DNA of 55,051 nucleotides from Actinomycetota bacterium (GTDB taxonomy: Bacteria > Actinomycetota > Acidimicrobiia > Acidimicrobiales > CADCSY01): positions 1 to 55,051 of the forward strand of contig JAHWJI010000003.1 of NCBI GenBank assembly GCA_019348495.1, read 5' to 3'. Both the position numbers and the translations under genes were made by a program. A model generated the notes under the pieces. It ran no database searches. It was not told where the DNA came from and was given only the letters and a program-made list of their open reading frames with translations. Below, in pieces: positions 1-55,051 of this stretch. Numbering within the stretch: the stretch's first letter is position 1; every line of letters starts with the position of its first letter.

Positions 1-1
1 G

Positions 2-853
<852 letters not shown>

Positions 854-891
854 GCCGGTGGCGTCTTGCGCGAACGACCTCGTGCCGAGGG

Positions 892-3363
<2,472 letters not shown>

Positions 3364-3652
3364 CGGAACGAGTGCCTCCTTGTCGCTGGTGAGGGGTCGT
3401 GGGTGAGGGGTCGCTGGTGCGGGTTGCTTCCGTGCCGGCGTGCGCGGGGTGCGCTCGCCAGCCACGGCGTTCGAAGGGCGATGAAAGCTACGTTTCGAGA
3501 GCTTGAAAAGTCAAGTCCCGGCCAGGGTCACCGACGAATCGGCGCCACGTCCGTTGCCGCCGGGGCCTGGCCCACGCATGGGGAACGTTTGCCAGGTCGT
3601 TGGCGTTGCCCACAGGGAAGATCCCTCGTGGGCCAAGGAGGAGACCGCGACC

Positions 3653-4510
3653 ATGGCGAAGAACACCTTCAAGACCTTCGTCCTGCTGGCCGGCCTCACC
3701 GGGTTGTTGGTGGCGGTCGGTGGTTGGATCGGCAGCGCCACCGGCGCCACCATCATGCTCCTCGTCAGCTTTGCCATGGTGGCCGGCTCCTACTGGTTCT
3801 CCGACAGGCTGGCCATCAGGGCGGCCCGGGCCGTACCCGCGACCGAAGCCGAGATGCCGCAGTACTTCGCCATCGTGCGGGAGCTGAGCCAAGGCGCGGG
3901 CATGCCCATGCCCCGTCTCTACGTCACCCCCGATTTGCAGCCCAACGCCTTCGCCACCGGGCGCGACCCGCAGCACGCGGCGGTGGCCGTCACCCGTGGG
4001 ATCCTCGAGATCTGCGACTGGGACGAGTTGCGGGCGGTCCTTGCCCATGAGCTCAGCCACGTGGGCAACCGCGACATCCTCATCGGCTCGGTGGCCGCGG
4101 CGATCGCTACGGCCGTCACCTACCTGGCCTACATGGCCCAGTGGGCGGCCATCTTCGGCGGCGGTGGTCGCGACGACGACAGCCCCAACCCCATCGCCCT
4201 TCTCGCCACCGCCCTGCTGGCCCCGTTGGCCGCCGGGTTGTTGCAGGCCGCCCTCAGCCGCAACCGGGAGTTCGAGGCCGACCGTAGCGGCGCCCGCCTC
4301 ATCGGCACCGGCGAGCCCCTGGCCCGGGCCTTGCTCAAGTTGGAGCAGGGAGCCCGGTCCATCCCCATGGACGTCCAGCCCAGCCAAGCCCAGGCCTACA
4401 TCGTCAACCCGTTGAGCGGTCGTCGCATCCAGTTCGCCAACCTGTTCCGCACCCATCCGCCCACCGAGGACCGGGTGGCCCGGCTGCGGTCCCAGGAGTG
4501 GGCCAGATAG
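3653..4510 (+). CDS. htpX: M48-family zinc metalloprotease HtpX
   Basis: HELSHVGNRD (HExxH) motif, TM segments, C-terminal NLFRTHPPTEDRV; ATG 3653 preceded by AAGGAGGAG. Confidence 0.9.
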   Translation: MAKNTFKTFVLLAGLTGLLVAVGGWIGSATGATIMLLVSFAMVAGSYWFSDRLAIRAARAVPATEAEMPQYFAIVRELSQGAGMPMPRLYVTPDLQPNAFATGRDPQHAAVAVTRGILEICDWDELRAVLAHELSHVGNRDILIGSVAAAIATAVTYLAYMAQWAAIFGGGGRDDDSPNPIALLATALLAPLAAGLLQAALSRNREFEADRSGARLIGTGEPLARALLKLEQGARSIPMDVQPSQAQAYIVNPLSGRRIQFANLFRTHPPTEDRVARLRSQEWAR

Positions 4511-4580
4511 AGCGTGGAAACCCCGCGACGTCACGGGGAGTGGCGGAGACCTGACTGCATGGTGTAGAAACCTGACGCTC

Positions 4581-5723
4581 ATGTCGTCCGGATCATCTGC
4601 TCGTAGGCGTGCCATCGTCGTGGTGGTGCTGGTCCTGGCCTCGCTGGGCACCTCGGGCACCTGGTCGGCGGGTGCGTCGGACTGCCTGCTCGGCGTGTGC
4701 CTGGACCACGACACCACCCCCCCGACCCCATCTCCTCCGCCCCCCGGGGAATCGCCGGCGCCGGGACCGCCGCCGCAGCCGGCGCCCAAGCCCGGTGACC
4801 CCGTGGGCCCAGCGCCAGCGCCGGCCGCGGTCCCGCCCGGCCCCGGTGGCGCACCGCCCGTCCCGGGGGAGCCGCCCCCGCCCCCGCCCCTGCCCGGCGA
4901 CGGTGAGGAGCCTCCGGCGGACGCCGGGCCGTTTCCCGAGAACCTGCGCCGCCTGCAGAACTCGGTGAAGCGCAGTGGCGCCAGCAACACGAAGGCCCTG
5001 ATGGAGGCGCTGGCGCCGCTCGGTGACTACGGCGTCAGTCCCGAGGAGGCCGCCCTGATCGGCTTCGGTCGCTTCCCTGTGGCCGGCCAGGCCAACTACA
5101 CCCACGACTGGTGGTTCCCCCGCTTCGGCCCGGGCTGGCGCCTGCACATGGGTACCGACATCTTCGCGGCCATGGGTGCCCCGGTGCGCTCACCCAGCGA
5201 GGGCAAGGTCCGCATCACCAACGGCGGCCTTGGGGGCCTGGCCGTCTACGTGGTCGAGCCCGACGGCACCTTCTGGTACCTGGCCCACCTCTCGGGATTG
5301 GCCGAGGGCCTCAGCCAGGGCACTCCCGTCACCGTGGGCCAGGTCGTCGGCTTCGTCGGCGACTCGGGCAACGCCAGGGGAGGCTCACCCCACGTCCACG
5401 CCGAGTACCACCCCCGCGGCGGGGCTGCCGTGGACCCCAAGGCCATCCTCGACCAGTTCCTGGCCGACGCCGTGGCCGAGGCGCCCGCCCTGATCCAGCG
5501 CTACGCCGACGCCGCCGGCGCCGCCGCCGGCGCCCAGCTGGACTTGCCCGGCCTGGAGCCGCCAGGACGAGCCACGGAACCCGTGGTGGAAGCGCCCCGG
5601 TCCGCCCTTTTGTGGGCGTCGGCGATGAGCCCGAGCGGTGGCGCCCTGGCCCTGGCCGAGGCCGAGGCGGCGCGCATCGCCGGCACCGTCGAGTGGGAGA
5701 GCGTCAGTCGCGGAAGTTCTTGA
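4581..5723 (+). CDS. secreted or anchored M23 (LytM-type) peptidase with Pro-rich linker
   Basis: N-terminal hydrophobic segment, about 70-aa Pro-rich tract, HMGTD (HxxxD) and HVHAE (HxH) M23 motifs. Confidence 0.8.
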   Translation: MSSGSSARRRAIVVVVLVLASLGTSGTWSAGASDCLLGVCLDHDTTPPTPSPPPPGESPAPGPPPQPAPKPGDPVGPAPAPAAVPPGPGGAPPVPGEPPPPPPLPGDGEEPPADAGPFPENLRRLQNSVKRSGASNTKALMEALAPLGDYGVSPEEAALIGFGRFPVAGQANYTHDWWFPRFGPGWRLHMGTDIFAAMGAPVRSPSEGKVRITNGGLGGLAVYVVEPDGTFWYLAHLSGLAEGLSQGTPVTVGQVVGFVGDSGNARGGSPHVHAEYHPRGGAAVDPKAILDQFLADAVAEAPALIQRYADAAGAAAGAQLDLPGLEPPGRATEPVVEAPRSALLWASAMSPSGGALALAEAEAARIAGTVEWESVSRGSS

Positions 5724-6192
5724 ACTGCAGGGGCAGGTCGACCTCGGCCTCTTTGAGGGCGGCGATGACCGCCTGTAGGTCGTCACGCTTCTTGCCCGTC
5801 ACCCGGACGGAGTCGGCTTGGGTCTGGGACTGGATGCCCTTGAGCCCGAGGCCCTTGATGCGCTTGTGCAGGTCCCGGGCGGTGTCGCTGGAGATCCCGG
5901 CGCGCAGTCCCGCCTCCTGGCGCACGGTCGACCCGGCCGCCTCCTCCACCCGGCCCCAGTCGAGGATCTTGAGCGACAGCTTGCGGCGGACGAACTTCTC
6001 CTCCACCACCTGACGCAGGGCAGCCAGGCGGTCCTCCGTGCCCGAGCGCAGGGTGATCTCCTCCTTGCCCAGCTCGATGTCGGACCCGGTGTTCTTGAAG
6101 TCGAAGCGGGTGGTGACCTCACGCCGGGCCTGGTCCACGGCGTTGCGCACCTCCTGCTCGTCGACCTCTGAAACCACGTCGAAGCTCGGCAC
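5704..6192 (-). CDS. yajQ: YajQ-family (UPF0234) nucleotide-binding protein
   Basis: MPSFDVVSEVDxQEVxNAVDQAxREVxxRFDFK N-terminus and about 160 aa length are typical of YajQ; GTG start; 3' end overlaps the M23 gene by 20 nt (convergent). Confidence 0.85.
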   Translation of the reverse strand: MPSFDVVSEVDEQEVRNAVDQARREVTTRFDFKNTGSDIELGKEEITLRSGTEDRLAALRQVVEEKFVRRKLSLKILDWGRVEEAAGSTVRQEAGLRAGISSDTARDLHKRIKGLGLKGIQSQTQADSVRVTGKKRDDLQAVIAALKEAEVDLPLQFKNFRD

Positions 6193-6219
6193 TGCCCCAC
6201 GCTATCGTGGCCCCTCCAC

Positions 6220-6301
6220 GGGTCGGTACCCAAGCGGCCAAAGGGAGCAGGCTGTAAACCTGCCGGCATAGCCTACGGAGGTTCGAATCCTCCCCGGCCC
6301 A
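6220..6301 (+). tRNA. tRNA-Tyr (anticodon GTA)
   Basis: Hand-folded cloverleaf. Acceptor GGGTCGG/CCGGCCC, anticodon stem GCAGG/CCTGC with loop CTGTAAA, long variable arm, T arm GGAGG-TTCGAAT-CCTCC. CCA not encoded. Confidence 0.85.
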
Positions 6302-6321
6302 CCCACTCGCCCTCGACGTCC

Positions 6322-6810
6322 TCACAAGAGGCGCTGCATGACGACGATGTCGAGCCAGCGCCCGAACTTGCGACCGACCTGGCGCTCGGTGCCCACCACG
6401 GCGAAGCCATGGCGGCGATGGAGCGCCATCGACGCCTGGTGGCCCCCCACGATACGGGCCATCATGGCGTGGAAGCCGTGGGCCGAGGCCACCGTCACCA
6501 ACTCGGCCAGGACCAGCGAACCCACGCCCGTGCCCTGGTGACCCCGGTGCACGTACACCGAGTCCTCCACGGTGGTCCGGTAGGCGGGCCGGTCCCTGTA
6601 GGGCGACAGTGCCCCGAAGCCGACCACCTGACCGTCCTCGGCGGTGGCCACGACCACGGCGTGGGCGCCCGAACGGTGAGCCAGCCACTCCTGCTGCTCG
6701 CGCCGGCTCCGGGGCACCAGGTCGAAGGTGGCCGTGGAGGTGGTCACCTCGAGGTTGTAGATGGCTCGGATGGGCTCGGCGTCGTCGGTTCGGGCCGGAC
6801 GGACCTCCAC
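6322..6810 (-). CDS. GNAT-family N-acetyltransferase (phosphinothricin acetyltransferase-like)
   Basis: 162 aa with IRAIYN..., VYVHRGHQGTGVGSLVL, HGFxAMMARI and GRKFGRWLD motifs resembling PAT/GNAT acetyltransferases. Confidence 0.8.
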   Translation of the reverse strand: MEVRPARTDDAEPIRAIYNLEVTTSTATFDLVPRSRREQQEWLAHRSGAHAVVVATAEDGQVVGFGALSPYRDRPAYRTTVEDSVYVHRGHQGTGVGSLVLAELVTVASAHGFHAMMARIVGGHQASMALHRRHGFAVVGTERQVGRKFGRWLDIVVMQRLL

Positions 6811-6857
6811 GAGCCCAGCAGGCTACCGGTGACGCTCCGATATGCTCGGCCTCCCGC

Positions 6858-6930
6858 GCCCCCTTAGCTCAGTCGGTAGAGCGTTTCCATGGTAAGGAAA
6901 AGGTCGTCAGTTCGATTCTGACAGGGGGCT
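6858..6930 (+). tRNA. tRNA-Thr (anticodon GGT)
   Basis: Cloverleaf. Acceptor GCCCCCT/AGGGGGC, D arm GCTC..GAGC, anticodon loop ATGGTAA, T arm GTCAG-TTCGATT-CTGAC. Confidence 0.9.
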
Positions 6931-6976
6931 CAGGGACCGGAGGGTCCCCAGGACTGGGGGAGACCTCGGGCCTCGT

Positions 6977-7053
6977 GGCGGCGTAGCTCAGTTGGTGAGA
7001 GCACTCGGCTCATAATCGAGGGGTCGCCGGTTCGAGTCCGGCCGCCGCTACCA
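6977..7053 (+). tRNA. tRNA-Met (anticodon CAT), elongator type, CCA encoded
   Basis: Acceptor GGCGGCG/CGCCGCT, anticodon loop CTCATAA, T arm GCCGG-TTCGAGT-CCGGC, 3' ACCA. The anticodon stem lacks the GGG/CCC run of initiator tRNA. Confidence 0.85.
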
Positions 7054-7115
7054 CACATCGGATCACTTCCAGCGGGCATCATTGGAAAAGCGCAAGGAAA
7101 AGGGGAACGAACGTC

Positions 7116-7277
7116 ATGGCCAGCGACAAGCGGGTGAAGGTGACCCTCGCCTGCGAGGTGTGCAAGCGGCGCAACTACATCACCAAGAAGAACAAGCAGA
7201 ACGATCGCGAGCGGATCCAGCTGCAGAAGTACTGCCGCTGGGACCGCCGGCACACGACCCACCGGGAGACCCGATAG
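7116..7277 (+). CDS. rpmG: 50S ribosomal protein L33
   Basis: 53-aa ORF below the track cutoff: [53 protein letters not shown]; purine-rich AAGGAAAAGGGGAA upstream. Confidence 0.9.
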
Positions 7278-7330
7278 CCATCGATCCCACCGACGTAACC
7301 CCAGGTGTGCCGCCCGGGTCCAACTCCGCG

Positions 7331-7930
7331 ATGAGCGAGACCCTGGAGCGCTCCCAGACCCTGGTGGCAGCCGCCCGCGAGGGTGATCGGGGCGCGTTCG
7401 AGGAGCTGGTGCGGCTCACCTCGGCCGACACCTACACCCTCGCCTTCCGGCTGATGGGCGACGAGGACGACGCTCGGGACGTGGTCCAGGAGGCCTACCT
7501 GCGGGCCTATCGCGGCATCTCGAAGTTCCGGGGCGACGCCCGCTTCACCACCTGGATGTACCGCATCACCGCCAACTGCGCGGTCACCCAACTCGAGCGG
7601 CGCAAGCGCCATCGTCACGAGGAGCTGGCCGTCGACGCCCCATTGGCCGACGGCAGCGCCGAACGAGACCCCCAGGCCCGGGCCGACGTCAGCGCGCTGC
7701 GCGACGAGCTGAGCCAGGCCCTCCAGGAGCTCCCGCCCCGCCTGCGTGCGGTCGTGGTGCTGCGCGACATCTACGACCTGCCCCACGAGGCCATCGCGGC
7801 CGAGCTGGGGATCACCGCGACGGCGGCGAAGGTTCGCCTGCACCGGGCCCGGGCCCGTTTGCGCGAGCGACTCTTCCCCGCCCCCAAGGTGACGCTGCCC
7901 ACCGAGGAGGTGGGTACCTGTGCGGTGTGA
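7331..7930 (+). CDS. ECF-type RNA polymerase sigma-70 family factor
   Basis: Region 2 (DDARDVVQEAYLRAYRGISKFRGDARFTTWMYRI) and region 4 (LPPRLRAVVVLRDIYDLPHEAIAAELGITATAAKVRLHRAR) are recognisable; start set at ATG 7331. Confidence 0.85.
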   Translation: MSETLERSQTLVAAAREGDRGAFEELVRLTSADTYTLAFRLMGDEDDARDVVQEAYLRAYRGISKFRGDARFTTWMYRITANCAVTQLERRKRHRHEELAVDAPLADGSAERDPQARADVSALRDELSQALQELPPRLRAVVVLRDIYDLPHEAIAAELGITATAAKVRLHRARARLRERLFPAPKVTLPTEEVGTCAV

Positions 7931-8282
7931 GGAGCTGGCGGGGATGGTGTCGACCACGGCCGACGGAGTCGCCGTCGACGACTGGCGGGGTCGTCGCCAC
8001 GTGGAGACGTGCCTACGTTGCCAGGCCGAGCTGGTGCGCTACCGCCGCTTGTTGCGCACCTTGCGCACGTTGCGGACCGATCTTTTCGATCCTGGTCCGG
8101 GGCTCGTGGCCGACGTGCTCGCCTCCCTGGAGGAGGCGGGGGAGCGCCACCTGCTGCGCTCGTTGTTGAGCGGCCACCGGGTGGCCTACGTCGGGGGGCT
8201 GGCGGTGGCCACCGCCGGGGCGGCCGGTGCGCTCGTCATCGCCTCCCGGTCACGCGGTCGCCGGGTTCCCCTCGCCGGCTGA
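7920..8282 (+). CDS. zinc-binding (ZAS-type) anti-sigma factor, single C-terminal TM
   Basis: HVETCLRC matches HxxxCxxC; overlaps the sigma gene stop by 11 nt; hydrophobic VAYVGGLAVATAGAAGALVIA segment. Confidence 0.7.
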   Translation: MRCEELAGMVSTTADGVAVDDWRGRRHVETCLRCQAELVRYRRLLRTLRTLRTDLFDPGPGLVADVLASLEEAGERHLLRSLLSGHRVAYVGGLAVATAGAAGALVIASRSRGRRVPLAG

Positions 8283-8319
8283 TCGTCCCACCCGCTATCC
8301 TCGTCTGCGACCCTCCCGG

Positions 8320-8393
8320 AGGGCAGTAGCTCAATTTGGCAGAGCACCGGTCTCCAAAACCGGCGGTTGGGGGTTCGAGTCCCTCCTGCCCTG
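8320..8393 (+). tRNA. tRNA-Trp (anticodon CCA)
   Basis: Acceptor AGGGCAG/CTGCCCT, anticodon stem CCGGT/ACCGG with loop CTCCAAA, T arm GGGGG-TTCGAGT-CCCTC. Confidence 0.9.
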
Positions 8394-8446
8394 CTGGCCC
8401 CGGCCCTCGACCTCCTCCCAGCCGACGACGACGGTAGTGGTGCGAC

Positions 8447-8755
8447 ATGGCGATGAACCGACAGACCAAGCGAATGCTGCAGCGCCAGGGTGAGCTCGGC
8501 CCCGACGGAGAACCGGCACGGGCCAAGCCCAAGCAGCAGGCCCGACCCGCCCCCCGGCCGGCCAAGGAGCGCACCAGTCCCAAGGAGTACCTGCACGAGG
8601 TCCGCACCGAGTTGCGCAAGGTGGCCTGGCCCAGTCGAGCCGAGGTCGTCCGCTACTCGGGCATCGTGCTGTTCGCGCTCGTGGTGCTCACGACCTTCAT
8701 CTTCGGACTCGACTACGCCTTCGCCGAGAGCGTCTTCTTCCTCTTCGGGGGCTGA
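8447..8755 (+). CDS. secE: preprotein translocase subunit SecE
   Basis: EVRTELRKVAWPSRAEV followed by one TM helix; position after tRNA-Trp and before nusG. Confidence 0.85.
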   Translation: MAMNRQTKRMLQRQGELGPDGEPARAKPKQQARPAPRPAKERTSPKEYLHEVRTELRKVAWPSRAEVVRYSGIVLFALVVLTTFIFGLDYAFAESVFFLFGG

Positions 8756-8758
8756 TCC

Positions 8759-9565
8759 ATGACCGACCACACACCAGACCACACACCAGACGACACCGGC
8801 GACGACACGGGCCCGGCCCACGGCATGACCGCCGGGGAGGCAGCGGCCATCCTGGGCGGAGACGGCGCCGGCGGCGCCGCAGCCGGCGAGATCCTCGCCC
8901 CTGAGGGCCGTTCCGACGCCCCGGTCGCCGAGGACCAGGTCGCCCACGCCGGCGACGACGTGGAGGTGGTCGACGCCGAGGACCTCATCGCCGAGGTCCC
9001 TCGCCGCCAGAGCCCCTACGACCGTCCGGGCGACTGGTACGTGGTCCACACCCAGTCGGGCTACGAGAACAAGGTCAAGTCCAACGTGCAGAGCCGCATC
9101 GCGTCGATGGGGATGGAGGACTCGATCTTCGAGGTGGCCATCCCCATGGAAGACGTCATCGAGTTCAAGGGTGGCAAGAAGGTCGTGGTACAGAAGAAGG
9201 TCTACCCCGGGTACCTTTACCTGCGGTGCTTCCTCGACGACCGTTCCTGGGACGTCATCCGCAACACGCCGGGGGTGACGGGGTTCGTCGGCGGTGCGGG
9301 CAAGCCCCTGCCGCTGTCGAGATCCGACGTGGAGGCCGCTCTGGCCCAGCCCGACGAGGTCGGCGGCCCGATCACGACCAGGCAGCGTCCTAGGTTGGAG
9401 TACGAGGTGGGCGAGAGCGTGCGGGTCCGCCAGGGCCCCTTCGCCGACTTCTCCGGCCAGATCGCCGACATCAACGAGGATCAGCTCAAGGTGAAGGTGC
9501 TGGTCAACATCTTCGGTCGGGAGACCCCGGTCGAGTTGGAGTTCAGCGAGATAGCCAAGCTGTAA
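8759..9565 (+). CDS. nusG: transcription termination/antitermination factor NusG (acidic N-terminal extension)
   Basis: WYVVHTQSGYENKVKSN NGN domain and C-terminal KOW (GESVRVRQGPFADFSGQIADIN). Confidence 0.92.
   Translation: MTDHTPDHTPDDTGDDTGPAHGMTAGEAAAILGGDGAGGAAAGEILAPEGRSDAPVAEDQVAHAGDDVEVVDAEDLIAEVPRRQSPYDRPGDWYVVHTQSGYENKVKSNVQSRIASMGMEDSIFEVAIPMEDVIEFKGGKKVVVQKKVYPGYLYLRCFLDDRSWDVIRNTPGVTGFVGGAGKPLPLSRSDVEAALAQPDEVGGPITTRQRPRLEYEVGESVRVRQGPFADFSGQIADINEDQLKVKVLVNIFGRETPVELEFSEIAKL
8765..8812 (+). repeat. 12-bp tandem repeats inside the nusG 5' end (GACCACACACCA x2, GACGACACSGGC x2)
   Basis: Read directly; encodes DHTP-DHTP-DDTG-DDTG. Confidence 0.85.
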
Positions 9566-9580
9566 AGAGCAAGGGAGCAC

Positions 9581-10009
9581 ATGGCAAAGAAGAGGGTGGC
9601 CACCGTGGTCAAGATCCAGATACCTGCCGGCGCGGCGACGCCCGCGCCCCCGGTGGGCACCGCGCTGGGTCCCCACGGCGTGGCGATCATGGACTTCTGC
9701 AAGGCCTACAACGCTGCCACCGAGGCCCAGCGCGGCACCATCGTCCCGGTGGAGATCACGGTGTTCGAGGACCGCTCGTTCACCTTCGTCCTCAAGACCC
9801 CGCCCACGGCCGTGCTCATCCGTGACGCGCTGGGCCTGGCGAAGGGTTCGCAGAACCCCGGGCGGGAGCAGGCCGGGACCATCACCGACGAGCAGGTCAG
9901 CGACATCGCCCGGACCAAGCTGCCCGACCTCAACGCCAACGACCTCGATGCGGCCAAGCTCCAGGTCGAGGGCACCGCCCGCTCCATGGGCATCAAGGTG
10001 GCACCATGA
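9581..10009 (+). CDS. rplK: 50S ribosomal protein L11
   Basis: [35 protein letters not shown] motif. Confidence 0.95.
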
Positions 10010-10722
10010 GCCCCCCCGGCAAGCGCTACCGCGACGCTGCCCGTCGGTTCGACCCCGAGCGACTCCACAGCCCGCTCGAGGCGGTCGAGTTGGCCAAGCG
10101 ACTGGCCACGGCCCGCTTCGACGAGACCATCGAGGTGGCGGTGCAACTCGGGGTCGACCCCCGCAAACCCGACCAGCAGGTGCGTGGCACCGTCTCCCTG
10201 CCTGCGGGCACCGGCAAGGAGGTGCGGGTGGCGGTGTTCGCCACCGGTGAGGCCGCCGCCGAGGCCCGGGCCGCCGGCGCCGATCTGGTCGGCGCCGACG
10301 ACCTCATCGCCCAGGTCCAGGCAGGGATGCTCGATTTCGACGTGGCCATCGCCACGCCGGATCAGATGGCCCAGGTGGCCCGCCTGGGCCGCACCCTGGG
10401 CCCCCGGGGCCTGATGCCCAACCCCAAGACCGGCACGGTGACCACCGACGTGGCCCGGGCCGTGGAGGAGTTCAAGGCCGGGCGGGTCGAGTACCGCACC
10501 GAGCGCCAGGGCGCCAACGTGCACGTGCCCATCGGACGGGCGAGCTTCAGCACCGATGCGCTCATGGCCAACTTCGCCGCCCTGGTGGACGAGCTCCACC
10601 GGGTCAAGCCGGCATCGTCGAAGGGGCGCTACATCAGGCGGGTGAGCGTGTCATCGACGATGGGACCCGGCATAAGGGTCGACCCCGCCCTGGTCCAGGC
10701 CGGCGCCCTGGCCCCTGCCTAG
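10006..10722 (+). CDS. rplA: 50S ribosomal protein L1
   Basis: ATGA overlap with rplK; [29 protein letters not shown] motif. Confidence 0.95.
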
Positions 10723-10918
10723 CGCCCGGCCGCCCGGTGCCCGCTACGCCTCGGCGAGCGGAGTGAGCTGCTATGGTGGCACCACAACTCGACTCTGCTC
10801 GCCGCAGACCTCCGGTGCGCGCCCAGCGCGTAAACGGGATGCTTCCCGTACCTGACGAGGCGAACTCCACGTTCCCGGGGTTCGCGTCGGCGCGAGCCCC
10901 GATGGCGTTTTTGAGGAC
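10723..10918 (+). promoter_or_regulatory. putative rplJ (L10) leader with terminator-like hairpin plus T5
   Basis: 196-nt untranslated gap. GGGGTTCGCG-TCGG-CGCGAGCCCC stem (10877-10900) is followed by TTTTT (10908-10912) just before the rplJ start. Confidence 0.4.
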
Positions 10919-11500
10919 GTGATGGACGATCCCAGGCCGGAGAAGGTGGCGGTGGTCGAGGAGGTTCGCGGACGGCTGTCGGCGTCGGGTGCCACCATCT
11001 TGACCGAGTACCGCGGCCTGAAGGTCGCCGAGCTGGCCCAGCTCCGCCGCAACGTGGGCCAGGCGGGGGGCGACTACCGCGTCTACAAGAACACCTTGGT
11101 ACGACGGGCCGCCCAGTCGCTCGAGCTGGAGGGCCTCGAGTCCCTCCTGACCGGCCCCACCGCCCTGGCCTTTGTCACCGGCGATCCCGTCGAGGTGGCC
11201 AAGGTGTTGCGCGACTACGCCCGCGTCCATCCCGCCCTGGTGGTCAAGGGGGGCGTGCTCGGCACTCGGGCCCTGTCCGCCGACCAGACCAGGGCGCTGG
11301 CCGACGTGCCTCCCCGACCCGTCCTGCTGGCCCGCCTGGCCGGCGGCCTGGCCGCCCCCATGCAACAGCTGGCCGGGCTCCTCCAGGCCCTGCCCCGCAA
11401 CTTCGCCTACGGCCTCAAGGCCCTCGTCGACCAGCGGTCGGCGACTGGGCCCGGCGAGGTCCCGACCACCACCGATACCCCATCCCAGGAGAGTGCATGA
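10919..11500 (+). CDS. rplJ: 50S ribosomal protein L10
   Basis: [13 protein letters not shown]...[17 protein letters not shown] motif; GTG 10919 or ATG 10922. Confidence 0.92.
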
Positions 11501-11883
11501 TGGCAACCAAGGACGAGATCCTCGACGCGATCTCGGGCATGACCGTGCTCGAGCTGTCGGAGCTGCTCAAGGCCTTCGAGGAGCGCTTCGAGGTGACGGC
11601 CGCAGCGCCGGCCGCCGTGGCCGCTCCCGGAGGGGGCGGTGCCGAGTCCGCACCGCCGGCCGAGGAGGAGCAGGACGAGTTCGACGTCGTCCTCATCGCC
11701 GCCGGCGAGAAGAAGATCCAGGTCATCAAGGAGGTGCGCTCGCTCACCAGCCTCGGCCTCAAGGAGGCCAAGGATCTGGTCGACGGGGCTCCGAAGGCGG
11801 TGCTCGAGAAGGTGTCCAAGGAGGACGCCGAGAAGGCCCGGGCCGCCCTCGAGGGCGCCGGCGCCGGCGTGGAGGTCAAGTAG
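11497..11883 (+). CDS. rplL: 50S ribosomal protein L7/L12
   Basis: [24 protein letters not shown], Ala/Gly hinge, [23 protein letters not shown]; ATG 11497 or 11500. Confidence 0.95.
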
Positions 11884-11895
11884 CCGTTCCGGCGG

Positions 11896-11922
11896 GGAAG
11901 GTGGCGGCGGACGCCACCTTCC
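11896..11922 (+). terminator. hairpin downstream of rplL (attenuator or terminator candidate, no T-run)
   Basis: GGAAGGTGGCG / CGCCACCTTCC 11-bp perfect stem, 5-nt loop. Confidence 0.4.
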
Positions 11923-12163
11923 ACCGATGGAACCGTGGCAGGGCGGGGCGCCGAAAGTGTTGACGCGCCTGGCGGTGCCGCGTACTGTCCTGCCCGTCAG
12001 GCGGTCCAGCCGTCGTTCGTTGGCGACCCCCGCAGGGGTTGCATGCTGACGCGTTCCACTGTACGTTTACGGGTTGCCGTGCCCGTGCCCTGGTGTCCCC
12101 GTTCCCTCTCCGGCGGACCCGGCGCGTCTCTCCCTCCGTTCTCCGTGTCCGAGGAGTAGCCCC

Positions 12164-15772
<3,609 letters not shown>

Positions 15773-15787
15773 TGCTGGGAGGCACCG

Positions 15788-19783
<3,996 letters not shown>

Positions 19784-19825
19784 ACCGGCCCGACCGAGGG
19801 AGCGCCCGGGGCGGCCTGCGCTTCC

Positions 19826-19866
19826 GGCAGTGGAACCGTGGCCGTGAACACAACGGTTCCACTGCC
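19826..19866 (+). terminator. strong hairpin downstream of rpoC
   Basis: GGCAGTGGAACCGT / ACGGTTCCACTGCC 14-bp perfect stem, 13-nt loop, no T-run. Confidence 0.5.
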
Positions 19867-19891
19867 AGAACGTCCCCACTACTGTCTTGCC

Positions 19892-20452
19892 ATGGTCTTT
19901 CGACGTTCTCGACCGCCGGAGTACCATGGTCCCTGGTCGGCCGCCGTCGAGCTGGCCCATCGCCTGCAGACAGGAGACTGCCTGCCCAGCCTGGCCAGCC
20001 AGGTCCTATTGGGGCCCGGCGAGACCTTGCATGCCAGTGTTGGCGCCGGTTGCTGGCGCCGGTACGGCGTGAACACCATGTACGAGCAACGCCAGGTCTT
20101 GGCCTTCGGAGGCCTCGGGATGCTGGGGCTGACCGCAGCGGCATCCGCCGTCGGGAACCGTCGTCGTCGGGCTGAGGCTCGCGCGTATGCCGTGGAGCAG
20201 TGGCGCCCGCTCGGCGAGCTCTGGGTGCTCGCTACGGACCGACGGCTGTTGCTGCTCCACCAGAATGTGTGGACGTCCGTCTGGTACAGCGGAATCCGCC
20301 AAGTTCTGCCCTGCCCCCATGAGTGGAGGATGGAACTGATGCTCGAGGGCGACCATCCCTACGGCTTCCAGGGCGAGTGGGTGCCGTACCTCAGCGTGGT
20401 CCTCGTCTACCTCCTGTGGGCTGAGATCGTCTACCTCCTGCCACCAGGTTGA
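19892..20452 (+). CDS. hypothetical Trp-rich membrane protein (possible PH-like fold)
   Basis: ORF 19838-20452; the GTG at 19838 lies inside the rpoC hairpin, so ATG 19892 is preferred. Central TM (VLAFGGLGMLGLTAAASAV) and C-terminal hydrophobic tail. More A/T-ending codons than neighbours. No family recognised. Confidence 0.5.
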   Translation: MVFRRSRPPEYHGPWSAAVELAHRLQTGDCLPSLASQVLLGPGETLHASVGAGCWRRYGVNTMYEQRQVLAFGGLGMLGLTAAASAVGNRRRRAEARAYAVEQWRPLGELWVLATDRRLLLLHQNVWTSVWYSGIRQVLPCPHEWRMELMLEGDHPYGFQGEWVPYLSVVLVYLLWAEIVYLLPPG

Positions 20453-20561
20453 TCCCATCCCGGCGATGCTGTTGGAGAATCGACAAGTCTCGTGCGCAAG
20501 ATTTCCGAGAAACGGAACTCACGCGCACGAGACCTCAGCCGGCCCTCTCGGTCCACGCAGG

Positions 20562-20591
20562 TTGTCCTCGTCGCGCTTCGCCTCGTAGACT
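20562..20591 (+). promoter_or_regulatory. candidate sigma-A promoter of the str operon (TTGTCC-N18-TAGACT)
   Basis: The -10-like TAGACT ends 9 nt before the rpsL GTG, and no Shine-Dalgarno lies between them. Confidence 0.3.
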
Positions 20592-20600
20592 CAACCCTTC

Positions 20601-20972
20601 GTGCCCACCATCCAGCAGCTGGTCCGCAAGGGCCGAGAGTCCAAGCCCGAGAAGGGCAAGACCGCCGCCCTCAAGGGCGCCCCGCAACGTCGCGGTGTCT
20701 GTACCCGCGTCTACACCAACACTCCGAAGAAGCCCAACTCCGCCTTGCGCAAGGTGGCCCGGGTGCGCCTCACCAGCGGGATGGAGATCACCGCTTACAT
20801 CCCCGGAGAGGGTCACAACCTCCAGGAGCACTCCATCGTCCTGGTGCGCGGCGGCCGGGTGAAGGACCTCCCCGGTGTGCGCTACAAGGTCATCCGCGGT
20901 GCGCTCGACGCCGCCGGTGTGCGCGATCGCAAGCAGGCCCGGAGCCGCTACGGCGCCAAGAAGGGCGCGTAG
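20601..20972 (+). CDS. rpsL: 30S ribosomal protein S12
   Basis: (M)[11 protein letters not shown]...[16 protein letters not shown]; GTG start. Confidence 0.96.
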
Positions 20973-20975
20973 CCC

Positions 20976-21446
20976 GTGCCCCGCAAAGGTCCCCCGCCCC
21001 GCCGCCAGCTCATGCCCGACCCGATCTACCACTCGCTGCTGGTCACCCAGATGGTCAACAAGGTGCTCCAGCGGGGCAAGCGCTCCACCGCCGAGCGCAT
21101 CGTCTACGACGCCCTCGACATCATCAAGGACAAGACCGGCGCCGAGCCCATCACCACCCTCAAGCGGGCCATGGAGAACGTCAAGCCCGCCCTCGAGGTG
21201 AAGAGCAGGCGGGTCGGCGGCGCCACCTACCAGGTGCCGGTGGAAGTTCCCGCCCGGCGGGCCAACACCCTCTCCATCCGCTGGGTCGTGGGCTACGCCC
21301 GCCAGCGCCGGGAGAAGACCATGGCCGAGCGCATGGCCAATGAGCTGCTCGACGCCTCCAATGGCATCGGGGCCAGCATGAAGCGCAAGGAAGACCTGCA
21401 GAAGATGGCCGAGTCGAACAAGGCCTTCGCCCACTACCGCTGGTAG
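20976..21446 (+). CDS. rpsG: 30S ribosomal protein S7
   Basis: [18 protein letters not shown]...[19 protein letters not shown]. Confidence 0.96.
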
Positions 21447-21564
21447 AGGGCCGTCCCGTGCGTCGTCCTCGCCGCTAGGCTGACGACAGCTCCGCGGCTC
21501 CGGCCGCAGCCGTCATTCCCCTCTAGTCGCGGCAGGCTCACGCGCATCCCGCGAAGGAGTTCCC

Positions 21565-23661
21565 ATGAGCGCAAGTCGCCAGACGCCTCTCGGCCGTGTC
21601 CGCAACATCGGGATCATGGCCCACATCGACGCGGGCAAGACCACGACGACCGAGCGCATCCTCTACTACACGGGGAAGAACTACAAGATCGGCGAGGTTC
21701 ACGAGGGTGCTGCCACCATGGACTGGATGGTCCAGGAGCAGGAGCGGGGCATCACCATCACCTCGGCGGCCACCACCTGCAAGTGGCATGACCACACCAT
21801 CAACATCATCGACACCCCGGGACACGTCGACTTCACCGTCGAGGTCGAGCGGTCGCTACGGGTGCTCGACGGCGCCGTAGCCGTCTTCGACGCCGTCTCC
21901 GGGGTCGAGCCCCAGTCCGAGACGGTGTGGCGCCAGGCCAACAAGTACGGCGTCCCCCGCATCTGCTTCATCAACAAGATGGACCGCATCGGGGCCGACT
22001 TCTTCGCCGCCGTCGACTCCATCGAGGACCGGCTGCAGGCCAAGGTGGCCGTGGTCCAGATCCCCATCGGTGCCGAAGGCCACTTCCGAGGCGTGGTCGA
22101 CCTCATCAACATGAAGGGCCTGGTGTGGGCCGACGCCGACGGCGAGAAGGGTGAGGAGTGGGCCGTCACCGACGTGCCCGATGAGTTGGTGGCCGAGGCC
22201 GAGGCCTGGCGGGCCAAGCTCCTCGACGTGCTCTCCGACTTCGACGACATCATCCTCGAGAAGTACGCCGGCGACGGGGAGATCACCGCTGACGACCTGC
22301 GTCACGCCCTGCGTCGGGGCACGATCGCCAGCCAGTGCGTCCCCGTGCTGTGCGGCTCGGCCTTCAAGAACAAGGGTGTGCAGCCCATGCTCGACGCGGT
22401 GGTCGACTTCCTGCCCGCGCCTCCCGACCTGGCTGCCATCAAGGGCATCGACGTCAAGGGCATCGAGGAGCTGGAGCGGCCGGCCAACGACGCCGAGCCC
22501 TTCGCCGCGCTGGCGTTCAAGATCATGAGCGACCCCCACGTGGGCAAGCTCACCTACTTCCGGGTCTACTCCGGGACCCTCGAAGCCGGGTCCTACGTCT
22601 ACAACTCCACCAAGGACCGCAAGGAGCGGGTGGGCCGCCTGCTGCAGATGCACGCCAACACCCGGGCCGATCTCGATGCCTGCTTCGCCGGCGACATCGT
22701 CGCCGCCATCGGTCTGAAGGGCACCACCACCGGTGACACGCTCTCCGATCCCGATCGGCCCATCGTGTTGGAGGCCATCGACTTTCCCGAGCCCGTCATC
22801 CACGTGGCCGTGGAGCCCAAGACCAAGTCCGACCAGGACAAGCTGGGCAAGGCCCTCCAGGCGCTGTCCGAGGAGGACCCCACCTTCCAGGTGCGCACCG
22901 ACGAGGACACCGGCCAGACCGTGATCTCGGGACAGGGCGAGCTCCACCTCGAGGTGATCGTCGACCGCATGCTGCGGGAGTTCAAGGTCGACGCCACCGT
23001 GGGCAAGCCCCAGGTGGCCTACCGCGAGACCATCACCGCCCCGGCGCACAAGGTGGTCTACCGCCACGTCAAGCAGACCGGTGGCTCGGGCCAGTACGCC
23101 CACGTGGTCATCGACCTCGAGCCCACCGGTCCCGGTGGGGGCTACGAGTTCATCGACAAGATCACCGGCGCCCGCATCCCCAAGGAGTTCATCCCCTCGG
23201 TCGACCAGGGCATCCAGCAGTCGCTGGCCTCGGGCGTGCTGGCCGGCTACCCCGTGGTCGACGTGCGGGCGATCCTCACCGACGGCTCCAGCCACGACGT
23301 CGACTCCTCTGAGATGGCGTTCAAGATCGCCGGCTCCATGGTGTTCAAAGAGGCGGCCCGAAAGTCCAAGCCGGCGCTGCTCGAGCCCATCATGGCCGTG
23401 GAGGTGGTGACCCCTGAGGACTACATGGGCGACGTGTTCGGCGACCTCAACGCCCGCCGGGGCAAGGTGGAGGCCAGCGAGCAGCGGGGCAACAGCATGG
23501 CCATCCGGGCCCAGGTGCCCCTGTCCGACATGTTCGGATACGCTACCGACCTGCGCTCGCGCACCCAGGGCCGTGCCACCTACACCATGCAGTTCCACTC
23601 CTACCAGCAGGTCCCCAAGGCCATCGCCGAGGAGATCGTGGCCCGGGTCCGGGGCGAGTAG
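21565..23661 (+). CDS. fusA: elongation factor G
   Basis: [34 protein letters not shown] GTPase motifs; 698 aa. Confidence 0.96.
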
Positions 23662-23722
23662 CCCGGTGCCAGCCACCGTACGTCGATGATGGAAGCGACC
23701 CCTCGAAAGGAACGTTGAGCAC

Positions 23723-24910
23723 ATGGCCAAGGCGAAGTTCGAGCGCACCAAGCCCCACCTGAACGTGGGCACGATGGGCCACATCGACCACGGCAAGACC
23801 ACCCTCACGGCGGCGATCACCAAGGTGCTGGCCGAGGACAACCCCAACGTCAAGGCCATGGCCTTCGACCAGATCGACAAGGCGCCCGAGGAGAAGGCCC
23901 GCGGCATCACCATCTCCATCGCCCACGTCGAGTACGAGACGCCCAACCGCCACTACGCCCACGTCGACATGCCGGGCCACGCCGACTACATCAAGAACAT
24001 GATCACCGGCGCCGCCCAGGTCGACGGCGCCATCCTGGTGGTCTCCGCCGCCGATGGGCCGATGCCCCAGACCCGTGAACACGTGCTGCTGGCCCGCCAG
24101 GTGGGGGTGCCCTCGATCGTTGTGGCCCTCAACAAGGCCGACATGGTCGACGACGAGGAGCTGCTCGACCTGGTGGAGCTCGAGGTGCGGGAGCTGCTCA
24201 GCGAGTACGAGTTCCCCGGCGACGACACCCCGGTCGTACGGGTCTCGGCCCTCAAGGCCCTCGAGGGGGACGAGGCGGCCAAGGCGCAGGTGCTCGAGTT
24301 GATGGAGGCGGTCGACACCTTCGTCGCCGAGCCCACCCGTGAGCTCGACAAGCCCTTCCTCATGCCCATCGAAGACGTCTTCTCCATCACCGGCCGAGGC
24401 ACGGTGGTGACCGGCAAGGTGGAGCAGGGCGCGGTCCACACCGGCGACACGGTGGAGATCGTGGGCATCCGGCCCACCCAGTCGACCACCTGCACAGGCG
24501 TGGAGATGTTCCGCAAGATCCTCGACGAGGGTCGGGCCGGGGACAACATCGGCGCGCTGTTGCGGGGGACCAAGAAGGAGGACGTGGAGCGGGGTCAGGT
24601 GCTGTGCAAGCCCGGGTCGATCACGCCCCACACCCAGTTCGAGGGCCAGGTCTACGTGCTGACCAAGGAGGAGGGCGGGCGCCACAAGCCCTTCTTCAAC
24701 AACTACCGGCCCCAGTTCTACTTCCGCACCACCGACATCACCGGCCAGATCACCCTGCCCGAGGGCACCGAGATGATCATGCCCGGCGACAACATCGCCA
24801 TCACCGTCGAGCTGATCAACCCCATCGCCATGGACGAGGGCCTGCGCTTCGCCATCCGCGAGGGCGGCCGTACCGTGGGCGCCGGGCGCGTCACGAAGAT
24901 CCTCAAGTGA
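23723..24910 (+). CDS. tuf: elongation factor Tu
   Basis: [29 protein letters not shown]; 395 aa. Confidence 0.97.
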
Positions 24911-24937
24911 CCGGCAGGGCAGCGCCGAAGGGGCCTG

Positions 24938-24958
24938 GTCCTGCCGGAACGGCAGGAC
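24938..24958 (+). terminator. hairpin after tuf (GTCCTGCCG-GAA-CGGCAGGAC)
   Basis: 9-bp perfect stem. Its left arm can alternatively pair with CCGGCAGG at 24911-24918. Confidence 0.35.
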
Positions 24959-25013
24959 AGCGCCTCGGAGGGGCATCGGGTCTTTCGGGGGTTTCCGGGG
25001 GCGGAGCCCCCGG

Positions 25014-25328
25014 ATGAGCCAGAAGATCCGCATCCGGCTCAAGGCCTACGACCACGAGGTCATCGACCAGTCGACCAAGAAGATCGTCGAGACGGCGATC
25101 CGCACGCAGGCAACCATCCGGGGACCGGTGCCGCTGCCCACCGAGAAGCACCGTTACACGGTGATCCGCTCGCCCCACAAGGACAAGGACTCCAGGGAGC
25201 ACTTCGAGATGCGCATCCACAAGCGCCTGCTCGACATCCTCGAGCCCTCGGCCAAGACGGTCGATTCGCTGCAGCGTCTCGACCTGCCGGCCGGGGTCGA
25301 CATCGAGATCAAGATCCAACAGGCGTAA
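25014..25328 (+). CDS. rpsJ: 30S ribosomal protein S10
   Basis: [25 protein letters not shown]...[28 protein letters not shown]. Confidence 0.96.
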
Positions 25329-25329
25329 C

Positions 25330-25388
25330 CGGCGAGCTTCGCTCGCCGAAGGACAAAGCCAAAGCCTCGCCTCGGCGAGGCTCTTTTC
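25330..25388 (+). terminator. two tandem hairpins after rpsJ, the second a rho-independent-type terminator (probably bidirectional)
   Basis: CGGCGAGC-TTC-GCTCGCCG (25330-25348). AGCCTCGC-CTCG-GCGAGGCT (25363-25382) is followed by CTTTTCC. T-rich tracts on the minus strand as well. Confidence 0.55.
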
Positions 25389-25499
25389 CGGGTTCCGACG
25401 GGCCCCGCGGCCCCTCCCCTCGGCGTCACTCGCCCCCGCTGGCGTCAGGTAGACCTCGACCACCTCGGCGGAGACCTCGACCACCACTGCTCCGGTGTG

Positions 25500-25916
25500 T
25501 CAGGGGCCCTGGGCTGGAGGCTGCGCCTCGCCGGGTTCCAGCGGTCGCATGATCAGGTCGATGGCGGTCCACAGGGTCTTCGACGACGGGAAGAAGGCCA
25601 GGGGCACCACGATGGCGGTGAGGGCGGCGGCGAGCACGAGGGGAGCCATGCGGTAGGTCGGGTGTGACAGCACCAGGCCGGTGACGACGACCACGAACAG
25701 GATGGTGAACGACACGATGGTGTTCATCCCCAGCGCCCCCACCCAGTGGCCCTCGATGCGCTCGAAGCGCAACCCGCAGTGCGGGCACCGCTCGGCCATG
25801 GTGAACCAGTGGCGGAACAATCCGCCCCGACCGCAGACGGGGCACCGCCTGGCCAACCCCCGAGCGAGCATCAGGGTGGCCGGGACGATGTCAAGGGTGC
25901 CGGGCATCAGGTGCAC
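25500..25916 (-). CDS. DUF983-like zinc-ribbon membrane protein
   Basis: [10 protein letters not shown]...CPHCGLRF double CxxC followed by two TM helices; GTG 25916 or ATG 25907. Family call is from memory of the DUF983 pattern. Confidence 0.65.
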
Positions 25917-26294
25917 CAGCGGCGAGACCCGCCCTCGGAGTCGACGACCTGGCCGGCCAGCAGCCGTCCGGCCGCGGCGCAGCCGACAGCTGAGCGCCGG
26001 CTCACCCCTGTCACCATGGCGACTCGCCTGGCCAGCGGCGAATGGTCACGCATCCAGCGTACGGGCGACGCACGGGTCAAGTGGTCGTCCTCACCCGACG
26101 CAGCTATGCTGCTCCTCTGCACCTGGCACCCTGCCGGGGCCCGCTCCAACCAACTGACGTCCGCGCCGGTCCTGGGGGCCTCCTCACGGGGAGCATCCCG
26201 AGCGGATACCGCGTGGCACAACCGATCGGCGCTCCGCCGGGGCTTTCTCCCCGTGCGGAGCGTTCGCGTGAAGAACGAGAGATGGAACTTCCTG

Positions 26295-26936
26295 ATGGCC
26301 GACAAAGCGCTGGTGGGCGAGAAGGTGGGCATGACCCAGGTCTGGGACGACCAGAACCGGGTCGTGCCCGTCACCGTCCTCAAGGTCTCCCCGTGCCGGG
26401 TGGTCCAGATCAAGCGGCCCGAGAGCGACGGCTACAGCGCCCTGCAGGTGACCTACGGCAACAAGAAGGTCCGTTCGATGACCAAGCCCGAGGCCGGGCA
26501 CTTCGACAAGGCGGCCGTGGAGCCCGGTGTGCGTCTGGTTGAGCTGCGCATGGACGACACCAACGGCTACGAGCTCGGCCAGGAGCTGGGCGCCGACCTC
26601 TTCGCCCCGGGGATGCGGATCGACGTGACCGCGGTCAGCAAGGGCAAGGGGACCGCCGGTGGGATGAAGCGGCACAACTTCAAGGGCCTCCCGGCGTCGC
26701 ACGGCGCCCACCGGGTCCACCGGGCGCCGGGCGCCATCGGCGCCTGTGCCACGCCCGCCCGGGTGTTCAAGGGCACCCGCATGGCCGGGCGCATGGGTGC
26801 GGCCAAGGTGACCACGCTCAACCTGGAGATCGTCTCGGCCGACGTCGAACGAGAGCTGGTCCTGGTCAAGGGTTCGGTCCCCGGGCCCAGGGGTGGCTTG
26901 GTGCTGGTCCGCAACGCCATCAAAGGCAGGCCGTGA
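26295..26936 (+). CDS. rplC: 50S ribosomal protein L3
   Basis: [17 protein letters not shown]...; C-terminal part of track ORF 25746-26936. Start set at ATG 26295. Confidence 0.93.
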
Positions 26937-27616
26937 TGACCGACACGCAGTCGGCAAACCCGACCGACACCGCCACCGAGGCGGCACCTGGGGCGCCGGG
27001 CCTGCGCGTCGCCGTGCGCGACGGCGCCGGTAACAGTGCAGGCGAGGTGGAGCTGGACGCCTCACTGTTCGGGATGACGCCCAACGTGGCCCTCATGCAC
27101 CAGGTGGTGACCGCGCAACTGGCGGCTGCCCGCTCGGGCACGCAATCGACCCAGACCCGGGCCGAGGCCCGAGGGGGCGGGGCCAAGCCCTGGCGCCAGA
27201 AGGGGACGGGGCGGGCCCGACAGGGCTCGATCCGCTCCCCCCAGTGGCGCGGTGGTGGTGTGGCCCTGGGTCCCAAGCCCCGTTCGTACCGGCAGCGGAC
27301 GCCCAAGAAGATGGTGCGGGGCGCGCTGGCCTCGGCGCTGTCCGACCGGGCCGCCGATGGGCGCATCGTCGTGGTGTCCTCGTGGGACTTCGCCACGCCG
27401 AGCACCAAGGCGGCCAGGGCGGCGCTCGACGCCCTCGGTGTCACCGGTCGGGTCCTGGTGGTGCTGTCGCCGGGGACGGACATCGCCCGCAAGAGCTTCC
27501 GCAACTTGCCCGACGTCCACACCCTGGCCGTGGGTGAGCTCAACGCCTACGACGTGTTGTGCAGCGACTGGGTCGTGTTCACCCGTGACAACCTGCCGAG
27601 AGGGGGAGCGCGCTGA
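26933..27616 (+). CDS. rplD: 50S ribosomal protein L4
   Basis: [27 protein letters not shown] motif; about 24-aa N-terminal extension. Confidence 0.94.
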
Positions 27617-27903
27617 TGGACCCCCACCAGGTGATCAAGCAGCCGGTCGTCAGCGAGAAGTCCTACGCCCTGCTCGACGAGGGTGCCTACACCTTCCAGA
27701 TCCACCCCGACGCCAACAAGATCCAGGTGCGCAAGGCGGTCGAGGAGCTCTTCGGGGTCACCGTGCACAAGGTGACCACGCTCAACCGCAAGGGCAAGCG
27801 CAAGCGCAACCGGCGCAACGGCACCTACGGGAGCCGCCCCGACACCAAGCGGGCCGTGGTCACCCTCGTCGAGGGTGACCGCATCGACCTCTTCGAGAGT
27901 TAG
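27616..27903 (+). CDS. rplW: 50S ribosomal protein L23
   Basis: VIKQPVVSEKSYALLDEGAYTFQIHPDANKIQVRKAVEELFGV. Confidence 0.94.
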   Translation: MDPHQVIKQPVVSEKSYALLDEGAYTFQIHPDANKIQVRKAVEELFGVTVHKVTTLNRKGKRKRNRRNGTYGSRPDTKRAVVTLVEGDRIDLFES

Positions 27904-27912
27904 GCCAACGAC

Positions 27913-28749
27913 ATGCCCCTGCGCAAGCGCAAGCCCACCAGCGCCGGTCGTCGGTTCCAGACCGTGGCCGACTTCTCCGAGATCACCAAGGACCACCCCG
28001 AGCGCTCGCTGCTCGCGCCCCGCTCGTCTACGGGCGGGCGCAACAACCACGGCCGCAAGACCGCCCGCCACCGAGGTGGCGGCCACAAGCAGCAGTACCG
28101 CATCATCGACTTCAAGCGGACCAAGGACGGCGTGCCGGCCACGGTGGCGGCCATCGAGTACGACCCCAACCGCAACGCCCGCATCGCCCTGTTGCACTAC
28201 CACGACGGCGAGAAGCGCTACATCCTCGCCCCCGCCCGCGTGGCCGTCGGTGACGTCCTCCGCAGCGGCCAGGGCTCGGACATCCGACCCGGCAACGCCC
28301 TGGCCATGCGCTTCATCCCGGTGGGCACCACCATCCACAACGTCGAGCTCAAGCCCGGGGCCGGCGCCCGCATGGCCCGCAGCGCCGGGGCCAGCGTGCA
28401 GCTCGTGGCCAAGGAGGGCGACTTCGTCACCCTGCGCCTGCCCAGCACGGAGATGCGTCGGGTCCCCATCGACTGCCGAGCCACCGTCGGCGAGGTGGGC
28501 AACGCCGAGGCCGAGTTGGTCTCCATCGGCAAGGCCGGCCGCAACCGCTGGAAGGGCGTCCGGCCCCAGACCCGGGGCGTGGCCATGAACCCCGTCGACC
28601 ACCCGCTCGGCGGTGGTGAGGGCAAGACCTCCGGTGGGCGCCACCCGGTGTCGCCGTGGGGCAAGCCTGAAGGCCGCACCCGGTCGGGCAAGAAGGATTC
28701 CGACAAGATGATCGTCCGTCGTCGCCGCACCCGCGGTGCCCGACGCTAG
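27913..28749 (+). CDS. rplB: 50S ribosomal protein L2
   Basis: [13 protein letters not shown]...[26 protein letters not shown]. Confidence 0.96.
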
Positions 28750-28761
28750 GAGGGGGGCCAC

Positions 28762-29040
28762 ATGCCGCGCAGCCTGAAGAAGGGCCCGTTCGTCGACGAC
28801 CACCTGCTCAAGAAGGTCGACGACCTGAACAGCCAGAGGGAGAAGCGGGTCGTCAAGACCTGGTCCCGGCGCTCCACGGTCATCCCCGAGATGGTCGGCC
28901 ACACCATTGCCGTCCACGACGGACGCAAGCACGTGCCCGTCTACATCACCGAGTCGATGGTCGGTCACAAGCTCGGGGAGTTCGCACCGACGCGGACGTT
29001 CCGCTTCCACGCCGGCCAAGAGCGTGGCGGAAGGCGCTGA
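28762..29040 (+). CDS. rpsS: 30S ribosomal protein S19
   Basis: [19 protein letters not shown]...[17 protein letters not shown]. Confidence 0.96.
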
Positions 29041-29041
29041 G

Positions 29042-29875
29042 ATGACGGCGACCTACAACGCTCGGCCGGGTCAGCCGGCAGGGACAGTGGCGCGCGTGCG
29101 CTACGTGCGCATGTCAGCCACCAAGGCGCGTGCGGTGCTGGACCTCATCCGTGGGGCCGAGGTGGCGACCGCCGGGGAGACGCTGCGGTTCTGCGAGCGC
29201 GACGCCGCCGCGGTCGTGGCCAAGCTACTGCGCTCGGCCATCGCCAACGCCGAGCACAACGACGACCAGATTGCCGACGACCTCGTGGTGTCAGCCTGCT
29301 GGGCCGACGAAGGCCGCACCATCCGCCGCTTCCGTCCCCGTGCCCGGGGCCGTGCCACCCGCATCCGCAAGCGCACCTGCCACATCACCATCGTGGTCAG
29401 TCGCATGACCGAGGAGCAGCTCGAGCGTCGGCGCAACCGCCAGGCGGCCCGCCCCGCCACCCGCGCCTCCCGCCGCGCCGGCCAGGAAGCCGCTGAAGAG
29501 CGCACTCCGAGCCGCACCCGCCGGCGCCGCACCAAGGGCCGCGGCGGGGCCGCGGCAACCACGCCGGCAGCACCCACGCCCTCACCCAGCGAGCGGGCTC
29601 AGCCCGAACCCGGGCAGCCCGACCCCGACGAGCAGCAGCTCGAAGCCGGGAAGTCCGAACAGCCAGAAGCAGCCGAGGCGACATCGACCCAAGGTCCCCA
29701 ACCAGAGCAAGAGCCCGAAGCAACCCAAGACGACGGCTTGGGCCTGTTCGATGCGCCTGAGGAGACGGAGCCAGAAGTGACCCGAGCAGCGCAACCAACG
29801 TCAGACACTCCGCCGAAGGCGGACGCTGATCCAGGGGCTCCCCAACAGAAGCCTGAAGGAACAGGGGGAGCCTGA
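29042..29875 (+). CDS. rplV: 50S ribosomal protein L22 with about 150-aa C-terminal low-complexity extension
   Basis: [22 protein letters not shown]...[22 protein letters not shown] core. The frame stays open for 277 aa to a TGA 2 nt before the rpsC ATG. Confidence 0.88.
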
Positions 29876-29877
29876 CC

Positions 29878-30792
29878 ATGGGACACAAGGTCAACCCCTA
29901 CGGGTTCCGCCTGGGGATCACCACCGACTGGAAGTCGCGTTGGTTCTCCGACCGGGAGTACCGGGACTACCTGATCGAGGACTGGCACGTCCGGGACTAT
30001 CTGATGACCCAGTTGCCACATGCGGCCATCAGCCGGGTGGAGATCGAACGTACCCGGGACCGCCTCCGCGTCGACGTCCACACCGCCCGCCCCGGCATCG
30101 TGATCGGCCGGCGGGGCAGCGAGGCCGACCGGCTCAGGACCGGCCTGGCCAAGATCACCGGCAACAACCGGATCCAGCTCAACATCCAGGAGATCAAGCA
30201 GCCCGAGCTCGACGCCGCCCTCATCGCCCAGGGGGTGGCCGACCAGCTCGCCGGCCGCGTCAACTTCCGTCGAGCCATGAAACGGGCCGTGCAGAACGCC
30301 CAGAAGGCGGGCGTCCCCGGCATCCGGGTCCAGTGCTCGGGCCGCTTGAACGGCGCCGAGATGAGCCGCACGGAGTGGTACCGGGAAGGTCGCGTCCCCC
30401 TGCACACCTTGCGGGCAGACATCGACTACGGCTTTCGGGAGGCCCGCACCACCTACGGTCGCATCGGCGTCAAGGTGTGGATCTACAAGGGTGACATCCT
30501 GCCCTACAAGACCTCGGGCGACGACAAGGCGACGCGTGAGGCAGCCATGGCGGTGGGCGAGACGTCGGGCGCACCCCGACCCCGTCGGGTGGTGTCCGCT
30601 GGCGGCGGTCGCCGCCGGCCCGAGGAGGGCGAGGTGACCACGCCCGGCACCGGCGACAAGGGTGAGACCGAGCCCATCATCAAGGAGGCCGATCCCGAGC
30701 TCGAGCGCCTCTTGGCCGAGGAGGAGGAGATCGAGCGCCTCACCCGCGAGCACCACGAGACGCCCCACTTCCGACCCGGCGAGGGTGACTAG
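29878..30792 (+). CDS. rpsC: 30S ribosomal protein S3 (extended C-terminus)
   Basis: [23 protein letters not shown]...; 304 aa. Confidence 0.94.
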
Positions 30793-30795
30793 CCC

Positions 30796-31218
30796 ATGTT
30801 GATGCCCAAGAAGGTGGCGCACCGCAAGCAGCACCGCGGTCGCATGACGGGTGGGGCTACGGGCGGCACCTCGGTGAGCTTCGGGGAGTACGGCATCCAG
30901 GCACTCGAGCCGGGATGGATCACCGCCCGCCAGATCGAGGCGGCCCGAATCGCCATGACGCGCCACGTCAAGCGCGGGGGCAAGGTCTGGATCACCGTGT
31001 TCCCCGACCGTCCCGTGACCGAGAAGCCGGCCGAGACCCGCATGGGCTCGGGCAAGGGCAACCCCGAGCACTGGGTGGCCGTCGTCAAGCCCGGTCGGGT
31101 GCTCTTCGAGCTGGCCGGGGTCAACGAGGAGCTGGCCAGGGGCGCCCTCGAGCGCGCCATCCAAAAGCTTCCCATCCGAGCCCGGGTCATCAGCCGGGCC
31201 ATGGCCGAGGAGGTCTAG
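30796..31218 (+). CDS. rplP: 50S ribosomal protein L16
   Basis: [17 protein letters not shown]... Confidence 0.96.
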
Positions 31219-31222
31219 GGCC

Positions 31223-31471
31223 GTGGCGACGACGACGACCGAGTTGCGCAACCTGAGCGACGAGGAGATGGTGGAGCGGCTGGCCGAGGCCAGATCCGAG
31301 CTGTTCAACCTGCGTTTCCAGCACGTGACCGGCCAGCTCGACAACCACGCCCGCCTGAGCCAGGTGCGCAGGGAGGTGGCCCGACTGGCCACCCTGTTGC
31401 GCGAACGGGAGATCGCCGCCGCCGAGGCCCTGGCTGCGGCCCAGGATCAGGAGAGGAACGCACGTGGCTGA
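31223..31471 (+). CDS. rpmC: 50S ribosomal protein L29
   Basis: [33 protein letters not shown]; GTG start. Confidence 0.92.
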
Positions 31472-31739
31472 CACCACCGCCGTTGTCCGTCCCAACGCCC
31501 GCAAGATCCGGGAAGGGGTGGTGGCATCGACCTCCATGGACAAGACCATCGTGGTGCGCGTCGTCGACCGCGTCCGCCATCCTCGGTACGACAAGACCAT
31601 GCAGCGGACCGGGCGCCTCTACGTCCACGATGGCGCCAACGACGCCCGTGTGGGCGACCGGGTCCGGATCCAAGAGACCCGACCGCTGTCCAAGCTCAAG
31701 CGCTGGCGCCTGGTCGAGATCCTCGACCGGGCCCGGTAG
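31464..31739 (+). CDS. rpsQ: 30S ribosomal protein S17
   Basis: [30 protein letters not shown]...; overlaps rpmC by 8 nt. Confidence 0.94.
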
Positions 31740-31754
31740 AGGGGCTGGGGCACG

Positions 31755-32123
31755 ATGATCCAACAAGAGTCCCGCCTGCGCGTGGCCGACAACAGCGGCG
31801 CCAGGGAGGTGCTGTGCATCAAGGTGTTGGGCGGCTCCCGGCGGCGCTACGCCTCCATCGGCGACGTCTTCGTAGCCACCGTCAAGGATGCGATTCCCGG
31901 TGCTGGGGTCAAGCGGGGCGACGTGGTCAAGTGTGTCGTGGTGCGGGTCAAGAAGGAGAAGCGCCGTTCGGATGGCTCCTACATCCGCTTCGACGAGAAC
32001 GCCGCCGTGCTCATCAACGACGCACGCCAGCCTCGCGGCACACGCATCTTCGGTCCCGTGGGCCGCGAGCTGCGCGACAAGAGGTTCATGCGGATCGTCT
32101 CTCTAGCTCCAGAGGTGCTGTGA
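31755..32123 (+). CDS. rplN: 50S ribosomal protein L14
   Basis: [27 protein letters not shown]. Confidence 0.97.
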
Positions 32124-32434
32124 TGAAGATCAAGAAGGGTGACCGGGTGATCGTGCTCTCGGGCAAGGACCGGGGCAAGGAGGGTGTGGTCATGCGCGCC
32201 CTGCCCAAGGAGAACAAGGTCATCGTCGAGGGCGTCAACGTGGCCAAGAAGCACCAGCGGCCCACCCGCATGACCATGCAGGGCGGCATCATCGACAAGG
32301 ACATGCCCCTGCACGTCTCCAACGTGGCCGTCATCAGCCCCGGCGACGGCAGGCCTACCCGGGTGGGGTACCGATTCGACGACGACGGCACCAAGATCCG
32401 CGTCTGCCGGCGCACCGGCGCGGAGATCTCGTGA
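32123..32434 (+). CDS. rplX: 50S ribosomal protein L24
   Basis: [26 protein letters not shown] motif; ATG 32123 overlaps the rplN stop. Confidence 0.94.
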
Positions 32435-33030
32435 CCACCACCGAAGCCAGGTCGGGAGCCGAAGGGGGAGCCGTGCAACCCCGGCTGCGCCAGCGTTACC
32501 ACGCCGAGGTGCGCGCCGCCCTGGCCGACCAGCTCGGCCTGGCCAACGTCCACCAGGTGCCCCGATTCGAGAAGATCGTGGTGAACATGGGGGTCGGCGG
32601 CGCCGTGGCCCAGCCGTCGCTGCTCGACGGCGCCGTACGCGACCTCGCCCAGATCACCGGCCAGAAGCCGGTGGTCACCCGGGCCCGCAAGTCGATCGCC
32701 GGCTTCAAGCTGCGCGAGGACAACCCCATCGGCTGCAAGGTCACCCTGCGCGGTGATCGCATGTGGGAGTTCTTCGATCGCCTGGTCGCCCTGGCCATCC
32801 CCCGCATCCGCGACTTCCGGGGCCTGCCTCCGGACAGCTTCGACGGGCGGGGCAACTACACCTTTGGGGTCACCGAGCAGCTCATCTTCCCCGAGGTCGA
32901 CTACGACAAGGTCGATGCCCCACGAGGCATGGACATCGTCATCGTGACCACCGCCCGCACCGACGCCGAGGGTCGAGCGCTGCTCGACGCCTTCGACTTC
33001 CCATTCCGTCGAGAGACCCCCAGGAGTTAG
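32431..33030 (+). CDS. rplE: 50S ribosomal protein L5
   Basis: [13 protein letters not shown]...[20 protein letters not shown]; GTG start with short N-terminal extension. Confidence 0.93.
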
Positions 33031-33038
33031 CCGAGCCC

Positions 33039-33224
33039 ATGGCGAAGAAGGCCCTGATCGAGAAGCAGAAGCGCACGCCCAAGTACAAGGTGCGGGCGTA
33101 CACCCGTTGTCGCCGGTGCGGGCGCCCCCGCGCCGTGTTCCGCAAGTTCGGGCTGTGCCGCATCTGCCTCCGGGAGATGGTGCACGCCGGCGAGGTGCCC
33201 GGCGTGACCAAGGCGAGCTGGTGA
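33039..33224 (+). CDS. rpsN: 30S ribosomal protein S14 type Z (zinc-ribbon form)
   Basis: 61 aa, [46 protein letters not shown] (CxxC x2). Confidence 0.93.
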
Positions 33225-33294
33225 GCACCGCCATGCGCGTCGACAAGAGCGAGACCGAGCGCGAGATCGGACACGACAGAGGAGCGGTGCGAAC

Positions 33295-33699
33295 ATGAGC
33301 ATGACCGATCCCGTCGCCGACATGCTCACCCGTCTGCGCAATGGCAACGTCGCCTTCCACGATCAGGTGCGGATGCCCTCGTCGAAGCTCAAGGAGGCAC
33401 TGGCTGCAGTGCTCGAGCGGGAGGGCTACATCGCTGGCTTCTCCGTGGCCGACGACCCGGGCCGTCCCGGGCGCATCCTCACCGTCGACATGAAGTACTC
33501 TCCCGATCGGGAGCGCACCATCTCGGGCATCAAACGGATTTCGAAGCCGGGCCTGCGCATCTACCGTCAGGCTGACGGGCTGCCCCGGGTGCTCGGCGGC
33601 CTGGGAGTGGCCGTGCTGTCGACCAGCCAGGGGCTGATGACCGATCGCGAGGCGCGACAGCGCCACGTCGGCGGCGAGATCCTCTGCTACGTGTGGTGA
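33295..33699 (+). CDS. rpsH: 30S ribosomal protein S8
   Basis: [18 protein letters not shown]... Confidence 0.96.
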
Positions 33700-33702
33700 G
33701 AC

Positions 33703-33762
33703 ATGAGCCGTGAGCCGATGAGTCGTGAGGCGATGTCCCGTGAGGCGATGTCCCGTGAGGAC
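33703..33762 (+). repeat. 15-bp tandem repeat x4 (ATGAGCCGTGAGCCG / ATGAGTCGTGAGGCG / ATGTCCCGTGAGGCG / ATGTCCCGTGAGGAC) in the rpsH-rplF spacer
   Basis: Read directly. A fifth degenerate copy (ATGAGCAGGCGA) lies at 33772. The repeats form a 33-codon ORF, 33703-33804. Confidence 0.9.
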
Positions 33763-33800
33763 GGTGACGTGATGAGCAGGCGAACCAGGGAGATGCCCGC

Positions 33801-34340
33801 ATGAGCCGCGTCGGCCGGGCGCCCATCCCCGTGCCCTCCGGGGTCGACGTCACGGTGGCGGGCGGTCGGATCACCGTCAAGGGACCGAAGGGCTCACTCG
33901 AGCGCGAGGTGCCCTCGCCCATCACCGTGCGTGCCGACGACGGGCAGCTCCTCGTCGAGCGGCCTGACGACGAACGCCTCAATCGCTCCCTGCACGGCCT
34001 CGTCCGCTCGTTGGTGGCCAACATGGTCACCGGGGTGACGGCGGGATACACCAAGGAGCTGGAGATCGTGGGCGTGGGCTACCGGGCCACCGCCGGTGGC
34101 CCCCGCCGCCTCGATCTGGCCCTCGGCTTCAGTCACCCCGTGTCGGTTGACGCGCCGGAGGGCATCACCTTCGCCGTGCCCGTGCCCACCCGGGTCGTGG
34201 TGGAGGGCATCGACAAGCAGCTCGTGGGCCAGGTGGCGGCTGACATCCGCCAGCTTCGCAAGCCCGAGCCCTACAAGGGCAAGGGCGTGCGCTACGCCGG
34301 GGAGCGGATCATCCGCAAGTCGGGCAAGGCGGCCAAGTGA
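33801..34340 (+). CDS. rplF: 50S ribosomal protein L6
   Basis: [19 protein letters not shown]...GYRA...[11 protein letters not shown]. Confidence 0.96.
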
Positions 34341-34359
34341 AGATGATGAGGAGTGTTCG

Positions 34360-34728
34360 ATGAGCTCGTCGGTCAAACAGAAGCACGTCGCCCGCGTGCG
34401 GCGGCACCGCCGGGTGCGCAAGAAGGTGCGGGGCACCGCCGAGCGGCCTCGCCTGGCCGTGTTCCGCTCCAACCGCCACATGGCGGTGCAGGTGGTCGAC
34501 GACCTGACCGGTCGCACGTTGGCCGCCGCCTCGAGCCTGGAGGCCGATCTGCGAGCTGCCGGCCCGACGGGCAACCGTGCGGCCGCTGCGGCCGTGGGCC
34601 GGCTGGTGGCCGAGCGGGCCCGGGCGGCGGGGATCACCAAGGTGGTCTTCGATCGAGGGGGCTTTCTCTACCATGGGCGGGTGGCGGCAGTGGCCGACGC
34701 CGCCCGTGAGGCCGGGCTCGAGCTGTGA
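34360..34728 (+). CDS. rplR: 50S ribosomal protein L18
   Basis: [35 protein letters not shown]...[12 protein letters not shown]; ATG 34360 after GAGGAG. Confidence 0.94.
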
Positions 34729-34753
34729 CCAACCTCCAAGAGGAGACCTTCTG

Positions 34754-35311
34754 ATGTCTGACGCAGGACTTCGTGACGGGCGGCTCATCACCCGTCCCCG
34801 CCGAGTAGCCAAGGTGGTCAAGGGCGGGCGCCGCTTCCAGTTCGCCGCCCTTGTGGTGGTGGGCGACGGTGCCGGGCGGGTCGGCCTCGGCTACGGCAAG
34901 GCCCGTGAGGTCCCGCTGTCGATCCAAAAGGGCACCGAGGACGCCAAGAAGAACGTGTTCGCGGTCCCCTTGGCCGGCTCCACCATCGTCCACCCGGTGA
35001 TGGGCGAGTTCGGCGCCGCCCGGGTGATGCTCAAGCCGGCGGCGCCCGGGACCGGTGTCATCGCCGGCGGTGCGGCCCGGGTCATCCTCGAAGAGGCTGG
35101 GGTCCACGATGTGTTGTGCAAGTCGCTGGGCTCGTCGAACCACATCAACGTGGCCCGGGCGACCATCGCCGGGCTCCAGGCCCTGCAGCGACCCGACGTC
35201 GTCGCCCGCCGACGCGGGCTCTCGCCCGAAGAGGTCACGCCGGCCGGGTTGTTGAACGCCTACCGGGATTCGAACCGCCGGGGCAGCCCACCGCCGCGTG
35301 AGGTGGCGTGA
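34754..35311 (+). CDS. rpsE: 30S ribosomal protein S5
   Basis: [37 protein letters not shown]; ATG 34754 after AGGAGA. Confidence 0.94.
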
Positions 35312-35568
35312 TGACCGACGCCGCCGGCTCCGACGCCGCTGGGCCCGATGCCGCCCGTCCGGTCCCCGAGGCCACCCTGGCCGTCACCCAGGTGCGCTCG
35401 GCCATCGGGACCAAGCCCAAGCACCGCGGGACGCTGCGGGCGCTGGGCCTGAGAGGCATCGGCAAGACCAACGTGCTGCCTGATCGTCCCGAGATCAGGG
35501 GCATGATCGCCCGGGTTCCCCACCTGGTGGAGGTCCGAAGGATCGACGACCACGGAGGTGCGAAGTGA
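35311..35568 (+). CDS. rpmD: 50S ribosomal protein L30 (N-terminal extension)
   Basis: [33 protein letters not shown] core; ATG 35311 overlaps the rpsE TGA (GTG 35308 also possible). Confidence 0.9.
35317..35361 (+). repeat. three imperfect 15-bp tandem repeats in the rpmD 5' end ([15 protein letters not shown])
   Basis: GACGCCGCCGGCTCC GACGCCGCTGGGCCC GATGCCGCCCGTCCG, read directly. Confidence 0.8.
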
Positions 35569-36053
35569 AGGTCCACGAGCTGCAGCCCGCTCCGGGTTCC
35601 AACACCCGGCGCCGGCGCGTCGGTCGAGGCATCGGGGGCCACGGCGGCAAGACCGCCGGGCGAGGCAGCAAGGGTCAGCGGGCTCGCAGCCGCGTACCCG
35701 TCGGCTTCGAGGGTGGCCAGATGCCCCTGCAGCGCCGGTTGCCCAAGCTCAAGGGTTTCACCAACCCCTTCCGGGTGGCCTACGTCGTGGTGAACCTCGA
35801 CGCGCTCGAGGCTTTCGACGGTGACGAGGCCACGCCCGAGACACTGCGGGCCCGGGGCCTCGTGCACAAGCGAGGTCTGGTCAAGGTACTGGGTCGAGGC
35901 GAGCTCACCCGGGCCCTGACCGTGCGGGCCCACGCCTTCTCGGCGTCGGCCGAGGCCGCCATCACCGGAGCCGGGGGGACCGTCGAGGTCCTGGCGCCCC
36001 CCTTCGGCCACGGACGCCCCCCTGCCCGGGGAAACGCCCTGACCAACCGCTAG
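35565..36053 (+). CDS. rplO: 50S ribosomal protein L15
   Basis: [38 protein letters not shown]. Confidence 0.95.
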
Positions 36054-36098
36054 CGTCCGGAGCGGTCCCTGGTCCCCCTTTCTCCGAGAGGTCTGTCT

Positions 36099-37409
36099 GT
36101 GCTGTCCAGCTTGAAGAACATGTTCAAGGTCGAGGATCTGCGCAACAAGATCCTCTTCACCCTGCTCATCATCGCCCTGTACCGCCTGGGGTCCCACGTG
36201 CCCACACCCGGGGTCGACTTCGGCGCCGTGCAGCAGCTGGAGCAGCAGGCCACCCAGGGCGGAGGCGTCCTCGGGTTCCTGAGCTTCTTCTCCGGGGGTG
36301 CCCTGACCCGTATGGCCGTCTTCGGGCTGGGAATCATGCCGTACATCACCGCCTCCATCATCATGCAGGTGCTGGCCGTGGTCATCCCCAAGCTGGAGCA
36401 GTGGCAACAGCAGGGGGCGGTGGGCCAAAAGAAGATCACCCAGTGGACCCGCTACCTCACCGTGGCCCTGGCCCTGTTGCAATCCACAGGGCTCGCCTTC
36501 TTGTTCCACAACGGCGGCGGGGGCCTCTTCGGCAACACCGCCATCGATCTGATCCCGGAGTTCACCGTGCCCCGGGTGTTGCTGGTGGTGCTGTCGCTCA
36601 CGGCCGGCACCGCCCTCATCATGTGGATGGGCGAGCTCATCACCCAGCGAGGGGTGGGCAACGGCATGTCGCTCATCATCTTCGCCTCGGTGGTCAGTGC
36701 CATCCCGTCGGGTGGCGCCCTGGTACGGGCCGAGGGCGGCAACCTCGTGTTCGCCCTGGTGGTCCTCCTGGCCCTGGTGGCCCTGGTGGCCATCGTCTTC
36801 GTCGAGCAGGGGCAGCGCCGCATCCCCGTGCAGTTCGCCAAGCGGGTGGTGGGCCGGCGTCAATATGGCGGCCAGAGCAGCTACATCCCTCTCAAGGTCA
36901 ACCAGTCGGGTGTCATCCCGGTGATCTTCGCCAGCTCGGTGCTCTACCTGCCGGTGCTGCTCACCAACGTGCTGCCCACCGGTGCGGTCTGGGACAGCAT
37001 CCGAACCTGGATCAGCGAGAACCTGCTTGCCCCGGACAACTTCTGGTACATCTCCATCTTCGGGCTGATGATCATCTTCTTCGCCTACTTCTACACCGCC
37101 ATCACCTTCGACCCGGCCAAGCAGGCTGACACCATCCGCAAGCAGGGTGGTTTCATCCCCGGCATCCGGCCCGGTCCCCAGACCGAGCGACACCTGGCCA
37201 AGATCCTTTCTCGCATCACCCTGCCCGGGGCCCTGTTCATCGCCGTGGTCGCCCTGCTGCCCAGCGTCCTGCTGGCCGTCTACGGCATCCGAGGCTTCGA
37301 GGGCTTCGGCGGGATCTCCCTGCTCATCGCCGTGGGCGTCGCCCTCGAGACCATGAAGCAGATCGACAGCCAACTGATGATGCGCAACTACGAGAGCTTC
37401 CTCAAGTGA
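36099..37409 (+). CDS. secY: preprotein translocase subunit SecY
   Basis: 10-TM protein, LRNKILFTLLIIALYRLGSHVPTPG...GIMPYITASIIMQ. Confidence 0.96.
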   Translation: MLSSLKNMFKVEDLRNKILFTLLIIALYRLGSHVPTPGVDFGAVQQLEQQATQGGGVLGFLSFFSGGALTRMAVFGLGIMPYITASIIMQVLAVVIPKLEQWQQQGAVGQKKITQWTRYLTVALALLQSTGLAFLFHNGGGGLFGNTAIDLIPEFTVPRVLLVVLSLTAGTALIMWMGELITQRGVGNGMSLIIFASVVSAIPSGGALVRAEGGNLVFALVVLLALVALVAIVFVEQGQRRIPVQFAKRVVGRRQYGGQSSYIPLKVNQSGVIPVIFASSVLYLPVLLTNVLPTGAVWDSIRTWISENLLAPDNFWYISIFGLMIIFFAYFYTAITFDPAKQADTIRKQGGFIPGIRPGPQTERHLAKILSRITLPGALFIAVVALLPSVLLAVYGIRGFEGFGGISLLIAVGVALETMKQIDSQLMMRNYESFLK

Positions 37410-37621
37410 TTCGGCCTCACTCGCTTCGCTCCGTTCGGCCGAGCCAAACGGGCTCCGTCGCCGGGCAGAGCCCGTCGACTCCACGCTGACCACTTGCCAG
37501 GCGAGCTCCGCTCGTCGGGCCGCCAGCCAGATGGGGCCGCCTTTGGCGGCGCTCGTGGCCGGCGGCCGGCCGCTTCGATCTGCTTCTGGACGGGACAGGC
37601 TGACCAGTAGGATCGATCGAC

Positions 37622-38362
37622 ATGAGACGAAGCCCCGACGAGATCGCCAAGATGCGCAAGGCCGGTCGCGTGGTGGCCGAGATGCATGAACGCATCCGCG
37701 AGGCGATCCGCCCGGGGGTGACGGGCCTGCAGCTCGACGCCATCGGCCGAGAGGTCATCGAACGCAACGGGGCCCGGTCCAACTTCCTCAACTACCACGG
37801 GTTTCCGGCAGTGATCTGCGCCTCGCCCAACGACATGATCGTGCACGGCATCCCCAACGACGAGCCGCTGGAGGAGGGCGACATCATCTCCATCGACTGC
37901 GGGGCGATCATCCAGGGCTACCACGGCGATGCGGCCAACACCTGGCCCGTAGGCCAGATCTCGGCCGAGGCCGAGAAGCTGCTGCGGGTGACCGAGGAGA
38001 GCCTGTGGGCCGGGATCGAGCAGATGCGCGACGGCAACCGGATCTCCGACATCGGACATGCCGTGCAGACGGTGGCCGAGGGCGCCGGCTACGGCGTGGT
38101 CCGAGAGTACGTCGGCCACGCCATCGGCACGGCCATGCACGAAAAGCCCGAGGTGCCCAACTACGGCGACCCGGGCAAGGGCCCCAAGCTGCGGTCGGGC
38201 AACGTCTTCGCGGTCGAGCCCATGGTGAACATGGGTGGTTGCGAGACCCAGGTGCTGGCCGACGGCTGGGGGGTCGTGACCCTCGACGGCTCGCTGTCGG
38301 CCCACTTCGAGCACAGCATCGCCATCACCGACGACGGCCCTGTCGTGTTGACCCTGCCCTGA
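37622..38362 (+). CDS. map: type I methionine aminopeptidase
   Basis: [57 protein letters not shown] metal-ligand motifs. Confidence 0.95.
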
Positions 38363-38395
38363 CGGGAGCTCGGGAGCCTCGCCACATCGGCCCGG

Positions 38396-38415
38396 GAAGT
38401 GGGCGAGCCCACTTC
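38396..38415 (+). terminator. hairpin downstream of map (GAAGTGGGC-GA-GCCCACTTC)
   Basis: 9-bp palindrome. The right arm is the first 9 nt of the duplicated map fragment. Confidence 0.35.
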
Positions 38416-38473
38416 GACCACCACGCCCATGGCCATCACCGACGACGGCCCTGTCGTCCTCACGCTGTTGTAA
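38407..38473 (+). pseudogene. duplicated, frame-disrupted copy of the last roughly 63 nt of map
   Basis: GCCCACTTCGA and a 26-nt exact match GCCATCACCGACGACGGCCCTGTCGT repeat 38300-38346. A 4-nt length difference separates them. The fragment ends in its own TAA. Confidence 0.6.
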
Positions 38474-38599
38474 CCCACCGGCGGCGCTCGTGCCTCGTCC
38501 CCGTCGTTTGTGGAAGCGGGGTTTCGATGGGTACCATGACAGACCGGCCTTCGGGCCTCGGCGCGTCCTGCCCGGCAACGGACTACGGATGCGCCCCGC

Positions 38600-38857
38600 T
38601 TGGTTCCATTCACCGCCTCAAAAGGATCGACACTGCCAAAGCCCAAAGAAGACGCGATCGTGCTGGAAGGGAAGGTGACCGAGCCGCTGCCCAACGCCAT
38701 GTTCCGGGTCGAGCTCGACAATGGTCATCAGGTCCTGGCCCACATCTCGGGCAAGATGCGCATGCACTACATCCGCATCCTTCCCGGCGACCGCGTCCAG
38801 GTGGAGCTGACGCCCTACGACCTGACCCGGGGCCGTATCACCTACAGGTACAAGTGA
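38600..38857 (+). CDS. infA: translation initiation factor IF-1
   Basis: [63 protein letters not shown]. The start is uncertain: TTG 38600 gives 85 aa, while CTG 38633, 6 nt after AAGGA, gives the usual 74 aa. Confidence 0.9.
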
Positions 38858-38970
38858 TGAAGGTACGTCCGAGCGTCAAACCGATGTGCGAGAAGTGCAA
38901 GGTGATCAGACGGCACGGCCGCGTGCACGTCATCTGCACCAACCCTCGCCACAAGCAACGGCAGGGGTAG
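38857..38970 (+). CDS. rpmJ: 50S ribosomal protein L36
   Basis: [37 protein letters not shown]; ATG overlaps the infA TGA (TGATG). Confidence 0.95.
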
Positions 38971-38973
38971 CCA

Positions 38974-39351
38974 ATGGCACGGATCTCAGGAGTCGACATC
39001 CCCCGCGAGAAGCGGCTGGAGATTGCCCTCACCTACATCTACGGGGTGGGGCCCAGCCGGGCCAGGGAGGTGTGCACCGCGGTGGGCGTCGACCCCGACA
39101 CCAGGGTGCGCGACCTCACCGACGACGAGGTGGCCCAGATCCGGGGCTGGGTCGACCAGAACCTGCGGGTCGAGGGGGACCTGCGTCGCGAGGTGTCCAC
39201 TGACATCAAGCGCAAGATGGAGATCGGTTGCTACCAGGGCCTGCGCCACCGGCGCGGCCTCCCCGTGCACGGACAGCGCACCCACACCAACGCCCGGACC
39301 CGCAAGGGGCCGAAGAAGACCGTGGCCGGCAAGAAGAAGGTCAGGAAGTAG
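38974..39351 (+). CDS. rpsM: 30S ribosomal protein S13
   Basis: [26 protein letters not shown]. Confidence 0.96.
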
Positions 39352-39357
39352 GAGAAC

Positions 39358-39756
39358 ATGGCCAAGCCCAAGCCCGGAGGGCGCCGCCCTCGGCGCCGTG
39401 AGCGCAAGAACGTGACCTACGGGATCGCCCACATCAAGAGCTCGTTCAACAACACCATCGTCAGCATCAGCGACCAGGAGGGCAACGTGCTCGCCTGGGC
39501 CTCGGCCGGCAACGTCGGCTTCAAGGGCTCCCGCAAGTCCACTCCCTACGCGGCCCAGATGGCCGCCGAGCAGTGTGCCCGGCGAGCCATGGAGCACGGG
39601 GTGCGGCGCGTCGATGTGCTGGTCAAGGGACCGGGCTCAGGTCGCGAGACCGCCATCCGCTCGATCATGGGCGTGGGCATCGAGGTCACCGGCATCAAAG
39701 ACGTCACCCCGATGCCCCACAACGGCTGCCGACCACCCAAGAGAAGGAGGGTGTGA
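39358..39756 (+). CDS. rpsK: 30S ribosomal protein S11
   Basis: [30 protein letters not shown]...[13 protein letters not shown]. Confidence 0.96.
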
Positions 39757-39805
39757 TGCACTCCACGACGGCTGGCGAGGCCAGCCCAAGGCGTCGGAGG
39801 GTCTG

Positions 39806-40435
39806 ATGGCGCGCTACACCGGACCGGTGTGCCGGCTGTGCCGACGCGAGAAGATGAAGCTGTTCCTCAAAGGGGCCAAGTGCGACACCATGAAGTGCCC
39901 CATCGAGCGCCGTCCCTACCCCCCGGGTGAACACGGCCGCACCCAGCTCCGGCGCAAGGACTCCGAGTACCTGGTCCAGCTCCGTGAGAAGCAGAAGGCC
40001 CGGCGCATCTACGGGCTCATGGAGAAGCAGTTCCGCAACCTCTACCAGGAGGCCAACCGCCAAAAGGGCGTCACCGGTGAGAACCTGCTGCGCATGCTCG
40101 AGCTGCGGCTCGACAACGTGGTGTTCCGGGCCGGGTGGGGGGCGAGCCGGTCCCAGGCGCGCCAGTTGGTCCGCCACGGCCACGTCAAGGTCAACGGGCG
40201 GCGGGTCACCATCCCCTCCTACACCGTGCGCAAGGGCGAGGTCGTCGAGCTGGGCGACAAGGCCAAGGCCATGATCGTGATCCGTCACAACCTCGACACC
40301 CTCGACCGGCGGGTGCCTCCGTGGTTGGAGGGTGATCCCCAGTCGGCTTCGGTCAACGTGCGCGACGACCCACGGCGCGAACACATCGACGTTCCTGTCC
40401 GTGAGCAGTTGATCGTCGAGCTCTACAGCAAGTAG
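39806..40435 (+). CDS. rpsD: 30S ribosomal protein S4
   Basis: [26 protein letters not shown]...; S4 RNA-binding domain; ATG 39806 after GGAGG. Confidence 0.95.
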
Positions 40436-40505
40436 GAGTCACCGGGCGCTTCCTATCCGGGGCCCGGGACCCCACCCCCCGCGAATCATCAAGGAGAGAG
40501 GGCCC

Positions 40506-41444
40506 ATGCTGGTCATCCAACGTCCGAGCGTCGAGTCCGTCACCGAGCCCGAGGCCAACAGGCAGCGCTTCGCCGTCAGCCCCTTGGAGCCGGGCTTCGG
40601 GCACACGCTGGGCAACGCCTTGCGGCGGACGCTGCTGTCCTCCATCCCGGGAGCGGCGGTGACCCAGGTGCGCTTCGACGACGCCCTCCACGAGTTCTCC
40701 ACCATCGCCGGGGTCACCGAGGACGTCACCGACATCATCCTCAGTCTCAAAGACGTGGTGCTGACCACTCTCGCCGACGAACCCGTCGTCGTGCGCCTCG
40801 ACGTCCAGGGCCCGGCCGAGGTCACCGCCGGTGACATCCAGACCACCGCCGACGTCGAGGTCCTCAATCCCGAGCTGCACCTGGCCACGCTCAACGACAA
40901 GGGTCGCCTCTCGGTGGATCTCACCGTGGAGCAGGGGCGGGGCTACGTCTCGGCCGACCGCTCCAACACCGTCGCCACCATCGGTCTCATCCCTGTCGAC
41001 GCCATCTTCTCGCCGGTGCGCCGGGTCACCTTCGCCGTGGAACCCACCCGAGTGGAGCAGTCGACGAACTTCGACCGCCTCGTGCTCGACATCGAGACCG
41101 ACGGTTCCATCTCACCCCGAGAGGCCCTGGCCTCGGCCGGCCAGACGCTGCGCTCGCTCATGGGGCTGGTGGCCGACATGAGCGACGCCGCCCACGGTCT
41201 GGAGCTCGGTGAGGTGGGCCGTTCGTCGGTCGGATCTCCCGACCTCGACCTGCCCATCGAGGACCTCGACCTCTCCGAGCGGCCCCGCAACTGCCTCAAG
41301 CGGGCCCAGGTCAACAGCATCGGCGAGCTGCTGCTCAAGACGGAGGAGGACCTCTTGGCCATCACCAACTTCGGCCAGAAGTCCCTCGACGAAGTGGCCG
41401 AGAAGCTCGACGAGCGGGGCCTGTCGCTGCGGACCAAGGAGTAG
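40506..41444 (+). CDS. rpoA: DNA-directed RNA polymerase subunit alpha
   Basis: [27 protein letters not shown]; C-terminal [23 protein letters not shown]. Confidence 0.96.
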
Positions 41445-41446
41445 CC

Positions 41447-41800
41447 ATGCCCGCAACCCCCACCAAAGGCCGTCGCCTCGGAGGCTCCAGTGCCCATCAG
41501 AAGGCCATGATGGCCAACCTGGTGGCGTCACTCGTGGCCGCCGAGGGGATCGTCACCACCGAGGCCAAGGCCAAGGCCTTGCGCCCGGTGGCCGAGAAGA
41601 TGATCACCAAGGCCAAGAAGGGCGGCGTGCACCGCCACCGGCAGGTGATGTCGTTCCTGGGCGACAAGGACATGGCCCACAAGCTGTTCGAGGAGATCGG
41701 CCCCCGCTACGCCGATCGCAACGGGGGCTACACCCGCATCCTCAAGCTCGGCCCTCGCCACGGCGACAACGCGCCCATGGCGAGGATCGAGCTCGTGTGA
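41447..41800 (+). CDS. rplQ: 50S ribosomal protein L17
   Basis: [23 protein letters not shown]...[20 protein letters not shown]. Confidence 0.95.
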
Positions 41801-41875
41801 TCGCCGCCGAAGCAGAGGTTCGTCGGCGAGTCGGTCGTGCTCCGGCCGTCCGGCGTGGGGAGGAGCGGTCAGGCC

Positions 41876-42643
41876 ATGCGGGTCAAGCTGGTCGTTGCCT
41901 ACGACGGGTCGGGGTTTCGGGGTTTCGCCGCCAACGCCGGGGTCGAGACGGTGGCGGGCGTGCTGGGTGCGGCACTGGAGCGGGTGGTGGGCCACCCCGT
42001 GGTGCTGAGCTGTGCGGGACGCACCGACGCCGGGGTCCACGCCTGGGGCCAGGTGGTGTCGTTCGACGTCGATCGTGACGTCGGCGTCGCTGAGCTCGAC
42101 CTGGTGGCAGTGCAGCGCTCGGTCAACCGCCAGTGCCGACCCCGCGTGGTGGTCCGCAAGGCCGAGGTGGTCGACGGCGGCTTCGACGCCCGTCGGTCGG
42201 CGAGGGCCCGGTGTTATCGCTACACCGTCCTCAACCGGCCGGTGCCCGACCCGTTCCTCGCCGCCACCTCCTGGTGGGTCGAGCGACCACTCGACCTCGC
42301 GGCCATGCGCCTGGCCTGCGACCCGATGATCGGCGAGCACGACTTCGCCGCCTTCTGCCGGCGTCCCAAGCCTGCCCCCGGCCTCGATGCGCCCTCGATG
42401 GTCCGCCGGGTGCTCGACGCCCGCTGGCACGACCTGGGCGACGGCGTACTGCGCTTCGACGTGGAGGCCTCCTCGTTCTGCCATCAGATGGTGCGCAGCG
42501 TGGTGGGCACCCTGGTGGAGATGGGCACGGGGAGGACAACGGCGGGAGAGATGCGCGCCATCATCGCCTCCGGCGAGCGGGCGCGGTCCGGCCAGTTGGC
42601 GCCTCCCCACGGTCTGTGCCTGTGGGAGGTGCGCTATGACTGA
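41876..42643 (+). CDS. truA: tRNA pseudouridine(38-40) synthase TruA
   Basis: [17 protein letters not shown]...[13 protein letters not shown] catalytic Asp motif; ATG 41876 after GGGAGGAG (track start 41837). Confidence 0.9.
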
Positions 42644-42777
42644 CTGGCCGGGCGGCGGTGGAGCTCCGCAGCCATGTCGGGCTCCGGGCCCTTCGCCCCG
42701 AGGTTGCCGCCGGCCCGTTCGCAGCCGTAAGCTGGCCCGTTCCCGAGCAAGGCCGGCCGAGCGACCGAGAAGGTTCT

Positions 42778-43248
42778 GTGCGCACGTTCTCCCCGACGAA
42801 ATCCGACCTGACCCGCGCCTGGCACGTCGTCGATGCCGAGGGCCTGGTGCTCGGTCGCCTGGCCACTGAGGTGGCCCGGGTGCTGCGGGGCAAGCACAAG
42901 CCCACCTTCACCCCTCATCTCGACACCGGCGACCACGTCATCGTGGTCAACGCGGCCAAGGTCGTGCTCACCTCCGACAAGGCCGACAAGAAGGTCGTCT
43001 ACCGCCACAGCGGCTATCCGGGGGGGCTGCGCGCCACGCGCTACGCCGACTTCCTGGCCGCCAAGCCCGAAGAGGCGGTGCGTCGAGCGGTTCGGGGCAT
43101 GCTCCCCAAGAACCGCCTCGGCCGGGCCACGCTGGGCAAGCTCAAGGTCTACGCCGGGCCGACCCATCCCCACACCGCCCAGTCTCCGCTCGTGTGGGAT
43201 CTGGCGTCCGCCCGCCGGGAGCAGCGCGCGCCCGGTCGGACCGGCTGA
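42778..43248 (+). CDS. rplM: 50S ribosomal protein L13
   Basis: [45 protein letters not shown]; GTG 42778 after GAGAAGG. Confidence 0.94.
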
Positions 43249-43263
43249 GGAAGGACACCCGAC

Positions 43264-43659
43264 ATGGCCGACAAGCCCCTCGTCCAGACCACCGGTCGCC
43301 GCAAGCGTGCGGTGGCGCGGGTGCGTCTGCGCAACGGTGAAGGCACCGTCACCGTCAACCACCGCTCGCTCGACGACTACTTCCCCTCCGAGACCCACCG
43401 CATGGTGGTCACCGAACCTCTCCGGCTCACCAACACCGACGAGGCCTACGACGTCGATTGCACCATGGACGGTGGGGGCACCACCGGCCAGGCCGGCGCC
43501 ATGCGCCTGGGAGTGGCCCGGGCGCTGATCGCCCTCGACCCGGACCTGCGGGGCGAGCTGAAGAAGGCCGGCTTCTTGATGCGCGACTCCCGAGAGAAGG
43601 AGAGCAAGAAGGCGGGGCTGAAGAAGGCTCGGAAGGCGCCGCAGTACTCCAAGCGCTGA
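43264..43659 (+). CDS. rpsI: 30S ribosomal protein S9
   Basis: [17 protein letters not shown]...[11 protein letters not shown]. Confidence 0.96.
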
Positions 43660-43693
43660 CAAGGCGCGAGCAAAGCGAGCTTGCCTTGTCAGC
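43655..43693 (+). terminator. hairpin spanning the rpsI stop codon (GCTGACAAGGC / GCCTTGTCAGC)
   Basis: 11-bp perfect stem, 17-nt loop, no T-run. Confidence 0.45.
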
Positions 43694-45128
43694 ATCAGGC
43701 ACGAGTGCCGCCCAAGGCGGCACATCGCCCTTCCAGGCGGGCGTAGCCCGCCTGCGCTTCGGCACCGACGGCATCCGTGGGCCCGATACCGAGCTGACCC
43801 CGGAGCTCGCCGTCGCCCTGGGGCGGGCCGCGGCCACCGTCTTGGCCCCCCGGCCGGGTGATCGCCTCGTCATCGGTCGGGACACCAGGCGCTCGGGCTC
43901 GATGCTGGAGTCGGCCCTGGCTGCGGGCCTGGCCGCTCACGGGGTGCTCGTCGAGCGACTCGGGGTCCTGCCCACCCCTGGGGTGGCCTGGGTGGCGGCG
44001 AACGAGAAGGTGCCCGGGGCGATGATCTCGGCGTCGCACAACGTGTTCTCCGACAACGGGATCAAGTTCTTCGCAGCCGGTGGGCACAAGCTGTCCGATC
44101 AGGCCGAGGCCCGTCTCGAGGGTGAGCTCCATCGCCGCCTCCTCGACGGGCCCTTGGCAGCCACGGCGGGTGCCGGTGCCGTCGCCAGCGTGGTCTCGGG
44201 CGCCGCCGTGGGCACGGTGAGCGACCGCGACGACATCGGCCCCGGCTACGCCGACCATCTGCTGGCCTGCCTCGAGGGGCGCCGCCTCGACGGTCTCTCC
44301 GTGGTGCTCGACCCCGCCCACGGTGCGGCCGCCAAGGTAGGCCCGGAGGTGCTGGCCCGCACCGGCGCCGAGGTGCACGTCGTCCACGGCTCACCCGACG
44401 GCGTCAACATAAACGCCGGCTGCGGGTCGACCTACCCCGAGGGGCTGGCCCGGGCGGTGGTGGACAGCGGAGCCGACCTCGGGCTGGCCCTCGATGGGGA
44501 CGCCGACCGGATGATCGCCGTCGACCACCGGGGAGGGTTGGTCGACGGCGACCAGATCGTCGCCCTCCTGGCCGCCGACCTGCTGGCTCGTGGGCGCCTG
44601 CGGGGCTCGACGGTGGTGATCACCGTGATGTCCAACCTGGGGTTGCGCCACGCCCTGGCCGCGCACGGTGTCTCGGTGGTGGAGACGCCGGTGGGGGACC
44701 GCCACGTCCTGGCCGCGCTGGAACGGGGTGGCTGGTCGCTCGGGGGTGAGCAGTCGGGCCACGTCATCCTGCACGACCTGGCCACCACCGGTGACGGGTT
44801 GCTCACCGGCCTGTTGGTGGCTGACCTGGTGCGCCGTTCGGGCGCCTCCCTCGCCGATCTGGCCGCCGCCGCCATGACGCGCCTGCCCCAGGTGCTGCGC
44901 TCGGTCGCCGTGCCCCGGCGCGATCCGGCCATCCTCGAGCAGCTGGCGGGGCCGGTGGCGGCGCTGGAAGCGGAGTTGGGAGACGGCGGCCGGGTGCTCG
45001 TGCGCCCCAGCGGGACGGAGCCGGTCGTGCGGGTCATGGTGGAAGCACCCACCGTCGGCCAGGCCGACGCCCTGGCTGACCGCCTGGTGGCCGAGGTCCA
45101 GCGGGTCTCGCTGGAGGCCGGGCACTAG
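43686..45128 (+). CDS. glmM: phosphoglucosamine mutase
   Basis: RFGTDGIRG, ISASHNVFSDNGIKFF phosphoserine loop, GDADR, GGEQSGH. The start is uncertain: TTG 43686 (inside the hairpin arm) or CTG 43752. Confidence 0.9.
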   Translation: MSASGTSAAQGGTSPFQAGVARLRFGTDGIRGPDTELTPELAVALGRAAATVLAPRPGDRLVIGRDTRRSGSMLESALAAGLAAHGVLVERLGVLPTPGVAWVAANEKVPGAMISASHNVFSDNGIKFFAAGGHKLSDQAEARLEGELHRRLLDGPLAATAGAGAVASVVSGAAVGTVSDRDDIGPGYADHLLACLEGRRLDGLSVVLDPAHGAAAKVGPEVLARTGAEVHVVHGSPDGVNINAGCGSTYPEGLARAVVDSGADLGLALDGDADRMIAVDHRGGLVDGDQIVALLAADLLARGRLRGSTVVITVMSNLGLRHALAAHGVSVVETPVGDRHVLAALERGGWSLGGEQSGHVILHDLATTGDGLLTGLLVADLVRRSGASLADLAAAAMTRLPQVLRSVAVPRRDPAILEQLAGPVAALEAELGDGGRVLVRPSGTEPVVRVMVEAPTVGQADALADRLVAEVQRVSLEAGH

Positions 45129-45138
45129 CCTCGCCACC

Positions 45139-48100
45139 GTGTGCGGGATCATCGCGGTCGTCGGTCGGCGCTCGAAACGGATGCTCCCTTCGCCGACTGA
45201 GGTGCGCACCCTGCTCGCCGGGGTCGACGCCGCCCTCGCAGGGGCGGACGACGGAGGCGACCACCAAGGCCTGTCGTGGTCAGCCGTGGAGGCCGCGACC
45301 ACCGCCCTGGAGTCGCTCGAGGGGCTGCTCCGTGGTGGCCCGGGGGTGCGGTTCCTGCTCGCCCATCCCGAGGTGGCCGACGAGGTGGAGCTGGCCGCCC
45401 GGCAGACCGACCGCGCCATCCGCGGCCTCGACGCGGTGCTCGACGCCCGTGCCCCGCAGTTGTCGGGTCGGGCCCTGGAGGCCCACAGCAGAGCCCTGGT
45501 GAGGTTGAAGGACGCGGCGTGGGCAGTGGGCCGTGACCGTCTGGGCGCCGCCCGGGCGGTGGCCGACCTGGCCGGGCCCCAGGCCGGCCCGGCCGCGGTG
45601 GAGGCGTTCGTCGCCATCGAGGTGGCGCTGTCGGCCCTGGACCGCCTGGAGGTGCGGGGGCGTGACTCGGCTGGGGTCCACCTGCTGATCGACGGTCACG
45701 GCCTCGATCTCCACGGCGCCGAGGTGGCCTCGCTGGTGGCGGCCCGGGCCGACCCCTTGTTCACCTCGGGGGCGGTGCGCACGCCCGAGGGGCGCCTGAG
45801 CCTGGTCTACAAGGCGGCGGCCGAGATCGGCGAGCTGGGCGACAACAGCGCCGCGCTGCGCCGGGCCATGCGCGACGATGCCCTCCTGCGTCGGGCGCTG
45901 TTGGCATCCACGGCCCAGGTCACCGTGCTCGGCCACACACGATGGGCGAGCGTGGGCATCGTCTCGGAGGCCAACGCCCACCCCCTCAACCAAGAGGAGC
46001 AAGACGGCGCCGACGGTGCCTACGTGGCCGTGGCCGTCAACGGCGACGTCGACAACCACGCGGAGCTGCGGCGCCGCCACGGGCTGCGGGTCCCCGTGGA
46101 GATCACCTGCGACTCCAAGGTCGTGCCCGCCCTGGTGTCGCGGGAGCTGACCGGTGACGCCGCCCCCGAGGATGCCTTTCGTCAGGTCGTCGCCCGCCTG
46201 GAGGGTTCGATGGCCGTGGCCGCCAACCTCGCCGGCGCCCCCCGGAGCCTGTCGCTGGCCGTACGGGGCAGCGGCCAGGCCCTCTACGTGGGTCTGGCCG
46301 AGGATGCCTATGTGATCGCCAGCGAGCCCTACGGGGTGGTGGGCGAGACTTGCCACTACCTACGTCTCGACGGCGAGACACCCCAGGGGCCGGCCGGGGC
46401 GCGGGGACAGGTGGTGGTCGTCGACGGCGACCGCGGCGGCCTCGACGGCATCCGGCGCTGGTCCTACGACGGCACCGTCCTGCCGGTCCGGGCCGACGAG
46501 GTGCAGGTGGCGGAGATCACCACACGCGACATCGACCGGGGCGACTTCCCCCACTTCCTGCTCAAGGAGCTCTACGAGGCACCCCGCTCCCTGGCCCGCA
46601 CGGTGCGGGGCCGCATCGACGAAGGTGACGGACGCCTCGCCGCCGCCCTCGACGACGACGTGCTGCCCGAGCCCGTGCGCAAGGGGCTGGGCAACGGGAC
46701 CCTGAGGCGAGTGGTGGTCATCGGCCAGGGGACCGCCGCCGTCGCCGGACAGAGCGTGGCCGCGGCGGTGGCCGCGGCCTGCGCCGGCTCCCCGCTGCAG
46801 GTCGAGTCGGTGCTGGCCACCGAGCTCTCGGGGTTCGGCCTCGACGACGACATGTCCGACGTGCTGGTCGTCCCCGTGAGCCAGTCGGGTACCACCACCG
46901 ACACCAACCGCACGGTCGACTTGGTGCGGGCCCGGGGTGGGGCGGTCGTGGCCATCGTGAACCGTCGCAACAGCGACCTGGTGGAGAAGGCCGACGGGGT
47001 GCTGTTCACCTCCGACGGACGTGACGTGGAGATGAGCGTGGCCTCCACCAAGGCGTTCTACGCCCAGGTGGCGGCCGGGTTCTTGTTGGCCGAGGGCATC
47101 GCCGAGGCCGTGGGGTGTGCGGACCGGGCCCGGGCCTCGGCCGTGCTACGCGGGCTGCGCGACCTGCCCGAGGCCATGAGGGCGGTGCTCGATCGCCGGG
47201 CGGCCATCGCCGAGGCAGCCAGGGCCCACGCTCCCGCTCACCGGTCCTGGGCCGTGGTGGGCAACGGGGCCAACCGCATCGCCGCCGAAGAGGTGCGGAT
47301 CAAGCTGTCGGAACTGTGCTACAAGTCGATCGCCTGCGACGCCACCGAGGACAAGAAGCACATCGACCTCTCGACCGAGCCGTTGGTGTGGGTGTGCGCA
47401 GCCGGCTTGCGCGGGCCCAACGCCGACGACGTGGCCAAGGAGGTGGCCATCTACCGGGCCCACCGGGCGGTGCCGGTGGTGGTGGCCACCGAGGGCCAGG
47501 AGTTCGCCGCCGCCTCGGCCACGGTCACCGTGCCCGAGGTGCACCCCGCCCTGGCCTTCGTGCTGTCGGCCATGGCCGGGCACCTGTTCGGCTACGAGGC
47601 GGCGCTGGCGATCGACGCCCACGCTCGCCTGCTGCGCCAAGCCAGGGCCGCCATCGAGGTGGCTCTGGCCGTCCCCGAGGACGACATCGGCCTGCTCGAC
47701 CGGCTCGCCCCCGTGCTGCGACCGGTGGCCGGGTCCGTCCTGGCCACGTTTCGCAGCGGCGACTGCGACGGGAGCATGTCCGCATCGGTGGCCCTGGAGA
47801 TCGCCTCGTTGCTGCGCTACGCCACTGGCGCGGCGCCGCTGGAGGCCTACGAGCTCGACCATGGCCGACTCGGGCTGCCCGGCGTCGTCGTCGAGGACCT
47901 GACCAACGCCCTGACCCGGGGCATCGAGGAGCTGACCAGGCCCGTCGACGCCATCAAGCACCAGGCCAAGACCGTCACCGTGGGCATCTCCCGCTCCGAG
48001 GATGCGCTGCTCGGGGCTCCGCTGGTGGAGGCGGTGCTGGCGGCCGGCGGGCAGCGGGAGCGCCTGGGCTACCGGGCCCTGCGCACCCTGGCTGCACTGG

Positions 48101-48573
48101 GTCCGGCCGTCGAGGAGGTGGTGGGCTCCACCCGCTACGGCATCGAAGGCGAGGTGACCGACGGCACCGCCCGGCTGCGGGTGCTCGACAAGCGGGGCGT
48201 GGCCGCCGGGCTTACCTCCCGGGCGGAGCGGTCGCCGGAGCTGCGGGGAACCAAGCATCGGGTGGTCACCCAGCGGGAGGTGACGGTTGCCGTGGGCGCC
48301 AGCGACGGCAGGACCGTGCTCCTCGTGCCCGAGACCAGGCAGAACCGGGTCGGTGGTCTGGTCCTGCTGCACGTCCGCTTCGCCGGTCGGTTGGCACCAG
48401 CGGTCGCCCGGGTGGTGCTGGAGGGCTACCAGGGTCGCTACGCCGCCCTGGTCGACGCGGTGACCGAGACCGAGCCGGCCTTCGCCGACGAGATGTTGGG
48501 TCAGGTCCCCATCGTGGAGCTGCTGACCCAGCCCGTCCACGTGCTCGCCCACCACTGGCGCAGCCAGGGGTGA
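45139..48573 (+). CDS. GlmS-like glutamine amidotransferase / tandem-SIS protein, 1144 aa (about twice canonical GlmS)
   Basis: MCGI N-terminus, RGRDSAG, GHTRWAS..NAHP, SQSGTTTDT, VASTKAF, EDKKH and QAKTVTVG occur in GlmS order, plus three large extra segments. Confidence 0.85.
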   Translation: MCGIIAVVGRRSKRMLPSPTEVRTLLAGVDAALAGADDGGDHQGLSWSAVEAATTALESLEGLLRGGPGVRFLLAHPEVADEVELAARQTDRAIRGLDAVLDARAPQLSGRALEAHSRALVRLKDAAWAVGRDRLGAARAVADLAGPQAGPAAVEAFVAIEVALSALDRLEVRGRDSAGVHLLIDGHGLDLHGAEVASLVAARADPLFTSGAVRTPEGRLSLVYKAAAEIGELGDNSAALRRAMRDDALLRRALLASTAQVTVLGHTRWASVGIVSEANAHPLNQEEQDGADGAYVAVAVNGDVDNHAELRRRHGLRVPVEITCDSKVVPALVSRELTGDAAPEDAFRQVVARLEGSMAVAANLAGAPRSLSLAVRGSGQALYVGLAEDAYVIASEPYGVVGETCHYLRLDGETPQGPAGARGQVVVVDGDRGGLDGIRRWSYDGTVLPVRADEVQVAEITTRDIDRGDFPHFLLKELYEAPRSLARTVRGRIDEGDGRLAAALDDDVLPEPVRKGLGNGTLRRVVVIGQGTAAVAGQSVAAAVAAACAGSPLQVESVLATELSGFGLDDDMSDVLVVPVSQSGTTTDTNRTVDLVRARGGAVVAIVNRRNSDLVEKADGVLFTSDGRDVEMSVASTKAFYAQVAAGFLLAEGIAEAVGCADRARASAVLRGLRDLPEAMRAVLDRRAAIAEAARAHAPAHRSWAVVGNGANRIAAEEVRIKLSELCYKSIACDATEDKKHIDLSTEPLVWVCAAGLRGPNADDVAKEVAIYRAHRAVPVVVATEGQEFAAASATVTVPEVHPALAFVLSAMAGHLFGYEAALAIDAHARLLRQARAAIEVALAVPEDDIGLLDRLAPVLRPVAGSVLATFRSGDCDGSMSASVALEIASLLRYATGAAPLEAYELDHGRLGLPGVVVEDLTNALTRGIEELTRPVDAIKHQAKTVTVGISRSEDALLGAPLVEAVLAAGGQRERLGYRALRTLAALGPAVEEVVGSTRYGIEGEVTDGTARLRVLDKRGVAAGLTSRAERSPELRGTKHRVVTQREVTVAVGASDGRTVLLVPETRQNRVGGLVLLHVRFAGRLAPAVARVVLEGYQGRYAALVDAVTETEPAFADEMLGQVPIVELLTQPVHVLAHHWRSQG

Positions 48574-48577
48574 CACC

Positions 48578-48943
48578 CTGATCGGCATCGGCACCGACCT
48601 TGTCGAGGTCGACCGCTTCCGCTTGGCGCTGGCCCGCACGCCCAGCCTGGCCGAGCGCCTCTTCAGCGAGAGCGAGCGGGTCGACGCCGGGCGCCGACGT
48701 GATCCGACCCCGAGCCTGGCTGCTCGCTTCGCGGCCAAAGAGGCGGTCATGAAGGCCCTGGGCGTGGGGTTGGGCCACTTCGCCCTGCGCGACATCGAGG
48801 TGATGCGGTCGCCGTCGGGGGCCCCGTCGCTGCGCCTTCACGGCGCCGCCGCCGCCGAGGCCGCCGAGCAGGGCGTGGCCGGGTGGCGTCTCAGCCTCAG
48901 CCACACCCCCCGCCTGGCCCAAGCCGTAGCTGTCGCCCTGTAG
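48578..48943 (+). CDS. acpS: holo-[acyl-carrier-protein] synthase
   Basis: (L)IGIGTDLVEVDRF...RFAAKEAVMKALG...LSLSHT. The conserved N-terminus lies upstream of the first canonical start (TTG 48623). Start proposed at CTG 48578, 7 nt after AGGGG. Confidence 0.8.
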   Translation: MIGIGTDLVEVDRFRLALARTPSLAERLFSESERVDAGRRRDPTPSLAARFAAKEAVMKALGVGLGHFALRDIEVMRSPSGAPSLRLHGAAAAEAAEQGVAGWRLSLSHTPRLAQAVAVAL

Positions 48944-48953
48944 GCCGGCAGGC

Positions 48954-49754
48954 TCAGCCGAGGAGGTCGCCCACGGTCTCGAGGAGCTCCTCGACGAGGC
49001 CGCCGCCGTCGTCCGGGGAGCCTGCGGCGGCGATGCGGCCCCGGCTGCGCTCCCGCACCTCGGCCAGCCGGCGCTGGCAGCCGTTGCCCGGGCAGCCCGT
49101 GGCCACCACGTCCCGATGGCCGATCAGCGCACCCGGGGCCAGGGGGTCGATGCCACGCGTGCCCAGCTTCCAGGCGCCGACGGCGGCCACCGCCTCGAGC
49201 GCCGCATCCGAGGGGGTGGTCCGGTCGTCGCTGAAGGTGCCCAGGATGGCCACGCCCACGCTGCCGGTGTTGTGGCCGCCGGCATGGGCTCCGACGACGC
49301 CCCTGCCGGCGGCGTCCTCCCCCGTGGGCCCGGAGCCCCCGGCCCGGCCCTCGTAGACGCGGCCGGCCTGGTCCACCACGAAGTTGTAGCCGATGTCGTC
49401 CCAGCCGTTGCCCCGCACGTGGAAGGCGTAGATGGCCCGCACCCGGGCGGCGGGGTCGGGCTCGTCGACGGCGGTCACCGTGTGGTGCACGATGACCCGG
49501 TTGATGGGGGCGAAGTCGGGGCGGCCGCGGCGAAGGCCCTCGTTGGCGCCCCACTGCGCCCGGGAGACGATGGGCGGGGGGGGCACAGCGGCGATCAGCC
49601 GGGGGTCACCCAGGTCGACGCCGCCTCGGGGCGCCGGGGGCGCCACCGAGCGCAGGACGGCGGGTCCGGCGGCCAGGGCCCCGGCCCCCACCAGCCCCTG
49701 CCACAGGAGCTGGCGGCGGAGCAGGCGTCGTTGCAGGTCCTGGTCTTGGGCCAC
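48954..49754 (-). CDS. N-acetylmuramoyl-L-alanine amidase (amidase_2/PGRP-type) with Tat-like signal
   Basis: LQRRLLRRQLLWQGLVGAGALAAGP signal; RVIVHHT, GWDDIGYNFVVDQAGRVYEGR, GAHAGGHNTGSVGVAILG, GHRDVVATGCPG. Confidence 0.8.
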   Translation of the reverse strand: MAQDQDLQRRLLRRQLLWQGLVGAGALAAGPAVLRSVAPPAPRGGVDLGDPRLIAAVPPPPIVSRAQWGANEGLRRGRPDFAPINRVIVHHTVTAVDEPDPAARVRAIYAFHVRGNGWDDIGYNFVVDQAGRVYEGRAGGSGPTGEDAAGRGVVGAHAGGHNTGSVGVAILGTFSDDRTTPSDAALEAVAAVGAWKLGTRGIDPLAPGALIGHRDVVATGCPGNGCQRRLAEVRERSRGRIAAAGSPDDGGGLVEELLETVGDLLG

Positions 49755-49814
49755 GGCGGCGAAGGCTAACGCAACCGGTCAGGCCAGACGTGGCGACTGG
49801 GGGAGAATGGTCGG

Positions 49815-51185
49815 GTGATCCCCATCGTCACCCCAGCGCAGATGGGAGAGGTCGACACCGCCGCCCCCGAGGCCGTGGAGGTGCTCATCGGTCGGGCCGG
49901 CGCCGCCGTGGCCCGCGCCGCGGTCGATCTCCTCGGCGGGGCCTACGGACGTCGGGTGACCGTGGTGGCGGGCAAGGGCAACAACGGGGCCGACGGGCGG
50001 GAGGCGGCCCGCCGGCTGCGCCGGCTCGGGATCCGGGTCGGGGTCATCGACGCCGCCGCCGACCACCGGGCCGTGCCCGCCTGCGACCTGGTCATCGACG
50101 CCGCCTATGGCACCGGGTTCCGGGGTGTGTGGCGCCCTCCCCATCCCCGGGGCGCGCCCGTGCTCGCCGTCGACATCCCCAGCGGGGTCGACGGGTGCAC
50201 CGGGGTGATCGAGGGTGAGGTCCTGGCCGCCGTCGCCACCGTGACCTTCGCCGCGCTGAAGCCCGGCCTGATGCTGGGCCGGGGACGGGAGGTGGCCGGC
50301 GCAGTGGAGCTGGCCGACATCGGCCTCGACGCCGGCACCGTGGCCCGAGCCCATCTGGTGACCGACGACGATGTGGCGGCCTGGCTGCCCGAGCGCCCGC
50401 TCGACAGCCACAAGTGGCGCGCCGCGGTGTGGGTGGTGGCCGGCAGCCCGGGCATGACGGGGGCGGCCACCCTCACCACCCGGGGCGCCCAGCGAGCCGG
50501 AGCTGGCTACGTGCGCCTGAGCACGCCGGGGGGCGTGCCCGGTGAGGGGTCCCCGCTCGAGGCGGTAGGCGTGCCCCTGCCCGGGCGGGGCTGGGCCGGC
50601 GAGGTGCTCGACGGCCTCGACCGCTTCGGCGGCGTGGTGGTCGGCCCCGGGCTCGGGCGCGATGACGCCGTCAGCGCCGAGGTCCGCCGGCTGGTGACGG
50701 ACAGCCCGGTGCCGGTGGTGGTCGACGGCGATGGCCTCGTCGCCCTCGGACCGCGACCCGTGGGGCTGACCGCCACCACCGTGTTGACACCTCACGACGG
50801 TGAGTACGCCCGCCTGGTCGGTCACCCACCTGGGCCCGACCGCCTGGAGGTCGCCCGGCGCCTGGCCGCCGACACCGGCGCCACCGTGTTGCTCAAGGGC
50901 CCGACCACTGTTGTCGCCGAGCCGGGAGGCGATGTCCTGGTGAGCGCCAGCGGGGGGCCCCAGTTGGCCACCGCCGGCACCGGCGATGTCCTGTCGGGCA
51001 TCCTCGCCGCCCTGCTGGCCACCGGGCTCGATCCGTTGCGGGCGACGGCGACGGCGGCCCACGTCCACGGCCGGGCCGCGAGCCTAGGCTGGCCCCGGGG
51101 GTTGGTCGCCGGCGATCTGGTCGACCTGCTGCCCGCCGTGCTCCCGCCCCCGCGCCCGCAACCGGCGCCCTCCAGTCCGAGGTAG
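49815..51185 (+). CDS. nnr: bifunctional NAD(P)H-hydrate repair enzyme (epimerase / ADP-dependent dehydratase)
   Basis: YjeF-N (VVAGKGNNGADG) plus C-terminal carbohydrate-kinase-like domain (GPGLGRD..., ATAGTGDVLSG). Confidence 0.88.
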   Translation: MIPIVTPAQMGEVDTAAPEAVEVLIGRAGAAVARAAVDLLGGAYGRRVTVVAGKGNNGADGREAARRLRRLGIRVGVIDAAADHRAVPACDLVIDAAYGTGFRGVWRPPHPRGAPVLAVDIPSGVDGCTGVIEGEVLAAVATVTFAALKPGLMLGRGREVAGAVELADIGLDAGTVARAHLVTDDDVAAWLPERPLDSHKWRAAVWVVAGSPGMTGAATLTTRGAQRAGAGYVRLSTPGGVPGEGSPLEAVGVPLPGRGWAGEVLDGLDRFGGVVVGPGLGRDDAVSAEVRRLVTDSPVPVVVDGDGLVALGPRPVGLTATTVLTPHDGEYARLVGHPPGPDRLEVARRLAADTGATVLLKGPTTVVAEPGGDVLVSASGGPQLATAGTGDVLSGILAALLATGLDPLRATATAAHVHGRAASLGWPRGLVAGDLVDLLPAVLPPPRPQPAPSSPR

Positions 51186-51190
51186 GCCAC

Positions 51191-51667
51191 ATGCCCCGCA
51201 CCACGCTCGTCCGCCAGGTCATGACCACCGACGTGGTGACCTTCGCCCCCGAGGAGTCCGTGACCGACGCCACCCGGCGACTGGTCGAGCGCGGTGTCGA
51301 CGGCGGTCCCGTGGTCGACGAGCACGGGCGCGTGGTGGGCATGCTGACCAGTGACGATCTGTTGGTGCAGGAGACAAAGCTGCACTACCCCACGGTGATC
51401 TCGCTGTTCGGCGCCTACCTGGAGCTGCCCTCCTCGCACCGCAAGTTCGAGGAGGACCTGCGCCGGGCGGTGGGGGCGACGGTGGCCGACGTCATGCACG
51501 CCGACCCGGTCACCTGCGCCGAGGACGACACGCTGGAGCAGGCCGCCACCCTCATGCACGAACACGGGGTCAGTCGCCTGCCGGTCACCTCCGACGGCCA
51601 GCTGGTGGGCATCATCGCCCGGGGCGACATCCTGCGGGCGGTGATGGGTCACAGCTCGACGACGTGA
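51191..51667 (+). CDS. CBS domain pair protein
   Basis: Two CBS repeats (VMTTDVVTFAPE...GGPVVDEHGRVVGMLTSDDLL; VMHADPVTCAED...RLPVTSDGQLVGIIARGDIL). Confidence 0.8.
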   Translation: MPRTTLVRQVMTTDVVTFAPEESVTDATRRLVERGVDGGPVVDEHGRVVGMLTSDDLLVQETKLHYPTVISLFGAYLELPSSHRKFEEDLRRAVGATVADVMHADPVTCAEDDTLEQAATLMHEHGVSRLPVTSDGQLVGIIARGDILRAVMGHSSTT

Positions 51668-51692
51668 CCGGCGTCGGACGGGTTGGCGGCAG

Positions 51693-52865
51693 GTGAGCGG
51701 GCGACCGGCCTGGGCCGAGGTCGACCTGGGGGCGGTGGCCGCCAACGTCCGGGCCCTCTGTGGCGTGGCCGCGCCGGCGGCGCTGTGCGCGGTGGTCAAG
51801 GCCGACGGCTACGGCCACGGCGCCGTGGCCGTGGCCCGGGCGGCGCTCGGCGCCGGGGCGTCGTGGCTGGCGGTGGCCATGGCCGGCGAGGCCGTGGCGC
51901 TGCGCAGCGAGGGGATCGACGCCCCCGTCCTGGTGCTGGCGGAGCCGTCGCCCGAGGAGCACGACACCGTGGTGGCGTTGGGGCTGCGGCCCAGCGTCTA
52001 CACCCCGGGGGGCATCCAGGGGCTGGCCCAGGCGGTGGCCCGGGCGGGGGCCGCACCGCTGCCGGTCCACCTGAAGGTCGACACCGGGATGCACCGGGTG
52101 GGCGCCGCTCCCACCGACGCGCTGGCCCTGGCCATGGCGGTGGCCGAGCGCCCGGAGCTGGTGCTCGAGGGGCTGTGGACCCACTGCGCGGTGGCCGACG
52201 AGCCGGCGCACCCGTTCACGACGGTGCAGGCGTCCCGCTTCGCTGCGGTGGTGGAGGAGCTGGCGGCTGCGGGTGTGCGACCCACGATCGTCCACGCCGC
52301 CAACTCCGCCGCCACCCTCGACCGCCCCGAGCTGCGGCTCGACCTGGTGCGCTGCGGCATCACCGTCTACGGGCTCGACCCCAGCCCGGCCCTGGGCGGG
52401 CGGGTGGCGCTGCGCCCGGCGCTGCGCCTCGCCGCCAGGGTCTCGCTGGTGCGCACCGTGGCCGCCGGCGACGGCCTGTCCTACGGGCTGCGCCACCGCT
52501 GCGCCCACGACTCGGTCATCGCCACCGTCCCCCTGGGCTACGCCGACGGGGTGACCCGGCGGCTTTCCGAGGTCGGAGCCGAGGTGCTCATCGGAGGAAG
52601 GCGACGGCCCATCGTCGGCACCATCACGATGGACCAGCTCCTCGTCGACTGCGGACCGCCCGGCGACCCCGACGCGACACAGGTCCAGCCCGGTGACGAG
52701 GTGGTCCTCATCGGCGAGCAGGGGGACCAGCGCGTCGGCGCCGGCGAGTGGGCCGAGCGCCTGGGCACCATCGCCTATGAGGTGGTCTGCGCCATCTCCG
52801 CCCGGGTGCCCCGGCGCTACGTGGAGGTCGACGTCAGCGACCCCGTCCGGGCCGTCGACGCCTGA
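51693..52865 (+). CDS. alr: alanine racemase
   Basis: AVVKADGYGHG PLP-lysine motif; LGYADG; GTITMDQL. Confidence 0.93.
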   Translation: MSGRPAWAEVDLGAVAANVRALCGVAAPAALCAVVKADGYGHGAVAVARAALGAGASWLAVAMAGEAVALRSEGIDAPVLVLAEPSPEEHDTVVALGLRPSVYTPGGIQGLAQAVARAGAAPLPVHLKVDTGMHRVGAAPTDALALAMAVAERPELVLEGLWTHCAVADEPAHPFTTVQASRFAAVVEELAAAGVRPTIVHAANSAATLDRPELRLDLVRCGITVYGLDPSPALGGRVALRPALRLAARVSLVRTVAAGDGLSYGLRHRCAHDSVIATVPLGYADGVTRRLSEVGAEVLIGGRRRPIVGTITMDQLLVDCGPPGDPDATQVQPGDEVVLIGEQGDQRVGAGEWAERLGTIAYEVVCAISARVPRRYVEVDVSDPVRAVDA

Positions 52866-52889
52866 TCTCACCCGGATACCATCGCCCGG

Positions 52890-53477
52890 GTGTCGGACCT
52901 GGCCGCCCTCGCCACCGAGGCCGCCTCCTGCACGCGCTGCCGTCTGGCCGAGGGGCGCACCCAGGTGGTCTTCGGCACGGGCCACCCGAGCGCCGACCTT
53001 CTCTTCCTGGGGGAGGGGCCGGGCGCCGACGAGGACGTCGCCGGCCTGCCCTTCGTGGGCCGATCGGGCAAGCTGCTCGACCGCATGATGGCCGAGGAGA
53101 TGGGCCTCACCCGGGCCGACTGCTACATCGCCAACATGGTCAAATGCCGACCTCCTGGCAACCGGGACCCCAGGCCCGACGAGATGGCGACGTGTCGTCC
53201 CTGGCTCGACGCCCAGCTCGAGCACATCGACCCTCGGGTGGTGGTGACGTTGGGCAACGTGGCCACCCGCACCCTGCTGGGGCGCCCAGAGGGGATCACC
53301 CGGCTGCGAGGCCAGGCCTACCCGTGGGACGGCCGGGTGGTCGTGCCCACCTACCACCCGTCGGCCGCGCTGCGGGGCACCCTCGGTGCCATGGCTGCCA
53401 TGCGCGCCGACCTGGTCCGGGCCAAGCAGGCGCTCGAGCGGGCGACGAGCGTGACCATCCGAAGCCGAGGGGGCTGA
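52890..53477 (+). CDS. family 4 uracil-DNA glycosylase
   Basis: CTRCRL..., LFLGEGPGADEDVAGLPFVGRSGKLL, VKCRPPGNRDP, HPSAALR. Confidence 0.85.
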   Translation: MSDLAALATEAASCTRCRLAEGRTQVVFGTGHPSADLLFLGEGPGADEDVAGLPFVGRSGKLLDRMMAEEMGLTRADCYIANMVKCRPPGNRDPRPDEMATCRPWLDAQLEHIDPRVVVTLGNVATRTLLGRPEGITRLRGQAYPWDGRVVVPTYHPSAALRGTLGAMAAMRADLVRAKQALERATSVTIRSRGG

Positions 53478-53968
53478 TGAGCCTGGCCGCCACCACCGCC
53501 GGCGTCGATCAGACCCGGGCCCTGGCCGGCGCCGTGTCGGGGTTGGTCCACGCCGGCGACCTGGTGCTGTTGGCCGGGGACCTGGGCACCGGCAAGACCG
53601 CCTTCGCCCAGGGCTTCGCCGCCGGCCTCGGGGTCGACGAGGCGGTGACCAGCCCCACCTTCACCCTGGTGCGCACCTATCCCGGCGGGCGCCTGGCCGT
53701 GAACCACGTCGACGTGTACCGCCTCGAGCGCCTCCAGGAGGCGGTCGACCTGGGCTTGGCCGAGATGGTCGACGACGACGCCGTCACCCTCATCGAGTGG
53801 GGTGATGTGGTCGTGCCCGCCCTGCCCGCCGACTTCCTGGAGATCCGCCTGGCCTACGGGGAGGGTGCCGGCGACGAGCGCCGGCTCACCCTGCGCACGG
53901 TCGGTCGGCGCTGGGCGGCGCGCCGGCGCAGCCTCGAAGCGGCGCTGGCCCCGTGGACGGTGGCGTGA
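53477..53968 (+). CDS. tsaE: tRNA t6A37 biosynthesis ATPase TsaE
   Basis: GDLGTGKTAFAQG P-loop, VTSPTFTL, HVDVYRL; ATG overlaps the udg TGA. Confidence 0.9.
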   Translation: MSLAATTAGVDQTRALAGAVSGLVHAGDLVLLAGDLGTGKTAFAQGFAAGLGVDEAVTSPTFTLVRTYPGGRLAVNHVDVYRLERLQEAVDLGLAEMVDDDAVTLIEWGDVVVPALPADFLEIRLAYGEGAGDERRLTLRTVGRRWAARRRSLEAALAPWTVA

Positions 53969-53969
53969 G

Positions 53970-54692
53970 GTGCTGGTCCTCGGCATCGAGACGGCCACTC
54001 CCCAGGTGGGCTGCGCCCTCGGCGCCCACGAGGGGGTGTTGGCCTCCTTCCACGCCTCCCGGGGTCGCCGTCACGCCGAGACCCTGGTTCCCGCCATCGA
54101 CTTCATCTGCCGCCAGGCCCGGGTGGAGCTGGACGAGATCGGCGCCATCGCCGCCGACGTGGGCCCGGGGCTGTTCACCGGGCTGCGAGTGGGGGTGGTC
54201 ACGGCCAAGGCCATGGCCCTGGCCCTGCGTGTGCCGGTCATCGGCGTGTCCAGCCTCGACCTGCTGGCCTTTCCGGTGCGCTGGACGCATCGCCGCATCG
54301 TCTCGGTGGTCGACGCCCGCCGGGGCGAGGTCTTCTACGGGTTCTACCGCCAGGTCCCCGGCGGGGTCCAGCGGCTGTCGGAGCACCGCATCGGCGATCC
54401 CGAGGAGCTGTGCTCGGAGATCTTGGCCACCGGCGACGAGTGCCTGGCCGTGGGCGATGGTGCCCTGCGCTACGCCGAGCAGCTCCAGGAGCTCACCCGG
54501 GTGGTCGTCGGCGACGCCGGCCTGGCCTACCCCTCGGCTGGCTCGCTGGTGCAGCTGGCCCACGCCCGGGCCCTGCGGGAGGAGTTCATCAACTCCTGGG
54601 AGCTGGCGCCTGTCTACCTGCGCAAGGCCGATGCCGAGATCAACTGGACGACCCGGGAGGACCCGGCGCCCCAGCCGGGCCCGTCGCCTTGA
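53970..54692 (+). CDS. tsaB: tRNA t6A37 biosynthesis protein TsaB
   Basis: VLVLGIETATPQVGCAL...GPGLFTGLRVGVVTAKAMA; GTG 53970, 1 nt after the tsaE stop. Confidence 0.9.
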   Translation: MLVLGIETATPQVGCALGAHEGVLASFHASRGRRHAETLVPAIDFICRQARVELDEIGAIAADVGPGLFTGLRVGVVTAKAMALALRVPVIGVSSLDLLAFPVRWTHRRIVSVVDARRGEVFYGFYRQVPGGVQRLSEHRIGDPEELCSEILATGDECLAVGDGALRYAEQLQELTRVVVGDAGLAYPSAGSLVQLAHARALREEFINSWELAPVYLRKADAEINWTTREDPAPQPGPSP

Positions 54693-54694
54693 CA

Positions 54695-55051
54695 ATGGCT
54701 GCCTCCGCCCACCTCCGCACTGATCGGTCCGACCTCGACGTGTGGGTGCTGCCCATGCGCCGGCGGCACCTGCGCTCGGTGCTGCGGGTCGAGCACCAGG
54801 TCTGCCCCCGGCCCTGGAGCACGGGGTTGTTCCTGGCCGAGATCGGCAGCCGGCCCGATCGCCACTACGTGGTGGCCCGGTCCGGTGGTGCGGTGATCGG
54901 CTACGCCGGGTTGATGGAGGCGGCCGGCGAGGGCCACGTGACCACCATCGCCGTCGCCCCGGACTGGCAACGCCGCAAGATCGGGACGCGGCTGCTGCTG
55001 GCGCTGGCCGGTTGGGCCGGCGAGCACCGGTGCAGCGCCCTCACCCTGGAG
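54695..55051 (+). CDS. rimI: ribosomal-protein-alanine N-acetyltransferase RimI, 3' end outside window
   Basis: Open to the window end; GYAGLMEAAGEGHVTTIAVAPDWQRRKIGTRLL GNAT motif; conserved tsaE-tsaB-rimI order. Confidence 0.85.
   Translation, partial: MAASAHLRTDRSDLDVWVLPMRRRHLRSVLRVEHQVCPRPWSTGLFLAEIGSRPDRHYVVARSGGAVIGYAGLMEAAGEGHVTTIAVAPDWQRRKIGTRLLLALAGWAGEHRCSALTLE

What the first reader, a model, noticed from the sequence alone, without database searches (positions are those of the whole stretch)
29417..29875. L22 carries a roughly 150-aa basic-then-acidic tail with atypical codons and a DDGLGLFD motif
After the conserved L22 core (…CHITIVVSR) the frame stays open for about 150 more residues. 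These comprise an Arg-rich block ([17 protein letters not shown]...[11 protein letters not shown]) and then a Pro/Glu/Gln-rich acidic block. The TGA lies 2 nt before the rpsC ATG, so operon spacing is preserved. From about 29640 the codons are unusually A-ending (CAA, GAA, CCA, GCA, ACA, TCA, GGA) for this genome. Within the acidic block, [13 protein letters not shown] (29729-29752) resembles the (D/E)-rich ...GFGLFD C-terminal peptide of archaeal and eukaryotic P-stalk proteins that recruits translational GTPases. C-terminally extended L22 is known in some actinobacteria (for example mycobacteria). Any function for this motif is speculation.
Basis: partly seen in the sequence, partly recalled or inferred. 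Interest (0 to 1): 0.55.

Follow-up and report, generated by a model that had tools for sequence, protein, structure and literature searches.

The report
Ribosomal L22 tail with conserved peptide
Ribosomal protein L22 of this uncultured Acidimicrobiales bacterium really does carry a 157-residue tail: a known type of RNA-binding basic arm, then a floppy acidic string holding a short peptide that its relatives have kept, probably a docking site whose partner is unknown.

Summary
rplV (29042-29875) encodes a 277-aa uL22. The Pfam core is aa 17-120. An Arg-rich segment (aa 121-166) aligns with the solved C-terminal extensions of Mycobacterium and Cutibacterium uL22. An acidic Pro/Glu/Gln-rich segment (aa 167-277) is predicted disordered. 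The TGA lies 2 nt before the rpsC ATG.

The A-ending codon bias is real and extreme: 26 of 69 codons against 4.7 expected. No genuine coding stretch elsewhere in the genome matches it. Some relatives share it, and the acidic tail of S3 does not.

DDGLGLFD is not a chance low-complexity string. It holds the only aromatic residue in the tail. It sits in an 18-residue block that is nearly invariant in four close relatives while the flanks diverge: dN/dS is about 0-0.23 for a window around the motif and 0.3-0.8 for the flanks. A G-[LI]-F core is kept in 20 of 29 sequences of the genus-level clade.

Sister genera instead carry 1-4 copies of a GIVDQQ-type motif at the same place. This weakens the P-stalk analogy. 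So do the motif's internal position, the attachment of L22 near the tunnel exit, a normal bL12 gene in the window, and the lack of any Pfam match.

Best reading: a tethered short linear docking motif with an unknown partner. This is a new variant of the known extended actinobacterial uL22. The scan has noted other L22 tails on other DNA, but not this motif.

The parts
29042..29875 (+). rplV CDS (uL22, 277 aa) including the TGA stop. The start lies 1 nt after the rpsS stop, and the stop lies 2 nt before the rpsC ATG.
29090..29401 (+). Conserved uL22 globular core plus tunnel loop (aa 17-120).
   Evidence: Pfam PF00237, E 4.8e-36. PDB uL22 hits at E about 1e-29. AF2 pLDDT mostly 77-95, dipping to about 62 over aa 91-110. 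dN/dS 0.04-0.08.
29402..29539 (+). Arg-rich basic extension (aa 121-166, net charge +10). Two helices are predicted at aa 124-136 and 141-154.
   Evidence: It aligns with the extensions of M. smegmatis, M. tuberculosis and C. acnes uL22. It has many invariant Arg residues in the genus alignment. AF2 predicts the helices. dN/dS 0.06-0.26.
29540..29872 (+). Acidic Pro/Glu/Gln/Ala-rich disordered region (aa 167-277, net charge -17).
   Evidence: AF2 pLDDT about 40 with no secondary structure. No PDB or Pfam match. Indel-rich, with mean column identity 0.33. dN/dS 0.3-0.8.
29729..29782 (+). Conserved short linear motif block (aa 230-247), starting with DDGLGLFD. It contains the only aromatic residue of the tail.
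   Evidence: 18 residues with a single substitution (L to H in P0004) in four close relatives at dS about 0.45-0.75. The G-[LI]-F core is present in 20 of 29 clade members. The motif occurs nowhere else in the genome.
29801..29824 (+). Second conserved island (aa 254-261, the ..TPPKA.. type).
   Evidence: Column identity is 0.61-0.80 at P257, P258 and A260, against 0.33 for the region as a whole. It is also present in several short-tail relatives that lack the G-L-F motif.
29852..29872 (+). Conserved C-terminus (aa 271-277) in the closest relatives. More distant relatives end in an acidic ..EEER or ..EEEK instead.
29642..29872 (+). Stretch of A-ending, T-poor codons (aa 201-277): GC3 0.56, A3 0.34.
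   Evidence: The predicted mRNA structure is weaker than in all 27 neighbouring windows and than in 100 recodings with genome codon usage.

Best explanation
rplV encodes a full-length uL22 whose C-terminus has three layers.

1. A two-helix, Arg-rich segment (aa 121-166). It is homologous to the solvent-side extension seen on Cutibacterium and Mycobacterium ribosomes. It most likely lies on 23S rRNA next to the globular domain and anchors what follows (inferred from homology).
2. A spacer of about 60-65 residues that is acidic, Pro/Glu/Gln-rich and intrinsically disordered. Only its composition and length range are constrained.
3. A short linear motif (aa 230-247: an acidic run, then G-L-G-L-F-D, then an acidic Pro/Glu stretch). 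Smaller conserved islands follow at aa 254-261 and at the C-terminus.

The most likely mode of action is a flexible tether. It would display an acidic peptide with a Leu-Phe anchor on the solvent face of the 50S near the tunnel exit, where it could capture a partner that has a basic rim and a hydrophobic pocket. Physically this is the same kind of interaction as other acidic-hydrophobic tail peptides make.

Shown here: the gene, the domain layout, the predicted disorder, purifying selection on the motif, and its clade-wide retention. Inferred: that the motif is a docking site. The partner is unknown.

The A-ending codon bias of the last 77 codons is real but not explained. It lowers predicted mRNA structure ahead of the coupled rpsC start.
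For: Gene and core.

Basic segment: it is alignable to the solved extended uL22 chains 5o60_T (query aa 15-159), 8crx_r (10-144) and 5v7q_S (13-184). PMC10085706 describes a 43-aa solvent-exposed uL22 C-terminal extension in C. acnes.

Structure prediction: AF2 with a 29-sequence alignment gives helices at aa 124-136 and 141-154, and pLDDT about 40 from aa 164 onward.

Selection: dN/dS is 0.04-0.08 for the core, 0.06-0.26 for the basic segment, 0.31-0.79 for the acidic spacer, and 0-0.25 for an 18-codon window around the motif (aa 226-243). These values come from pairs with dS about 0.3-0.76.

Conservation:
- The 18-residue block at aa 230-247 has a single substitution (L to H in P0004) in four relatives whose flanks carry many substitutions and indels.
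- In 121 homologues, every aromatic residue of the acidic tails lies in a G-x-F context with acidic flanks, and tails without the motif have no aromatic residue at all.
- On a tree of core plus basic region, the G-L-F motif is present in early and crown branches of the 29-member clade (support 0.998). It is missing only in one 8-member short-tail subclade and in one sequence with a degenerate G-I-A version.
- It is present in 5 of the 6 species representatives of the genus whose L22 was found, counting the window's own genome.

SLiM-like behaviour: the distance of the motif from the anchor and from the C-terminus varies, and sister genera carry 1-4 copies of a related G-I-V-D-Q-Q motif at the same place. 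This fits a position-independent motif that may act through multiple copies.

Uniqueness: both motifs occur only in L22 in the genomes searched.
Against: No partner has been identified, and there is no experimental evidence that the tail is present on mature ribosomes.

One subclade of the same genus, and a whole neighbouring clade, do without the motif. It is therefore dispensable for core ribosome function.

The sequences are related, so counts across them overstate independence.

A conserved hydrophobic dipeptide in an acidic tail could equally well contact the ribosome itself, or the protein's own basic arm.

All sequences come from metagenome assemblies of uncultured organisms.
Confidence: 0.5

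Rival explanations
1. The acidic tail acts in cis or through bulk properties, not by recruiting a partner. It could balance the charge of the Arg-rich arm and shield it before assembly, as a self-chaperone. It could also act as an acidic 'bristle' that keeps ribosomes soluble or apart. In this reading the Leu-Phe motif contacts the protein's own basic arm or the ribosome surface.
For: The tail runs from basic to acidic, with net charge +10 followed by -17. The spacer keeps its composition, not its sequence, with dN/dS 0.3-0.8 and many indels. Acidic tails without either motif exist in related clades and in other families of the order. S3 of the same operon also has a long charged tail.
Against: A bulk-property role does not explain why an 18-residue block is kept almost invariant. 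It does not explain why the only aromatic residue always sits in the same G-x-F context. It does not explain why sister genera multiply a defined motif up to four times.
Confidence: 0.27
2. The motif is a bacterial analogue of the archaeal and eukaryotic P-stalk C-terminal peptide, and it recruits translational GTPases (EF-Tu, EF-G, IF2).
For: In the window's clade the local resemblance is real: an acidic run, then (G/M)-x-G-L-F-D, compared with the eukaryotic SDDDMGFGLFD peptide quoted in PMC2632931 and PMC3280276. The motif sits on a long disordered acidic linker. The multi-copy versions in sister genera recall the multi-copy stalk.
Against: The motif is internal, 40 residues from the C-terminus, whereas the P-stalk peptide is the extreme C-terminus (PMC3280276, abstract). 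By established ribosome structure, and the solvent-side extension described in PMC10085706, uL22 sits at the tunnel-exit side, far from the GTPase centre. The tail matches no Pfam family even at E up to 10. A canonical bL12 gene is present in the window at about 11680-11880. The family-wide and apparently older form of the motif is G-I-V-D-Q-Q, with no Leu-Phe.
Confidence: 0.06
3. The tail beyond the basic arm is a neutral low-complexity expansion. The motif looks conserved only because the sequences share recent ancestry.
For: The spacer is indel-rich and weakly constrained. Tail length varies from about 83 to 181 residues within the clade. One subclade has lost the motif. The atypical codon usage could mark a fast-turnover sequence.
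Against: A window around the motif has dN/dS of 0-0.25 at dS about 0.3-0.6, while the adjacent spacer has 0.3-0.8 in the same pairs. The G-L-F core persists between sequences whose L22 is only 59-70% identical overall and whose acidic regions otherwise average 0.33 column identity.
Confidence: 0.1
4. The long frame is an artefact: an assembly frameshift or an untranslated region that happens to stay open in a 72% GC genome. On this reading the mature L22 is of core length.
For: Long open frames are common by chance in high-GC DNA (one search lists many). The last 77 codons lack the usual GC3 signature of coding sequence.
Against: The same frame is conserved at the protein level in independent assemblies from NCBI, JGI and ENA, with dN/dS below 1 throughout. 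The stop stays 2 nt before rpsC in the window and in three related assemblies. A core-length L22 would leave a gap of about 470 nt inside a tightly packed operon.
Confidence: 0.03

Closest known systems
C-terminally extended uL22 of Actinomycetota (M. smegmatis 5o60 chain T, M. tuberculosis 5v7q chain S, Cutibacterium acnes 8crx chain r; PMC10085706)
   Same: The core is the same, and a basic extension follows directly after the last strand. The extension is alignable through query aa 144-184. It is solvent-exposed and borders 23S rRNA helices in the C. acnes structure.
   Different: Those extensions are about 43-85 residues long, and none of them aligns past query aa 184. Here the basic arm is followed by about 110 acidic disordered residues carrying conserved short motifs. 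No solved chain or Pfam family matches that part.
C-terminal peptide of the archaeal and eukaryotic ribosomal P-stalk (P1/P2/P0, SDDDMGFGLFD)
   Same: An acidic disordered linker ends in an acidic run followed by a G-x-G-L-F-D type hydrophobic anchor. It would likely bind in the same physical way, with acidic residues against a basic rim and Leu-Phe in a pocket.
   Different: The protein family is different, with no Pfam match. The site on the ribosome is different. The motif is internal, not C-terminal. The family-wide consensus is G-I-V-D-Q-Q. bL12 is present. Binding to GTPases is untested.
Other acidic tail peptides with a terminal hydrophobic anchor in bacteria, such as the SSB C-terminal tip (..DDDIPF) and the beta-clamp-binding motif (QL[SD]LF). 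Both motifs are quoted from my own knowledge.
   Same: They follow the same short-linear-motif logic: a disordered tail, acidic context, and a Leu/Ile-Phe anchor.
   Different: The SSB tip is the extreme C-terminus. The clamp motif needs a leading Gln, but the corresponding position here is D, G, N, E or A. Neither motif is associated with the ribosome.

Membership tests
uL22 (Ribosomal_L22, PF00237) | Match to the family profile above its curated cut-off | tested here: met
   123.5 bits against a cut-off of 28, covering aa 17-120 and profile positions 1-104 of 104. There are 56 PDB uL22 sequences with E of 1e-6 or better.
uL22 (Ribosomal_L22, PF00237) | Position in the S10 operon between rpsS and rpsC | tested here: met
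   S19 lies at 28762-29040 and S3 at 29878-30792. The order is the same in relative L044.
Actinobacterial C-terminally extended uL22 | A basic extension directly after the core, homologous to that of solved actinobacterial ribosomes | tested here: met
   phmmer alignments run to query aa 159 (5o60_T), 144 (8crx_r) and 184 (5v7q_S). AF2 predicts two helices at aa 124-154.
Actinobacterial C-terminally extended uL22 | The extension contacts 23S rRNA on the solvent side | not testable with these tools
   Inferred only from the C. acnes structure description in PMC10085706.
P-stalk proteins (P1/P2/aP1, Ribosomal_60s) | Sequence membership in the P1/P2 family | tested here: not met
   The tail alone (157 aa and 87 aa queries) matches no Pfam family at E up to 10. 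The whole protein matches only PF00237.
P-stalk proteins (P1/P2/aP1, Ribosomal_60s) | The conserved hydrophobic peptide forms the extreme C-terminus | tested here: not met
   The motif is at aa 230-237 of 277, and 40 residues follow it. In relatives 16-45 residues follow.
P-stalk proteins (P1/P2/aP1, Ribosomal_60s) | An acidic linker followed by a G-x-G-L-F-(D/G) type peptide | tested here: inconclusive
   Met locally in the window's clade. The related motif in the rest of the family is G-I-V-D-Q-Q, without Leu-Phe.
P-stalk proteins (P1/P2/aP1, Ribosomal_60s) | Binds translational GTPases | not testable with these tools
   This needs a binding assay with cognate EF-Tu, EF-G and IF2.
Beta-clamp-binding motif (QL[SD]LF) | A conserved Gln at the first motif position | tested here: not met
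   The equivalent position is G, D, N, E, A or H across the clade.

The most novel reading that the evidence does not exclude
Acidimicrobiales ribosomes carry, on uL22, a tethered factor-recruiting peptide. It is G-L-F-D in this genus and occurs as 1-4 G-I-V-D-Q-Q copies in sister genera. It would work like the P-stalk or bL12 principle, fishing for a soluble partner with a flexible acidic arm, but from the tunnel-exit face of the 50S. The likely partner would be a nascent-chain processing, targeting or quality-control factor. This would be a second, lineage-specific recruitment arm on a bacterial ribosome.
Probability: 0.3. Interest if true: 0.75.

Novelty: new variant of a known kind. Interest (0 to 1): 0.42.

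Why it matters
Extra arms on bacterial ribosomal proteins are usually written off as filler. Here a disordered tail on an essential protein beside the tunnel exit holds a peptide under clear purifying selection, and neighbouring genera hold a related motif in several copies. If it docks a partner, it would show that bacterial ribosomes can evolve lineage-specific recruitment sites from short linear motifs, as eukaryotic ribosomes do. It would also give a simple handle, a 20-residue peptide, for finding ribosome-associated factors in a large, uncultured actinobacterial order. The extreme local codon bias is a separate small puzzle about what shapes synonymous sites in high-GC genomes.

Tried and rejected
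1. Complex prediction (collected). I submitted EF-Tu, EF-G residues 1-405 and L22 residues 212-262, each with an alignment. The verdict was 'no answer' (score 0.00, controls not run). I do not use this for or against binding.

2. Region-restricted homologue search with aa 205-277. It found only the four closest L22 relatives and no other protein family with this tail.

3. Genome-wide search of G000 for the motif in an acidic context, and a pattern search for G-I-V-D-Q-Q in five relatives. Only L22 matched, so no second carrier points to a shared partner.

4. PDB and Pfam searches with the tail alone: nothing.

5. Rfam scan of 28700-30200 at E up to 1, and a promoter/terminator consensus scan of 29000-30100. 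There was no RNA family and no promoter-like site that could explain the A-rich codons.

6. Literature string searches for the motifs. No paper mentions them in a bacterial L22. The two unrelated hits are a soybean phosphoproteomics paper and a clam/sea-urchin ribonucleotide reductase paper.

7. The idea that the acidic tail's codon bias merely reflects acidic or disordered composition. I rejected it because the S3 tail has normal usage (GC3 0.88, A3 0.04) and because the bias holds within synonymous families.

8. Beta-clamp or SSB-tip identity of the motif. I rejected it on motif definition.

9. The 'sunset domain' idea for the tail of relative L025. Pfam does not support it.

Full report
**What is there.** The window comes from contig C95 of a 2.2-Mb, 72% GC metagenome-assembled genome. 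Its closest named relatives are Acidimicrobiales/Acidimicrobiia MAGs. In the S10 operon, rpsS (28762-29040) is followed by an ORF that starts at ATG 29042 and ends at TGA 29873-29875. The rpsC ATG is at 29878. The ORF translates to 277 residues. Pfam Ribosomal_L22 covers residues 17-120 at E 4.8e-36, which leaves a 157-residue tail. Residues 121-166 carry 16 Lys+Arg (net charge +10). Residues 167-277 carry 23 Asp+Glu, 20 Pro and 12 Gln (net charge -17) and only five hydrophobic residues. DDGLGLFD is residues 230-237, nt 29729-29752.

**The basic part is a known feature.** A phmmer search of the PDB aligns the query well beyond the core. It reaches residue 159 with M. smegmatis uL22 (5o60_T, 153 aa), residue 144 with C. 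acnes (8crx_r) and residue 184 with M. tuberculosis (5v7q_S, 197 aa). [quoted passage not shown] AlphaFold2 with a 29-sequence alignment predicts two helices at 124-136 and 141-154. Confidence falls from about 89 to about 55 across them, and everything from residue 164 onward has pLDDT about 40 with no secondary structure. In the genus alignment many Arg residues of this segment are invariant, and its dN/dS is 0.06-0.26.

**The acidic part is new, disordered and mostly weakly constrained.** The tail alone matches nothing in the PDB at E up to 10 and no Pfam family at E up to 10. Four close relatives were recovered with their DNA from independent NCBI, JGI and ENA assemblies (P0002-P0005, 69-97% identical overall). 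In these the acidic spacer is full of substitutions and indels. Its dN/dS is 0.31-0.79, against 0.04-0.08 for the core in the same pairs. Among the 20 motif-bearing sequences of the 29-sequence clade alignment, mean column identity is 0.87 in the core, 0.72 in the basic arm and 0.33 in the acidic region.

**The motif is an island of conservation.**
- Within this drifting spacer, the 18 residues 230-247 are identical in the window, P0002, P0003 and P0005, and carry a single substitution (L to H) in P0004.
- A block around the motif has dN/dS of 0-0.25 at dS about 0.3-0.6.
- Across the 120 best database homologues plus the query, every aromatic residue in the acidic tails sits in the same context: an acidic run, a small or hydrophobic residue, then G-[LI]-F and more acidic residues. 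Examples are G-L-G-L-F, N-L-G-L-F, D-M-G-L-F, G-L-N-L-F, A-L-G-I-F and E-L-G-I-F. Tails that lack the motif contain no aromatic residue at all.
- On a tree of core plus basic arm, the motif occurs in early-branching and crown members of a 29-sequence clade (support 0.998). It is missing only in one 8-member subclade with short tails and in one sequence with a degenerate G-I-A version.
- Among GTDB species representatives of the window's genus whose L22 was found, five of six have the motif, counting the window's own genome.
- A second island (T-P-P-K/Q/E-A, residues 256-260) and the C-terminus are also conserved.
- The motif occurs nowhere else in the window's genome in an acidic context.

**The family context changes the reading.** The large sister group of L22 sequences from the same family does not have G-L-F. 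It has a 16-residue motif built around G-I-V-D-Q-Q (with variants such as G-V-V-D-A-T and G-I-V-D-V-D) in 1-4 copies per tail: 78 of 121 sequences. This form is also found in the two earliest-branching sequences of the midpoint-rooted tree, so it is probably the older state. Intermediates exist, for example G-I-F-Q-E-S and G-I-A-Q-E-S in the earliest branch of the window's clade. The window's motif therefore looks like a lineage-specific variant of a general 'acidic, Gly, two hydrophobic residues, acidic' motif. In five relatives the G-I-V-D-Q-Q pattern occurs only in rplV. Another neighbouring clade has neither motif and ends in a conserved acidic terminus. Elsewhere in the family and order the same position carries His/Asp repeats, or a folded DUF4332/helix-hairpin-helix-like domain. 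The C-terminus of uL22 is evidently a permissive platform that different lineages have decorated differently.

**P-stalk analogy.** The local likeness to the eukaryotic SDDDMGFGLFD peptide (quoted in PMC2632931 and PMC3280276) is real in this clade. The defining features of the P-stalk are not met:
- There is no family match.
- The peptide is internal, not terminal.
- uL22 lies on the tunnel-exit side of the subunit, not at the GTPase centre (established structure; solvent-side extension).
- A standard bL12 gene is present in the window.
- The wider family motif lacks the Leu-Phe pair.

I therefore rate GTPase recruitment at about 6%. The physical mode of binding may still be similar: acidic residues against a basic rim, with Leu-Phe in a pocket.

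**Most likely mechanism.** The layout is a conserved anchor, then a spacer of variable length, then a short invariant peptide. The peptide's distance from both ends varies, and in sister genera it is multiplied. This is the usual signature of a short linear docking motif on a flexible tether. I commit to that reading at about 50%, with an unknown partner that is more likely a factor acting at the solvent or tunnel-exit face than a GTPase. The main rival, at about 27%, is an in-cis or bulk role: charge balancing or shielding of the Arg-rich arm, or an acidic bristle, with the hydrophobic pair contacting the protein itself or the ribosome. Neutral expansion (about 10%) and artefact (about 3%) are disfavoured by the selection data and by the independent assemblies.

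**Codon anomaly.**
- Residues 201-277 have GC3 0.56 and A3 0.34. The L22 core and five neighbouring ribosomal genes have GC3 0.88-0.93 and A3 0.02-0.05.
- Within synonymous families, 26 of 69 codons end in A against 4.7 expected, P about 1.5e-13.
- Genome-wide, only out-of-frame 5' extensions of ORFs reach this value.
- The bias is mainly C-to-A at third positions. The stretch is strongly T-poor, with AT skew up to 0.75.
- The bias is shared by the four close relatives (A3 0.25-0.30) and by three more distant same-genus genomes (0.21-0.39). It is absent in two others whose genes have GC3 about 0.97.
- The acidic tail of S3 has normal usage, so composition alone is not the cause.
- The native sequence is predicted to fold less stably (-0.335 kcal/mol per nt) than all 27 neighbouring windows (-0.435 +/- 0.048) and than 100 recodings with genome codon usage (-0.449 +/- 0.027). 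This fits selection for an open mRNA ahead of the coupled rpsC start, but it would follow from any drop in GC. No Rfam family or promoter-like site lies there. The cause stays open.

**Caveats.**
- All data come from MAGs and metagenome contigs.
- Related sequences are not independent.
- The tree is midpoint-rooted on a short protein.
- MAFFT misplaced the motif in two sequences (P0016, P0029), so the column identities for G-L-F are underestimates.
- Two genomes in the relatives panel (G002, G014) are flagged unpublished. I left them out of alignments A2 and A3.
- The single complex-prediction job gave no verdict and is listed only under things tried.

Noticed in passing
window 30523-30789 (rpsC aa 216-304): S3 also carries a charged C-terminal tail of about 89 residues. 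Its last 35 or so residues are nearly identical in a relative from another genus of the same family (seen in locus L018). Unlike the L22 tail it has normal codon usage (GC3 0.88, A3 0.04).
   Followed up: partly
loci L011, L014, L015, L016, L023 (relatives G011, G022, G024, G015, G018) and proteins P0042, P0051: In several genera of the same family the acidic L22 tail contains runs of His-Asp/His-Glu repeats (H-D-H-D-H-E-G-H type) that look like metal-binding segments. The scan has noted similar His-rich L22 arms on other DNA.
   Followed up: no
locus L020 (G028), L22 ORF tail, reference L020:1117-1896:-: In one genome of the same order the L22 tail ends in a folded domain that matches Pfam DUF4332 (24.1 bits, cut-off 23.2) with weak helix-hairpin-helix similarity. 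Another genome (L025) has a C-terminal segment that looks like a folded domain, with no Pfam match.
   Followed up: partly
proteins P0041-P0121 (sister genera) and loci L009, L010, L012, L013, L017: A 16-residue motif centred on G-I-V-D-Q-Q occurs in 1-4 copies in L22 tails of most of the family. It was found only in rplV in the five genomes searched. It is undescribed in the paper library.
   Followed up: partly
window 29642-29872: This is the most A3-rich genuine coding stretch in the 2.2-Mb genome. It is strongly T-poor (AT skew 0.6-0.75), and its predicted mRNA structure is weaker than that of any neighbouring 231-nt window. The cause is unknown.
   Followed up: yes
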